Part shown: in pieces, positions 1 to 64,000 of the stretch
How positions within the stretch are numbered: the stretch's first letter is position 1
Layout of the letters: each line of letters begins with the position of its first letter
Source of the DNA: Hyaloraphidium curvatum SAG 235-1
Lineage: Eukaryota > Fungi > Monoblepharomycota
NCBI GenBank assembly: GCA_025558095.1
Contig: JAIVFI010000014.1
Location: 248,001 to 312,000, forward strand
Reading direction: 5' to 3'
DNA length: 64,000 nucleotides
The notes under the pieces: generated by a model
Database searches by the model: none
What the model was told of the DNA's origin: nothing
The model's input: the letters and a program-made list of their open reading frames with translations, nothing else
Made by a program: the position numbers and the translations under genes

Positions 1-3000
1 AAGTTCACGGCGGAGCCCTTGACCCCGGCGCGGAGGCAGGAGTACCTCGACGCTACGCGCAATGGACACCTCGCGCAGGCCATGCTGGGCGTGCTGTCGG
101 CGATGGAGGCGGCTGCCGGGCTCGGGGGCAACGAGTTTATGTCGCGCGTCGAGGCGGTTTATCGCACGACTACGATCGGGGGTTTGGAGCCGCGGCACGG
201 GAACCCGGCCGACGCCAATGGCCGCTGGGTCTACGGGGACCTGTCCGAGATCGTGGACCCGCGGCTGCCGACGACCGAGATCTGCGCCAACTGCCCCAAG
301 GGCGACGTGGTACTGGGCTCCCGCCGCTACTTCCTTAACGAGACCAACAGGATCCTCTTTACCGCCCTGGACACCACCGCTTTGGACCGGCTTCGAGGTC
401 TGCTGGCCGAGACGAAGGTAGGCTCTCCTACGCCATGCACGCGCGCATGTCTGATTCGCGCACGGCGGTGTCGCAGGACGAGGCGACAAGGACGGCCATC
501 GGCAATGACATCGCCGTCATCGAGTTCGAGCTGCAGAAGCTGCACGCCCGCGACACGCAGCCCGCCGACTTCGACGATGCGCACTGGCCCAAGGCGATCC
601 GCGCACGCGCTCGCGTGATGGGCAACCTGGTCTTCACGGATGCCAGCAAAGTGTGCCCCCTCCTATTCGTGGGCATCGCGCGCACGCTGCCTCGGATGCG
701 TTTCCTGACAGCCCTTTTCCGCCCAGATCGACGGCGACGGTGATTGTTGCTGTTGCGACAGCATGTCGAAGATGATGGGAGGTGGCGACTGGGACGCCGA
801 CGTTGCGAGGCGCGCTCTGCTCCTTCACCGCCGGATCCAGCTGGAGCACCTCCGGCTGGAATTCGCAGCCTTCCGCCCGACCTTGGTCATCGGCCTGGGG
901 TCGAACATGGCCCGCATGCTGTGCTCCACGAGCGGAAGCCCCCACCTCCCCAAGCGCGCGCTGCCGTTCGCCACCGGCGGCATCCTCAACGTCGAGGTCG
1001 GCGTGGGCGGCTCCGATCTCGCGACCGCCTTCCAGCTCGCGGTCGCCCCGCACCCCGTGGCGTGCGCACTGCTGCCCTCCCATCTGGCCGACTCGGTCAC
1101 CGCCCTCTGCCTCCTCCCGAACCCTGCCAAGGCGGACGCCGGCGCGGTGTTCGACCCGTCGTCGTACTCAGCGGCGGCGGCACTCAACGCGGCATCGCAG
1201 CTCGCAGCGCACACCATCTTTCCGCAGGTCTTTGCGTTCTGGCCCGAGCGGGGCACCGAGGGCGTCACCCACCTCGAGTCGCTCCCCGCGGCTCACCAGC
1301 CGATACCTGAGTCCTTTATTCCGAGCTGGCTCATTTCGACATGCGCAAACATCTTCACCTCGCGGTTCAAGGAGAAGTTCAAGGACCGTTTCCAGGCCTA
1401 CCTCGAGATCTTTGCCGCAAATGGCCTCGGCGACCTCGCTTTCGGCAAGTCCCGTTCGCACCTGGACTCGGCCACCCGCGCGCGGATCGGGCAAGGCGCG
1501 CCCGCACCGCCGGCAGGCCTCCTGGGCGCGCTGGCCTACCGGGCGCGGTGTCTGCTGGTCCCGCGGTCCGGTCAGGCGGCGTCTGCTGCGGTCGCCGAGG
1601 ATGGGGATGAGGTTGCCGTGCTGCTCGAGGACGACGGGCAGGATGCGGTGGCGCTGACGCCGCGAGAGAGCGTGTCCGCCATCTATGGCCTGAAGCCGCA
1701 GGTTGCGGATATCGTCAAGGATCTGGATGGCCTCGGGCGGCATTTCTTGGACCGTTCGTCGGAGAGGACGCGCCCCAGCACCCAGTCCCTCCTGGATGCC
1801 GCGCGCGACCTTCTCTTTGGAGCTGCGGCCGGCGCCGCGCGCCTCCGTCCGATCGCCGACATCCGCCGCGACGTCGGGCTCGGCGAGGTTGCGTTGACGG
1901 ACTTGAAGCTGGACGATAAGCTTGGCTTTGTCCGGAGCGCCGTCGTGGCCGGGGACCTGAACCAGCGGCTCACGCCGAGGCTCCACGCGGGGGATCGCTT
2001 GTCGAGCCTGGACAAAGCCGTATTTGGGAAGTGGCTCACCGCCTACATCGGCTTCCTGCTGCGCCAGGGCGAAGGCGGGAAGGACGAGTTCGGTGCTCCC
2101 GTGTCGTTCGGCCTGGCGGACTCCCTGGACCACTGCAGGATCCCTGGGGCGGCCCGCCGTGGAGTTCTGGCCAAAGTCAAGGAGTGCCTCCGGGACCAGG
2201 ATCCCGGCGTGAATCTCATAGGAGGGGACGTGTCCACCCTCCTCCGCAACTACGCCTTGCCAGGCGCCGCGGCGCTCGGCGCCGGCTCCCCCCGAGATCG
2301 ACTTCATCGTGAATCGAGCAACTACATCGCGTCGAACGGTGTCGCCACCAGGGTGCTCTTTGAGCACCCGCATCATACCAAGGGCTTCAACCGGCTGGGT
2401 GGAGCGCGCAGTGCGGCCAAGGTAATCGCATGCTCGCAGCCAAGTTGACGGTCCGCTGACGGTCGCACCACCTTCCTCGCAGCCGGGTCAGGGTGATCTG
2501 CCTCAAGATGCCAAGTGGGTGACTGGTTGCGTCGGGTGCCCAAGAGGAAGGGGCTGCGATCGCCAGTATCCGAGCTGCAGGTGAGCTTTGCCCCTGTCAA
2601 TTGGTGCCCATTTCCTCCTATCCCTAACTGTCTGCTCACCCGTAGCGCCTGCACCAAAGTGAATCGACAGTGCTTCTACGAGATGCCGGTGTGCGAGTGC
2701 TGCGACAAGGCGCGTCGCGTCTGCGACGGCAGAATGCCCTCGTGCGGGTAGGTTCCCGTCTTGGACACCTCCTCGCACCTCGCGCTGACTGATACGCTTT
2801 CAAACATCAGGCAGTGCACGTATGCAGGGGACACCTGCTCGTGGGACCTTTTGACTGCCCAAGGAAGGCGGAAGGCCGGCGACGCCGAGGACTTTGCCTG
2901 GATCTCCCACGCGCACCACCGCACCATCCCCGAGCTCGCCGGCTGGCATGTTCCCGGCGCCGGCGCCTCGTCGACGCACGCCTTCATGCGTGGCGTGGTG

Positions 3001-4136
3001 CTCGAGGGCGAACTCTGCACCAGCTCGGATCCCGGCCCCCGGAACGGCATCTACTTCCAAAAGATGAAGCAGGGCGACAAGGACGTCGTCTACTACTTCG
3101 ACCACAAGCCAAGCGTCGAGACGGCCACCGACGTCGCGTGCAACATCGTGGCCGCCTCGGTTGACCCGGGTGAGAAGGGCGACACCATTTCGGTCACCGC
3201 CTTTGTCCAAGGGAAGGACGGCAAGCTGGAGGAGCTTACGCTCGACCGCTTGTTCCGGCCGCTGTCGTCGAAGGGTTACAGGGCGAAGGACGAGGCGGCG
3301 CGGCCCGACGAGTGGTGGACGGAGCACCAGGACCTGTCGACGCTGATGGCTGAGGTGTCGAAGTCGCCGTACCCCGTCGACGGCATGCTCGCAGGTGGGC
3401 ATTGACGAAGCTGCTCTGGCTCGTGGTCGCTCACCCGCTCCTATATTCGCCGATCCGCCTCGCAGCGTCTGCGTTCCTCAACCACGCCGGCCCGCTCCTC
3501 GACCACGCGCAGAGCCACCACTCCCAGCTCGCCAAGGAGTACCGCTTCCGCGAGAAGCAGGCCCGCCAGGCGGCCATGAAGAACTGGATCCTCGCGGCCG
3601 GGGAAGCGGTGTGGCGCCAAAAGGTCTACCTGGAGGCCTTCAACGCCCACGTGGAGAAGGAGCGGCCGAAGCTCGGCGAGCCGCCGCCTGACCGCGACCA
3701 CGCGCGCAAGATCGAGGAGGGTGCGCACGCGGCGGGCAGGGACGCGGTGGCGGCGATCGAACGGATCCCCAACCCCATCGTCCTGTGCGGTGCCGGCCAG
3801 GGCTCGGGCTCCCGCATGCCGTACGTCGGCAGCATCGCCGAGTTCCTCTCCCGCCACTTCCTCGTCTTCCTGCTGGGCGAGTACTTCACCTCCCAGCTGT
3901 GCCCGACGTGCCTCGCCAAGCTCGAGCCCAACCCGCTCCAGCGCGGCGACGTCGTGCACAAGCGCTGTGCGACCTGCAAGCGCAACCCCGACCGCGACGG
4001 CTTCGACGGCGAGCTGGTTCTCAACAAGAACCGCTCCGCCACCCTCTGCCTCGTCAGGATCTTTCTTCACATCGTCGCCACTGGCGACCGGCCCGCAGTC
4101 TTCACCCACCGGGCCGCCTCCCGCAACGCCGGATAA
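1..4136 (+). CDS. Large spliced Fanzor/TnpB-like RuvC protein with UDG-like N-terminal region and two Zn(II)2Cys6 clusters (5'-partial, >1246 aa)
   Basis: Exons <1-417, 477-650, 727-2421, 2483-2580, 2646-2747, 2811-3394, 3466-4136. All six GT-AG introns (59-76 nt) keep the frame; total 3741 nt. Motifs: YIASNGVATRVLF (TDG-like, ~2330), RuvC-I SVDPG (D at 3163), bridge-helix-like YRFREKQARQAA, RuvC-II GEYFTSQLCPTC (E at 3879), CATC zinc ribbon, RuvC-III position NKNRSA (4023-4040), C-terminal GDRPAVF. Confidence 0.8.
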
Positions 4137-4305
4137 ACCTACCCGGCACTTATCTGAATGAGTGAGTCTCGCGCCCGTCGATGGGGTATCAGGGTGTTGC
4201 GAGCTTTTGATGGGGGCAGTTAACTGACGGAAAGGCCCCCCTCCCCCGCAATTATCTCTCCAGCATACACGTCGAGCAGTAGTGAGCGCGAGATCGAGAT
4301 AACCG
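4125..4305 (+). ncRNA. Candidate Fanzor omega-RNA scaffold region
   Basis: Immediately 3' of and overlapping the stop codon. Stems: GCCGG..CCGGC across the stop, GGGGGC(4212-4217)/GCCCCC(4235-4240) enclosing palindrome CAGTTAACTG, and TTATCTC/GAGATAA (~4252/~4296). Position matches known Fanzor/TnpB omega-RNAs; expression not shown. Confidence 0.35.
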
Positions 4306-4348
4306 GCACCGGAGCGGACGGGCGAGTGACATCGGAAAACCCGGACAA

Positions 4349-4480
4349 AACATTCCCGACATTTTCGACATTCTAAATGTTCCGAATGTCGCGAATGCTA
4401 AAAGTAACATGTCTACATTCGAATGCATTCAAATGTCGCAACAGGGAAATTTGAATGCCGCGGAATGACCGGGAATGCAG
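4349..4480. repeat. Array of about 14 CATTC/GAATG-type short repeats (left array)
   Basis: cattcccgacattttcgacattctaaatgttccgaatgtcgcgaatgcta...; units in both orientations about every 9-10 bp; AT-richer than the flanks. Confidence 0.8.
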
Positions 4481-5779
4481 CTCTTCCACAGCAGCTTTCC
4501 GGCCACGGATAGGCTCGTATCGAGTACAGCGAGGCAACTGCGTGTATTGTGCATCCTTCTACGCTACATCAGGATCTTCCGACGCCGTCCAGGTGCCGCC
4601 CAGGTGGAGGTGGAAGGTTGAGTTGTCGCAAATTGCCCGGAGCGTGGTGTCGAATTGAAGTCCCGCGCGGTTGCTGGACGGGAGGTGGGAGAAAGTCGAC
4701 ATCGGCGAAGTCTGGCAGGTGCGACAGAGCGGTACTCGCAAGTGCACTTGGGAGGTGGCGTTCGGCTGGGAGGGGAAGAGTGAGCACAGTCCGAAGGAAA
4801 GACAGCAGCGCGACTCACTTGGAGAACCACGCAAGCTGCGAACGAAGTCACGAGAACGCTGGAAAGAAGTACAAGCTCACCTAGAGTAGTAGGCCACGTT
4901 GTCGAACTCCCGGAATCTGGAGCGGAGGAGAGGAGGAAGGTGAGGGTAGCGTGAGCAGGAGTCAACCAAAGCACGCGCGTGAGGCGGACCGGGCTAGCGA
5001 CATTAGCACCGACTGCAGTCCATGTAGAAAAGTGCCGGTATTGCTGGGCTTGACGGCCGAGGGGCAACGGAGTCGTCTGGAGAGAGAACGCCGTGAGCGA
5101 CCCGCCGAAGGAGACCGCCCCGCAACTCGGAAACCCACCGTGCGCGCCGCCCGAAACCGCGGGACGCTGCAGGAGATGTCATGAAAAAGGCGGAGCCGTT
5201 GTCGACTGCGGCGCTCTCGTGGCAGTAAGGTGTCCGCGGTGTCTGAATTCGAAGTGTTTTTGAGAAGCGGAGCTTTCCCGACTTCCTTCTGACACGTGCG
5301 TTGACGATCCGAAGCAAAGACGAGACCAGACTGGAGCTCAAGTGTGCGGAACTGAAGCAATGAATATCATTCAGTCTCACATTTCGCTTCGGCTCGCCTC
5401 CCCGTCGCCCAGACTGAGTGCCCGTAATCGCGCTCCCGCCAACACCTGGTCGCTCAGAACCGCGTCGCTTCGGTGTGCAGAATGCTCATCGACTATGCCT
5501 CGGCTTTGTGCTGTCTCAAACAGGGAGCTTTGTGCAGCAGCGGTTCCAGTCTCCCGCCGAAGTTGCCCGCCGTTCGTTCGGGAGTCAGCCCCCCAATCAG
5601 ACACGATTACAACTTCAGTCCAAGCACGCGGCGCGCGGGACAGGGTCCCATAGTCGTCCCTGAGCTGCAGTTCTTACTGCCTGATTCGGTGGCGCGATTC
5701 GAGGCCCGCAGTTCGGCGCCATCGGTCGACCCCATGAACGAGTTGCCCTGACTTCAGCGCACCGCCTGCGCAACGGGGA

Positions 5780-5920
5780 GCATTCGTCAACATTCAGCGC
5801 CTCCGAATGTTCTATAGAGAGCATTTAAATGTCGAGAATGCTCGGAATGTTTCGTGTACATTCGAAATGCTTCGGGAATGTCGCGAATGATTCCGAATGC
5901 TATCGGGGGGGTTTTCCGGG
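5780..5920. repeat. Array of about 12 CATTC/GAATG-type short repeats (right array)
   Basis: ...gagaatgctcggaatgtttcgtgtacattcgaaatgcttcgggaatgtcgcgaatgattccgaatgcta. Shares GAATGTCGCGAATG with the left array; CGGAAAACCC (4333-4342) is inverted as GGGTTTTCCG (5909-5918). Confidence 0.8.
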
Positions 5921-5969
5921 CCCTGTACCCATAGGCCGAGTGACAAACTTTGAATAATTTCCGGGGGGT

Positions 5970-5990
5970 CCGGGGGGCGGAGCCCCCCGG
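5970..5990. other. Perfect GC hairpin CCGGGGGGC-GGA-GCCCCCCGG
   Basis: 9-bp stem with a C-GNA-G triloop, preceded by a second CCGGGGGG copy at 5961-5968. Confidence 0.85.
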
Positions 5991-7239
5991 GAATCTTCAT
6001 TTTGAGCTATGTTTCGAGCGTTGACGACTTTGATTTATCGCCGCGGTGCGTGGGGGAGGTGCACGGCGCATAGATGTCTCGGGCGGCAGCCGCTGCAATA
6101 GACCGTCACGGGCACCCATTCACCATCCGGCAGAGCCAGAACCGGGTAGAGACGATGCGTGGCGGGCGCAGTTGACCCCACAGCTTGCCTGCGGCGCTCG
6201 GAGCCGAAATCACAATGTGTTTCGCGATCGTTCTTGCGAATGCTGCCCCGAATGTAGGCAGCATACTCGTTTGTTGCCCGATCGTCCGCCCCACGGATTC
6301 AGAGGAAGCTTCGTTGGGTTTACATCCTTTTGTGGAGGCATTGGAGGCCGCTTGGCCGGATCCAGGCAGCATCGAAGTTCCCCGCCAAAATCCTCCACAG
6401 TGGTCCTTCCGAGCCGGTTGGCCATCACACGACCGCGCAGAATCAAGCGTAAGCGAAGCTGTTTACGAAATGCAGCGACAAGGGAAGCGTCGCGCTCGCA
6501 ACCCCACCTGAAGTCGGGCCGATGGGCCCCGTGATGCCGGCATCGACCCATGCTCGCGAGCACTTCGTATGGGAAGTTCCTGGAAGCAAGAAGCAGCGCC
6601 CGACGAGCAAGAGAATGGGGACAAGCGCGCCCGCAATGTCTGGTCGACAGGTGCTCGATCGGCTGACCGCCCACGCTGGTACGACGACGCGAGGTGCCCG
6701 CCCTCGTACAAAACACGACGATGATTGACGATAGCGTTGCCAATCCAACTTTCAAGGCCTTTCCTGGCGAAACCGACGGGTTCGGCGCGCCCGTTCGTCA
6801 ACGGGATCCCTCCTCGTCCAGTCCAGCACGAAGTCTTCTGGAAAGCCGACACGCCGTTCAGCGGCAGCCCATAGACCACCAAAAGCGCTCGTCGCGTTGG
6901 AGCCCCCAATCTCCTCAATTGAGAGCGGTGTGCCGACGTCCCGATGACCCGTCCGACGGGAGGCTCTTCGGCGCGCTCCTGCAGGGTCGAAACACCTCCG
7001 CTCGCCCTGACCGCCGGCCCAGCAACTCTTCCGAGTTCTATGGCGAGCTTAGCGGCCGCCAATCGGGGGCACAGGCCCAATAGCGGCGTGGGGAAGGTGT
7101 GTCGTCGTGACCCGTTTGGCGGTGGGCGCCTATGTCGTCCCGCGAAGCCTATGTCGTCGTGACCCCCTAAGGCCGATCGGCCTATGAGGACTGCAATTCT
7201 GGCTCGCTTGCCCTCTCGTGGCCCGTCAATCTCGCGGCG

Positions 7240-8823
7240 ATGCCCCGCCCCGTGAAGGCGCCTGAGCCCAAAGGTAAGGCGCCGGCTTCCGCGGGTGCCG
7301 GTGTTGCGGACGGGCCCGTTGAGAAGGCGGCACCGCCGAAGCCGGCCGCCAAGAAGAGCAAAGAGAAGGAGAAAGCGGCACCGCCGCCGCCGCCAGTCCC
7401 GTACGAGGAACATTCCCGCATTGTTGCCGAGCATGTCGCAAAGCTGGCGGAAGTTGAAGCGGCTTTGGCGGGACTTCGGGATTCTGTTGAACGGCACGCC
7501 GCGGACTCCGGTTCCCGGGAGCAACAGCTCCGGGAAACCCTTGCAGAACGGGAGGAAGTCATTTGCCACTTGGAAAAGAAGGTGCAGGACCAGGGAGATA
7601 GGATCGCGTGCCTGAAGGACGATATGGTTCGGGTGCACAGTGAAGCCTCGAACACGGTTGAAGCCGAGCGTACGAAGCTGCGGTATGAGGAGCGCCGGAT
7701 CTCGGACCGCGTTGCAAGCATCGAAGCTGAGAAGCAAACGATGCAGAGCAAGCTTGACGAACTCGAGGAGTTCCGGCTCAGAAAGGTGGAACTGGAGGAA
7801 GATCTCGCCCGATTGCAGGCCGAGCTGGCAACCAAAACCAAGGAGCACAAGGAGGCCATTCGAGACCTCGAGGTGAAAAGCTTGAGAGACAAGGTGACTT
7901 TGAGCGTGCGCTGCTCGGACATGTTGTGATTTGATGCGTCCGACTCTGCAGGCTTTCGTGAAGAAGCAGGCCATGGACATGGTCAGCGACGCAATAGCGG
8001 CTTTCAAAGACGTCGCCGAAAAGCAACTCTCGGAGTCGACCAAGCATGCCATGCGCGAGGTCAGTCTTCTCGCACCGTAACGGCCGAGTTCCTGCTAACA
8101 ACGCCCCTTACGCAGAACCAAATGATGGACTCGCAGATCCGGCTCCTGTCTTCAAAGCTCGCCAAAATGGTCCCGGTAAACACTTCACTCAAAGCGAGGA
8201 TTCGTGACCTCAAAACGGAGCTGTCACTCGCCGCGGAGAGGGAAAAGATCCTGCTTGGGCGGCAGAAGAAGCGGGACGAGCTGATAAAGGTCCTCGCCGA
8301 GAAGCTTCGAGAGTGCGATTCGCTGCTGCTGAAGATGCTGGATGAGGTCGAGAAGGCTGCGGCCGAGGGTGCTGCGGCCGGGCTGGCCCGTCGGCGGGAC
8401 TTTACCGGCCGGCGAGGTTCCCTCGGCCTGCCGATCGGGGAGACGATTACGATTGCCGTTCCGCACGGGACCAGCCAGGACGGCAAGGCAGCTGCCTTGC
8501 CCCCGCTGCCCGTCGCCGGGGCTGTTGCCGAGAGCACTGCGTACGGTTCCTCCGTGTCGACCCAGCGCGACGCATTGTCGCGGACGCTGGCGACGGTGTT
8601 GACTTTTGCTTCGGACGAAGCCCCCCTACCTCCGCCTACCTCGGCGTTCGGAATGGGAACCGTAACCGAAGAGCAGGACGAAGAAGACCCCGAACTCTGG
8701 GCGGGAGCGGCGTTCGAGGGGCGAACAAAGCGTGAGATGTCGTTGACAGTCGTTGAGGCACTGGCTGGTCAGTTCAGAGAGAAGCTCGAAAAGCTGACCG
8801 GCGGCGCGCAGAGCGTCGGGTAG
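7240..8823 (+). CDS. CFAP157: Cilia- and flagella-associated protein 157-like coiled-coil protein
   Basis: 3 exons (introns ~7894-7951 and ~8059-8115). LEEFRLRKVELEE...HKEAIRDLEVKSLRDK...AFKDVAEKQLSESTKHAMREN matches the CFAP157 pattern as I recall it. Confidence 0.7.
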
Positions 8824-8989
8824 AAGTAGCATGGAGAGTAGAAGAAGGTGTAATCGGTATCGTAGCCCGTACCGGGGCAACTGCCTTGACAAAGAGCCCT
8901 CCCAAGACGTCCACCAGATCTCAACATCTACGCATTCCCAAGATTCCCCGGTATCTTCGCTGCCTCCAGAGACAGCGAATCCTTTTTGC

Positions 8990-11794
8990 TCAGTCCGAGA
9001 TGTTCCATGTGCTCCTCCACTTCCGGTTTGCATACTCCCTGGCGGGAGTGTTGAAGCCGAAGGCGAAGTCTTTGAAGTACCAGAAGTTGGCTGCGACCGC
9101 GAGGCCCACGATGACGAACAGAGCCATCCTGACCGACGCCCACGGCACGTAATGGCGCGTCAGATGGTCGAGGAGGTAGCATTCCATGAGGATGGCAAAG
9201 TAAAGGGCGGGGACTAGGGGTTGGAGACGTCAGAAAGCGCAGAGAAAAGGCATAATCGGCAACCAACAGTAATGGTGCAGGTACGTGACACGGCCCATGA
9301 TGAAGAAGGGAACGTAATGGAGCAGCCATCCAAGGAAGCAGACCTGGAGGCCGGCGAAGAAGTACTCACCCTGCTCGGCTGTGGTCACCAATGTCAGAAT
9401 CGAAACGTTTCGAACATGAAAAGGACCAACCCGGAGTCCAAGACAATGTGCCCCTTTGCCAAAGCGCCAAGTACACGACGGTGATGCCCGCAAACAAGAC
9501 CAGGGCACCAGCACCGCCCCACCAAATAATGGGAGTGCCGAGCAGGTAGAACTTGATCTCGTGGTCGCCCCAGCCGCACATCCGGAGGCCGACCTGCAAG
9601 AAAGGCCATTGCGGCGGGCTCGAGACGAGCTGGTCGGGTTCCTTGTCCGGATCCGGGGTCAGAGCGTTGTTGGTCGTCCACATCCCGACGTTGTGGTCGA
9701 TGAGGTCCTTGAAGAACGTGGAGCGGTAGAGGGTTCCGTTCCCAGGAGGCACTAAAGCGACACAAAATTAGAAAACGCGAATCGCCCATCGCAAGGCGAA
9801 CGCACGCCGAGGGTTCGAGTGCCGCTCAATGTTCCAGATGACTTCCTTCTCATTGCCCGTCGCAAACTTGTCGCACGTGACTTCGAGCTGCTTGAAACCC
9901 CACTGCGGCAGGTTGACGTTGTGGCCCTTGAGCAGGCAGCCGAGAGTCGCGTGGCGGAGACGGAAGCGTGTGGTCAAAGCGTGGATCTCAGTCGGCTTGG
10001 AAATGAAGGCATCCTGATCGGAAGCTGCGTCAGTAAAGCACAACTATCGCACAGCGAACAACGCACATCCAAAATCTCAACCCTCCAGTGGTCGTTCTGG
10101 TCTCCGATTGTCGCGTTTCCGTAGCACGAAACTTCAAGGTCCCTCACGGTGACCGGGGCCTTGTGGTTGTGGCTGTGGAGGTTCCTGCCCGTCTGCTCGT
10201 GCCAAAGCCGGATGAGGTCGCCGTCCTTGATGGTTTCAATGGGCTCCTGGTCAGGGTGCTTTCCGCTGGCCCTGCTCCGGTCCCAATCCTTGAGCAGAAT
10301 CCAGTCATTGTTCGTGTCCTTGTGGTGGTAGCAGGTGACCTGCTGCTGCTCCGATCCCGTCGGATAGCGCTGGATGTGCGAATGAAGCAGGCCGCCCCCG
10401 TGGCCGTTGCTCTTGACCGTGACTTTGGATCCGTAAACGACCTCTGAAGCGGGACGCCATGAGCATGGAATCGCCGTTGCGGCCAGAAAACTCACCGAGG
10501 GGGTTCGAGTCAAGGTCGATTCCCTTCAGGCCAGCCTGGAACAGACTGCTCATGTTGGCATCGCCGGTCCCCGAGCGGTTCAGAATGAAGAAGTGGAGCT
10601 TGAAAGCGATCAGGTAGACCGAAATCGGCAGGACGATCAAGCACGCTATCCTCGCGGCCCAGTGGTAGATGTAGGTCCGCTTGAAGAAGATCAGGGTTTG
10701 AACACAAGGCCCGGCTCCAGCGACGAAGAACCCCCACCATCGAGACGGTCTTGTCTCCAAGGAGCCTCCACAGGTCCTCGATCGTGTACAAGCCAACGAC
10801 AGCAATGACGAAGAGCCCGACCCACTTTACAGACACAACGCAGCCCAGAGACAGTCCCGTCATCGTCATCCAGTACCACCACTCAAAGGAAAACGGCCCC
10901 GGCCTAACGGGGGAAGACCTTGTTGGTTTCCAGAACGGGAAGAACGAGAAAGCAACTCACTTTTCTTCCGTGCTGCGGAAGCAGGCGAGGCAGTAAACAG
11001 AGAGAACGGTGAAGAACAGCAGCATCGAGTCCAGAAGAATGAAGCGCGAAATGGCCAGGTAGGCGATGTCTGGTCAACGAAGACGCTCAAGTCAGCTACA
11101 TTTCGTGAGGCCGCACCGCGCAGGCCGCACCCATGAGGACCATGGCTCCGGCAAGCGTCGCGGCCTTCTTCGACATCTTGAGCTCCAGCGCGGTGAAGTA
11201 GGCCAGCGGCACCATGAGGGCTCCGAAGGACGCGCAGAAAATCCTCATGATCCAGTAGCGCAGCCCGTCCGGGTACTTTTTCCCAGAGTCGAAGTCGAAC
11301 GATCCGTCGTAACCGGCCAGAACCCCGGCAAAGCCCAGCAGCATCTTGCCCAGAGGCGGGTGGACATCGAAGTAGAACTCCCGCTTGATATAGTAGGAGG
11401 CGAACTTGCCGAAATGGGCCTCGTCCCACCTGTAGGCGCCGAATGAGCCGGGTGCCGGGCCCGAAGATGGCGGACGCCGAGGCGGACTCACACGACGTAG
11501 GGCGACCAGCCGATGTTCCAGAGCCGCGTCAGGAAGGCCAGCGCCGTCAGGATCAACGGAATCGACCAGGCGCCGAGGCGAGCGAGGAGGGCCTGGCCCT
11601 GAATGTTGCGTTGCCGCGTGACGAAGAGGCCAGGGCCGGCTCAGCTCCCGGGCGTCCAAACTGCCAATCTCGCGACTTACCGAGCGGCCGGGGGCCACGC
11701 TGGTGGCAACCTTATCCTTCTTGTCGTCGACATCGAGCCCGTCGAACGGCGCGGGGTCCTTCTCCGCTCTCCGACGCCTCAGTTGCTCCGCCAT
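8990..11794 (-). CDS. PMT2: Dolichyl-phosphate-mannose-protein O-mannosyltransferase, PMT2 subfamily
   Basis: [33 protein letters not shown] domains ([18 protein letters not shown]), GRVTYLHHY; multi-exon. Confidence 0.93.
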
Positions 11795-12433
11795 GTTTGA
11801 ACGCGCTCCGGCGCTGCGCAGGAGCTCCCTCGCCGCTCTCCGCTCTCTATGGAGCAGGCGGCGCGCTGAACCGCGAAGACAGAGCACCGGCCTGGTTCGG
11901 CACGGCACGTTCTGTGTGACAGGAAATCGCCTGCTGCGCCTGCTGGGTCCTGCCGGCCTGTGTCCGCCACGTCCAACGGCGCGATTTCACCCCGGCCTCT
12001 GATTGCAAACTTGCTCAGAAACCGTTTCCTCGACACTTGCATTTGTTTCTTCACCTTCAGAGAACTTCCAGCTGATGCTTAATCGCCTGTGAGGGTCACG
12101 GTTTGCACCGTGTGTGTTCGGCGAACTTAGCTGGCATAGAGTGGGCATTCGTAGGCCTGCAGATGTAGGTGAACCATTGAAGAGAGCTACCTGGAATGAA
12201 TCAATGACGAATGACAGCATGGTTCGTGTTCCTTTGCGCTCAATTGACGTCAGATCATCAAAGCTACTTGGACGTCGCCGGAATCCAAGGATCAAGAGTG
12301 CGGTGATGGGTAACCAGGAAGGAAATCTCATTTCAAAGTAGTCTTTCGTGTAGCTCGTGTTTCGGTTGCGATCGTCTCGACGAGGACTTTCGAGCATCGT
12401 CCATTATATATTGGATGAGGCTGTGGCGCGTGA

Positions 12434-13445
<1,012 letters not shown>

Positions 13446-13812
13446 TCTTTGCGCATGGGCGAGCGTCGGAGTGGCTAGCTGCGGCGGGGCCGGCGCTTCG
13501 GAGCGCGAAGGAGCGCCGGGTGGATCCGCGTTCAGATTGCACAGCATTTGAATTCGTTGCACAAAGAAAGTGTATTCTCATTCCACTAGCTGATCGGAGA
13601 GTGACGTCGTCCAGGCCGGCGCTGTGCCGATCAACACAGCGTGGCGCGTCCGCTTCGATTCTTCCGCCGCGCTTGGAAACAACGCCGAGCCAGATCAAAG
13701 GCTGGGAACCTGCGATTCAAACCGCGCAGCTCGCGTGCTCGTGGTCCCGGCACGAAACTCGCGCAGTTGCGTCCTCGCGGTCCCGGCACGTCGTCCTCGG
13801 AGTTCCGGCACG

Positions 13813-15532
13813 ATGGACGCGCTCGGCTCGCTCTCGGTCGCGGAAGACGACTCTCCCCTCTCGAAGCTCGCCCTCCCGTACGACCTGTGGGAGGAAGGCG
13901 ACTACGGCTCGGGCATGCAGCCGTTGACGAGGTTGGAGCTCGCCATGATGCGCGCGTCCGCGGCGATCCGCGAAAAGCCCAATTGGCACGAAAAGTTCCG
14001 CGACCCTGCCATCAGAGCGAGGTGGAAGGAAGAGGCGGTGGCGGCCGGCATGCGTGCGGACGCGTTCGAGTACGTCCTGGCCGAGCTGGAGCGCTACGAA
14101 GCGCTCCGCAAGGGCGGCATTGAGGTTGCCGGGGTCGACGGCGTCTGGATCGCGGACGGGCTGGTCCCTGATGGCGCTAGGGAGGCGCTGCTGCGGTGTG
14201 CGGCCGAGCTGGAGGACGTGCCGGAGGAGAAGAAGGACTGGCACCCTGGGAGCGACGGGCAGGTTCTCGACCTCGTGCACCCGTCGCTGTTCTGCCTCGT
14301 CTACGGGGTCACCCGCGCCCTCGCGCAGCCGATCTTCACGGGACCGGCGGGAACCTTGCCGTTCATGAATTCGGGGGAGATCGTGCAGCCTCCTGGGGAT
14401 GAGCTCGTCGGGGCCTCCAAAGCGTACCAGTGGCTGCCCACCGAGTTCGACGTCGCCGAGGACGGCAAGGTCTCCGCGCTCTCGTACGTCCCGGGACTGC
14501 ATCCAGAGGAGCGCCAGGACATGTACTCCACTCTATGCCGCATCCTCCAGGCGTTCATCCCCCTATTCAACAACGCCCTCACGGACCTCGTTAACCGGCG
14601 CCCGGCCCGGATAGAGGTCGACCCGTACGCGTGGTACGGCGAGGAACCCGACTTTGAGGACGACGACGACGCGGTGGAGGATTGGTACGAGAACCGGGTG
14701 CCCGCCGAGCCCGCGGTGCCCGAGTACGCGCCCCCTCCGGACCCCGAGACCGTGATCGACCTCAAAGGGCACAGGTTGCAGGTCATTGTGAAGCTGGCAA
14801 ACATCGTGCTGACGCCGGAGAAGCCGGATTACCCCGGCGGGAGCTGGCACGTCGAAGGAACGCGAGGGGAGAACATAATAGCTTCCGGGATCTTTTACTA
14901 CGAGTCCGAAAACATCGGAGAGAGCCGGCTGGGCTTCCGCATGGCCGTGTGCGGTGAGGCGCCCCACGGCAAGCCGCGAGCCTCGCTGACGCCCGCCCGC
15001 AGAGCCCGACTACGAGCAGAGCGACGACAACGGCGTCCTCGCGATCTACGGCCTCGCCAACGACCAGCCCCTTAACCAGGAGCTCGGCTCCGTCGCCACC
15101 ACCGCGGGCCGTATGCTCGTCTTCCCCAACCACCTGCAGCACCGCGTGGCCCCCTTTTCCCTCGCCGACAGGTCCAAGCCGGGCCACCGCAAGATCCTCG
15201 TCTTTTTCCTCGTGAATCCCAAGGAGAGGATCAGGTCGACGGCCGAGGTGCCGCCGCAGGACGCGGCGTGGTTCGCCGACGAGCTGAGGAGGGTGCCGCC
15301 GTTCGACGGCCTGCCGGACGAGATGACGGAGCAGATCGTCGCGGCGATGCCGTTTCCGATATCGCTGAGGGAAGCAATGCGGCACAGGGAGGAGCTGATG
15401 ACGGTTGGTTCCGTGGGGGCATCGCTGCCGTCCGTGGCTCATCGCAGGTTTCCGCCGCCTCAGGAGCGAAAGTTCATGAGCGACGAGAACGAGAACATCT
15501 TTGAGCGGCCCTTCAGCCTGTGCGAGCACTAG
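13813..15532 (+). CDS. DUF4246 family protein (2OG-Fe(II) oxygenase-like)
   Basis: KDWHPGSDGQVLDLVHPSLF, YQWLPTEF, LQVIVKLANIVLTPEKP..GGSWHVEG, FPNHLQHRV..GHRKILVFFLV; two 3' introns. Confidence 0.88.
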
Positions 15533-15557
15533 CCGTGCGCGCGGCGGCAATTGCCCT

Positions 15558-16421
15558 TCAGTTCCAATCGAGATATTCGATCTTGCACCCGATCCCTCCC
15601 TCCTCGTCCATGTCCGCGTCCCCGAGGTACTCGATCAGGTCCTTGAGCCTGCTCTCCCCCCTCCCCTCTGGCTTGCGCTCCCGGTCCCTCAGGCTCGGCG
15701 GGCGCAGCTTGGGCTCGTAGTGCTCCTCCAGCGCGAACATGTCCACCAGGCAGAGCACGGGCACCGCCGGCGCGCCGGGGGGCAGCGAGCCCGCGGGAGC
15801 GGGGAGCAGCGCCATACGGCGGACGATGCGGAACTCGGCGCCTTCCACGTCGATCTTGAGGAAGACGCGGTCGGTGCTGCGGACCAGGGCCGCGAGGTAC
15901 GAGGGAAAGTCGAGGGTGCGGACCATCCGCGTGCGACCGCGCTGGGCGCGGTGGTGCTGCGCGAAGAGGGATGTGCCCGCCGAGTCCTCGAAGTGCTCGT
16001 CGAGGTACAGCTCCATGGTCGTGTTGGCGGTCCACGCGCAGAGGTTGTAGAGCACGTAGTCGTGCTCGGCCGCGTGGTCCTTGAGGTCCGTCACGAGGCG
16101 AGGGTTGCACTCGAAACCTATTTTCACGGCATTCTGGTACCAGGGCAGCCTCTTGCCGAAGTCCACGATCGACGAGCCGTCGTTGAGCCCCACGTCGATC
16201 ACGAAATCCAACGGCGGGGCGGCCGCCTTGCCGTGCTCCAGGTACGCGAGCGGGATGCCGCCCCTGGTTTGCGACGAGTCGACGAGCGGTTCAGGGATGG
16301 GGGAGAAGTCGTCTGGCGGCGGCGGCGGGTGGGTCGCCCGGTACACGATGGGCGGCACGAGGAAGTAGGCCGCCACGAGGGAGCCCAGCACGGCCGTCGG
16401 CCACGCCCGCCGCGGGCCCAT
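15558..16421 (-). CDS. FkbM-family SAM methyltransferase with N-terminal membrane anchor
   Basis: VIDVGLNDG, GFECNP, VFLKIDVEGAEF; hydrophobic N-terminus; intronless. Confidence 0.8.
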   Translation of the reverse strand: MGPRRAWPTAVLGSLVAAYFLVPPIVYRATHPPPPPDDFSPIPEPLVDSSQTRGGIPLAYLEHGKAAAPPLDFVIDVGLNDGSSIVDFGKRLPWYQNAVKIGFECNPRLVTDLKDHAAEHDYVLYNLCAWTANTTMELYLDEHFEDSAGTSLFAQHHRAQRGRTRMVRTLDFPSYLAALVRSTDRVFLKIDVEGAEFRIVRRMALLPAPAGSLPPGAPAVPVLCLVDMFALEEHYEPKLRPPSLRDRERKPEGRGESRLKDLIEYLGDADMDEEGGIGCKIEYLDWN

Positions 16422-16519
16422 CGCAAACGGGGACAAGACGGAAGTGTCGATCGATCGGTCTTTGCATGCGCCGCGTGAGACCTCTAAGACGGGCGGACGG
16501 CAACTCGGCACGCCCTGCG

Positions 16520-17131
16520 ATGTCGGACGCGTCTGGCGGCGATCCACGCGACGAGAACGCTCAATCTGCATCTGATGGACATGCGGACGCGTCGCCTGTG
16601 CCGGGCGAGTCCGGCCCCTCAACCCCGACGACTCCGCGCAGCGCGTCGTTCCTGCCCTCCGCGGACAACATCGCCAGCGCGACGTCGAGCCTGCTGAGCT
16701 CGCTGACCGCGGCGCCCTCGGCCATCCTGAGCCTCTACTCGTCGTCGCCGCCGAGCGTGCCCCCGGCCGCCCCGCCCCCGCTGCCCGCCGCGCAGCCGTC
16801 GGCGCTCCGCGGCCTCATCGCGCCGCACGCCGCCCGTGTGGCATCGCTGACCGCCTCGGCCGCGCCGAACGTGCTCGCCGTGCCGCGCCACCTGCTGCGC
16901 GGCTCGACGGCCCCCGACGAGCTGGCCCGCGCCGCGCGCGTGTTCGCCGGCGCGGCCGACGCCGCCGTGCCGCGGACAGAGGCGTCGATCGACCGCGTGG
17001 TCAGGGAGGCCGCAGAGGCGGAGGCGCGGTGGGAGAAGCTGGTCGTGCAGGGCGGGAAGGAGGTCGACGAGCTCGGGCGCGCGCTGGACTACAGCGGCCG
17101 GATGTGGCCGGCGGGGCGCGCGGTGCCGTGA
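16520..17131 (+). CDS. Hypothetical protein (Ser/Pro-rich N-terminus, helical C-terminus)
   Basis: ~203-aa ORF with coding-like codon bias, head-to-head with the FkbM gene; no family recognised. Confidence 0.55.
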   Translation: MSDASGGDPRDENAQSASDGHADASPVPGESGPSTPTTPRSASFLPSADNIASATSSLLSSLTAAPSAILSLYSSSPPSVPPAAPPPLPAAQPSALRGLIAPHAARVASLTASAAPNVLAVPRHLLRGSTAPDELARAARVFAGAADAAVPRTEASIDRVVREAAEAEARWEKLVVQGGKEVDELGRALDYSGRMWPAGRAVP

Positions 17132-17586
17132 TGTCGGCCGTCGAGGTCTACCATGGCGTCGGCCATAGGCCCTCCGTCGGGATCGAAGCCGTCAGACCCT
17201 TTGGTGACTCGGGCTGGGTCCTTGGGCGCGACGGGACGGACACAAGAGGATCTTGCGACGTGGCCGGATGGCGGTGCTGCTGAGGCGGTGAACGAAGCCC
17301 CATGTCGTCCCCTGTTTCAACCGCGGTACTGGGGCCAGGAAGCCCAGCCGGCACGTTCATAAGCGCACGGTTGCCCGGCGTCATAGATTACTCAGAAAGC
17401 CGACCGATCGAGGACGCCCGATCCGAGTTGACGTCGTCGGCCGGCGAAGGTCTAGACCCGTCGGCCGTCGGCGGGCGCAGTCGGCCAGGGGGCCCTTGGC
17501 CGGTCCGACCGACTCCGCCCGTCCGATCACGGACCCGCATTTCGAAACTGAACCTCATCGAGATTCCGCATCGCTCTCTGCCTCCG

Positions 17587-18159
17587 ATGGCCTCTGCGCT
17601 CGCCGCCCGCGGCCCGGCGCCCGCCCCCGCGCCCTCCCCCGCCTCGCCCGCACCGTGGGGCCCCGCGGCCGGCGACGCCTGGTCGTCCTTCTCCTCCTCC
17701 TCCTCTCTCGCCTCGCTACTTGCGCGGTGCGAGCACTCCTCCGGGGGTGACGGCTTCTGCTTCCCGTGCCTCGCAACTCTTTCGGAGGCGCCCAAAGCGC
17801 CGGCACCGCCGGCCTCGGCCGACCTCCTGGACACGCTCTCGCGCCTCTCGCTCGCTTACCGGCGCGCAGACTCGTCGATCTCCCTCTCCTCCACGGACTC
17901 GCCCTCCGACTCCTCTTCTGCCTCCTCAACGGACCCGCAACCGGGCCAGCGCAGCCCGCGCAGAAAGCGCAAACCCGCCCGGGTCACCTTCCGCCCCACC
18001 GTGGACGTGTACGAAACCTTCGCCCCCGAAGACTACCCTGGGCGGTCGCTTACCGCGCCGGAGGAGCCGCCGTCGCCCGCGGGGCCGAGGGCGTTCTCGC
18101 TGGACATGGACGCGCCCGGGGGCGCGGGGGACAGGGGTTTCGCGTTCTATTTCGACTGA
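17587..18159 (+). CDS. Small putative PP1-targeting protein (RVxF motif, Bni4/neurabin-like)
   Basis: KPARVTFRPTVDVYETFAPEDYPGRS: RVxF followed by a Y-x-T-F..DY-x-R type motif. Confidence 0.55.
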   Translation: MASALAARGPAPAPAPSPASPAPWGPAAGDAWSSFSSSSSLASLLARCEHSSGGDGFCFPCLATLSEAPKAPAPPASADLLDTLSRLSLAYRRADSSISLSSTDSPSDSSSASSTDPQPGQRSPRRKRKPARVTFRPTVDVYETFAPEDYPGRSLTAPEEPPSPAGPRAFSLDMDAPGGAGDRGFAFYFD

Positions 18160-18743
18160 GGCGCGGAGGAGGGAATGGAGATGATGTCTGACTGCAGCTG
18201 CGAAGCATGGCATGGTTGATGTACTGCTGGAACATGGAAAAGACTCTGTCTCTGCCTCCTGATCGCATGCCTCCTCGTCCACAACGCTGGCCTCTGCTAC
18301 GCCGGCAAACCGGCCCGCAGCCCATCCAACCACGCCCGTTACCCTCCCGAGGCCGATCCCGCTGCCACCTTTCCGCCACGACGCCCTGAACAACGGAACC
18401 GTCAGCACGCGCCCCTGTACCTCCCCGTCCTCTCCTCCTCCCCATCGACCACGCGTCCGGGAGCTCAGTACCGTTTTTGGTATGATTTGCATTCTCATCA
18501 CCACGAGCGTTGTGGCTCGGCGGTTGAAGACAGAAGGATATCGTCCTCGCGCCCGGCGCGCCCACCCAGTGCCCGCTGCGGGCCCGGAACGGTGCTCACC
18601 TCGTCGTACACTGACTGGAGCGCGCGGTGGAGGGCGATGCGCAGCGCGGACGGGGACGGAGGCGGTTCGCGCTGTGAAGTGATGGCCACCAACTTCTTTG
18701 GCGTCGATCAACACAGAAACTCGCCCTCAACCCCCCCGTCGAA

Positions 18744-20566
18744 ATGGACGGCCCCGACGCGCCTCCCGCCCCGTCCGACCCCCTCCCCGCCCCTGCCGCC
18801 CCGGGCACCATGCAGCCCGGCCGCCACGTGGTCGTGCTGATGCCCAGCGGCAACGCCAAAGTCGTGAAGCTGCAGCCCGGGGCCACGGTCTCGCTGGGCA
18901 AGTTCGGGAGCTTCCGCGTGGACGACGTGCTCGGGGGGCCGATGGGAGTGCCGTACGAGATATACGATAAGGATAGGGCGAGGGTGGCGCCCAAGGAGGC
19001 GATATTCGACGATTGGGGTGCGAGATTCGCGAGGGACAACGGATGAAGCTTACATTCGCGGCGGCAGACATCGAGGAAGAGCCCGAGGCCAACAATCGGG
19101 AGATTAAGGACGACGGACAGTCGCAGACGCTGTCGCAGAGCGAGATCGCGGCGCTCAAGAACCAGGGCCAGCGCGGGGAGAAGCACAGCAAGGTAGTTCT
19201 TCCCCTCCCCGTGCCTCGAGCACAATTGATGCGCCGCGCATCCCAGGAAATCATCCAGACCCTCATGGCCGCAAACGCCAACATGGCCAAAAAGACCTCC
19301 TTCTCCCGCGCCAAGCTCTACAAGCGCAAGGAATCCAAGTACTCGCGCCTCTTCACCCCCGCCGCGCCCACCTCGCGCGCCCTGTCCGAGTACTACTTTG
19401 CCCACAAGCCCGCCAACGTCCGGTACCTCCGCATCGACTCGCTGTCGCAGATGCTGGCGCTGGGGGGGGTGGGGCCGGGGTGGAGGGGGATCGTGGTGGA
19501 CGACGCGAGCGGGCTGCTTCTGGGGGCCGTGCTGGAGAGGATGGGCGGGGAGGGCGAGGTGGTGGCGGTCCACGAGGGCGACGTGCCGAGCTACGTCGCG
19601 CTCAACTACATGGACGGGGTCAAGAACGGGGTGAAGCTGCATTTCCTGCCGTGGAGGCGGCTGGCGGGGCCCAAGGGGGCGCCAGGGAAGGCGGAGGGGG
19701 CGGACGGGGACACTGCGCCGCAAGCGGGGGCGGAAGGGGATCCGCATCCCGCCGGGGCGGGATCGCCTGCGGAGCCGAACGCCCCGGCGCCCTCGGCTGC
19801 CGATGCGGGCTCGGACATGGCTCCCGAGGACTCGGGCGAGGCGTCCTCGGACGGGACGCCGATGGAGACGGATGGCGCTGCCGAATCCGTCGGCGAAGAC
19901 TTGGACGATGCGGATGGACTCGAAGACGACAGTGCCGGCGCGAACGACGGCGGCTCATCGTCGGACTCTGGTGCCGAGGCGGACGATGCGGGAGTGGAAA
20001 AGCGCCAGAAGGTCTCGGAATCGGACGGGGCAGGACCGGACTCGACGACTCCCGGTCCTTCCGGCGACCCCGTTTACACGGCGCGGCAGATCAAGAAGAA
20101 GAGGCTGAAGGAGGAGAGCTTCCGCCACCGCCTGGCGAAGCGCGAGGCCAAGAACGCTGCGCTGTCGGCGGCCGTGGAGTGCCTCCAGGCCGGCGAGTTC
20201 CACGGCCTCCTCACCGCCTCGCCGTACCACCCCACCCCCCTGCTCGCCGCGTTCCTGCCGTACCTCGCCGGCTCTGGCAGCTTCGCCGTGTTCAGCCCGT
20301 ACAAGGAGCCGCTACCCGAGACGTACCTGTGGCTGCGGAGCTCCGAGATGCCCTACATCAACGTGCAGCTGACCGAGACGATGCTGCGCGAGTGGCAGCC
20401 AAAGAACAAGCGGATGCACCCCGAGATGATGACGAGCGGGACGGGCGGGTTCATCCTCTCGGGGATCAAGGTGATCCGGAATCCGGATCCGCCGAAGGTG
20501 TTCCTGCAACGGCTGGGGTACAGTCCGTCGGGAGAGCGCAGGGGAGGGAAGCGGAGCCGGAAGTGA
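18744..20566 (+). CDS. TRM6: tRNA (adenine58-N1)-methyltransferase non-catalytic subunit Trm6/Gcd10
   Basis: SLGKFGSF..GVPYEI, NNREIKDDGQSQTLSQSEIAALK, KTSFSRAKLYKRK, LRIDSLSQML, HPEMMTSGTGGFILSGIKV. Confidence 0.92.
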
Positions 20567-20603
20567 GGCTATGGTCCCTAAATGTAGTAGCTGCTCAACC
20601 CTG

Positions 20604-21524
20604 CTACACACTGGCTTCTTTCTTCAGCCGAACCACCAGTTCTGCCGGCGACGAGGCGCAATCCGCGCAAGTCGCCCGCTTGCGCACCCAACCGAGATAG
20701 CCGACTTCGATGCTCTCCGTCTCGACAAACTTCAGCAGTCCGGGGCTGTCGCCAAACAGGTTCGGCAGCGGCCTCATCCCACGGAGCTCCTTCGGCTCCA
20801 GCACAGGCTCATCGAAGCAGCCCGTGGCCCGGAACAAGGTGCGCAGCTCGTCCGGCGTGACGAAAAGCCGCCAGTCGTGCGTGTGGACGCCCCGGGCCCA
20901 AACCGTCATGAACAGGTTCGCGAGGTGGGAAAGATAGGTGCGGGTGATGGTGTCAAAGACCAGCACCCCTCCGGGCTTCAGGGTGCGGCACACTTGGAAG
21001 ACGGCGCGGGGAAGATCGTGCAGGTGCTCCAAGACATCCGACATGACGATCCCGTCGAAGGAAGAGTTGGCGTAGGGCAGAGAATAAGCAGAGCCGACAT
21101 CGAACCAAATGGAGAGGCCGCTCCGCCGGGCGTGCTCTCTGGCCGTCTCCACAGAGGCCTTGGAAATGTCAATCCCGGTCATATGATAGCCTTTGCGCTC
21201 GAGTGCCTCTGTTACGATTCCTCCTCCGCATCCAAGATCCAAATATGCGGCATCCCGCGGCACCTTCGGCGGGAATCGCTTCCAAGCACGGTCGAAAAAG
21301 GGTATTCGGACGGGATTGAGCAGCTGCAGCGCAGACAACGAGAACTTGAAGCCCGCCGGCGGGTCCCACCACGATTTCGCCCACTCGGGGCGGTCGTACA
21401 TGCCGTTGTCTATGGTCGTCGTTTCTTCTGGGATGGGCAGGATCCGGGGTCCGTCCAGCGCAGGCGGCGTTGCGAAGTAGCCGAGGACCGCGGCCAACGT
21501 GCTTCCAAGAAGGAGCAGCCTCAT
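20604..21524 (-). CDS. UbiG/Coq3-like O-methyltransferase with signal-peptide-like N-terminus
   Basis: SWWDP..LNPVRIPFF, LDLGCGGG, DVLEHL..LKPGGVLVFDTITRT, THDWRLFVTPDEL; intronless. Confidence 0.82.
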   Translation of the reverse strand: MRLLLLGSTLAAVLGYFATPPALDGPRILPIPEETTTIDNGMYDRPEWAKSWWDPPAGFKFSLSALQLLNPVRIPFFDRAWKRFPPKVPRDAAYLDLGCGGGIVTEALERKGYHMTGIDISKASVETAREHARRSGLSIWFDVGSAYSLPYANSSFDGIVMSDVLEHLHDLPRAVFQVCRTLKPGGVLVFDTITRTYLSHLANLFMTVWARGVHTHDWRLFVTPDELRTLFRATGCFDEPVLEPKELRGMRPLPNLFGDSPGLLKFVETESIEVGYLGWVRKRATCADCASSPAELVVRLKKEASV

Positions 21525-21810
21525 GGTGTCCCAAAGGCCCAAAGGAACCCTAAATAGCGAGGCGTGGAGCGTTCTGCGCAAAGAGTCGAATGGCCACAAT
21601 CGAAAGGCAAAGTCGAATTCAACGTTGGTCGCGATGCGCGGTGCGGTGATCGCGTGCAGTCCGCCGCTCGTCGAAAACGCGATCGACACGATCCATAAGC
21701 ACACCCGCACGCATCGTGTTCGGTGCCGCCTACCACCAATTTGCTCATGGGAGACAGCTCCAGATGATTGACTGGAGTCCGGGACGCGTCGGAGATCCAT
21801 AGGACGGGCA

Positions 21811-24800
21811 ATGACGTCGCCTCCGCGATCGCCCATGTCGGGCCCCCGGCCTGCGACAACGGGGGGTGCCACGAGCTCGGACGGCGCGCAGCGCGTTTAC
21901 CTGCACGGGATTGGCTTTGAAGCTAGCCCTTTGCTCGTTGCTAGCGCTCTCATGAGCGGTGCGCGATTCGCCACGCAGGAGGATCTTGGAGCGACACCCC
22001 CTTCCCCCGACGGTGTTCTTCTGGAGCCACTTGCCGCCGTGGACGACTCTCGCGTCACTCTGGATGGTGCAGAGACCAGTGTGGGGCCCTCGGAGTCCCG
22101 GGTTGCGGGCCAGGATTCTGTCTCCCACGCCGTCTTTCCTCCACCGGCCAGTGCGGGGCCGTCACAGTCCCGGGTCGCGGGCCAGGATTCCGCCTTCCCG
22201 CAATCGACGTCCTTGAGCTCGCTCGCGCTCAGACAGCGCTCCGGAAAGCTCCGCATCTTCATTGACGAGGGCACCAATGATTTGTTCGAACAACACATCG
22301 GTCCTCTCGTGCCCGACGTGAACTACAGCCTTACGTTCTCGATGTTCCAGATCAGGCAGCTGGAGCGGGAACGGACGGGCACCTACAGGCGGAGCAGCTC
22401 GTTCAAGGTGTTCACATCTGCACTCCTTGTTCTGATGGGAACATCGGTGCTCGTCTACTGGGCAATCTCGGGCGTTCAACTGACCGGCGTATTCGGCGTC
22501 CTGCTTGTGATTACCTACGTTCCCATTAGCATAGCATTGATTTGGGTCGTGGTGGGTAGCAGTGGATCGGAAGTTTGCCGCGGCGCTGAATCTTGCTCCA
22601 CCCATGCCGCCAGTCCATTCGGTTCCGCGGGATTGCCCTCTTGATCCTCGCGACCATGATCGTGTTCGTCGCGTTGTCCCTCTTCTACCAGCAGCCGGGC
22701 AATGAGACCTACAACAGAGCCATTTTTTTGCTCGCGATCACGTTCGGTGTCCTGCTGGGCATCATCGCATTGTTCTACCTCCTCTTCTACATCGTGTGGC
22801 CCCGACTCTTGCTCAGCGATTTAAAGAACTTCCAAATCTCAGTGACGGACACGTGGAAGATACGGCCGGCTCTGGACAAAGGGAGCCCGAACGGGTTCTT
22901 TGAGTTTCGCACGTACGAGGGTCACTGGAGTTTGAAGAGGTCCAAGCGCTACTTCAGCTACCGCGGGGAGGTCAACGCCGATAACCAACCGCATGGTTTG
23001 GGAGAATGGAGCGACGATAGCTACACGGGAGAGTGCTTGCGTGGTTACTTCGAGAACGGCAAGCCCATCGGTCCTTGTGAGTTTGGATGCTATCTTCTCG
23101 ATGGACTAACGTACGATTTCGCGACGCAGTCATATCTCGCGAGTTCGGGACGTCGAATCAGTTTGCTGCCGTACGCCTTGCCATCTGGAGGAACGTGGAG
23201 GATCCCTGGAACCAAAACAGCACCTTCAATCCTTCGCGAAACAAGAGGGGCCCGCAGTGGGGAAGCGTGCGGGGGGAGTGCTCTGTCGGCGGCGACTTTT
23301 TCGCGTGCTTCCCTCTCGCGGAGCAACTCATCCCACCAACGCACGAAGAAGACGATCCCGACATTGTGTCCAAAGTATTCGAGAACGTGAGCCGAGGTGG
23401 GTGGATGCGAGCTCGTGCGCAGGCTCGAAAGTGATCCGATGTTCGTCTAGGGCTTCCTCCTGTTCCACCAGGGGTTAGGTGAGCGAACAACCACGTTTCG
23501 TTGATCTTGCCATTCACTTCGTCGCAGGAAAGAGGCGCTCATCATCCTCCACGGCATGAACTCTCCTCTAGGTGAGATCGGCACGACGTGCATGCCCCGA
23601 TGGGCATGGCCTAACAGCAACCTCTAGAGTATGCGTGTGGGACGTACTCGCAGCTCATGACGCTCGCCAAGTTCCCCACGCACGTCATCGTGCCGGTGAT
23701 GTTCTCATGGCCTGGAGGAACGCTCTTCAACTTCCATGCGGCACGGCGGAATGCCGAGGATCCTGCATGGAGGGAAGACTTTTCGCGCTTCATCGCGACA
23801 CTTCGGGAACAAGGCTTCGAGATCTTTCACATCATGTCCCACAGCATGGGCGCTCGCTTGGTCATAAACATTGCCGAGTGCTTCCCCGAAGTCTTCGAAC
23901 CCGTCGGAGAGTGGGTCTTGGCTTTGCCACACTGGTTCTTGGCCGATGACGCAGCTGTGCAGTGACGGGGAGCACGTCGACTTCAAGACCTCCAACTTCA
24001 CGGATGCGCGGCTCATGAAGCGCAGTGCCTCTAGCACGAGTTCGTTCCTGGAGGCTGCCTTTGCACCTCACCCAGACTATGCCATGGATCCGGGGGGGAC
24101 GAAACACCGTTCCCACGATGCGCCGCACGTGCAGAGGAAGCCCCGACTGATGACAATGACGTTTCTGAATGCCGAGGCCGACATCGAAAGATTCCGCACG
24201 ATGTTCCCCATCATGCGATCCGTATGCCCCATCATTACAGCTTACGGGGACGCTGACGACTGGGCACTCTTGTTCTCGGAAATCCTCAACGGCGGTCAGA
24301 AGATGCTCGGAAAGGAGCTCGAGACCCTCTACGTGGAGCCGGAGGACTACATGCGCCTCGAGGCTTTCTTCTCTTCTTACTCGAGGCAGGACGTGCCAGA
24401 CGAGGACATTGGATCCTTTGCGAACGGCGCGTTCGAGGATGCGGAGGACGGCGACAGTCCGCCGCCGGAGGCGGCCGATGCGGAGATCGTGGAGATGGAG
24501 GAGCCTCCGCACGAAGAGGACCTGAATCGCGGTGGAACGTTCGAAAGGAGCGTCGCCGGACGGAAAATGTCCGCGCCGAGCACCGACGGCAGGCGCACCA
24601 TCGGGCGGGTGCAGACATATCTACGCCGACAACGGCGAAAGTACTACGACATGGTGAGGGAGGGAGAGGGAAGGTTGGGCTCCTCTGACGTCTCTCTAGG
24701 ACGTCATTTCCACCGAATTCTTGCAGACGAATGTGCAGGCGTTGCGACACGTCTACTTGTGAGCTCCGTGGAACGAGAGGTGATGACTGGATCTGAGCTC

Positions 24801-25061
24801 TTTCGTCCTTTCGCGCAGCCAATTCAATCGACAGTTCATGGATGAGTGAGTGGAGTCGTTCTCTCCTTGTGCAGTGCAGCTCAACGCTGTCCTTATAGCC
24901 TGCGAGAAGTACGGTTTGGTGTTCTGACGGCTGTCCACGGCTAACCTGGATCACAACAGACGATCGTGGACAAGCGAAGGGCGCGATATCGGAAGAATCT
25001 GGCCCTTAGAGCGGGCAATTGCTATAGTTTTCTCAACGTGCCGCCATTCGTCACTGTCTAG
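21811..25061 (+). CDS. Multi-TM membrane protein with MORN-like repeats and a DUF900-type alpha/beta hydrolase domain
   Basis: About 4 TM segments, YRGEVNADNQPHGLGEW..YFENGKPIGP, ILHGMN, MFSWPGG, HIMSHSMGARLV, FLNAEAD; many short exons; last exon ends YSFLNVPPFVTV*. Confidence 0.7.
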
Positions 25062-25193
25062 GAGGGTGGGTGACATGGGGTGTTTGCGGTGGGGTCAGGC
25101 GGGGTGGGGTTTTGCTGAAACCAGGACTGTATCACGGTGCCAGTACGTTTTCCGAAGATCTCTTTCTTTGGGCTTCTCGAATCCGAACAGCTC

Positions 25194-27111
25194 CTACTGT
25201 GCTTGCTCCAGCTCCCGAAGCCTGCACTTTTCGAGCCACCTCTTGAGCATGTAGCTCCCGATCGCCGTCTCCCGGGACCACGGCTCCTTCCGCTCCGCTG
25301 CCCGCCCTCCCTGCAGGAGCTCCCGCACCTCGGGAACGTAGTTGTCCGCCATCGCCCGCACCGCCGATTCGCACACGTCGTACAGCACGGAAGGGTGCTG
25401 GTGGCGGATGCGCGAAAGGACCTCCTCGAGGTCCGAGAGGGCTTCCGCGGCCGCAGCCGAATCACCGTTGCGGTCCCGGGCCTCAGCAATTGCCCTGGTA
25501 AACACCGAGTCCGCCAGCACCTCGCCAATGTAGTCCCGGAACCCCTGGTCGGCGGCGGGCGCCCGCTCCCTGTCCGGAGTCCTCCGCTCCAAGAATGAGT
25601 CGGTCCCGGTGGATACCGCCGATCTGGTCGATCGATTGCTGCTCCTAGTGCTGTTGGATCCGTCCTCGGACGATGCGTCGTCGGGCAGGAGGATGCGGAC
25701 GGTTTTGGCCGGTGCCCAGGCGAACCTGTGGTCGGTTGGAGGCGCCGTCCGCGAACGCAAGGTGATTTCCTGCGCCGCATCCCGGTATGGATCGCGCGCC
25801 GAAAGCACATTCTGGGGGTATCGGGGTTTTGACGCTGCGGTCGGCCGAGGTCCTAGTCCACCGCTGGCTGCGAATCCGCTTTGCAGCGCCGGGGGAGAAG
25901 GTGAAAGCCTGGCTTTCATGTTTGCCGGGCTTCGTGCTCTCGCATCCCTTCATGAAGATGGCATCAGACCAAACACGAGGCTCGCAGTGGTCAACTCACG
26001 GTGCCGATTTCCGAGCCTTGCCCTTGGCCTTTGTCCGAAGCTTCTCCTCCCTTGCACTCCGGCTCGCGCTAACGAGGTCCGAAAGGCAGCCCGTCGGCAA
26101 AGCCGTCGCAACGAAAGGATGGTCCAGCAGCGCCGCCGCCGTCGGCCTTTCCCTCGGGTTCTTCCGCAGGCACTTGTGGACAAAGTCCTTGAGTTCCGGG
26201 GAGAAGGTTCCCGTCAGCTCCGGCGGCGGTGAGGTGGGAATCATCTTGAATATCTGGAGCGGGTGCTTGCCGGAGTGGGGAGGCTGGCCCCTGGCACGGT
26301 GCTTACGGTCAGGCATAGTAGGCAATGAGTCGAGTCCTCTCACTTGGCGAGCTCGATGGCCGTTATGCCCAGAGACCAGATGTCCGCCTTTGTGTCGTGT
26401 CCGCTTCCAAGGATGACCTCTGGAGCCATCCAGTTGCTGTTGCGACGTTAGCACTCGCAGTGACGCAATGCGGCACGACTGCGGACGCACGGAGTCCCAA
26501 CGGTGGTGTGCGTCTTCGAAATCCGCATGCTCTGAAGCTGTCCCGCCACGCCAAAGTCGGCGAGTTTTACTTTGCCGCTTTCGGACAGCAAGATGTTGGC
26601 CGCTGTGTCTGTCAGCCACCGCGTGGAGTGGAGCCTGTTGGCGACGTACCCTTGATGTCCCTGTGGATCTTCCCAGTGGAGTGCAGGTACTTGAGACCTT
26701 CGAGAACGTCCTTTAGGATGACGGCGATGTGGTCCTCTTCGAAGGTGTGCGTCTGGAGCTGCACGCCGTGTCGGTCAACCCGTGCCCGCGCCGTGCCTCC
26801 CGGCGAGGTCTGCCCCGACCCACAATGTCGCCGCAGCTGCCCCCGGTCATGAGCTCCATGACGATCCATAGCTTCTCTCCCGTGAGGAAGGAGTCGATGA
26901 ACTTGGGGACGTACTCGGACGAGCACGCCCGCAGGATCTGGATCTCCTTCTGCACCTCCTCGATGTCGTCGTCGCACTCGGCCAGGTCGATGATCTTGAC
27001 CGCCACGGGGTCACCAGAACTGTTCTCTGTCGCCCGCCATACTTCGCCGAAGGCTCCCTGGCCGAGCGGCTCGTGGAAAGTGTAGCGCGCTTCCGGGGCC
27101 CGCCCGTCCAT
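25194..27111 (-). CDS. STE20/GCK-family Ser/Thr kinase, Sid1-like
   Basis: [37 protein letters not shown]; C-terminal [11 protein letters not shown] resembles the Sid1 tail. Confidence 0.88.
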
Positions 27112-27358
27112 GTCCGAGGTTGCCCGCTTGGGCGGCGCCGCAGGACCACACCGGCGCACCAGGCGCTGTCTCTAGACCGCTCTCTGCTGCTGCGAGCTCC
27201 GCCGAAGCCTCGAGTGGCGGGAAGACGGGGGTCGGATTCCGGACCAATGTTTGGAGCGGGGCTCGCGCGACAACGCAACATCCACTGCGCCGCCTGTTCC
27301 CCTCCCGCGACCGGCGATGGGCAGCCGCATCCCGTCTGCGGCGCCGCCGTGTGCCGCG

Positions 27359-29065
27359 ATGCGGGCGCTGCGCGGCGCCCCGGCCCGGCCGCGCGGTGTG
27401 CGCGCGCCGCCGCGGCCCCGCGCCGCATACTCCACGTCGACGGCGTTGCCCGCGCCCGGCGACACGATCTGGCTGTCGGTGGTCGGCAGCGGGCCGGCGG
27501 GCTTCTACACGGCGGACAAGATCCTGTCGGCGATCCCGAACGCGCGCATCGACATGTTCGAGGCGCTGCCGATCCCGCACGGCCTGGTGCGCTTCGGCGT
27601 GGCTCCCGACCACCCGGAGGTCAAGGTGGGCTGGCCACTCGCCCTCCTGACTTGCGATGCGCTGATCCGCCGCGTCTGCCGCGGCACAGAACGTCATGAC
27701 CAAGTTTGACGCCGTCGCCGCCAATCCGCGGTACCGGTTCGTCGGGAACGCGCGGCTCGGCCAGGACTACACCCTCCCGTCCCTGCGATCACATTACCAT
27801 GGCGTCGTGCTGTCGTACGGCGCGTCGCAGGATCGGCTGATGGGGATCCCGAACGAGGACGCCCGGGGCGTCATCGGGGCCCGCGCCTTTGTCAACTGGT
27901 ACAACGGGGCCCCGCAGTTCAGCAGCTTGGACCCGATGTTGGACAGCACGGACACGGCCGTGATCGTCGGCCAGGGGAATGTGGCGCTGGACGTCGCGCG
28001 GATACTATTGACCCCCGTTGACAAGCTGGCACATAGCGACATTGCTGAGCACGCGCTGGAGAAGCTCAAGATCAGCAGGGTCAAGCGCGTCAAGGTGGTA
28101 GGGAGGCGTGGACCCCTGCAGGTGTGTCCGAGTCTCGCGCCCAACCGCGACGCTCGCTGACCGCGCGGATTGCGCCAGGTCTCGTTCACAGCAAAAGAGC
28201 TCAGGGAAATGTACACAATCCCGGACGTTTCCTTCAAAACGGATACCCAGCTGCTTGCCCGGACACTTGCCGCGAACCAGGAGGCCCTGGCCAACGACCG
28301 GCCCCGAAAGCGGCTCATGCAGCTGATGGAGAAGGGGGCGGCGGAGCACGCTAACCCCGGGGCCGGGCGCGATTGGGAGCTGATGTTCCTGCGGTCGCCC
28401 CGCGCCGTTACGATCGACACCAGCGACCGGGTGAACGGGATTGACCTCGAGGTGAACGACCTCATGGGCACGCGGGCGGCAGGGACGGGCCAGACCGAGC
28501 ACATCCCGTGCGGGCTGGTGTTCCGCAGCATAGGCTACAAAAGCGTCCCGGTGGAGGGGCTGCCGTTCGACCACGGCAAGGGGATCGTGCCGAACAACCG
28601 CGGCAGGGTGCTGGACGTGGGAGACGTCCCCGAGAAGGTAGCGTGACCTCGTGTGACGTGGTGTCATGAGCTCATTCCTCCTCATTCCAGCTCAACGAGC
28701 TTCCCAAGGACTCTCCCTACCTCCAGTTCATCCAGTCGAACCCCCTTCCCGGCCTCTACGTGGCCGGCTGGCTGAAGCGCGGCCCCGTGGGCGTGATCGC
28801 CAGCACCATGTACGACGCCCACGAGACGGCCGAGTCGATCGCCACCGACATCAACACGCGGAAGCTGCCCCTGAAGCACGTCGGGGGCGGGGACGCGATG
28901 CTGGACGGGCTCAAGGCGAGGGGGGTGCGGACGGTCAGCTACGCGGACTGGAAGAGGCTCGAGGCGTGGGAGGAGGAGCAGGGGAAGCGGAAGGGGAAGC
29001 CGCGGGAGAAGGTGGTCGATCTCGAGAGGGCGCTGCGAATCATTGAGACTGGATCCGATACCTAG
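27359..29065 (+). CDS. ARH1: Mitochondrial NADPH:adrenodoxin oxidoreductase
   Basis: VVGSGPAGFY, GLVRFGVAPDHPEVK, GQGNVALDVARIL, GWLKRGPVGVIASTM, GKPREK; Arg-rich presequence. Confidence 0.95.
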
Positions 29066-29181
29066 AGAATGATAGACTCACTCTTGCTTGCAATTGATCC
29101 ACCTCCGGATCCGCCCTGCGCATCGTCACCAGCCCCGCGCGCTGTGCACGTCGCATCCCAAGCACTTCTCCCCCGGCCCCG

Positions 29182-30897
29182 ATGCAGACGGAGGTAGTCG
29201 CGATGGCAGAGCCACGGCATCGTGCTTCAGCGAAGTCGAAGGAGTCCGTCGAAGAAGCGGGGAAGCTGGTCCAAATCCTGCAGCAGGAGCTCGAACGGAG
29301 AATCACTCGCGAGCGGTCGGCGGCATCGTCCTCGAGAGACTCAGCTCCAGAGCTGCCGCGTCCCGAGCGGGACAACGATTCGGAACTGTCGGACTTGACC
29401 CGCGTGGACTCTACGAAATCGGACTTTTCGTTCGTGCTCCCCGAGGTTTCGCTGTCGGACTTGAGCCTCACCGACGACGTGCTCGATGCTACGGCACGGC
29501 GGCCTTCCAGTGAATCCTCGCTGGGTGATGTGCTCGACGCAACGGTACGGCGGGGCACCAGTGAACCCGTGTTGTCGCCGGGTGTCCCTTCCCCCGGCGT
29601 GCCAGTCCGGGGAACGTCTCCGAAACTTCCTCCGCGGCGCGTCAAGGACGAGGAGAGTGGGCGGCTGATTCGAGCTCTGAAAGATACACTCGACCCGCGA
29701 GCACACGCTCTCGCGGACCTGTTCGAGAGCGAAGTCAACTTCTTGAGGGCCCTGGAGGCGTTCCTGAACATTCTGGCCCCCGAGATCAAGGCGAAGAAGG
29801 TCCTGCCTGCGCCGACCTACGAGCGCCTTGTGGAGCGGAGTGGAATCCGCGATATACATCTTCTGCACCGCGAGCTGGTGTTCTCCCTTACCCGGACGTT
29901 CGCTGCGGCGGAGGCTTCCTTGGAGAACCCCGATCCTAGCAGCCACCGGTCGCGCTTCTGGGGTTCGAATGTCGGCGAGCTGTTTGTCGATGCCTTTGCG
30001 GGGATGATCGCAGCCTATACCCGCTTCACTGTTCGATACTGGCTGGTTCGGCACGAAATAGCCCAGCTGGACTCGATCGCCTGGAAGGCCTTCGAAGTCC
30101 GCGCGCGCACGGACAAGCGCATAGGCAAATCAGCCTTAGAGATCTTCTTTCTGCCGATCCAGCGCATCCAGCGGTACCCCATGGTGTTGAGCGAGCTCCT
30201 GCGCCACACTCCTGAGGAACACCCCGACTACGGACCGCTGCAGAAGGCGTATGCGCAAATGACTGCTCTCGCAAACGCGGCAGACAGTGCAAAGGCGGAA
30301 GAGGACGCGCGGGTGTCGACGATCGGTGCCTTCAGGACAACGTCGGGCTTCCCCGCGGGCCTCGTTTCGGCCAAGCGTCTCCTCATTGCCGAAACCGATG
30401 TCTACGAGCGGTCGTGCGAGCTCTATCTCCATGCCATGCTCTTTTCGGATTGTCTCGTGCTTTCGAAGCATCTCCCTCAGAGGGAGGGAGACCACCGGTA
30501 TTCGTTTCACGGCAGTTTTGATCTCCGCGATCTGGCGATCGAGCCTTTGAGGCCGGAGCCGGGCCACAGGTACCCGGTGCCGCAGGACATGCTCCAGATC
30601 CTCCATGAGCCGACCACGCCGCAATCGGCACTCACGATCCTTCCGGAGAAGCCCGACGATGAAGGCAAACCGGGCCTCGACTTTCGCTCCCTGCCCCGAA
30701 TAGGGAAACTGGTTGTCTCTCCTCTGCGGGCTGTGTTTTCGTCTTCGACCAGCCTTCCGCGGAAGCAGGAGGGCGCTGCCGACCATCCATCGAGGCTGAC
30801 TTTCGTCTGGCTGAGGTCGGCCGGTGACTTGTACCCGGAGAAGACGAGGGCGGCGTTTGAGCACCAATTGTCACTGGCGATCGAGGGATCTCATTAG
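29182..30897 (+). CDS. Dbl-family RhoGEF (DH-PH)
   Basis: LFESEVNFLRAL, FFLPIQRIQRYPMVLSELLRHTPEEHPDY, MLFSDCLVLSK; intronless. Confidence 0.85.
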   Translation: MQTEVVAMAEPRHRASAKSKESVEEAGKLVQILQQELERRITRERSAASSSRDSAPELPRPERDNDSELSDLTRVDSTKSDFSFVLPEVSLSDLSLTDDVLDATARRPSSESSLGDVLDATVRRGTSEPVLSPGVPSPGVPVRGTSPKLPPRRVKDEESGRLIRALKDTLDPRAHALADLFESEVNFLRALEAFLNILAPEIKAKKVLPAPTYERLVERSGIRDIHLLHRELVFSLTRTFAAAEASLENPDPSSHRSRFWGSNVGELFVDAFAGMIAAYTRFTVRYWLVRHEIAQLDSIAWKAFEVRARTDKRIGKSALEIFFLPIQRIQRYPMVLSELLRHTPEEHPDYGPLQKAYAQMTALANAADSAKAEEDARVSTIGAFRTTSGFPAGLVSAKRLLIAETDVYERSCELYLHAMLFSDCLVLSKHLPQREGDHRYSFHGSFDLRDLAIEPLRPEPGHRYPVPQDMLQILHEPTTPQSALTILPEKPDDEGKPGLDFRSLPRIGKLVVSPLRAVFSSSTSLPRKQEGAADHPSRLTFVWLRSAGDLYPEKTRAAFEHQLSLAIEGSH

Positions 30898-30958
30898 GGG
30901 CCTGCTACATGGTATCGACAGAGGTATCTCGTGTGTAAGGCCGGAAGAAGGAAAGAGA

Positions 30959-32782
<1,824 letters not shown>

Positions 32783-32974
32783 GCTGGCGGAGATTTGGAC
32801 GGGGGTTGCGAAATGAGAAGGAATGCAGAGCGTCGCGCGGGACGCGCAAAGCGGCAGCGATCACACACCTCCGTGAGATTGAGATTGAGGGTCTGTGAAC
32901 GAGTCCGACTCGTGGGGCATAGTCCTTGATTTTTGGAGCTCTCGGCGGACTGTCGACTCGGCGTCTGAGGAGCC

Positions 32975-34351
32975 ATGGCGGGCTACGGTGCTGCCTTGCG
33001 AATGCCCACCGCACCACGCGGCTGACACGTCTTCTCTTCCAGATAGAGCGCTTACCGTGTTCAGTCCAGATGGGCACCTCTTTCAGGTGGAATATGGTGG
33101 GTTCGGAGGCTTCAGGAGTCGCATGGGACGTTACGGGTTGGCGGTCGATGGCGGAGGAGGGACGCGACATGGTGCTCTCCGCATCGCACGTTGGAAACGC
33201 GTCGCGAACGTCAGCTGAGGTTCATTGGTCTCTGCGGAAGCGAGATCTTGTGCCCGGGATCTCTCCTCGCGTGGAACCAGCTCTAATCGCCTCCGTCTTC
33301 AGCTCTGGAAGCAGTGCGGAAGGGTACTTGCGCCGTGAGGACCCTTTCAACTGCGGATTGCGGGGCACATGGTTGATCCTCTGTGGTCTGGTGCTCTTTC
33401 AGGTTGGCGTTCGGGGCAAGGACTGCGTTGTGCTCGGGGTGGAGAAGAAGACGGTGCAGAAGCTGCAAGATCCCAGGACGGTCCGGAAGATCTTGCTCCT
33501 CGATTCGCATATCGCATTGGCGTTCGCCGGTGGGTTTTAGGCCGCTCGCGACCGGTGGCAAGTACCGGACTGATTTTGTCCTATCCGTCTTCGTTTCGTT
33601 CGCACGAAAGGCCTCACCGCTGACGCCCGTGTGCTGATTAATCGGGCGCGCATCGAGTGCCAGAGCCATCGCCTCACCGTTGAGGACCCGGTGACGGTTG
33701 AGTACATCACTCGCCACATTGCTGGGATCCAGCAGCGATATACCCAGTCGGGAGGCGTCCGCCCGTTCGGCATCTCCACACTCCTCATCGGCTTCAACCT
33801 CGACAAGACGCCGCAGCTGTACCAGACCGATCCCTCCGGCATCTATTCCGAGTGGAAGGTCGGTTCAATCGTCAATCGCAGGGCACAGCAGCTGAACCTG
33901 TGACGTCGCGCCAGGCCAATGCCATTGGTCGGAGCTCCAAGACCGTGCGGGAATTCCTCGAGAAAAACTACAAGGAGGACATGTCCAAGGACGACGCCAT
34001 CAAGCTCACGATCAAGTCGCTGCTTGAAGTGGTCCAGACTGGTGCCAAGAATATCGAGGTTGCGTACATGGATCCGGATAGCGTCCTCAAGGTCTGTGGG
34101 ACGATTAGCGTCTGAATTACAACGCTCACACCACGCGACAGACTCTGGAAGCCGATGAGGTGGAGCGGATAGTCAAGGAGATTGAGGCGGAGAAGGAAGC
34201 CGGTACGTTTCCCCTCACCGTCGCGCCCCCGGAATCCAATCCTGACGATCCTCTCCCAACAGAGGCCGAGAAAAAGAAGAAGGAGAGATCGGGCCTTTCC
34301 GGGGTGGTCGGCACGGCGGCAACAGACGGGGATGCGCCGACGGGATCGTAG
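32975..34351 (+). CDS. PRE6: 20S proteasome alpha-4 subunit
   Basis: [66 protein letters not shown]. Confidence 0.96.
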
Positions 34352-34414
34352 ACTCGTTGTTCGGTCGCTGCATTACGATACCATCTACCTTTACATCAAT
34401 AGTCCTGCCCATAC

Positions 34415-35528
34415 TCACGAGCCGAGTTCCTTTGTCTTTCTCCGCAAGACATCGTCGACCTCCTTCGACCACTTCTCGACAAGAGTTTGTATCTGGAGGT
34501 CTTCACCTCAGTCGCGGCGATCGAATGCAGCGCAGAGCAACGAACCTCCTTCTCGATCTTGTGGACATCGTCGGAGCTGTAGACGTCCTTGTACTTCTTC
34601 TTCAGCGCATCCCGCGCGGCCTGCCGCGTGCCGCGGATGCTGCCCTTGACCTTCTCCGCCATCGTGCCCGCAGCCTTGATCATCTGCTGCTTGATGTCGT
34701 CGGTCGGCTTCGGGATCGGAACCTTGATGACCTTTGGACCCCCGGTGCTGTCGGAGACGACCACAGGATTCAGGTTGAGCGTGGCGTCGTCCCTGATGGA
34801 CTTTTCGATTGGGCCTATGAGCTGCAGCGAACGAGACGAGAGCATTAGACGGCCGCACGAGACACTAGACCAGAAGGCGCACCGATTCGTCGTTGACAAT
34901 GACGATAAGTGTCTGCTGATCCTTTACCGTGATCTGTGCAAGCTGGGACAGGGGCATCGACGACGACTTGTGCTTCACGGCGATCTTTTCAAGCAAGGCT
35001 GCGAGTTTGGAGCGATCAGCAACGCCGAGGCAGCCGTTGGAGCCGATAAGTCGCACCTGGATTCGCAGCCCCAGACCGGAGACCAGCGAGATCCTTCTGG
35101 AACTTGGCCAGATGCTTCGTCGCGTCATCCGCCACGAAACTTTCGTAGTCGAACTCTTCCGCAGTATCGCTCTCCGTAAAGCCGCGTTTGCCCTTCCGCC
35201 TGCCTCCATCGTCCTCGTCGCGATCGAGCGCCTCATCCTCTTCGTCGCTGCGTCGCTTCTTGGTCGACTTCTTCTCCTCTTTGGCGCCCTTGCCCTTCTT
35301 CGTGGATGCCCATCGAACCGAATCAGTGGCCCGTAACGGATTTGGCGCCACAGCGAAGCATGAATGTCCCAAGGTCCCGGGCCGAACACCGTCCATTGCC
35401 CGAGGCGAGGGCGTCGGTAGCCGCGGGAAGGCGTGCACGATCGCAGAAGGTCTGCATCGCAGGATATGCAGAGGCCCCAGAGCGATCCCAAGGGAGTCAG
35501 AGGCGACCAGGAGCTTAGACGGGAGCAT
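34415..35528 (-). CDS. RRF1: Mitochondrial ribosome recycling factor
   Basis: LRSGAANP..LLEKIAV, LSQLAQITVKD, LNLNP..IKVPIPKPT, IRGTRQ; presequence-like N-terminus. Confidence 0.85.
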
Positions 35529-36379
35529 TGTTTGGACGGGCCTTAGCGTTTCGCAGACGAAAAGCTCTAATATAAGGCGCGCGACTTGGCGTCCCGATTC
35601 TCGACTCCCTCTCACGCCCAGGTACGTCCGATCCTGCCGCCGGCGCCAGGCGCCAGCATCCTGGATGGGCTTGGCGAGGGAATGCCGCGCGATGGACGCG
35701 TCGGAGCCGCCCTTCGGCCGCGGCGCGGCGCCCAGCGGCTCCCCCGGCGCCTTTCGGGAGCCATTCCGGACCCCACCGGGCCGACGGCGCGGCCGCAGGC
35801 CAAGATCGAGTCGGCTACATCCATGCCGATACTTTCGGATGCCTGGCGATAGCTCGGCGGCGCGAATTAATTGCGCGGCTGGGGGATCCCGCTGGGGTCC
35901 CGGGGCCGGCTCACATCGTGGCGGCCGCTGCACAACGAATCGCGGCCGCAGCATGCCCCTATGCTGCGACGTGGATTTGATGCTGTCGATGGACCTGTTG
36001 CCGGCCGCCTCGCCGCGACCTGCGCCCTTCTCTCTCTCTGATTCTGACTCGTTTTCCCGTTTCCTCCATCCCCCTCGGTCTTCAACCAACCTGCTACGGT
36101 TGCCCTCGGCGCTTCAGCAATAGAAGCGGGAGAGAGATTACGTTGCAAGACTGACAAGAATCGTCAAGTTTTGGCCCTGTGGGTGAAACCCTCCAGGGGT
36201 GTCGGTCTGCCGCCGTGAGAAGCGTGGCTCACGCCTTCCATCCCAATCGCCTTGCAACTGCCTTCGATGCATCTGCCGCATACTTTGAACTCATAGGCCG
36301 GCGCTCATGATCACTGTGAGGCCGTTGGGGATAAGGTGCGGCGTCTCGACGACACTGTAGGGGTGTGAAGAAGGCGGCG

Positions 36380-39352
36380 ATGGCTGAGGTTCGTCGCCAA
36401 CCGATTCGGATCCTCCTTTGCTGACATGATGCCGCTCCGTTCTACATGATGCGTATCATTCTACTCTGCGGGACGCCTGGGAGCAGGCGGAGACGCATTT
36501 GGATGCACCGAAGGATGAGGCGGAGTTTGCGGAAGGGAAGCCCGCTACCAGGAAATCCGGACCGATGCGCAACCAGAATGGGCAACCGAAGGAGTCAGAC
36601 AAATCCAATGCCGGGGATGCTCCGTCGGGAGTACCGACGATGCGCCAGATGAAGCGCAACCCGGGCGAGGCGGAGATGGATGCCTTGTTTTCCTCGACCG
36701 AGACGTTGACCATTGACGAGGGCCTTGACGATATCACGACTCTGGCTCCACCGAGTTTGCCTGGCGTTCCGTGAGTCTGACAGTGGCTGCTCGCCGTGCT
36801 CGTCTAAGCGCACTCTTTGGCTGCAGTGCAAGCGGTGCCTTTGTGCCACCCCAGTTCGGTTACGTTCTGCAAGCTCCGGGCATGGTTCCTCAGCCTATCG
36901 CAGGGATGGGCCTGCAGCCGTATCCGTACTCAGTGCAGAACGCCGTTTTTCTGCAAGCGGCGCCTCCCATGGGCCCTTTCCCTGGAGCGGGCTTCGAGGG
37001 CGTTCAGTACGCATCCGATCTCCAGACTCAAGGGCAGCAGTTCCGGAGGTACCCAGTGGCAATCGACCCTCGGTTTCAGGTGCCCCAGCAGTTTGCAAGG
37101 CAAACGACTCTGGTGGGGCTTTCCTTTCGTTCCAGCGGGGGACTTTGCTAAGAGCCTACCCGACTACAGGTGAATTTGAACGCCGTTGCTCCCGTCGAGA
37201 AGGCGCGGCAAGCACAGCGGTCAGCTATGCAGCAGTGGTCACAGCCTTACAACCCCATGGCGTCGCCTCCGTCGGGCTACGGGATGGCAGGACCGCAGGG
37301 GTTCGTACCTGGGTCGGGCGCTGCTTTCACGGGGATGATGAGCGGTTTGTTAATTTCCGGTCGTATTGCTCATGTGCTCATGTGCACCTCACCTCACCGC
37401 AGGTATGTTTTCTAGCCCCGCCGCTCGGCGCCCATTTCCGGGGGAGAATCGGCGCGAGGGACAGCAAGAGAGGAAGAATCGTGCCTCTGGAAGCAGCGGC
37501 AATCGGAGCATCAGCGGGTGGGTTGCACGCTGTCGCTACATGTCGGCCTTTGCTGACTGTATTGCTTTAGGGGACCAAGTGTAGTGCAAGGCCAATTGGC
37601 ATCGACGGGAGGCGTCCAGGGAGGGGTATGCCGCTTCTTCCGGCAAGGCCACTGCAAGTTCGAAGATCGGTGCCGCTACTCGCACGACATGGCCCGCGCA
37701 CCGGGCGACAGCTTTGCTCAGTTTCAGGGACCTGGAAGCTCGTACCCTGGCATCGGCATTGCCTACAACCCGTCGGGCATGCCCATGCCATACGCGATGC
37801 AGCCTCAGTACGCTGCGCCTTTCCAGGGATCAGGCTTTGGAATGGGAGCACCGGCGCATGGAAGGCAGCGCTCAGACGGCTCCCACCACCACGGTCACAA
37901 GTCTCGGCAGGCCTCCGAAGAAGGTGCGCTGCAGACATGCGACGTTGCTGGTCATGCTCACCAGCTTCATTCCACAGCACGCTTCGTCAACGCCGAGGTG
38001 TCGACTTTCGTCGGTGAGATCCACAACCTGTGCAAAGACCAGTTCGGCTGCCGGTTTCTGCAACGCAAGTTGGAAGAAGGAGCGGGCAACGATCGGGAGC
38101 TCATTTTTACCGAGGTCTATGATCATTTCAACGATCTGATGACGGGTAAGGACCCTGCAAACGCGGCTGATGGGAACCATGCTAAAGGGCACCCGTAGAT
38201 CCGTTTGGAAACTACCTGTGCCAGAAGATGATCGAAGTCGCCACGGATGCGCAGAAGAGCACGATCGTTGACAAAGTCGGACCGGAATTGGTGAACATTT
38301 CGTTGAACATGCACGGGACGCGGGCGGTGCAGAAGCTGATCGAAAACTTGACCCTACCGGCGCACGTAAGGACGGCCAATGGGGTTTTCCATGAGCTTGT
38401 CTGACGCGCCCCAAAGATTCGTGTCGCCGTGAACTACATGAGCCAAAGCGTCGTGACTCTGATCAAGGACCTTAATGGAAACCACGTCATTCAGAAATGT
38501 CTGAAAACTCTGTTGCACGAGGACAACGAGGTGGGTTAGTTGGCTGGTGGTCAAGCCACCGCCCTGACCCTTCGGCAGTTCATATTTAGGGCGGTCACCG
38601 ACCACTGCTTGGAGGTTGCATGCCACAAGCACGGTTGCTGCGTCCTGCAGCGCTGCTTGGACGACTCGTCCGAAGTGCAAAAGGAGCTGCTGGTCCGCGA
38701 GATTACTTATCATGCTCTGCAACTGGTCAAGGACCAGTTTGGCAACTACGTCGTTCAGTATGTATTGGACCTTGGGGACCCTACCTTCGTCCTTCCTATG
38801 CTGCGTCAGTTCGTGAACTTCGTTCCGGAGCTGAGCATGCAAAAGCACAGTTCGAACGCCATCGAAAAAGTAAGGATCATCTGCGATCTTCCTTAGCTCT
38901 TCTCACACGCGTGCCCTCCAGTCAATCAAGATTGCTGACCCCGAGATGAGGTCTACCTTCATTGGAGAGCTGTTGGCGCCGGAGCGATTCGAGCTGCTGG
39001 TCCGCGACCAGTACGCCAACTTTGTCATCCAAACGGCACTCGAGTACGCCGACCCGTTCCAGCGACGCAAGGTACACCGAATGCGGACGTCAGCGTTCGT
39101 GCTTCTAACGTGTTTTGCAGCTCATTGAATTGATTACCCCTCTCCTCCAGGCAATGCGGAGCACGCCTTTTGGTAGGCACCTATGAAGCTTCAGGGAGTA
39201 TGCCGCTGATCGCTCGCTAAAGGAAAACGAATCACCAGCCGATATCCATCCGAGTTCCCGATCCTCGATACCTCATTCCCTGGCTTCCCGCCCGCAACCC
39301 ATCACATGATGATGCCCGGAGCCTATTCGTGATCGCCAAAGGGTGTCTGTAA
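36380..39352 (+). CDS. Pumilio (Puf4/Puf5-like) RNA-binding protein with a CCCH zinc finger
   Basis: CRFFRQGHCKFEDRCRYSH; LCKDQFGCRFLQRKLE, DPFGNYLCQK, NMHGTRAVQK, NGNHVIQKCL, HKHGCCVLQRC, DQFGNYVVQY, DQYANFVIQT. Start codon uncertain. Confidence 0.88.
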
Positions 39353-39418
39353 TGTATAGTGAGAGAAAAATCAGGCACTGGTATCGATTGGTATTGAGAA
39401 TACACCTGAACTGCTCTA

Positions 39419-41510
39419 CTACCGTACGGGAAGCAGATCGTCTGATCACGGGGGAAGAGAATGAGCGCGATCCTTACGGCGACGAACATTCCACCATACC
39501 TATCTTCAGGATCATGCGTACCGTCTCCGTCGATAGAGCAACAGCGCTGGTTGAAACCAGAAGCGGCTGCACGACATTCTCCTCCAGAATGTTCGTGATC
39601 ATGCCTTTGCGGACGTTTATGCCCGCAGTCTTCTCCCCCTTGGCGTGCCTGTTCCGCAGCTCCGTCACGATGGCGATGGGGTTCAGACCCGCGTTCTCGG
39701 CGAGTGTGGTCGGGATGACTTCGAGCGCCTCGGCATATGCCTGGAAGCAGTATGCTTCCATGCCGGTGAGAGTCTTTGCGTACTGCATCATCTTCTGCGA
39801 CACCTCGATCTCGGGCGCGCCTCCACCGGCGATCAGAGCCCTGAAAAGACTGTGAGCCAGCAAACTCGACGGCAACCCGACGTCGGTTACCTCTGCTTCA
39901 CGAGACACCGAATAACGCACAGTGCGTCGTGGAGACTGCGCTCCGCCTCTTCAAGCACCAGGTTGTTGGCGCCGCGTATGAGAACCGACACCGTTTTGCC
40001 GGGGTTCTTGACCCCGGTGATCTTGACCACCTTGGAACCCGAAAGGCTGACTTCTTCCACCGTCTCGGCGTAGCCAAGCTTGTCCTCCGTGAACGAGTCA
40101 ATGTCCGCGATCGGCTTGCAGCCCAAGGTCTTCAAAATGCGAGGTCAGCCATGGGTGCTGAAGGCTATTCGTCGCAGCGCACCTTGCAGATGAACTCGAC
40201 CTCGTCGCGCTCAATGTCCTTGACGACCATGATCTTGAGCTTGGAGAGGAAGTGGAGGCTCAGGTCCGTCACCGCGTCGCGGAGAATGGACTTCTGAATG
40301 AGGATGACGTTGCAACCGGACTTCTTGATTGTCTTGACGATGTTGAGCAAGTAGGTCCTCTCCTCCTTCAGAATCTTATCCATTTGCCGGTAGTCGTTCA
40401 CGACGATCTGGTTCTCCATCTGCGAAACTCGCGTCAGCCACAGACAAATGCTGTCCTGGACAGAAACGTACATCCGGCTTGGGCGGCGACAGCTGGAACT
40501 GGATGAGCGCGACCTTGGCCTTTTCCATCCTGGTGGGGCCTCCGGCGGACGACTGAGCCGTCTGTGTCATGACGATGCCATCCACGAGCTCCGTGTCGTC
40601 AATGGTCCCCCCCAACTTCTGCACCAGGCGAATGTCCTTCAGGTCCACGTTGTTGGCGACGGCGGGGTTTATGACCCGCAGAACGGCGTCCACTGCGATC
40701 GGAGCCAGGAGACTGGAGTACTGTGACACGATCTTGGAGCTCAACGATGTCACCGCAGACTTGAGCAGCGACTCCCTGTCCGACAGGTCCACCTTCGTGG
40801 ACATGTCGGTGAGGAACTCGACGGCCTTGTACGACGCCCGTTGAAACGCGTCCGCGATCGTCGTAGGATGAATGCCTGTGACGGGGTGTGAGCACGGTCC
40901 CCTGCGGGTTTGGGCGTTCCGAACCGACCCTTTTCGAGCAGCTTCTCCACGGCGGTCAGCAAACTCCCGGCAAGAACCACCACGGAGGTCGTCCCGTCTC
41001 CAGCCTCCACGTCCTGCGCCGCGGACAGATCCACCAGCATCTTCGCCGCCGGGTGAAGCACCGACATTTGCTTCAGGATGGTTGCGCCGTCGTTGGTGAT
41101 CAGAACCTCCCCGTCCGCAGTTTGGATCTAGTGCCAGGAGCGCGCGAAAAGAACGCAATGATCGAGAGCAGCAAGCGGTGGCGGCATCGCGCGCGTTTGG
41201 GCCGGGGGCACGTCCGTGAGCGCCGGGCAGAAAAGGGCGACCCGACGCGTTCCCACCATCTTGTCCATCCCGCGCGGTCCCAAGCTCGTCCGTACAGCAT
41301 CGGCAACAGCTGAGTCGATTTTAATTCGGGCGTGGCCGGCGGACGCGTTCAGCGCGGTTCAACCGGGAGGGCACCCCTGGCAGTACCTTTCGCGGCGACG
41401 ATGTTGCTCATGCGCACCTCGGCCGGCTTCTCCTTGTCCCGGAAGACGCCGGCAGATCCGGCGCCTTTCGATGCGGCCGCCGGGGCCGGCGCTGCCGCTG
41501 CGGTGGCCAT
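39419..41510 (-). CDS. CCT4: Chaperonin CCT subunit delta
   Basis: [64 protein letters not shown]. Confidence 0.97.
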
Positions 41511-41635
41511 GGCGCGGGGAGGAAACGAAAGGACAGGAAACGAGGTTGTGGTGATCGCACGCGCGGACTCGCGCGGTCCTCACTCCTGCCCGCTCTGCTC
41601 GCCAAGGACCTGCTTCAGCTCAAGACGCGTCAAGA

Positions 41636-42171
41636 ATGATCAGGTACGCGTCTTTGACCACGTCTCGCGCTGCCACGGTCTTTTCCGACGCCGTTCGGAC
41701 AGGCACGTCTACATCTTCAACACGTCGGGCAAGCCCCGGCTGGTTCAGAACTACGTCCAGATGGACACGGCTGCGACCCAGGAGCTCATGAGGACCATCT
41801 TTGCGCTCGTTGCCCGGCGCCCGGACAGCGCCTGCAACTTCCTGGAGACCAGCGGGATCAGACTGCTGGACGGCGACCACAAGATCATCTATCGCCACTA
41901 CGCGACCCTGTACTTTGTGTTCGTGGTCGACAGCTCCGAGAGCGAGCTCGGTATTCTGGACCTTATCCAGGTCTTTGTGGAGACACTGGACCGGACGTTC
42001 GAAAACGTCTGCGAACTGGACCTCATCTTTTCGTTCACCGAAGTCCACTACATCCTGAACGAGGTCATTGCCGGTGGCCTCGTCGTGAACATGATAAGCT
42101 CGAGCCTGTCGCAGCAGATTCAGGCCCACCAGAAGGCCGCGGGATTCTCGGGGCGATCTAGTTCGTCATAG
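41636..42171 (+). CDS. APS3: AP-3 adaptor complex sigma subunit
   Basis: IFNTSGKPRL, IYRHYATLYFVFVVDSSESELGILDLIQVFVETLD..FENVCELDLIF. Confidence 0.93.
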
Positions 42172-42197
42172 CCCGCAGTGGGCACAAATACTCGGTT

Positions 42198-43876
42198 CTA
42201 CTCTTTCTTCGGATCCTGCCCGAGCTCTCGAAGGTGGTTCCAATGGGTATAGAACGCCTCGCCGAAGGTGACCTGTGCGCGGACGTGAGCAGCTGGAATC
42301 GGCAGTTGCGCAACGTGCCCACCTTGGCGTTGTACGGGACGTCAAACTCCTTGCACGCGGCTTTGACGATGGGCGCGATTTCCGGGTAGTAGTACTGGTT
42401 CACTCCCGGGAACAAGTGGTGGACGACCTGGATTCGCCAGATCAATCGCGGCCGCCCGAGAACCGCCCTCGGACGTACCTGGTAATTCAAGGCTCCCGAC
42501 GCCAAGGTCCAGAACGTGGAGTCGTGACCGTAATCCTGCGAAGTGAGGATCTGGTGGACAGCCCAATCGTTTGCCATCCGCCCGTCCTTGTCGGGCAAGG
42601 GCCAGTCGACGTCTGATAGTGGGGTCAGACTCCGTTCTAGACTGCGCAGGGGTTGCGACGCCTACCGGTAACGACGTGGTTCACCTGGAAGAGCACAGCG
42701 AGCCAGTAGCTCGACATGGCATCCGCCACCGCCGTCAGGAAGAGGACCTTCCAAAGCGGAAGGAAGAAGGCCGGCAGCACGACCCGGTGCAGCACCCAGA
42801 AGACCTTGCCTCCCCAGAACTGCACGTTCTGGCCCTGTGAGGGCTCATTCACCCTGATCGTGTCGTTCCGCTTCTGGACGTAGAGCAGCTGCGGGTCCTG
42901 CACGCGGGTCTTGACAGCGAGGAACGCGTAGAGCAGAGGCACGAACAGCTCCTGGTTCTTGTAATTGGAGTACCAAGACTGCGAGGGCTTGATTCGCCGC
43001 ACGTCCGGATCGCTCGTGACAACGTCCGGATCCGCGTTGGCGATGTTCGTATAAGGGTGGTGGCCCAGGATGTGCTGGTACGTCCAGTTCAGGAACGACG
43101 CCCCGTTCAGGAAGTCATGGGTCGCGCCAAGGAAGTCCCACACCATCGGCGAGTGCGTGAACGAGAAGTGGGACGAGTCGTGCATGGGAATCAGGCCGAG
43201 CTGGAGGCATACGAGCCGTCAAGCCTCGGCATGGAAGTGCCGGCGCAGCGACCCACGAGAGCACATCCCCACCCGAGCAGCACCGCCAAGACAGTCTGGA
43301 CGGGGAGGTTGTTCCGGAGCGGCCCGTAGAAGAATTGTAGGTAGTACGTTCCGAGAATGAGACCGTAGACGGCGAGGTACCTGCCCACGATGGGCCAGGC
43401 AAACTTCGGGTCCTGCTTGGTGTCCTTGAAGTACTGCGCGACGCGGGCCTTGATGGCGCGGTGGAACTCGTTGGGTTCGGGGAACACGGGCAGCTCGTTG
43501 GTCACGAGATCCCCGATGTAGAATTTGCTGCCGCGGCGCGAATGTGAGACCGCATCGCACCCGTTGGAGTGCAAACCTTGCGTACCTGAGTACCGGAGCC
43601 GCCACGGCGTCGTCGTGGTAAGATTCGAACGACTCGGTGACGTCCCGCCCCGCGGCAGCGAGTAGCGCAGCCCTCCCGCCTACGGCCTCCACTGAGCGTT
43701 CCATTCGATAAAAGAGCAATCCATGTCGCCTTACCAGGGTGCCGCGATATGAAATCGGTCACGTCATACACCTTGCCACGGATCGCGAGGTACAGCGAGT
43801 CCGGCCGGTTGTGCTCCGCGAGTTCCTGCCAGGTGAACTGCCGTTTCCCGGCCTTGATCCCGTTCGCTCCAACCAT
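42198..43876 (-). CDS. Cytochrome b5-fused front-end (delta-5-like) fatty acid desaturase
   Basis: [14 protein letters not shown] heme motif; His boxes HDSSH, HILGHH, QVVHH; resembles the Mortierella delta-5 desaturase as I recall it. Confidence 0.9.
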
Positions 43877-44013
43877 GCCTCCGGCCAGGTGGGGCGAGCA
43901 ACCGCTCCGTCAATGAGCAATCCGAGGGTGGCGGCGCAGAAGTTGGGGCCGCCGCCAAGCAAGTTCAGGCTCCCCGCGTAAAGCCCTTGTTTTCCTGCTC
44001 GCACGACGCGACG

Positions 44014-44742
44014 ATGGTGACCGTCCGATTGGCTCGACCGGAGGATCTGCCTGCGATGCAGGCGTGCAACCTGCTCAACTTGCCGGAGAACTACCAGCTC
44101 AAGTACTAGTGCGTGTTCTCCGATACCCGACCTTGACATCAGAGGAGCTAACCGGACCGCTTCCATCGCAGCATGTACCACGCGTTATCGTGGCCTCAAT
44201 TGAGTTACGTTGCGGAGGACTCCAAGGGGCGGATAGTGGGATACGTTCTGGCCAAGATGTGGGATGCTCCGCGACTCGTGTCTCGCCCTCGACTAATGAA
44301 GCGTTCAGGGAGGAGGAGGGCGGCGAGGCACCACACGGACACATCACTTCTCTCTCCGTGATGAGGACGTACCGGCGGCTAGGGCTGGCAGAACGGCTGA
44401 TGCAGGCTTCCCGTGAGCCGGCCTCGCGAATCTACAAGCATCACCTCAGGCTAACGCGACAGCCTCGACAGAACAAGCCATGGTCAACATCTTTGACGCC
44501 CATTACGTTTCCCTACACGTCCGCAAGTCGAACCGGGCCGCGCTGCATCTTTACCGGGACACTTTGGGCTTTGGTGTTAGCGAAGTGGAGAAGAAGTACT
44601 ATGCGGATGGAGAGGACGCCTAGTAAGAGCTTGCTGGGGTCGCCTCGGGGAAAAGGGTTGACGATCCTTTTACCATAGCGCGTGCAAGAAGTGGTTCAAA
44701 ACGCCAAAGGATCCGAAAGAAGCCGCGAGCATTGCGAAGTGA
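44014..44742 (+). CDS. ARD1: NatA catalytic subunit Ard1/Naa10
   Basis: [61 protein letters not shown]. Confidence 0.96.
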
Positions 44743-44764
44743 GGGAGGAAACTCTATTTGTGGC

Positions 44765-47485
44765 TCATTCAGTCTTTTTGGCATCCTTCTCGGCCTCTGC
44801 TGCCGCCTGGTCGATCTTGTCGAACTGCCATTTCCACGACGACGGGTAGAGGAACGGCCGGAGGTCGAAACGATTGTCATCGGGAGAGTACGATTCTGTG
44901 GCACGTCAGCGAGGAAGCCTGGCGCGCGGTGGCGAGGGCTCACCGCAATGAAGGGACGGCGTGAGGACTGTCATCTTGTGGCGGTTGATAGAGTAGTAGA
45001 AGAAGAAGCGCTTCACTTTGGTCGCGATCTGAATTGCGCCGTTAGCCATTGGGCGAGGATGGGCTTTCGCTGACTTCACCTCGGTCGGGCTGAACATTGA
45101 CCCCCAGTCCGAGAGCAGCTTGCCAAACATGGTGTAGGGCCCACTCATCTGCACTTTCCGGAGACGACCAAAGACGGAGAGCTCGGCATAGGTCATCCCC
45201 ATGTCGGCCTCGTCCGTCTGGGTGTACGTTTCCGTGATCGGCTCGAGCTCCGCGGTAGGAGGCGCGTCCAGAAAGCTACGGATAGGCCGTAAGCAGCTGT
45301 GCGGAGCACATAAGGCGTCCGATGCAGCGTACGAACCCGTCAAGCATAGGCAACCCGTAGTCATCGCGAGCGAAGCCGATGAAACCCCGCAGATCGATCT
45401 TGCTGATTGCGCCGATTGGGTTCAGGTCCGCACTCGAACAGTCGTACTTGGTGAGGTAGCCTCGCAAACTTCGAGCAGTCAGCGTCGATGAAGGGATCCC
45501 GGTACCGCTCTTACCTCTCGTCGACGTTACCCGTACCCAAAACCAAAAGCGAACCCTGGCGTCCCCGCACCCAGAGCAGGAGCTGCGCGAAGAGGTACGA
45601 CAGCACCATGCGGATCCGAGCCTGCACGTTCTGCATGGCCTGGTTCTCTCCGAAGGTGCCCCCGTGCGTCCTGAATTGCGGCGTCTTTCCAGTGATGAGA
45701 GTAAAGACACCGAGGATGGCATCGACGACAGTGTCGATGCTCAGGGTGAGGTGGTACGCTCCGATCTTGGCCGCGAGGTCCGCCGCGCGCTGCTTCGTGT
45801 CGTTGCTCGAGTTCTTGGAACCCATGTAAATGGTGTGGAGGATGCGACTGACAACCGATCAGATCGAATCGGCGGCTTTCCCAGGCGACTCACTTGCAAA
45901 ACTCGGTGGGATCCGTGGGCACGTAGTCCGTCCCAGCTTCGCCAACCACAGCTCTGGCGTCTGCCAACACTTGCTTGTCTACGTGATCAGAGTCAGACTC
46001 GCGGACGAGCCGAACATCAGTCACCACATGCCTCCTTTGCCGACAGCCTTGACGACCTGGCGGCACATGGAGAACACCAGAAGAGCAACGGCGCAGGAAT
46101 CCACGCCGCCACTGAGCGGGATGAAGAAACCCCCAGCCTTGGCCCGACGGAGATAGTCCCACAACCAGCAAGCAGGACCGAGGCTTCCCGATTTCGATCA
46201 AGCCCTTCGCTTGCGGTCGAGACACGCGCCTCACCTGATTTCCTCTTCCGGAGTAGGAATGGTCACCGGGATCGGCTTGGACGGTAGCGTGTCCCCGGCA
46301 AGATTCGGGTCGGCCGACGACAACGAGATGTCTGCCTTCACCCGAGGATAGGCAGGTGAAGCAGCGGCTTGCATGGATCTGCTGTAGTGAGCTCCTCGGG
46401 CGGCACGAACGTCCTCGATATCAATCGTGGCTGTGATGACTTCCTAGGATGATCGATACACCCGTCAACCGTGGAAAGCTGTGTCACGGATGCGGGGCCA
46501 AACCCACCACATCCGTCAGAGAGAACTGGGAAGCTTGCGCGACCACGTTCCCGTTGACGGCAATCATTGAACTTCCGTCGTAATAGAGCCGATCGGCGTC
46601 ACACCCCTGCAAGTTGGCATACAGGTAGACACCTCCACACTTCTGGCTCGCGCTCCTGATCAGATCAAGCCGCTTCCCCAGTTTTCGCAGCTCCCAGTGG
46701 GATCCGCTGCTGTTGACGATGATCTCTACGCCGTCGAGGCTCATGGGGATATGCGGGCTCGACGGCGTGAAGAGCTCTTCGCACAGCTCCGTGCCGACAA
46801 CAGTGTCCACGGTCGATATGACGCCGTCCCCGAAAGGCACAGTTTCCTGGCCGGTGATCGCGCGGATCATCCGGGGAAGGTAGTGCTCCTCCACCTGGCG
46901 GATCTTGGTCCACGCCGTGAACCAGCGCGCCTCGCGGTAATTCCCGTCGTTCGCGAGCCACAGCTTGGGGCGAATGAGCAGAACCTTGCCATTGAGCAGG
47001 AACAGGCGGCAGTTGTACTTGACGCCCTTGTGGGCGACAGGCCTGGAAGCGCACAGTCAGCTTCCGTGGGAGCTAGTTGAAACGAAGTGCGGGCAAGACG
47101 CACATGCCGACGTCAATGAGAATGTCGCGAGCGTCTTCCGACTGTAGAATTCGCGCCAAGACCTCCCATGAATGCAGGTACGTGTCGCCTGGTGGTGCGG
47201 CGACACGTCAGCGCCTCATTCCACCCCCCGCGTGCCCTTTCGAGCCGTGCCTTCGAGGAAGTGATCGCTGCAGCCGTATCCCCTGTTTCCACATCGTACG
47301 ATTAGCATGGAAGCATCACATAGGCTCCGGGACACTTGCGTGATTTCGAGCTCCGGCCCCGCACGGAGCTTCGCACCCCGGCTCTTGGCGACGCGAATGC
47401 TCTCCAGGATCCGCTCCAGGTTCCCATTGAAATCCAATGCCCACTGATCCAGCTGCGCAACGGCGACGGTAATGAGGTGGCCCAT
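44765..47485 (-). CDS. QNS1: Glutamine-dependent NAD+ synthetase
   Basis: [64 protein letters not shown]. Confidence 0.96.
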
Positions 47486-47608
47486 CGCGCGAAGGACTCG
47501 CAGGGACAATGCCGAACAAATCCCTTGGCGCAGAATCGACTGCAACGGCCGCGTCTTCCTTCCCCTATCTCGCCGCGGGGTTTCCGCGACAGCATCTTTG
47601 CCGCAGCG

Positions 47609-48287
47609 ATGGCGACCAAAGTCCAGGTTTGGACGGTCGAGCGTCGCGAATCGGAACTTCAGTGACCGCGAGGTTCCCACATCTGCTGCGCTTCTCGCCC
47701 GTCAAAACGACACAATGACCAACAGCGTGTGATGGTTCAACCCATCGTGCGTGTCTCGTTTGCCTCTCGTCGATTGGACCCCTTGCTGACAGCCTGCTCG
47801 TCTGACCTGGGCCGGGATGCTGGTTTCGCGTTCTTGGCAACGATTTGCCCCTCCCACTGCCTTCAGAATCTTATCTTCCGGATGCTGCAAAGTGTCAGTT
47901 GAGCTTTGAATACCTGCTCCAAGTGGACTTGGAGCGTGGACGGGGACTGACACCGGTTCCCGTGTGTTGCTCTCCTCTTCAGAGAACACGCGTGTCGATT
48001 TGGCTGTTCGAGCAGACGGACACTCGGATAGAAGGGAAGATTATTGGATTCGACGAGTTCATGGTGGGAGGAGCGTGAGCAGGCGCTGTCTACCGCTCTC
48101 ACCGGTCTCCACGGCAGAACATGGTGATCGATGACGCTGAGGAGGTTTCGATGAAGGCGGAGGGCGGCCGGAAACAATTAGGGCGGATATTGCTAAAGGT
48201 CTGCGGCTTCTGAGCGACGCGTTCCTGGGGTTCTGATTCCTTTCGCTGCCACAGGGGGACAATATCACGCTAATTCAAAACGCATAG
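47609..48287 (+). CDS. SME1: Sm core protein E
   Basis: Short exons give [69 protein letters not shown]. Confidence 0.93.
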
Positions 48288-48332
48288 GATTCAGCGACAT
48301 GTACATGTGACCGTCTAGAGCTCTGATGTTGC

Positions 48333-51300
48333 TCATTTGGGCGTTGTCTGCGCCAGCTTTCGCCGGCTGCTGGAGGGAACCGACATGAAGTTCATGACGG
48401 AGTGGAGCGGCGGCTTGGTGTGGTGTGTTTGGGGCTGCTGCGCGGCCGGCTGCAGGGCGGCGGGGAAGGGCACGCCCGAGGATTTCCGGTACGGTGATTC
48501 GCCGAAGTTGTAGAGCTTCTTGGTGATCGGGGTCATTGTGCCGTGGAGGCGGTGGGCTGGGGTGCGCAGCGGATGCCGCATGGGCGAACCGGCCATGCCG
48601 CCCTGTTTCCGACGGTGGTGCATCGGGGTTTTCCCCGTTCGTTTCTGCGGTTCCAAAGGGTGCGAGGGTCAGAGCCGGACCATTGACTTGCAGATCGAGC
48701 GGGACCCACGCTTCCAACTTCTTCGGCTATGAAACTCTTGGCTATGGGGAGATAAACCTCGTTGTAGAACGCCACGATGTCTCCGTTCCGGCCATGGGCC
48801 ACCGGGATATCGGCGAGCGCCTGCCGGACTCGTCAGAAAACCGCGCTGCTCAACACGCCGGGACCCACCTCCGGGATGTGGAAAGAGAGCTGTTGGTATA
48901 CCGTTCGGATCTCGTTGAAGGTTAGGTAGACGTCCGAGACGCGCGTCACGGCGAAGATGGTGCAGAGGAGGACGACGTCCACGTTGCGCTGGAAGAAGAG
49001 CTGGTACTGGTCCTCCTGGGCAAACAGGTGATCGAGCACGCCCCATATCTGCAGAAGCTGGTGAGGGAAGAACAAGCTGGCTTGCCGGAAGCCACGTACT
49101 CGGTCAACCATGACATCGGAAAGGTTCAGGGTGGATCCGAGCTCCTTCAGCTTCTGGAACGCAGCCAAGCCGATCTTGCGCATCATGATCTGTACGACGA
49201 CCAAGAACCTCAGCAAGCGGCCAACACGGAAACGGTCCCGCTTGCCTCAGTCATGTGGGTAATCAAGTCGTCGGGCTTGATGGCTGCTCCAGCGTCGATC
49301 TCCTTCATCACTTCGGAATAGTGGAGTGCGGTCCTGGAAGCTTCCTCCATGGAGATGTCTGCCGCACCCAGCTTGAGTAAGGCACCGCGATAGGACGATG
49401 TACCACCCACCTTGGCCCGTGCGGCATGCGACGAGGAAGTCGTGGAAGACCTGGTCCTTCCAGATCTCGACCTCGAGGATGCGGGCCTCGAGTTGCCGTA
49501 ACCGCTTGGTCAGCATCCACGGGAGCTGAACTGCCGTCAGCAATGAACAGGTTCATCCGGTTCAACTGGCTTACCCAGGTCTCCCGCTCGCAGACTAGGT
49601 CCAGGATCATGTAGAGCTCCAGGTAGCGAGGAGAAAAGAGGTGGAAGATGTCGGGGAAGGAAGGAGTCTTGATCTGGCGCAACACCCGTGATCAGTCCTC
49701 TCCACACCCAAGGTAGCGAGCACGCCGAACCTTGTAGGCAAAGCGGACGCATTCGAAGGCGCAGACCATGAGTGCACGGTGGAATTGGCCGTCCAGCAGG
49801 AGGTCCGGCATCGTCGTCTGGGCAAGGCGTCAGCGAGCGACCCGCGAGAAGGCGGCCGAACGACTCACCATCCTCTTCTTGCCGTCAAATGTCCTGAGGA
49901 AGTTGTGCATCAACCTGTGGAAGAGCCGGATGGAGGTGGAGCAGAAGCCTTCCATGTCGCTGTCATTGCGCAGGATGAGCTCGGTGACGGCGCGCTCGCG
50001 CTCCACGAGCTGTGCCACGATGGTTTGCGCGAGCTCGGGGTTGAGGCGGTCCAGGAACTTGGCGATCGATCTCGCGGGATCGAACGACTGTGGAAGCATG
50101 AACGTTAGCACGAGCGCCAAGAGCCGAGCGGCAGATGCCGACCTCTGCAGCAAGGAACTCCTCCAGACGCTGCTGAAGCCCGCTGAAGTCCCCATCCGCC
50201 GAAGGGCCAGGACTTCCAGGCGTTGATCGTACGCCGAGCGAGGTGGACATGAGGTTGGACTGCCGAAGAGTAAGCCTACGTCGGATGAGGCGTAGCTCGG
50301 CCAGACCCACGTTGCCCGAGCGGACTTTCAAGAGCACCTGGCCAAGCCCCTTGACTCCGGGAGACGACCGAACTGAGTTCATGGCGGAACGGTTCTGGCT
50401 TCGGACGTATCTTCGAGGAGTCGCTGGCGATCGGGGGGACGTCAGCAACGAACACAAAGCTTCCAAGCCGAACCTACCGTTGGGCTTCTGGTTCTGCAGG
50501 AACACCCTGCCGTCCACCTCGTCGCTCTTGCCGTGCAGCCCCGCGGCGTAGCGATTCCGCAGATGCTCCAGGTTCACGTGGAAGTAGCTGTGCCTGTCCG
50601 GCTCCATCGCCCCGTCGTACAGCGGCCACGGGAACGACTCGTGGAGCACGACGACGGAGCGGTACTTGAACTGCGGCGTCTCGATGAAGTGCGGCATCAG
50701 GAAGGCCTGGATGAACTGGGGTTCCACGGCTTCGTAGCGCGGCGCGTTGAGCTGGTAGCGCAGGCACAGCGCGTTCCTCGTCAGCTGCGAGTGGCGGATC
50801 CAGTCGTCGGAGGGAGAGGTGCCATCGGGGAGGTCTCCGGGAGCGAGCTTCTTGCCGCACGCCCGCATGAAGACTGGCGACCAGAGGGGTGTATCAGACT
50901 CTGTTTCCAACGCTGCGTCCGCAGTCCCACCATCACCGATAGACCTCCGGCTCGTGCTTGCCGTTTGCGTGATTGCAAACGTCAGGCAGTACAGAGCCAG
51001 CATCCGCAAAAGCTCCTTGTCCGTCGATTCGGCCATGAGGTGGTCTGTGCCGCACGGTTGAGCTCCCAGCCGCGCGGCTGCGGCGTCCTTGCAACCCACC
51101 CTTGCCGTTCAGAGTCAGCAACCACACAAACACAAACAGGTCCTGCCCGTATGTGTCGGGCCCCTGCCCCCCGTGGTCCTCGGCCACCAAGGTCGGCACC
51201 CTCAGCAGCGGCTTGGCGGCGCCCGCGCCGTGCACCGAGAGGATCTCGAACGCGTCCAGGCACACGTCGAACGCGTCGCGGAGCAGAGAATAGGATTCGA

Positions 51301-51989
51301 AGATGCGGCCCGCGAAGGCCTCGATCTCTGCGCGGGCGGCGGCTGGGATGCCGCCGTGCTGGCAGGCGAGGGGGATCACTTCCGCAAAGGTTTTGAGGGT
51401 GGAGGAGACGAGTTCATGTGGTCTGGTGCGGTGCATTTGAGGAACTGGCGGGATCCGGGAGCAGGCAGAGCCACGAACCTGGCCGAGCCGTTCAGGGCGC
51501 ACATGGTGGCCAGGATCTCAAAGAGCGGATACCGCAACGTCCCGCCGGGCGACTCGAGGTGGATCGCCTTTGCGGCCAGCCAGATCATGCTCAGGCACAC
51601 CGCTGCCGGGCGCTTCTCCTGGCCGGGCGTGAGCGGCAGTAGCGGGCGGCGGTCCGGGGTCCCACCTTGACCTCCGGCACCGCGAAGTCGCCCGTGGCGC
51701 GCGCGGTGCGCAGCAGCATGTCCCACGCGCGCTTCTCGACGTCGTCGTCGAGCGGCATGAAGACCTGCACCGACTGCCACTGCATGAGGTACGCGGCGTC
51801 GGGCGCGGGGGCCGCGGGCGGCGCGGGCACGGCGAACGCGGGCTGCGGCGCGCCGGCAAAGAACTCGGCGGCCGAGACGACGGCGTCGCCCGGCGCGCCC
51901 TGGAAGCGCCGCTTCTTGAGCGGCGTGCCCGCGTCGTCCGCCGGCCGGTCGTCGGCCGCCGCCGCGTTCTTCCGCTTCGCCGACGCCAT
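48333..51989 (-). CDS. Retinoblastoma-family pocket protein
   Basis: Pocket A-like (SAMNSV; LPWMLTKRLRQLEARILEVEIW), pocket B-like (LFFQRNVDVVLLCTIFAVTRV..TFNEIRTVY; GDIVAFYNEVYLP), C-terminal MTPITKKLYNFGESP. Exon boundaries only partly resolved. Confidence 0.85.
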
Positions 51990-52307
51990 GGCGCCCGCAG
52001 TCCGCGCTAGGAAGCCGGATCCCGCCGCCGCGCGGCTGCAGCGCGGGTGCCGGGCTCGGGGTGCTCCCAGTCTTCGACGGGGGTTGATCCACAACAGCCG
52101 TGGCTCGCACGCACCACCCGCGACCAAACGCCTCGCACCCCCAGAGTCTTCGAAAAATCCAAGGGCGGACGAACACAGCGGTCGGTAGAAGAACGGCATT
52201 TATTGATCCCAGTCGTGTTGATGTCATAGCGGCGGCGGCACGCTTGCACGCCCCCCGCCGAGCGCACGAGAGACAGGGCGCCCCTCCGTCCAAAGCCCGC
52301 GGTCCGC

Positions 52308-53048
52308 TTACTTGCCCCTCGTGATGGGCTCCGCGCTGTGGACGTGAATGGGCGAGGCGCAGGCGCGGGACGTTTGCACATCCGCGAGGGCAAGGTGCGG
52401 TTGCGGCAGGAGAAGAAGGCACTGCGATCAGCCCTCCGACCGCGGCCCGGCGATGCGAGCGGACCCACTTGTCCTCCTCGATGATGCGCTGCAGCTCGGC
52501 GACACCCTCGGGCGACATGGTCTCGGGCAGGGTGCCTGCGGAGGGTCGGGTGAGTCAAGTGCCCCCGCGCCCTGGGCCGGCCGGATGGCGGCTCCCCCTG
52601 ACGAGGGGTGCCCCGGGCGGCCGTGACGCGGCTGTACCCACGGTGCGTGAACCAGTAGTACCAGATGCCGCCGGACACGGCCATGATGAAGGCGACGGTC
52701 GAGTACACGCGCTGGTTCAGGCTGGGGTCCTCGGGCGCGCGCGACGAGTGCGGGCCGTAAGCGATGAAGTAGGCTGCCGATAAAATAACGGTCAGAGGGG
52801 TGGATGCCTGGAGGGAGGGTGCGCCCACCGGCCCGCTTCTCCTCCTGCGTCATCTTCCGCCAGTCGCCCTTCTGCTTCTCGAGCAGCTTCTCGGCGACGG
52901 CGGCCTGCTCGCACTCGGGCAGCCGGCCCCAGCGCGCCTCGAGCCCGACGAGCGCGGCGTCGGACACGGTCGAGGCGGCGCGGGCGGCGGGGCGCGGCGC
53001 CACACGGGCGGCGGCGACGAGCGCGCGGCGGGCGGGCGCGGCGAACAT
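52308..53048 (-). CDS. COX5: Cytochrome c oxidase subunit IV family (fungal Cox5)
   Basis: Presequence, LEARW..EQ..KQKGDWRKMTQEEKRAAYFIAYGPH, one TM segment, EPIT C-terminus. Confidence 0.88.
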
Positions 53049-53174
53049 CGGGCGGATGGCGCGCGGAGGGGAAGGCGCGGGGCGGCGGCGCTGGCGACAA
53101 AGGCGGCGGGTGGCTGCCTGGTGCGTCAGGTCCGGAGGGCGGGGGTTGGCAGGCCAGCCTGGGTTTCCCCTCCC

Positions 53175-53390
53175 AGTAGAACGAAGAGATCCTAGAAGAG
53201 TATATTTCGAGTTCGCACTCCAACCGGTATAAAGAATAGCATAGACTCCCAAAGAACTAATAGCCAAAATAAGGAGAACACTTAAATCCATGTCCATTAG
53301 AACAACCCCTTTAGCAAGAGGAATAACACGCCAATTTAAAAGGGCAAGATAAAAACTGAGGAAGGGGGCCAGAACGAAGAGCCAGTGATG
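53175..53390 (-). pseudogene. nad1: NUMT: internal fragment of mitochondrial nad1
   Basis: AT-rich island translating as HWLFVLAPFLSFYLALLNWRVIPLAKGVVLMDMDLSVLLILAISSLGVYAILYTGWSANSKYTLLGSLRST; no start or stop; abrupt GC shift at the left edge. Confidence 0.9.
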
Positions 53391-53748
53391 AACAGTACAT
53401 CATCAGCAACCAAGTTCCAAGTTCGAGCCGAGCCACGCTGGCGAGCAAGCACACCCAAGACCGTCCGCCGTCCAACTAGTACAGAGACACCTGAAACAAA
53501 AAGGGTGAGCTGGGATGCACAAGAAGCCGCCCTCCGAGACGTACCTGGAGCAGTTGCTCGCGCTCCTCCGCCGACAGCTGGCGCATCAGGTTGCTGATCC
53601 CCTCCAGCAATGCCGCCCTGTCCTTCTTCATGAGCTCCTTCATCTCCGCCTTGATCGCCTCCTTCTTCAGCACCTTGGTTTTGAAAGGAAAAGGTGTCAA
53701 ACTTCCATTCCATGTACACAGCTATACCGCACCAAGCACATCCGCATT

Positions 53749-56101
53749 CTACATAGCAGCGTAGAACAGCAGGTACGGGTCGTACCCCGGCCGCGCAGCG
53801 GCCACCACCTCGTCCTCCGTCGTCCGCTCGATCGCCTGGTCGTCGATGTGCAGCCACTCGCCCGACGAGCGAAGCACGCTGCACGTATAGTGTCCGCCGC
53901 CGGCGGCCTGGCCGAGGTGGTACACCACGGCAAAGAGGCGGTACTTGGGTGGGGGCGGGTTGCGGGCTGCCGGCGACAAGATCGCTGGAAAGAAGAAAGC
54001 GACACAAATGTCAGCGAATCCACCAAGCTTCAGCTCCACATAGACTTGTAAACGTACCGGGATCGATCTCGAGGGTGCTGCCGAACCCGACCCGCTTGTG
54101 CAGCTTGCGCACCCCGTGCCCGCTCGCAAACACGAAGCGCTTCAGGTGCAGGATCAGCACCGGCGGCAGCCGGTCCACGAAGCTCTGCTTCGTCGCGTTG
54201 ACCTTGCCCTTGGTCGAGGACTCGAAGCCGGGGATGGTTTCGGGGGCGGAGAAGTTGGAGAGGGCGTCCTCGATGGTGCGAATCGAGTCGGACTGCGAAA
54301 AAGAGGGAATGTCAGAGTGCCTGGCGTGGGAAGTCAGAGGGCCCGACACGCACGGAAATGTCGAGGGGCAGGGTCTGGAAGGGCTCGACGGTGATCGAGT
54401 CCTTCTGTCCCGGCGCGCGGATGACCGACCGCCACTTGCCCCCGAATATGCGGGAGACGGGCGACTCGCCAAGCGAAAGCTGTGACATGTTATCAGATCC
54501 GAGGCGAGGGCAAATTGGGATGGCCGCCACTGACCGATCTGGTGTTTGCCGTCCGGTTGCGGGGCCCGACTTCCTGCCACTGCTCGAGCTCGCCCGCCGC
54601 CTCTTCGGGAAAGAGCTCCTGGGCGGGCCGCTCGCTGGCGTTCATCGCTGAAGTGGAATTAAGAGCGTAGGAACGTCAATTCACTTGCGCGATCGAGCCC
54701 GCAATGCCGACCGAAGGCCCACCTGCGACGAACTCGTCATGCAATCCGTGCAGGAGATAGCCAAACCACTCTTCCGCATCCTCCTGCCTCCCCTTCTTGG
54801 TATCCATCTTCTGAGTGCGGTGCAGCGCGTCGTACACGTACTCGGGCGCAAAGGCCTCGCCAAAGACCTCCAGGCCCGAGTCAGGTGACGTGGCCGGCCC
54901 GCGGAACTCGCGGGAGAACGTGAGCACGGCATCGGAAAGGGTGCGCGGCGGGGGGGCAGGGGCGGCGGCTATGCGGCGGAAGAGGCGGAGGAAAGGGGGG
55001 CAGTAGACGAGGGGCTGAAGGACCGAGTTCATATAACACCTGTCGGGAACGGTCAGCAAAAGGGCGTAAGGAGAGCAGTCAACCGCACATGTTGCCGTTG
55101 TTGATCAGCCCGCGGGGCTGTATCGGCTCCGGCTTGAGGTTGGCCGAGGGCTGGAAGTCCCTGAGGACGGCGGCGAGCGCCTCCCGCGGGCCCTGCTGCG
55201 TGCCGGCGGGCACCGAACGGCCAGGCTGGCGAACCGGGGCGCCATTTGCGGGGCGAACCAGGTCCGCCCACGATTTGGCCTTCGGCGGGGGCGGTTGCTT
55301 TTGCGGCGGGGCGGGTTCGGGGGCCGCCTCCTCGGGCTCCTTTGGCTCCTTTGGCGGCGGTGAGACGGCGGTCGGTTGCGGTTGCGGTTCCGGGGAGCGT
55401 GCGGCTGCGGCGGCTGAGGACGCCGCGCTCTGTGGTCTGGGTGCAGTGGGTTCCGGTGTGGGTCCCGAGGGCGATGCAGCGGAGGTGGCCGAGGAGGAGG
55501 ATATCGGGGGGGTGGGCGAGGCGGCAGGCACGGCGGCCGGCACCTCTGGCGAGGCTGGAGACGGTGTGACTGCAGGCGCAGACGTGGGTGACGTGGGCGA
55601 GTTGGCGGAGGAGACGGGAGCCGGAGGCGGTCGGGCAGCGGGTGCCGCGGGAGGTCCAGTCGGCGAGGCGACCGAGTTCGCAGCCCGCTTGCTTGCGGGG
55701 ATCGGCACCTGCGCCCTCGGCGGGCCCAGCGGCATGCGCGGCACGCCGGGCGACAGCGGCGACGGCGCCTTCTGCGCGGGCGGCCGCGCGGGCGGCACGA
55801 GCGGCGGCGGGACGGGCTTCGGGGCTGTCCGGGCGGGCTGCGCGGGCTGCGCGGGCGGCTCCCCGCCGTGGCCGTCCGCCGCGCCGCCGACGGCGACCGA
55901 CCCGAAGAGCAGCCGCGGCGCGTCGCGCGCCGACGAGGGGTTCCGCGGCCGCGGCGGGCCGTGCGCGAACTGCAAGTGCGGCGCACCCTCCGCCGTCCAC
56001 AGCGGCCCCGCATGCGTGAAGCCCGACGCGGCCATCAGTGCCTCGGCGTCCTCGACTGGCACCGCGCCGAACACCGGCCGGTCGGGCGGCGGTTCCGACA
56101 T
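53749..56101 (-). CDS. UBP3: Ubiquitin-specific protease Ubp3/USP10
   Basis: KSWADL, QPRGLINNGNMCYMNSVLQ, GRQEDAEE, LILHLKRF, VYHLGQAAGGGHYT, YLLFY. Confidence 0.92.
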
Positions 56102-56389
56102 CGCGCGGCAGGTGAAGATTGTTGACGAGGTGATCCCTTCGTCCCTCGCCGATGCGCAGGGCGTCGAAGGCGCCGCTGAGCACGCAAAATGAGAGGACTC
56201 GACCAGTCCGATTCCGTTCCAATCTCTGCATTGCATTCTTCCTGTCGCGCTGCAGATCCGTGCACAGATCCTCATGTCAACGGCACGCGGACTGCAGATC
56301 GGACAGGAACGTGCACCGATGCCGGAACCGCTTCTATTATCCCTCTTCCCTCCCGCTCCCTTCCGCGATCCGGCGGCACCCTCGCGCCT

Positions 56390-57282
56390 TCAGGTGCGGT
56401 TCGGGCAGTCGGCGCTCACGTGGCCGGTCCCCTGTTTATGATTCACAAAGTAAGTTCGCAGACGAAGGATATCGTCACGGGACTGTCCAGACCTGGCAAG
56501 AGTAGCAAAGCTTGCCCTTCGTGCACTCCCTTGAGAAGTGGCCCATTTCGCCGCAGTTGTAACATTTCGGGCCAGCACCGCCGCCGCCGCCACCGCCGCC
56601 GCCGTAGCCGCCGCGCTGGTAACCCCCGCCGTTGGCCGCCTGAGGGCAGTCTGGAAGCAACAAGAGTCAAAACTTGCGCGGCAGGAAGTAAAGGAAAGCA
56701 CCAACCACGCGCAAGGTGCCCTTGCTCGCCTGTACACCGAGTGCAAGGACACGTCAGCGACGACTTCTCGATTGGACCGCCCAAGGAACTTGCCGCAACG
56801 GTAGCATGCCCCGCCCCCGCCCCCGTAGCCGCCACCTCCGTAGCGCGGCCCGGACGGCCCCGAGGACCTGTCCGCGTTGGGGCAGTCCCGCGAGAGGTGG
56901 TCGGTCCCGTTGCAGCCTGCGGGGCGGAATCCGGGTCAGAACGCGGCATCGCGAATTTTCGGGCGCCCGGAGAGCACGTACGGTAGCAGGCGCGCGTCTC
57001 GGTGCAGTCGCGCGACATGTGGCCCTCCTTGCCGCAGCTGCGGTGGCGGCGTCAGCGGGGGCGCGAGGAGGAACCGGGGCCCGGGCCCGGCCGGCGCGAC
57101 ACGCACTTGTAGCAGCTCTTCTCCGTCTGGGAGCAGTCCTTTGCCAGGTGGCCGACTTGGCCTGTGTGGGGGCAGGGTGAGCAAGCACCGTCAGCGAAGG
57201 TGGCGCGGGATACGAAACCGCAGCGGTAACATGAAGGTCCACCATCGTGGCGCGGCTCGCTCGCGGGACCGCGGTACGACAT
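56390..57282 (-). CDS. GIS2: CNBP/Gis2/Byr3-like CCHC zinc-knuckle protein
   Basis: Several CYxCG..GH..xxC knuckles across short exons with a Gly-rich linker. Confidence 0.85.
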
Positions 57283-57426
57283 CGCTTCCACCCGGACGAC
57301 GACGGAGGACGAGATGCCGGTGGCGTTGGATGTGTGTGTGAATTTCTGTACTTGAGTTGCCCGCTGATCGGAAAACCCCTAGCCTTCGTTCAGAGTGGAC
57401 GGGCGGGGCCACGGGCGGCCGCAGCC

Positions 57427-59786
57427 ATGAGCGGGCCACCGCAGGCGCGAAACGGAGGGGGACTCCGGGCGGCAGCGGTCGACGCGGCCCTCTCGCCGCC
57501 CACTGCGGGGTACACGCTTCCCGGCGTCCTCCACTTCCTGCAGTCGCAATGGAGGCGCGCCGAGCGCGACCGCGCGCTGGGCGACATCGAACGCGCCGAT
57601 TTGAAGGCGCGCATCGCGCAGCTCGAGGCCGAGTGCGCCGCCCACGTCGCCTACAACGCGGACCTCGCGAGGCGCGTCAAAATGCTCGAGGCGGCCCTGC
57701 GCGCCGAGCGGCAGCGGGCATTGGAGGCGCTGAAAGAACAGGCAGCACCGCAGCCGGCGGACGGGGCAAACGGCGCGCCTGGCGGGGCTGCCGGCGGGGC
57801 CGCGGAGGCATCCGACCGCGCGAAGAAGGAGGCGGCCCAAACGCTGCAGCGACCTGCGTCGGCGCAGCAGGTCACCGTGCTGAAATACTCGCGTGGCAAC
57901 GGCTCCGGGCGCGCGAAAGAGATCCTCAGGGGATACCTGCACGAGGCCGCCATCCTCTCCGGGTCGGACCCGGACGCGCTGCTCGCAGAGTACCAGCGCC
58001 TGTCGGCGATCAAGCAGGCTTACTCGCGGCAGAACCCGCCGTCGGCGACGTACCGCATGCCGCGCGACCAGCTGCCGCCCTCGGCCGAGGTGCATGTCGG
58101 CGGTGCGCAGATACCCCCGGGTGTGCAGGCCGCGCCGCCGCAGACCGCGCCTTTGCCGCAGCAGCAGGGTCTCCCTGCGCAGCCAACGCCGCAAATCCAA
58201 ATCCTGCGGAATCCTCAGACGGCACAGAACGCATCTTTGGCGGCCGTGAACGCATCGGCTGCGGCCCCGGACGCCTCGTCCTCTAAACCGCTGGCCCAGG
58301 AACCGGCCTCCCCGGGCTCCTCCTCCACCGAATCCCCGGACGACGTTGTCGAAGACGACGATGACGAAACCCTCCCCGACGCGCGCGGCGACGGAGACCC
58401 GGGCCCCGCGCAGCCGCGCCTGCAACGCACCCCGACGGACCCCGTCTTCCGTTCCGGCCCGTCGCCCGTCGGTCCGCCCGAGCCGGAGCAGGCGGCAGTG
58501 ATGCGCAAGTTCGTCGAGTACGAGGCCGGGAAGCGGCGCACGACCCTCAGTAGGATCCGCGAGATCCGGAGGATGGAGGCCGGCAAGGAACCGCACGGGC
58601 CGGCCGAGCCCGTGCAGGCGGACGTTTCGTCGCCCGTGTCGCCGGAGCAGGCGCCGCCGGGGTGCGCAAAGGCGAGGCTGCGGCTGGCCCTGAGGAGCCA
58701 CATGGGCGGGGTAAGGGCGCTGGCGTGGCATCCGGGCGAGAACGCGCTCTTCAGCGCGGGGGAGGACTGCGTCGTGAAGCTGTGGAACATCGCGCACCCG
58801 GCTGCGGGCAAAAGGTGGGCTGCAAAATTGTCGAGTGGCAATGTCGCCGGACTTGACGCACTCCTGTTCCATTCTTCAAGGATGCCTCTCGACATCGAGC
58901 CCGCATACACCTTCCGAGCGCACACCGCACCTGCGACCGCCGTGGCCCCATGCATCGATGCTGAGGGCGCCATGGGCGTCTACACCGCCTCGGCCGACTC
59001 GTCCGTCCTCCTGTGGGCCGCACCGGAACCCAAGCGCGATCCGTATGCCCCGCACGGCGCCTCCCCGCTTCCGCGCACGCAGCTGGTCGGCCACACCGAC
59101 GCGGTCTGGGACGCCGCGGCGCACCCCTTCTACGGGACCAGCGCGCTCCTCGCGACGTGCTCCGCCGACGGCACGTGCCGCATCTGGGACGGCACCAAGC
59201 TCGCGCACGTGCTCCAAGGCGGCGTGAGCGCGGACTGGGTGCGGTCCTCCCCCGCGCGGGTGGCGGTGGGGTTCGACGACGGGACGGTGCGGGTGTACGA
59301 CGCCTTCCAGGGGAAGGAGGTGGCGTCCATGGGAGGCGCCGGTGACGGGGGCTCGGGGGCGCAGATCAACTCGGTGCGGTCGCACCCGACGCTGCCGCTG
59401 CTCTTTGCCGCGTGTGACGACGGGCCGGTGCGCATATTCGACCTCGGGACGGGCAAGTGCCTGCACGCGCTCGAGGCGCACGCGGGCGGGACGACTTGCC
59501 TGGACGTGGACCCGGACGGGACGGCGTTTGCAACCGGAGGTTTGTGGTGCTCCATTGGTTTTCGGGGTCACGCAACTGACATGTCTGTCCTCCGTTCTGT
59601 ACAGGCTACGACGCGGACATGCTCCTCTGGGACCTCGCCGCCCTCCGCCCCACCGAGCGCGTCGCCACGGGCTCCGCGCACCGCGACGAGGGTCTCTGGT
59701 CCGTTGCCTACGGCCCGGCGCACGGGCGGGTGCGCAGCCTGGCCGCGGGCGGGGCGGACGGCGTGGTGCGCGTCTACGAGGTCTGA
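57427..59786 (+). CDS. Striatin (Far8/Pro11-like STRIPAK scaffold)
   Basis: YTLPGVLHFLQSQWRRAERDR..KARIAQLE..DLARRVKMLEAALRAER, followed by C-terminal WD40 repeats. Confidence 0.92.
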
Positions 59787-59952
59787 ATCACGGCTGGAGG
59801 CTGCAAGGGGCTGGACCGGCGTGAGGCGGGGCGGTGTAATGTATCGAGGGGTATACCAACCGGTTTGTGGATCGAGCTTTAGACGGCACGGGAGTGTAAT
59901 CGAGGCCCGCGGGGCAGAAACGAAAGATACTGGAGGTGTTGGCCGATATCAT

Positions 59953-60437
59953 TCACCACTTGGTATCCGGATGCGCCTTGTATGCCTCGTAGGCTTCACG
60001 GCCAAAGAAGGAGAGCTCGGTCTCGTCCTCTGCGGCCGGCGCGTCGGCTCTCCGCCACCAGCGGATCCCGAACGGGGCAGCTCACCGATCCCGCACTCGC
60101 GCAGCGTCATCCCGTCCTCCATGAACACGTCCACCGCGTCGACGTTGATCACCAGGTTGGATGTCTTTTGGCCGTGCGCGTGGAAGTAGAGTTTCATGGT
60201 GTCCAGCACCGCGTTGGCGTAGGGCTTGAACCCCGGTGCGGTCTTTGTGCGCTCTTTACAAAACGTTTTGAGCTCGGCGACGGTGGTGTCGAGGGTAAAG
60301 TCCGGGCGCGGGCCGTCGGTTGGGGCGCGCTCGGCGCCGTGCAGGACGAGGTTGCGGAAGTTGCGGTACTCGAACGACTTGATGATGCGGACCGTGATGG
60401 TGAGCGGGCGAGGCGCCGCGGCGTCGGATTCGGCCAT
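59953..60437 (-). CDS. UPF0538/C2orf76 (DUF2340, Aim29-like) ubiquitin-like protein
   Basis: ITVRIIKSFEYRN, LDTMKLYFHAHGQKTSNLVIN, ENETELSFF..YKAHPDTKW. Confidence 0.88.
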
Positions 60438-60719
60438 CTTTGGACGGCCGACGCGGCTACGAAAAGAGAGAGACGCGTTTTGCCTTTGCCACACGCGTGC
60501 GGTTTGTCGTTTTGATTGGACAGCGTGAGGTCCGCTCCACCGGTAGACCGGACACAACAGCTCTCCACGCCCGCATTCCGAGCCAGTAGGGCGCGCGCCC
60601 GGAGAAGGCCTTAGCGGGAGGCAGCGGCCGAGAGGGCGCGCCCGGAGCAGCTCGCCGCGCCGCGCACGCGGCCGGCTTCAGTCCCGCGCGGCCCCGCCCC
60701 CCCGCTCCCCCGCGGCACA

Positions 60720-63700
60720 ATGGACGCCGTGCTCAAGTTCGTGGTCGACGAGGTCGCGCTCGAGGGCGACAAGGGTGGGACGCGCGCCCCGGCCCGCCTT
60801 CGACCCCCGCTGACCCGCGCAGGCTGCCCGCTGGACCGGCTGTGGACGCTGCTGGAGGAGCGGCACGCGCGGGCGCTGCGCGACGCCGGCGACCCCGCCC
60901 CGCCGATCCGCTTCGACGACGACCTGAGGGCATTCTACTGGCCGCACGTGGCTTCCCTGCGCGCGCTGTCGGCCTCGCTGGCACGCCCGGGCAAGAAGGC
61001 AAAGGAGCCCGCCGCCACGAGCCAGCTGCCCGCCGCACGCATCAAGCGCAAGGCGCAGGTGCCCAGGGGCGACACAAGGCCCAAGAAGAAGCCAAAGAAG
61101 GCAAAGGGGAGCGACTACGAGAGCGAGGCCGCAGAGACGGAGGAGTCCGAGGAGGAGGCCGTGGAGACGGACGAGAGCGAGGCCATCGAGACGGGCGAGG
61201 ACAGCGACGGGAGCGGCGACGACGACAGCTCGGCGCCCAGGAAGAAGGCCAAGGCGAAGCCGGCAAAGGGCAAGGCGGCAAAGGACCCGGCGAAGCCCGC
61301 AAAGCCGCGCGGCAGGCCGCCCAAGGCCAAGGTCAAGCCCGCCGAGTCGGAGGAGCCCGAAACGCCCGCGGCGGAGGAGCCCGTGACCGCGACCGCCGCT
61401 GCAGCTGCACCGGCTGCGCAGCCCGAACCCGAGTCGGAGCTCGTGGAAGATGACATCATCGAGGGCCAAGCTGGCGGTGCATACGGAGCATTTGCGGGGC
61501 CCGCCGTTGCGGAACAGGCCGTATCTATGCATGAAGCGCCTATCACCCTCGAGGCTGCCGGACAGGACCCTGCGCTCGCCAACGAGGCCGCCGCGGCAGC
61601 AGAGCTTGTTCCCGTGTCTGCCGAGACCTTGGTTGCGGATGTGCAAATGGTGGACGCCGACGAGGCGCCCAAACCCGCATCCCCGACGGCCGAGGCCGCG
61701 GACGGTTCCGTGAAGGAGGACCCGGCGGAGGAGGCCGAAGCGGCCAAGCCCGACCTGACTGTGCTCGCGGCAATGTCGCTCGAGGACGTGCGCAAGCTCT
61801 ACGGCGACCGTTTGCGCCTCGTCGCGGACGAGGAGTCGAGGTTCCAGGCGCTGACCAAGAACGTCGACGTGAGTTGCCGCCGCATGGCCTCCTCGCTCCC
61901 TCTCATTTTGGTCTCCAGCACACCATCAACATCCCCCCGACGACCTACTCCATCCTCGCCTCGGTCGCGGCGTCGAGAGCGCGCGGCATGACGCAGGTCG
62001 AGATCGCCAAGGCCTTTGGCATCGATCCGCGCAGCATCTTCCACCACGTCAAGCTCCTGCAATCGACGAAGCTTGTGTGGGTGCTCATTGCGTGCTTTGC
62101 CACGTCTCGCATCTGAGCTATTGTTCTCCGCACACAGCGTCAAGTTCCCCGTCATTTCCAAGGGGCAGTACACCAACATCCTCCTCCACAACGCCTCGGC
62201 CCACCTCAACCAGGACTACCTCACCTTCCTGGCCTCAGTGCCCGCCGACGCCGACCCGGACGTCGACCTGGGCGGCATGAAGGGCATGCGCATGCACACG
62301 GACGCGGTGAAGCGCAAGATCACCGACATGCTCAAGGAGAAGAAGAACGGCATCATGTTCGTCGAGGACATGCACCACGCCCTCGGCTTCTTCAACATCG
62401 ACCGGAAGCAGCGCAAGTGGTTCAACAAGATGGTGGACACGCTGTACAAGGCCGGCCACGTCGAGAAGGCGGAGATCCAGGACGACAGCAGGCAGACCAG
62501 CCGGGGCGTGGCGAGGCGCAAGTGCATCCGGTTCATCTCGGACTACGTGCCCGAGCACGAGCTGGAGAGCGCCAAGAAGAAGGAGCCGAGGGACGAGCCG
62601 CCCGTCGTGGGCGAGGGCGGCGTGCTCGCGGACCTGCCGCTTGATTACCAGGTTTACAGGCTCATCGGCTTGTCTGGCGAGGAGGGGATGATCTCCTGGG
62701 TGGGTCGCTATTCGCGGCGCCTGAGCGTGCCAAGAGCTAACCAGGCTTCCATTCCCAGGGGATTCGACGCTCGCTACACAACATACAGCCGCGCGTTCTC
62801 ACGCGCGTTCTGGAGCACATTACCCGTCCCGAAAAGGCGCCCAAGAATGCGCAGGGGCTTTCGCGTTCCGTCGAGTTCGAGGGACGGGAGCGGCGGTACC
62901 GCTACCGCGCGGACGAAGCGTGGCAGGAGAGGATGGCCGCGCTGAACGTGCAGACCGCGGAGCGGCCGCGCCTGAACGGCGTCCAAATCGAGCCCAGGGA
63001 GGCGAGGGCCGAGGGCACACCTGCAGTCGAGGCGAGGCCTACGACCGCGGTCCTGGAACGGCCCGCATCGCGGGCAAACGGCAAGGAGAGGGAGCATTCA
63101 GCACCCCCGCCTGTATCGGTCCAGGCGGGGCCGGCGACTCCCGTTTCTGCGGCCACCGACTCTGCCATCGAACCGCAAAGCCCCGCGCCCTCTGCGGTCA
63201 ACCAGCGCAAGACGAACATTTCTTATGCGGACCGGAAGGACCGCTTGGTACGGCTGCTGGAGCAGCACCTCATCCTCGAGCTGTCGGTCGGCACGACGAG
63301 GCTGTTCCAGGAATTTGAGGACGAGGAGCTCGGCATGGCTTACCCGCACAAGATGGATCGAAAGACCCTGCTGCGGATGGCCGACGTGCTCGAGACCGAG
63401 AAGAAGCTGGCCAAACTCACGTTCGCGGTGCCTACACTGAACGGCTCGTACCGGACCGTGCACGTCATGGTGCGCGTGGATCTGACCCGGGAGAGCAAGG
63501 AAGTGCAGGACTACATCGCCCAGCAGCGGGACCGCGCCATGGTGCCCGACTCGGCGAGGTACAAGGCCGTGGAGCGCACGAACCTGACCGGCGTAGAGAT
63601 CGAGAGCGCGCAGCTGGAGGGCCCGCCGTCGTTTACGGGTCGCATTACGCTTGCGATCAAGCCGGACGACGATGAGGTGGACGTGGACGAGAACGTTGCG

Positions 63701-64000
63701 CCGCAGGCGAACGATGCGGCGGCTCCTGAGGAAGTCGCAAAGCTGGACCTCCCCGCCCCCGGGGACGGGGAGACCAAGGAACGGGAGTCTTGGCACGACA
63801 TCGCGCTGGATTACGGTTGGATCCCCGCGAGGATGGTGCGGTCCCGGCTTGTGCACCAGTTCCTCTTCGACTACGTCAAGTCGAGGGCGACTGGCGAAGG
63901 CGGTGAAGGTCTCGCGGACCCCGAGGGCAATCCGTTGCACTACAAGGACGGCGGCATTTTCCCGACCACTGTTTTCTTCAACGACGTCTCGCTCGCCTTC
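60720..64000 (+). CDS. TFIIIC B-block-binding subunit (Tfc3/Sfc3/GTF3C1), 3'-partial
   Basis: MDAVLKFVVDEVALEGDKG-CPLDRLW; ILASVAASRARGMTQVEIAKAFGIDPRSIFHHVKLL; DRKTLLR. Confidence 0.88.

Follow-up and report, generated by a model that had tools for sequence, protein, structure and literature searches.

Introduction

Can the DNA-binding module of fungal transcription factors reside inside the body of an RNA-guided nuclease and, if so, what would it contribute to the choice of a target? This question is raised by a locus of the chytrid fungus Hyaloraphidium curvatum SAG 235-1, which we have analyzed in a window of 64,000 nucleotides (contig JAIVFI010000014.1, positions 248,001 to 312,000 of the forward strand; all coordinates below are counted from its first letter). 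Fanzor, TnpB and Cas12 proteins recognize a short target-adjacent motif (TAM) by their own WED and REC domains. Domains of the Zn2Cys6 class hold two Zn(II) ions and bind CGG-type DNA half-sites, and their classical layout is that of a single cluster followed by a linker and a dimerizing coiled coil. A combination of Fanzor with Zn2Cys6 was not found in the literature searched.

Results

Gene model and transcript evidence

The H. curvatum gene for a giant Fanzor relative, P0133, is expressed and spliced. The gene starts ~5.6 kb upstream of the window, and the translations of the window exons (Table 1), compared with the public gene model, make up the contiguous residues 1736-2987 of P0133. In transcript contigs from a public run (X1), every predicted intron is skipped, with GT..AG ends. 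This includes the introns across the zinc-cluster (Zn) region, for which splicing had been predicted in the first-pass annotation from the letters of the window, and the public model agrees. One low-depth contig (depth 3.2 vs. 433) extends into intron 2581-2645. The contig with the joint 2747/2811 bears letters typical of a 92%-identical paralog on contig C5, so that splicing of the Zn exons is not pinned to a single paralog.

Table 1. Features of the P0133 gene and of the duplicated unit in the window (positions in nucleotides)
Feature	Position	Strand	Basis or detail
C-terminal-encoding part of the 2987-aa gene P0133	1..4136	+	exon translations and transcript joints
P0133 exons in the window	...1-417, 477-668, 727-2421, 2483-2580, 2646-2747, 2811-3394, 3466-4136; stop 4134-4136	+	
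WED-type strand ('TDG' motif of Fanzor1 relatives, here S-N-G), then F-N-R-L-G-G	2350..2421	+	family alignment
Zn2Cys6-type cluster 1, aa 2519-2545	2528-2580 + 2646-2673	+	C-x2-C-x5-C-x6-C-x2-C-x6-C
Zn2Cys6-type cluster 2, aa 2552-2579	2692-2747 + 2811-2838	+	canonical C-x2-C-x6-C-x6-C-x2-C-x6-C
RuvC-I D-P-G, Asp 2688	3163..3171	+	D and G invariant in 30 aligned family members
RuvC-II Glu 6 residues before the first CxxC, then TNB zinc ribbon CxxC-x18-CxxC	3879..3977	+	
Third RuvC residue, Asn (N-K-N)	4029..4031	+	alignments A3, A4
Invariant 20-mer over the stop codon	4128..4147	+	DNA alignment of five copies
3'UTR intron	4162..4263	+	transcript-contig joint 4161/4264
Sharp 3' end of the duplicated unit	4247	+	111 nt past the stop, on a C-rich run

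The Fanzor1 core and the position of the insert

The C-terminal ~400 aa of P0133 are Fanzor1-like. A family profile (A3) matched the solved chains of PpFz1 (E 2.9e-12), SpuFz1 (E 3.3e-4) and GtFz1 (E 4.8e-4), and a Foldseek search with the model returned PpFz first (E 2.4e-8) and SpuFz among the top five, the RuvC core of this AlphaFold2 model having a pLDDT > 90. Both lines of evidence bear out the identification of the host protein as a Fanzor in the first-pass annotation. By sequence search, only the family profile and not the single sequence reached Fanzor structures: a single-sequence search of PDB chains with the Fanzor part retrieved nothing, and neither did an NCBIfam search with this part.

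The features shared with the Fanzor1 proteins SpuFz1, GtFz1 and PpFz1 (PDB 8gkh, 9cer, 9cf0) include DPG, which is a Fanzor signature (PMC10711439), the Glu-6-CxxC arrangement, the TNB ribbon, an N-[KR]-[DN]-x-S-A helix motif, a C-terminal R-P-x-x-F and the 'TDG' WED strand, as well as, in the case of GtFz1, Asn at the third RuvC position. The RuvC-II Glu and the four ribbon Cys are invariant in the family alignment, the x18 spacing of the ribbon is within the x(12-18) of Fanzor1, and the match to Pfam Cas12f1-like_TNB (PF07282) is weak (E 0.0085, under its cut-off).

With 2987 aa vs. 600-700 aa in usual Fanzor1 proteins (PMC11423790), P0133 departs from this group by two additions, a ~95-aa double Zn2Cys6 insert and a ~2400-aa N-terminal sequence without any known domain. 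A conserved domain within the latter (aa 583-1100) shows FEN/XPG-like motifs by eye, and its weak atlas leads are all PIN-like. For this domain there was no Pfam match and no significant Foldseek match (AlphaFold2 model with a pLDDT of 47), and nothing was retrieved either by searching the family hits with a local HMM or by a homolog search.

Alignment places the insert in or beside the WED-to-RuvC loop. The position between the TDG-like strand and RuvC-I, as originally described for the clusters, agrees with the family alignment and profile, in which the t-d-G of the profile aligns to the PpFz1 and SpuFz1 chains over weak stretches (6.1 and 0.0 bits); the placement of S-N-G on the 'TDG' motif was made partly by eye. 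After cluster 2, WED sequence resumes (by reading). In Fanzor1 complexes, the WED-to-RuvC loop touches the DNA at the junction of the TAM duplex with the guide-target heteroduplex (PMC11423790), and the SpuFz1 residues concerned are given in PMC10432273.

Two tandem Zn2Cys6-type clusters

Cluster 1 opens with the Cys codon at 2528-2530 and cluster 2 closes with that at 2836-2838, exactly the interval in which the first-pass annotation had recognized two Cys6 motifs, visible after splicing, and both spacings are as it gave them (Table 1). Introns 2581-2645 and 2748-2810 are both of phase 2, each lying in the codon after Cys4, past its second base. This equivalence, which had been taken to imply tandem duplication of one module, is read directly in the window and recurs in the paralogs. 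The equivalent positions fit a duplication of this kind of an intron-bearing module, and the three other intron-split Zn_clus genes compared, a small sample from the same genome, lack an intron at this place.

The expected match to Pfam Zn_clus (PF00172, gathering cut-off 21 bits) was upheld in part. The 91-aa segment scanned alone scored 23.1 bits, with Zn_clus as the top Pfam family, and cluster 2 alone reached 21.5 bits, but cluster 1 alone (16.6 bits) and full-length P0133 (11.0 bits, E 0.49) stayed under the cut-off. With a score of only 11 bits in the full-length protein, the clusters are overlooked by routine annotation; the exon-by-exon Pfam scan yielded no Zn_clus because each exon carries just part of a cluster. 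Corresponding values for the paralog P0001 are 27.9 bits for the segment, 21.4 for cluster 1 and 21.1 for cluster 2, and the scan of full-length P0001 listed no Zn_clus at E up to 0.1. Precomputed Pfam domains are on record for neither P0133 nor P0001. The Pfam match is marginal, with most of its score coming from the Cys columns. In a language-model search, the best 10 named clusters were all Zn_clus, and the best own-genome matches beyond the family were loci that also match Zn_clus. The genome as a whole contains > 110 Zn_clus domains, at least 12 of them arranged as tandem pairs within one reading frame.

The resemblance to Gal4-type Zn(II)2Cys6 domains (PF00172) comprises Cys spacing, Asp, Pro and basic Cys2-Cys3 residues. 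Every copy read has, in both clusters, an Asp after Cys3 and, two residues ahead of Cys4, a Pro. By direct reading, both P0133 clusters have a basic Cys2-Cys3 loop, and every paralog has one in at least one of its clusters; acidic loops occur in P0001 (cluster 1) and in the C8:331k copy (cluster 2). The first loop of cluster 1 is shorter than in the Gal4-type spacing C-x2-C-x6-C-x(5-12)-C-x2-C-x(6-8)-C, with x5 here and x4 in the C8:331k copy (x6 in P0001). The setting is also different: whereas the Gal4-type domain is N-terminal in regulators, the P0133 clusters lie inside a nuclease body, separated by a six-residue linker, and (by reading) neither a linker with coiled coil nor a middle homology region comes after them. 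The insert has a pLDDT of only 50-59 in the AlphaFold2 model, which leaves its position relative to the WED domain unfixed.

Conservation and divergence among paralogs

None of the 12 Cys and neither of the intron positions has been lost from the copies on contigs C5, C8 (two copies), C31 and C17, although the full-length paralogs among them have only 47-58% protein identity. As read from the sequences, the Cys pattern exceeds chance. Outside this clade, the double Zn2Cys6 insert was found in 0 of 131 other family hits, and the Cys6 motif was not found in the nearest outside relative, P0002, or on its contig.

Comparison of the copy in the window (C14) with the copy on C5 gave 12 nonsynonymous and 2 synonymous differences in the pair of exons encoding the bulk of the Zn module (omitting the last two Cys of cluster 2, which are in the next exon), vs. 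78 nonsynonymous and 138 synonymous differences in the remaining exons (Fisher p 3e-4). Every Cys is retained between the two copies. The nonsynonymous excess was not seen in a second recent copy pair (3 vs. 6).

The duplicated unit and its 3' end

The gene is carried on a repeatedly duplicated ~13 kb unit with sharp ends, which is probably mobile. Homology between the C14 and C5 copies spans window positions -299 to 4247, an independent pair on C8 and C31 (13.4 kb at 94.85% identity) stops at the corresponding position, and one family copy is 5'-truncated. The sequenced junctions, two at the 5' side and four at the 3' side, showed no terminal inverted repeats or target-site duplication.

Conservation at the 3' end of the copies is limited to a splice donor and a 20-mer that spans the stop codon. 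The donor, ~25 nt past the stop, belongs to the 3'UTR intron and is kept in all paralogs, and the acceptor of this intron lies 16 nt past the end of the duplicated unit. The 20-mer consists of two CCGG elements 10 nt apart and can be read either as CGG-N10-CCG or as the 5-bp stem of a hairpin; in the 31.9-Mb genome it matches exactly 7 times, once at the 3' end of each family copy (0 for a control pattern). With respect to an omega RNA, a search of Rfam gave no match, the folding of the 3' tails does not surpass that of shuffled sequences, and no extra synonymous constraint is seen at the 3' end of the coding sequence. No TAM or target site was identified.

Binding of the clusters to CGG/CCG-containing arrays further downstream (4349-4480 and 5780-5920), contemplated in the first-pass annotation, found no support, since these arrays are outside the unit and absent near all paralogs. 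The corresponding GAATG arrays (4301-4551 and 5751-5951) were dropped as candidates for the same reasons, being beyond the unit end at 4247 and missing near paralogs; the segment that they flank occurs only once in the genome.

Discussion

Our preferred reading, in which we place middling confidence, is that P0133 is a Fanzor1-family protein with a D-E-N RuvC-TNB core and with a Zn2Cys6 pair that is inserted at the WED-to-RuvC loop and contacts DNA beside the RNA-guided target. Such a protein would have gained ~95 aa with two tandem Gal4-type clusters after the WED 'TDG' strand. Each cluster would hold two zinc ions, and the clusters would contact double-stranded DNA adjoining the RNA-guided target. 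The choice of TAM or target site would thereby gain a sequence-reading component encoded in the protein, with CGG-like triplets as its probable object. That the clusters bind zinc and contact DNA with sequence specificity, that the nuclease is still active and that the unit is mobile is what we infer from these data. Against the preferred reading stand the marginal Pfam match, the low pLDDT of the insert, the acidic loops of some paralog clusters, the second copy pair without a nonsynonymous excess, the short linker between the clusters and the negative outcome for an omega RNA, a TAM and a target site. A more far-reaching version, namely hybrid targeting by a fast-evolving Zn2Cys6 reader of target-adjacent sequence or of the CGG-N10-CCG end of the element, which would be needed alongside the guide RNA, is an unlikely, though conceivable, extension of the preferred reading. 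Insertion of a lineage-specific domain of ~100 aa within a Fanzor1 body is also known from the FRI of PpFz1 (PMC11423790); the FRI, however, is inside RuvC, contains no zinc cluster and binds cyclophilin, whereas the P0133 insert precedes RuvC-I and carries the signature of a DNA-binding domain.

Zinc fingers with structural roles are present in Cas12f. The P0133 clusters, too, might be structural zinc modules, or else guide-RNA binders, that stabilize a WED domain of increased size without reading any DNA sequence. This possibility, which we regard as a tentative one with a modest chance of being right, would be compatible with the marginal Zn_clus score as well as with the acidic Cys2-Cys3 loop of some paralog clusters, and in SpuFz1 the WED residues near the insert region bind omega RNA stem 2 (PMC10432273). 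On the other hand, the non-Cys hallmarks of DNA-binding Zn2Cys6 domains (Asp, Pro and at least one basic loop per paralog) have been kept, and the nonsynonymous loop excess between C14 and C5 fits a specificity surface better than a scaffold.

We consider it distinctly unlikely that the clusters bind the end of their own element, with the 20-mer serving as a mark for mobility, in guide-RNA production or in self-regulation. The strict association of the 20-mer with the family copies speaks for this explanation, as do the invariance of its non-coding half amid diverged surroundings and the spacing of its two CGG/CCG half-sites by one helical turn. Yet half of the 20-mer encodes A-G-stop, CCGG is common at 65-70% G+C, the six-residue linker may fall short of 10 bp, and the 20-mer could just as well act as an RNA hairpin or as a signal for splicing or translation.

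Bacterial TldRs, which are nuclease-dead, RNA-guided repressors derived from TnpB, are host genes in which RuvC residues are lost or truncated. By analogy, P0133 could be a domesticated, nuclease-dead Fanzor acting as a transcription regulator, with the Zn2Cys6 pair as its DNA-binding domain. A change at a catalytic position and a possible DNA-binding role are common to both. The third RuvC residue is Asp in 27 of 30 aligned relatives and Asn in all copies of the clade and in P0002, the domain type is that of transcription factors, and the paralogs are under purifying selection. Nevertheless, this scenario appears highly improbable: unlike TldRs, P0133 has only the Asp-to-Asn change, the RuvC-I Asp and RuvC-II Glu being intact, and the sharp-ended, recently duplicated units, including a 5'-truncated copy, resemble a mobile element more than a host regulator. 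The nuclease-dead interpretation of the substitution itself was dropped because GtFz1, which has the same Asn (N658), cleaves DNA, and SpuFz1 D606N is even more active than the wild type (PMC11423790).

Finally, an artefact, whether a Cys pattern that arose by chance or an erroneous gene model, to which the non-significant full-length Pfam score and the spliced Zn-exon contigs not traced to one paralog might point, is barely credible in view of the spliced contigs and the identical public model, as well as of the conservation of 12 Cys and two intron positions across five or more copies with identities as low as 47%.

Overall, the family described here extends the range of Fanzor1 architecture to proteins of 2449-2987 aa carried on ~13 kb units, and the Asn at its third RuvC position is a known active variant among Fanzor1 enzymes. 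Were the module merely structural, it would be a curiosity confined to one chytrid lineage. If the preferred reading, with a Zn2Cys6 pair contacting DNA beside the RNA-guided target, is true, the uptake of a modular DNA-binding domain with sequence specificity at this site would represent a new route to a changed or tightened target choice, and engineered fusions of DNA-binding domains with RNA-guided nucleases would have a model in nature.

Results

Two six-cysteine motifs, proposed in the first-pass annotation to emerge on splicing at window 2528-2838, were borne out by direct reading of the sequence. Splicing out introns 2581-2645 and 2748-2810 gives cluster 1, spaced C-x2-C-x5-C-x6-C-x2-C-x6-C, and cluster 2, with the canonical pattern C-x2-C-x6-C-x6-C-x2-C-x6-C; an equivalent intron does occupy each of them, cutting the codon next to Cys4 between its second and third bases (phase 2). 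Both introns have GT..AG ends and CTRAC-type branch sites, and stops interrupt the reading frame of this region if they are retained. Their predicted splicing was confirmed using contigs from two public sequencing runs placed on window 1-4400 (identity >= 90%): contigs of run X1 give a GT..AG joint at every predicted intron (see table) and reveal an extra intron in the 3'UTR. The RNA label of X1 is a guess; since its contigs skip introns, they must derive from cDNA. Intron 2581-2645 is entered by one contig, whose depth is 3.2, the spliced form reaching 433. Joint 2747/2811 lies on a contig with letters belonging to the C5 copy (92% identical) and, given these letters and the 90% placement threshold, splicing of the Zn exons holds for the gene of the window or its closest paralog, either one. 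A transcript contig from the 3'UTR continues past 4400, where the examined stretch stops, by ~660 letters.

The spliced model was searched exon by exon. A profile built from the last exon of three paralogs and searched against 1.84 billion representative proteins retrieved P0001 (2449 aa), which one source names as a hypothetical protein from the monoblepharid chytrid Hyaloraphidium curvatum. A further search recovered P0133 (2987 aa), marked there as encoded by the window, in which every exon translation is a contiguous stretch; the gene starts ~5.6 kb upstream of the window.

The host protein carries the Fanzor signatures listed in PMC10711439: across 30 aligned sequences of the C-terminal part, the RuvC-I D-P-G, the RuvC-II Glu six residues ahead of the first CxxC and four Cys of the TNB ribbon are invariant, and the helix motif N-[KR]-D-x-S-A is present. 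The family profile matched PpFz1 at E 2.9e-12, followed by SpuFz1, GtFz1 and TnpB, while an AlphaFold2 model of aa 2440-2987 reached pLDDT >90 across the RuvC core and brought Fanzor and Cas12 structures to the top in Foldseek. The usual length of Fanzor1 proteins is 600-700 aa (PMC11423790). The third catalytic Asp is replaced by Asn in the Zn2Cys6-bearing clade and in P0002, its nearest outside relative; a dead-nuclease reading of this change was dropped, since GtFz1 with the same Asn cleaves DNA and D606N raises the activity of SpuFz1 above that of wild type (PMC11423790).

Further upstream, P0133 aa 583-1100 form an N-terminal domain conserved among paralogs, in which FEN1/XPG-like motifs (V-D-A-P, E-A-D-x-H, S-D-R-D-L-L-Y, G-S-H-N-T) can be seen by eye; the atlas gave weak leads, every one of them PIN or FEN-like, and no significant result came from Pfam, homolog search, AlphaFold2 (pLDDT 47) or Foldseek for this segment. 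The genome also holds a second, remoter Fanzor-like family, which matches the last exon at 41-55%; ~490-aa reading frames that end at an intron occur in two of its copies.

The proposed position of the insert, between the TDG-like strand and RuvC-I, is supported by the family motif alignment, partly by eye. In relatives, the 'TDG' strand is followed by a Y-N-S-R-x-W-type motif and, ~15 residues on, by L-x-x-L-A-G; the P0133 counterparts are S-N-G, F-N-R-L-G-G and P-E-L-A-G, with ~110 residues including both clusters intervening. The placement depends on a weak 'TDG' motif alignment (6.1 and 0.0 bits), and the AlphaFold2 model, with pLDDT 25-59 in this region, is of no help here. A Cys6 motif is absent from all 131 other family hits. 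When positions are converted by setting the RuvC-II Glu to E541, the SpuFz1 'TDG' motif falls near residue 331, before RuvC-I Asp383 and shortly N-terminal of WED-loop Tyr345, at which DNA unwinding begins (PMC10432273). The WED-to-RuvC loop contacts the TAM duplex/heteroduplex junction (PMC11423790); DNA contact by an insert near this loop is thus plausible.

Assignment to Zn_clus was upheld in part. The isolated two-cluster segment of P0133, with Zn_clus as its top family, and cluster 2 alone exceed the Pfam cut-off of 21 bits, whereas cluster 1 alone and the full-length protein fall below it (see table). Exon halves scanned singly gave no Pfam match, Zn_clus is missing from the full-length P0001 scan up to E 0.1, and precomputed Pfam domains are on record for neither protein; the weak full-length scores and missing precomputed domains probably explain the lack of Zn_clus annotation. 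The match is real but marginal, and the six Cys columns must supply much of its score. Three further, independent observations back the assignment. An Asp after Cys3 and a Pro two residues before Cys4 are found in both clusters of every copy read. The ten best named clusters in a language-model search are all Zn_clus (score 0.82, a lead only), and the best matches in the same genome outside the family are loci also matching Zn_clus. A six-frame search of this genome gave >110 Zn_clus matches above cut-off, including at least 12 loci with two domains in the same frame, their starts 47-83 aa apart; double zinc clusters are thus common in H. curvatum, and the Fanzor pair is the tightest (33 aa).

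Seven family copies were found, on C14 (window), C5, C8:~89k (P0001), C8:~331k, C31, C17 and, as a fragment, C15. Full-length paralogs share only 47-58% protein identity; the five other copies read across the region retain every one of the 12 Cys and the two phase-2 intron positions. In both recent pairs (C14/C5 and C8:331k/C31), pN/pS of ~0.05 to 0.25 indicates purifying selection. Between C14 and C5, the two exons that contain the bulk of the Zn module (the next exon has the final two Cys of cluster 2) show 12 nonsynonymous and 2 synonymous differences vs. 78 and 138 in other exons (Fisher p 3e-4), the changes lying in loops with all Cys kept. This excess is suggestive only, because it is absent from the C8:331k/C31 pair (3 vs. 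6). The charge of the Cys2-Cys3 loop differs among paralogs (acidic in P0001 cluster 1 and C8:331k cluster 2), at least one basic loop being kept per copy. Codon choice at conserved residues is the same in 73-86% of paralog comparisons over the opening ~60 codons of the last exon, dropping to 40-69% downstream; this might reflect an overlapping element or gene conversion.

The gene-bearing unit was duplicated recently and independently in these two pairs, with sharp ends for C8/C31; the start of C14/C5 homology at window -299 implies that the C5 copy is 5'-truncated. The latter also has an in-frame 255-nt internal duplication. Both pairs stop sharply at the equivalent 3' position, a C-rich run 105-111 nt past the stop codon; this suggests that a mobile unit ends there. 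Terminal inverted repeats or target-site duplications were not seen in either case. A 20-mer spanning the stop codon is invariant and contains a pair of CCGG elements 10 nt apart. The 31.9-Mb genome matches it exactly seven times, once at the 3' end of every family copy, degraded ones included (control pattern, 0). It may serve as a site for Zn2Cys6 binding, form an RNA hairpin or act as some other signal; a search for an omega RNA found none. The 3'UTR intron, with a donor ~25 nt past the stop conserved in all paralogs, has a CTGAC branch-point-like sequence and C-rich tract within the unit and its acceptor AG 16 nt beyond the unit end at 4247. The GAATG/CATTC-rich arrays, suggested earlier as binding sites, found no support in that role: they lie outside the unit, are absent near all paralogs and border a 1.6-kb segment unique in the genome, only 42-66-nt end pieces of which recur, on C2 and C21.

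Coordinates of the features (window positions unless a contig or protein is named)
Feature	Location	Strand	Score or extent
X1 splice joints, GT..AG	418-476, 669-726, 2422-2482, 2581-2645, 2748-2810, 3395-3465	+	
3'UTR intron	4162-4263		
Cluster 1	P0133 aa 2519-2545		16.6 bits alone
Cluster 2	P0133 aa 2552-2579		21.5 bits alone
Zn_clus, both clusters	P0133 aa 2505-2595		23.1 bits, E 8.3e-5
Zn_clus, full length	P0133		11.0 bits, E 0.49
Zn_clus, equivalent segment	P0001		27.9 bits; clusters alone 21.4 and 21.1 bits
Double Zn_clus loci, examples	C35:28125-28361, C35:41043-41303, C26:535805-536101, C16:611926-612165		
N-terminal domain	C14 238001-248000, ~5900-8200 within it		
Identical-codon stretch	3468-3650		
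Equivalent of C5 internal duplication	3587-3841		255 nt
Invariant 20-mer	4128-4147		
GAATG/CATTC-rich arrays	4301-4551, 5751-5951		
Duplicated unit, C8/C31	C8:319067-332501, C31:147040-133551		13.4 kb, 94.85% identity
Duplicated unit, C14/C5	-299 to 4247, C5:738836-743640		4.5 kb, 92-97% identity
Remoter Fanzor-like family	C30:190290-190784, C2:953065-953517, C13:280752-281198, C11:497135-497593		

Discussion

Overall, identification of the insert as a Zn2Cys6 pair within a Fanzor1 body has good support, its profile score being marginal. Our literature search found no paper naming Fanzor together with Zn2Cys6, and the single described Fanzor1 insertion domain, the FRI of PpFz1, differs from this insert in both kind and place (PMC11423790). 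Judging by position and knowledge of the family, the most likely of several roles is that the insert would read DNA beside the RNA-guided target.

Follow-up and report, generated by a model that had tools for sequence, protein, structure and literature searches.

Uracil-DNA glycosylases (UDGs) share an α/β core in which a four-stranded parallel sheet with the strand order 2-1-3-4 is flanked by helices. Two short motifs mark this core, i.e. motif A (Gly-Glu/Gln/Ile/Leu-x-Pro-Gly/Tyr) at the end of strand 1 and motif B (His-Pro-Ser/Ala) after the last strand, and in family 4 the ligands of the 4Fe-4S cluster are a Cys-x2-Cys pair before strand 1, one Cys after strand 2 and one Cys before a long helix. 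The fold is also employed in larger assemblies: poxvirus D4 is a UDG fold serving as DNA-polymerase processivity subunit, its DNA-tracking role being independent of catalysis, and it retains canonical family-1 sequence and activity. TnpB proteins typically contain Asp-Arg-Asp-x-Asn or Asn-Ala-Asp-x-Asn as RuvC-III motif, and in prokaryotes there are inactivated TnpBs that have been co-opted for other functions (PMC10691335). As to domains added to Fanzors or to related proteins of viruses and eukaryotes, the literature searched describes HTH and transposase kinds only.

Here we analyzed a stretch of 64,000 nucleotides, the window, which corresponds to C14:248001-312000 of the 31.9-Mb, 55-contig genome of the chytrid-like fungus Hyaloraphidium curvatum, and for which a sequence-only reading had proposed a UDG-like domain at the N-terminus of a Fanzor. 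Window positions ~150-1110 encode part of a real, selectively maintained domain of ~300 residues. A UDG-superfamily fold is a plausible assignment and the best single candidate for this region, with no test reaching significance, and we put the probability that a UDG-like α/β/α sandwich is the best explanation overall at roughly 0.5.

Gene structure, copies and selection

All strings quoted in the earlier reading are found in one spliced reading frame and in the order claimed. The apparent N-terminus results from the window edge, which cuts the gene: the open frame runs past the left edge and further exons precede it. Upstream of the window there are ~1,300 additional codons of the same gene. 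The exon in which the candidate domain begins has an open frame of 939 codons and starts 2,400 bases upstream of the window, and conserved coding blocks also precede this exon (upstream DNA, C14:240001-249500). The candidate domain is located midway in a multi-exon protein of ~2,500 residues, and the NCBI model of a paralog, P0003 (KAI9027716.1; 2,449 aa), contains every block in the same order on one polypeptide, with the candidate domain at residues 1,170-1,500. In the window the domain (~150-1110) is distributed over three exons, here exons A, B and C, which are separated by conserved GT-AG introns. On the 3' side of the domain the gene has four more introns, followed by the stop codon at 4134-4136. 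The gene comprises the following parts:

1..417, + strand: 3' end of the long exon, with the first part of the candidate domain; open frame, conserved donor at 418, tblastn matches to the four other copies.
418..476, + strand: intron 1, 59 nt, phase 0; GT..AG, branch site of CTGAC type, shared in position with the C8 and C31 copies.
669..726, + strand: intron 2, 58 nt, phase 0; donor after Leu-Phe codons, conserved in paralogs and used in gene model P0001.
1108..2421, + strand: rest of exon C, ~430 residues; conserved, 35% identity across paralogs, dN/dS 0.19.
2483..2810, + strand: two short exons with Cys-rich Zn2Cys6-like clusters, plus introns; read from the sequence, same segment in P0003.
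2811..4136, + strand: TnpB/Fanzor-like region in two exons, with an intron at 3395-3465 and the stop at its end; hhalign, hmmsearch, Pfam.

Intron 1 is spliced in the NCBI gene models P0002 and P0003. For intron 2 an alternative donor at 651 was rejected in favor of 669, as the Lys-x-Cys-Pro-x-Leu-Phe codons that come after 651 are conserved. The junction at 669 is the same in two divergent paralogs and in the NCBI gene model P0001, and with this donor exon B gains the conserved stretch. The rest of exon C (1108..2421) belongs to no recognizable family and has neither a Pfam nor a PDB match.

The domain occurs five times in the genome. On C14, the window copy has an uninterrupted frame in every exon as well as intact splice sites, and a copy on C5 is 91% identical to it, 5'-truncated and frame-shifted in exon B. 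Two further copies, C8:328k and C31:137k, are about 36-44% identical to the window copy, and the fifth is P0003, located at C8:86k. The paralogs have their intron positions in common. Over the domain, dN/dS is 0.11-0.13 for C14 versus C5 and 0.24-0.48 for C8 versus C31. The state of the C5 copy might suggest that we are dealing with a decaying pseudogene or a mis-assembled repeat, in which the motifs would be functionless. Yet the window copy is intact, dN/dS is well under 1 and paralogs at 35-45% identity retain the same blocks, so that we regard this reading as extremely improbable.

When 1.84 billion representative proteins were searched exhaustively with HMMER, a four-paralog profile of exon C being the query, only three matches were returned, all from this species, and a word search with exon C found nothing beyond the C5 paralog. 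In the databases searched the domain is thus restricted to H. curvatum.

Resemblance to uracil-DNA glycosylases

Most motifs pointed out in the sequence-only reading recur in paralogs of no more than 35-45% identity, the exceptions being the motif-A candidate and the first Cys of the Cys-x2-Cys pair. Together with the blocks that surround them they are arranged along the domain as follows:

172-192, + strand: motif-A candidate; Glu-Pro alone kept among paralogs, low pLDDT and coil in model 1.
283-294, + strand: Cys-x2-Cys; first Cys not kept in paralogs.
289..369, + strand: invariant Asn-Cys-Pro-Lys, hydrophobic strand ending in Gly-Ser/Thr-Arg, Asn-x-Thr-Asn helix start; most conserved block of exon A.
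328-369, + strand: strand-plus-helix string, inside the conserved block 289..369.
370..620, + strand: helical hairpin insertion, ~60-70 residues, split by the intron at 418-476; pLDDT 83-93 in model 1.
621-650, + strand: strand ending in Asp, a string of the earlier reading; conserved in all copies.
621..668, + strand: candidate strand 2 (Gly-Asn-hydrophobic-Val-Phe-x-Asp), then invariant Cys-Pro; kept in all copies.
745..756, + strand: run of four Cys; invariant alignment columns C7-C10, at least three Cys in every copy, three plus two in P0003.
790..921, + strand: long helix, strand ending in Gly-Leu-Gly, short helix; sole segment where sequence similarity to family-4 UDGs is measurable.
850-921, + strand: helix-strand-Gly-Leu-Gly string of the earlier reading, in the conserved segment 790..921.
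961-981, + strand: Phe-x-Thr-Gly-Gly; kept in all copies.
961..1107, + strand: Phe-x-Thr-Gly-Gly, β hairpin, Ala-Pro-His-Pro and Pro-Ser-His-Leu-x-Asp-Ser helix; invariant alignment columns, strand-strand-helix in both models.
1039-1056, + strand: Ala-Pro-His-Pro string; invariant in all copies.

The segment that had been taken for motif A was rejected because it is not conserved, Glu-Pro being all that the paralogs retain of it. In the paralog alignments a canonical motif A is absent, and the conserved strand terminates in Gly-Ser/Thr-Arg. Block 289..369 is a candidate for UDG strand 1 and the next helix, an assignment made by eye from which the profile alignment departs by using another register. 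The proposed motif B fared better, as Ala-Pro-His-Pro (alignment columns A107-P110) is the same in every copy and its His-Pro comes after a predicted strand, two residues being weak evidence on their own. Of the Cys clusters suggested to bind metal or Fe-S, the run of four withstands the comparison, with at least three Cys kept per copy, whereas Cys-x2-Cys as such does not. Overall, at least five invariant Cys are found at places comparable to those of the cluster ligands in family-4 UDGs, the first Cys of the pair not being conserved. Sirtuin-, deaminase- and caspase-like readings of the motifs were dismissed by eye, the defining motifs being absent or out of order.

At the sequence level, and with E values of up to 1 allowed, PF03167 matches none of the exons and neither of the gene models P0002 and P0003, Pfam, NCBIfam and PHROGs contain nothing relevant for the same set, and PDB sequences give no match to exon C or to the domain profile at E up to 10. 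A genome-wide scan with PF03167 retrieved only loci on C20 and C30, neither of which is the domain and one of which is a MUG-type gene. For further comparisons we assembled reference profiles of 32 family-4 UDGs, 80 MUGs and 3 family-5 UDGs, all taken from public genomes. hhalign against the family-4 UDGs gives a probability of 2-4% with P 0.012-0.025, and the best local match in both hhalign and hmmsearch is the helix-strand-Gly-Leu-Gly segment. In a profile-profile test of our own, which tolerates long insertions and is calibrated by column shuffling, the domain reaches z 2.5-4.3 against family 4, as compared to z < 1.6 for other parts of P0003, and nothing significant is obtained against family 2 (80 MUGs; z ~0.6) or family 5. 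True UDG families detect one another in this test at z 9-35. Moreover, the register of the best-scoring path differs from the motif assignment made by eye, i.e. the UDG alignment is unstable. Judged by these profile scores the UDG resemblance would exceed chance only marginally. A protein-language-model search with two paralogs that are ~44% identical yielded UDG PF03167 as first Pfam-bearing cluster for both, with scores of 0.89 (170 shared features) and 0.88 (155 shared features).

The structure models were made with AlphaFold for the natural paralog models P0003 and P0002, i.e. not for the window copy's own sequence, with the other copies as alignment rows and exons entered as separate rows. 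Both models are of low confidence, probably because no alignment deeper than the species' own copies is available. Model 1 (P0003:1160-1510) has a mean pLDDT of 53.4, and its confident part is the helical hairpin only (model residues 98-129 and 133-158, pLDDT 83-93); the C-terminal half has a pLDDT of 58-73 and the N-terminal half, at <50, is not folded. Model 2 (P0002:1122-1305) likewise has a mean pLDDT of 53.4, and candidate strand 2 is modelled as a helix. The order of helices and strands predicted in models 1 and 2 fits the order of the UDG core in family-4 structures.

In Foldseek the top 50 rows for model 1 include UdgX four times and TDG once (E 0.4-0.8), and for model 2 human TDG ranks 1, 3 and 5 and family-4 UDG 6 and 8 (E 0.2-0.5, TM ~0.23). 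A shape search of the ESM Atlas has a type-5 UDG cluster in its first row (TM 0.36, 107 aligned), and both this search and a VIA re-alignment align the region of window 961-1107 to UDGs. A BFVD search gave nothing significant, a phage family-4 UDG ranking no higher than 10, and the wide VIA search with model 1 was swamped by the helical hairpin (370..620), which matches generic coiled-coil hairpins only. Other three-layer sandwiches (YopH phosphatase, GTPases, PNP and MoCF) obtain scores in the fold searches that about equal those of the UDGs. Given the low confidence of the models, these fold matches may be taken as leads only.

The equal standing of these other folds makes it conceivable that the domain is an unrelated, lineage-specific α/β sandwich (P-loop-, PNP-, phosphatase-like or new) that resembles UDGs in its motifs by chance and has no role in base excision. 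The absence of significant UDG similarity in any standard test, the unstable alignment register and a signal far below that between true UDG families are all in line with this. On the other hand, several differently built methods select UDG first for two divergent paralogs, and it is unlikely that one pre-specified family among thousands would recur by chance. Furthermore, the Cys residues beside strands 1 and 2 and the His-Pro that follows the last strand occupy the same places as in family 4. The weak UDG leads are, however, not mutually independent, all of them leaning on the same local sequence features. We consider an unrelated sandwich a serious contender, to which we give about one chance in three. 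Of the details in the earlier proposal, the N-terminal position, the segment taken for motif A and the Cys-x2-Cys pair do not hold.

Within the UDG-like reading the closest relative would be family 4 (Thermus, Sulfolobus; TIGR00758, PF03167). The domain has in common with it the predicted strand/helix order, the helix, strand ending in Leu-Gly and short helix that constitute the sole measurable sequence match, a β hairpin followed by His-Pro, and invariant Cys that closely precede strand 1, closely follow strand 2 and lie ahead of the long helix. It differs from family 4 in that it is without the Gly-Glu-x-Pro-Gly motif A, has an Asp at the position of the strand-2 Asn, if the alignment made by eye is right, and does not retain the Cys-x2-Cys pair. 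Moreover, with ~300 residues it is larger than a family-4 UDG (~190 residues), owing to the hairpin of 60-70 residues and other insertions, it has no match at the HMM level, and it is embedded in a ~2,500-residue protein. TDG/MUG (family 2) and UdgX provide the top Foldseek rows for the two low-confidence models, and the Asn-x-Thr-Asn-Arg helix start of the domain loosely recalls, by eye, the Asn-Arg-Phe-Trp helix of MUG/TDG, but the matches are at E 0.2-0.8 with TM ~0.2 and the MUG profile reaches z ~0.6.

If the UDG-like reading holds, the domain would be an α/β/α sandwich that has descended from, or converged on, the UDG superfamily, being closest to Fe-S family 4. Its first strand-helix unit would be followed by an inserted helical hairpin of 60-70 residues, and its invariant Cys cluster could hold a metal or an Fe-S center. 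Such a domain may bind DNA or a flipped or damaged base, acting either as a glycosylase of non-canonical type or, without catalysis, as a module that reads DNA. We favor DNA or base binding over classical uracil glycosylase activity because the canonical motif A is lacking while motif B has retained its His-Pro. Both the lack of motif A and the Asp found in place of the candidate Asn argue against classical uracil excision, another substrate or a role in binding only being compatible with them. For a UDG fold in a larger machine poxvirus D4 sets a precedent, no sequence relation between D4 and the domain being seen.

The TnpB-like C-terminus and possible guided base excision

The domain would act inside a protein that also bears Zn2Cys6-like clusters and a TnpB-derived C-terminus in which the RuvC-III Asp is replaced. 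Like Fanzor and TnpB proteins, the C-terminal ~430 residues contain a RuvC-I Asp (in Asp-Pro-Gly), the RuvC-II Glu, a Cys-x2-Cys zinc ribbon and a RuvC-III-like motif. As a yardstick for the UDG comparison, the same hhalign procedure against 17 bacterial TnpBs gives 85% (P 6.3e-6) and hmmsearch against bacterial TnpB an i-E of 4e-5, whereas Pfam PF07282 stays under its cut-off (E 0.0086; 16.7 bits versus 26.3). By these scores the TnpB link of the C-terminus is better supported than the UDG link of the domain. Unlike in Fanzor and TnpB, the RuvC-III position reads Asn-Lys-Asn-Arg-Ser, i.e. Asn replaces Asp in all copies read, and the complete Asp-Glu-Asp triad of RuvC is not found at the motif positions. 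Described Fanzors are also 3-5 times shorter than this protein. When the C-terminal 430 residues served as query, a word search gave no match, not even to relatives of ordinary Fanzor size, and a search of PDB sequences with the C-terminus was negative as well.

The coexistence of the two parts on one polypeptide (P0003) raises the question whether the TnpB-like domain and a guide RNA direct an active DNA glycosylase to its targets, which would make the protein a naturally occurring RNA-guided enzyme of base excision. The C-terminus has a supported link to TnpB, the replacement of the RuvC-III Asp is what would be expected of a targeting-only module, a change of role in inactivated TnpBs has prokaryotic parallels (PMC10691335), and the His of motif B is invariant. 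Against these points stand the absence of a canonical motif A and the tentative nature of the UDG fold itself. In addition, ~730 residues, including the two zinc clusters, lie between the two parts, and no natural Fanzor-glycosylase fusion was found in the full-text literature searched. We consider such an enzyme quite improbable. A further reading would have a eukaryotic, nuclease-impaired TnpB-derived domain fused to a divergent Fe-S UDG-type glycosylase and, upstream, to a possible flap-nuclease-like region, the whole being an RNA-guided machine for base excision or DNA marking, and we regard this arrangement as quite improbable. Such a machine would be a natural counterpart of the engineered glycosylase base editors. 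A 'natural base editor', the term introduced by the earlier reading, would require an active glycosylase as well as an RNA-guided partner, and it denotes only a hypothesis.

Should both fold and activity prove true, this would be the first natural base-excision-type domain joined to a TnpB/Fanzor scaffold. It would show that descendants of TnpB in eukaryotes have been put to uses other than DNA cutting, and nature would thereby offer a compact design for base excision under guidance. Also if the domain has no activity, the locus belongs to a very large, intron-bearing, multi-copy TnpB-like family with several unannotated conserved domains, which has so far been seen in one early-diverging fungus only.

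Regions of the window gene in and around the candidate domain

Window 370-620 (spliced), P0003:1257-1320: helical hairpin insertion of 60-70 residues, from the predicted structure
Window 1108-2421: conserved stretch of approximately 430 residues that separates the candidate domain from the zinc clusters
C14:243459-245994 (L005:3459-5994), upstream of the window, same gene: XPG/FEN-type-like blocks, by likeness

In the AlphaFold model of the paralog P0003 the helical hairpin is the sole confident part of the putative UDG-like candidate domain (pLDDT 83-93), and its structural matches are generic coiled-coil hairpins only. The product of the adjoining conserved region had no match in any library searched.

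Two blocks in the upstream exons, one an acidic Gly-x-Asp/Glu-Ala-Asp stretch and the other reading Ser-Ser-Asp-Arg-Asp-Leu-Leu, resemble XPG/FEN-type (PIN-like) nuclease motifs when judged by eye. These blocks are kept in the gene models of two paralogs, P0002 and P0003, and gave no match in a Pfam search.

A close copy on contig C5

C5:738836-743640: copy of the window gene, by DNA alignment

This copy is 92-97% identical in DNA to the window copy over a stretch that begins 299 bases before the window and extends to position 4247 within it, lacks all sequence farther upstream and carries a frame shift in exon B. As the alignment consists of two pieces overlapping by about 260 bases (window 3587-3845), it suggests a short duplication in one of the two copies.

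Related loci elsewhere in the genome

C20:148610-149044: MUG/TDG-type gene, Pfam UDG match
C2:397554-397694, C2:426655-426792, C5:336026-336172: TnpB zinc ribbons above the Pfam cut-off
C17:484964-486401, C15:287602-287949, C30:189585-190781, C11:497201-497587, C2:952162-953514, C13:280824-281201: relatives of the TnpB-like C-terminal region, from a genome search

The C20 gene shares 55-65% identity with bacterial MUGs, an unusually high figure for a comparison between a eukaryote and bacteria, and horizontal transfer is therefore possible. In the genome-wide scan none of the five giant copies matched the Pfam TnpB zinc-ribbon model at E 1; the three loci above the cut-off are probably ordinary Fanzor-type genes. 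The UDG-like candidate domain had no match at the six further TnpB-like loci, so by sequence match it is confined to part of the wider TnpB-like C-terminal family.
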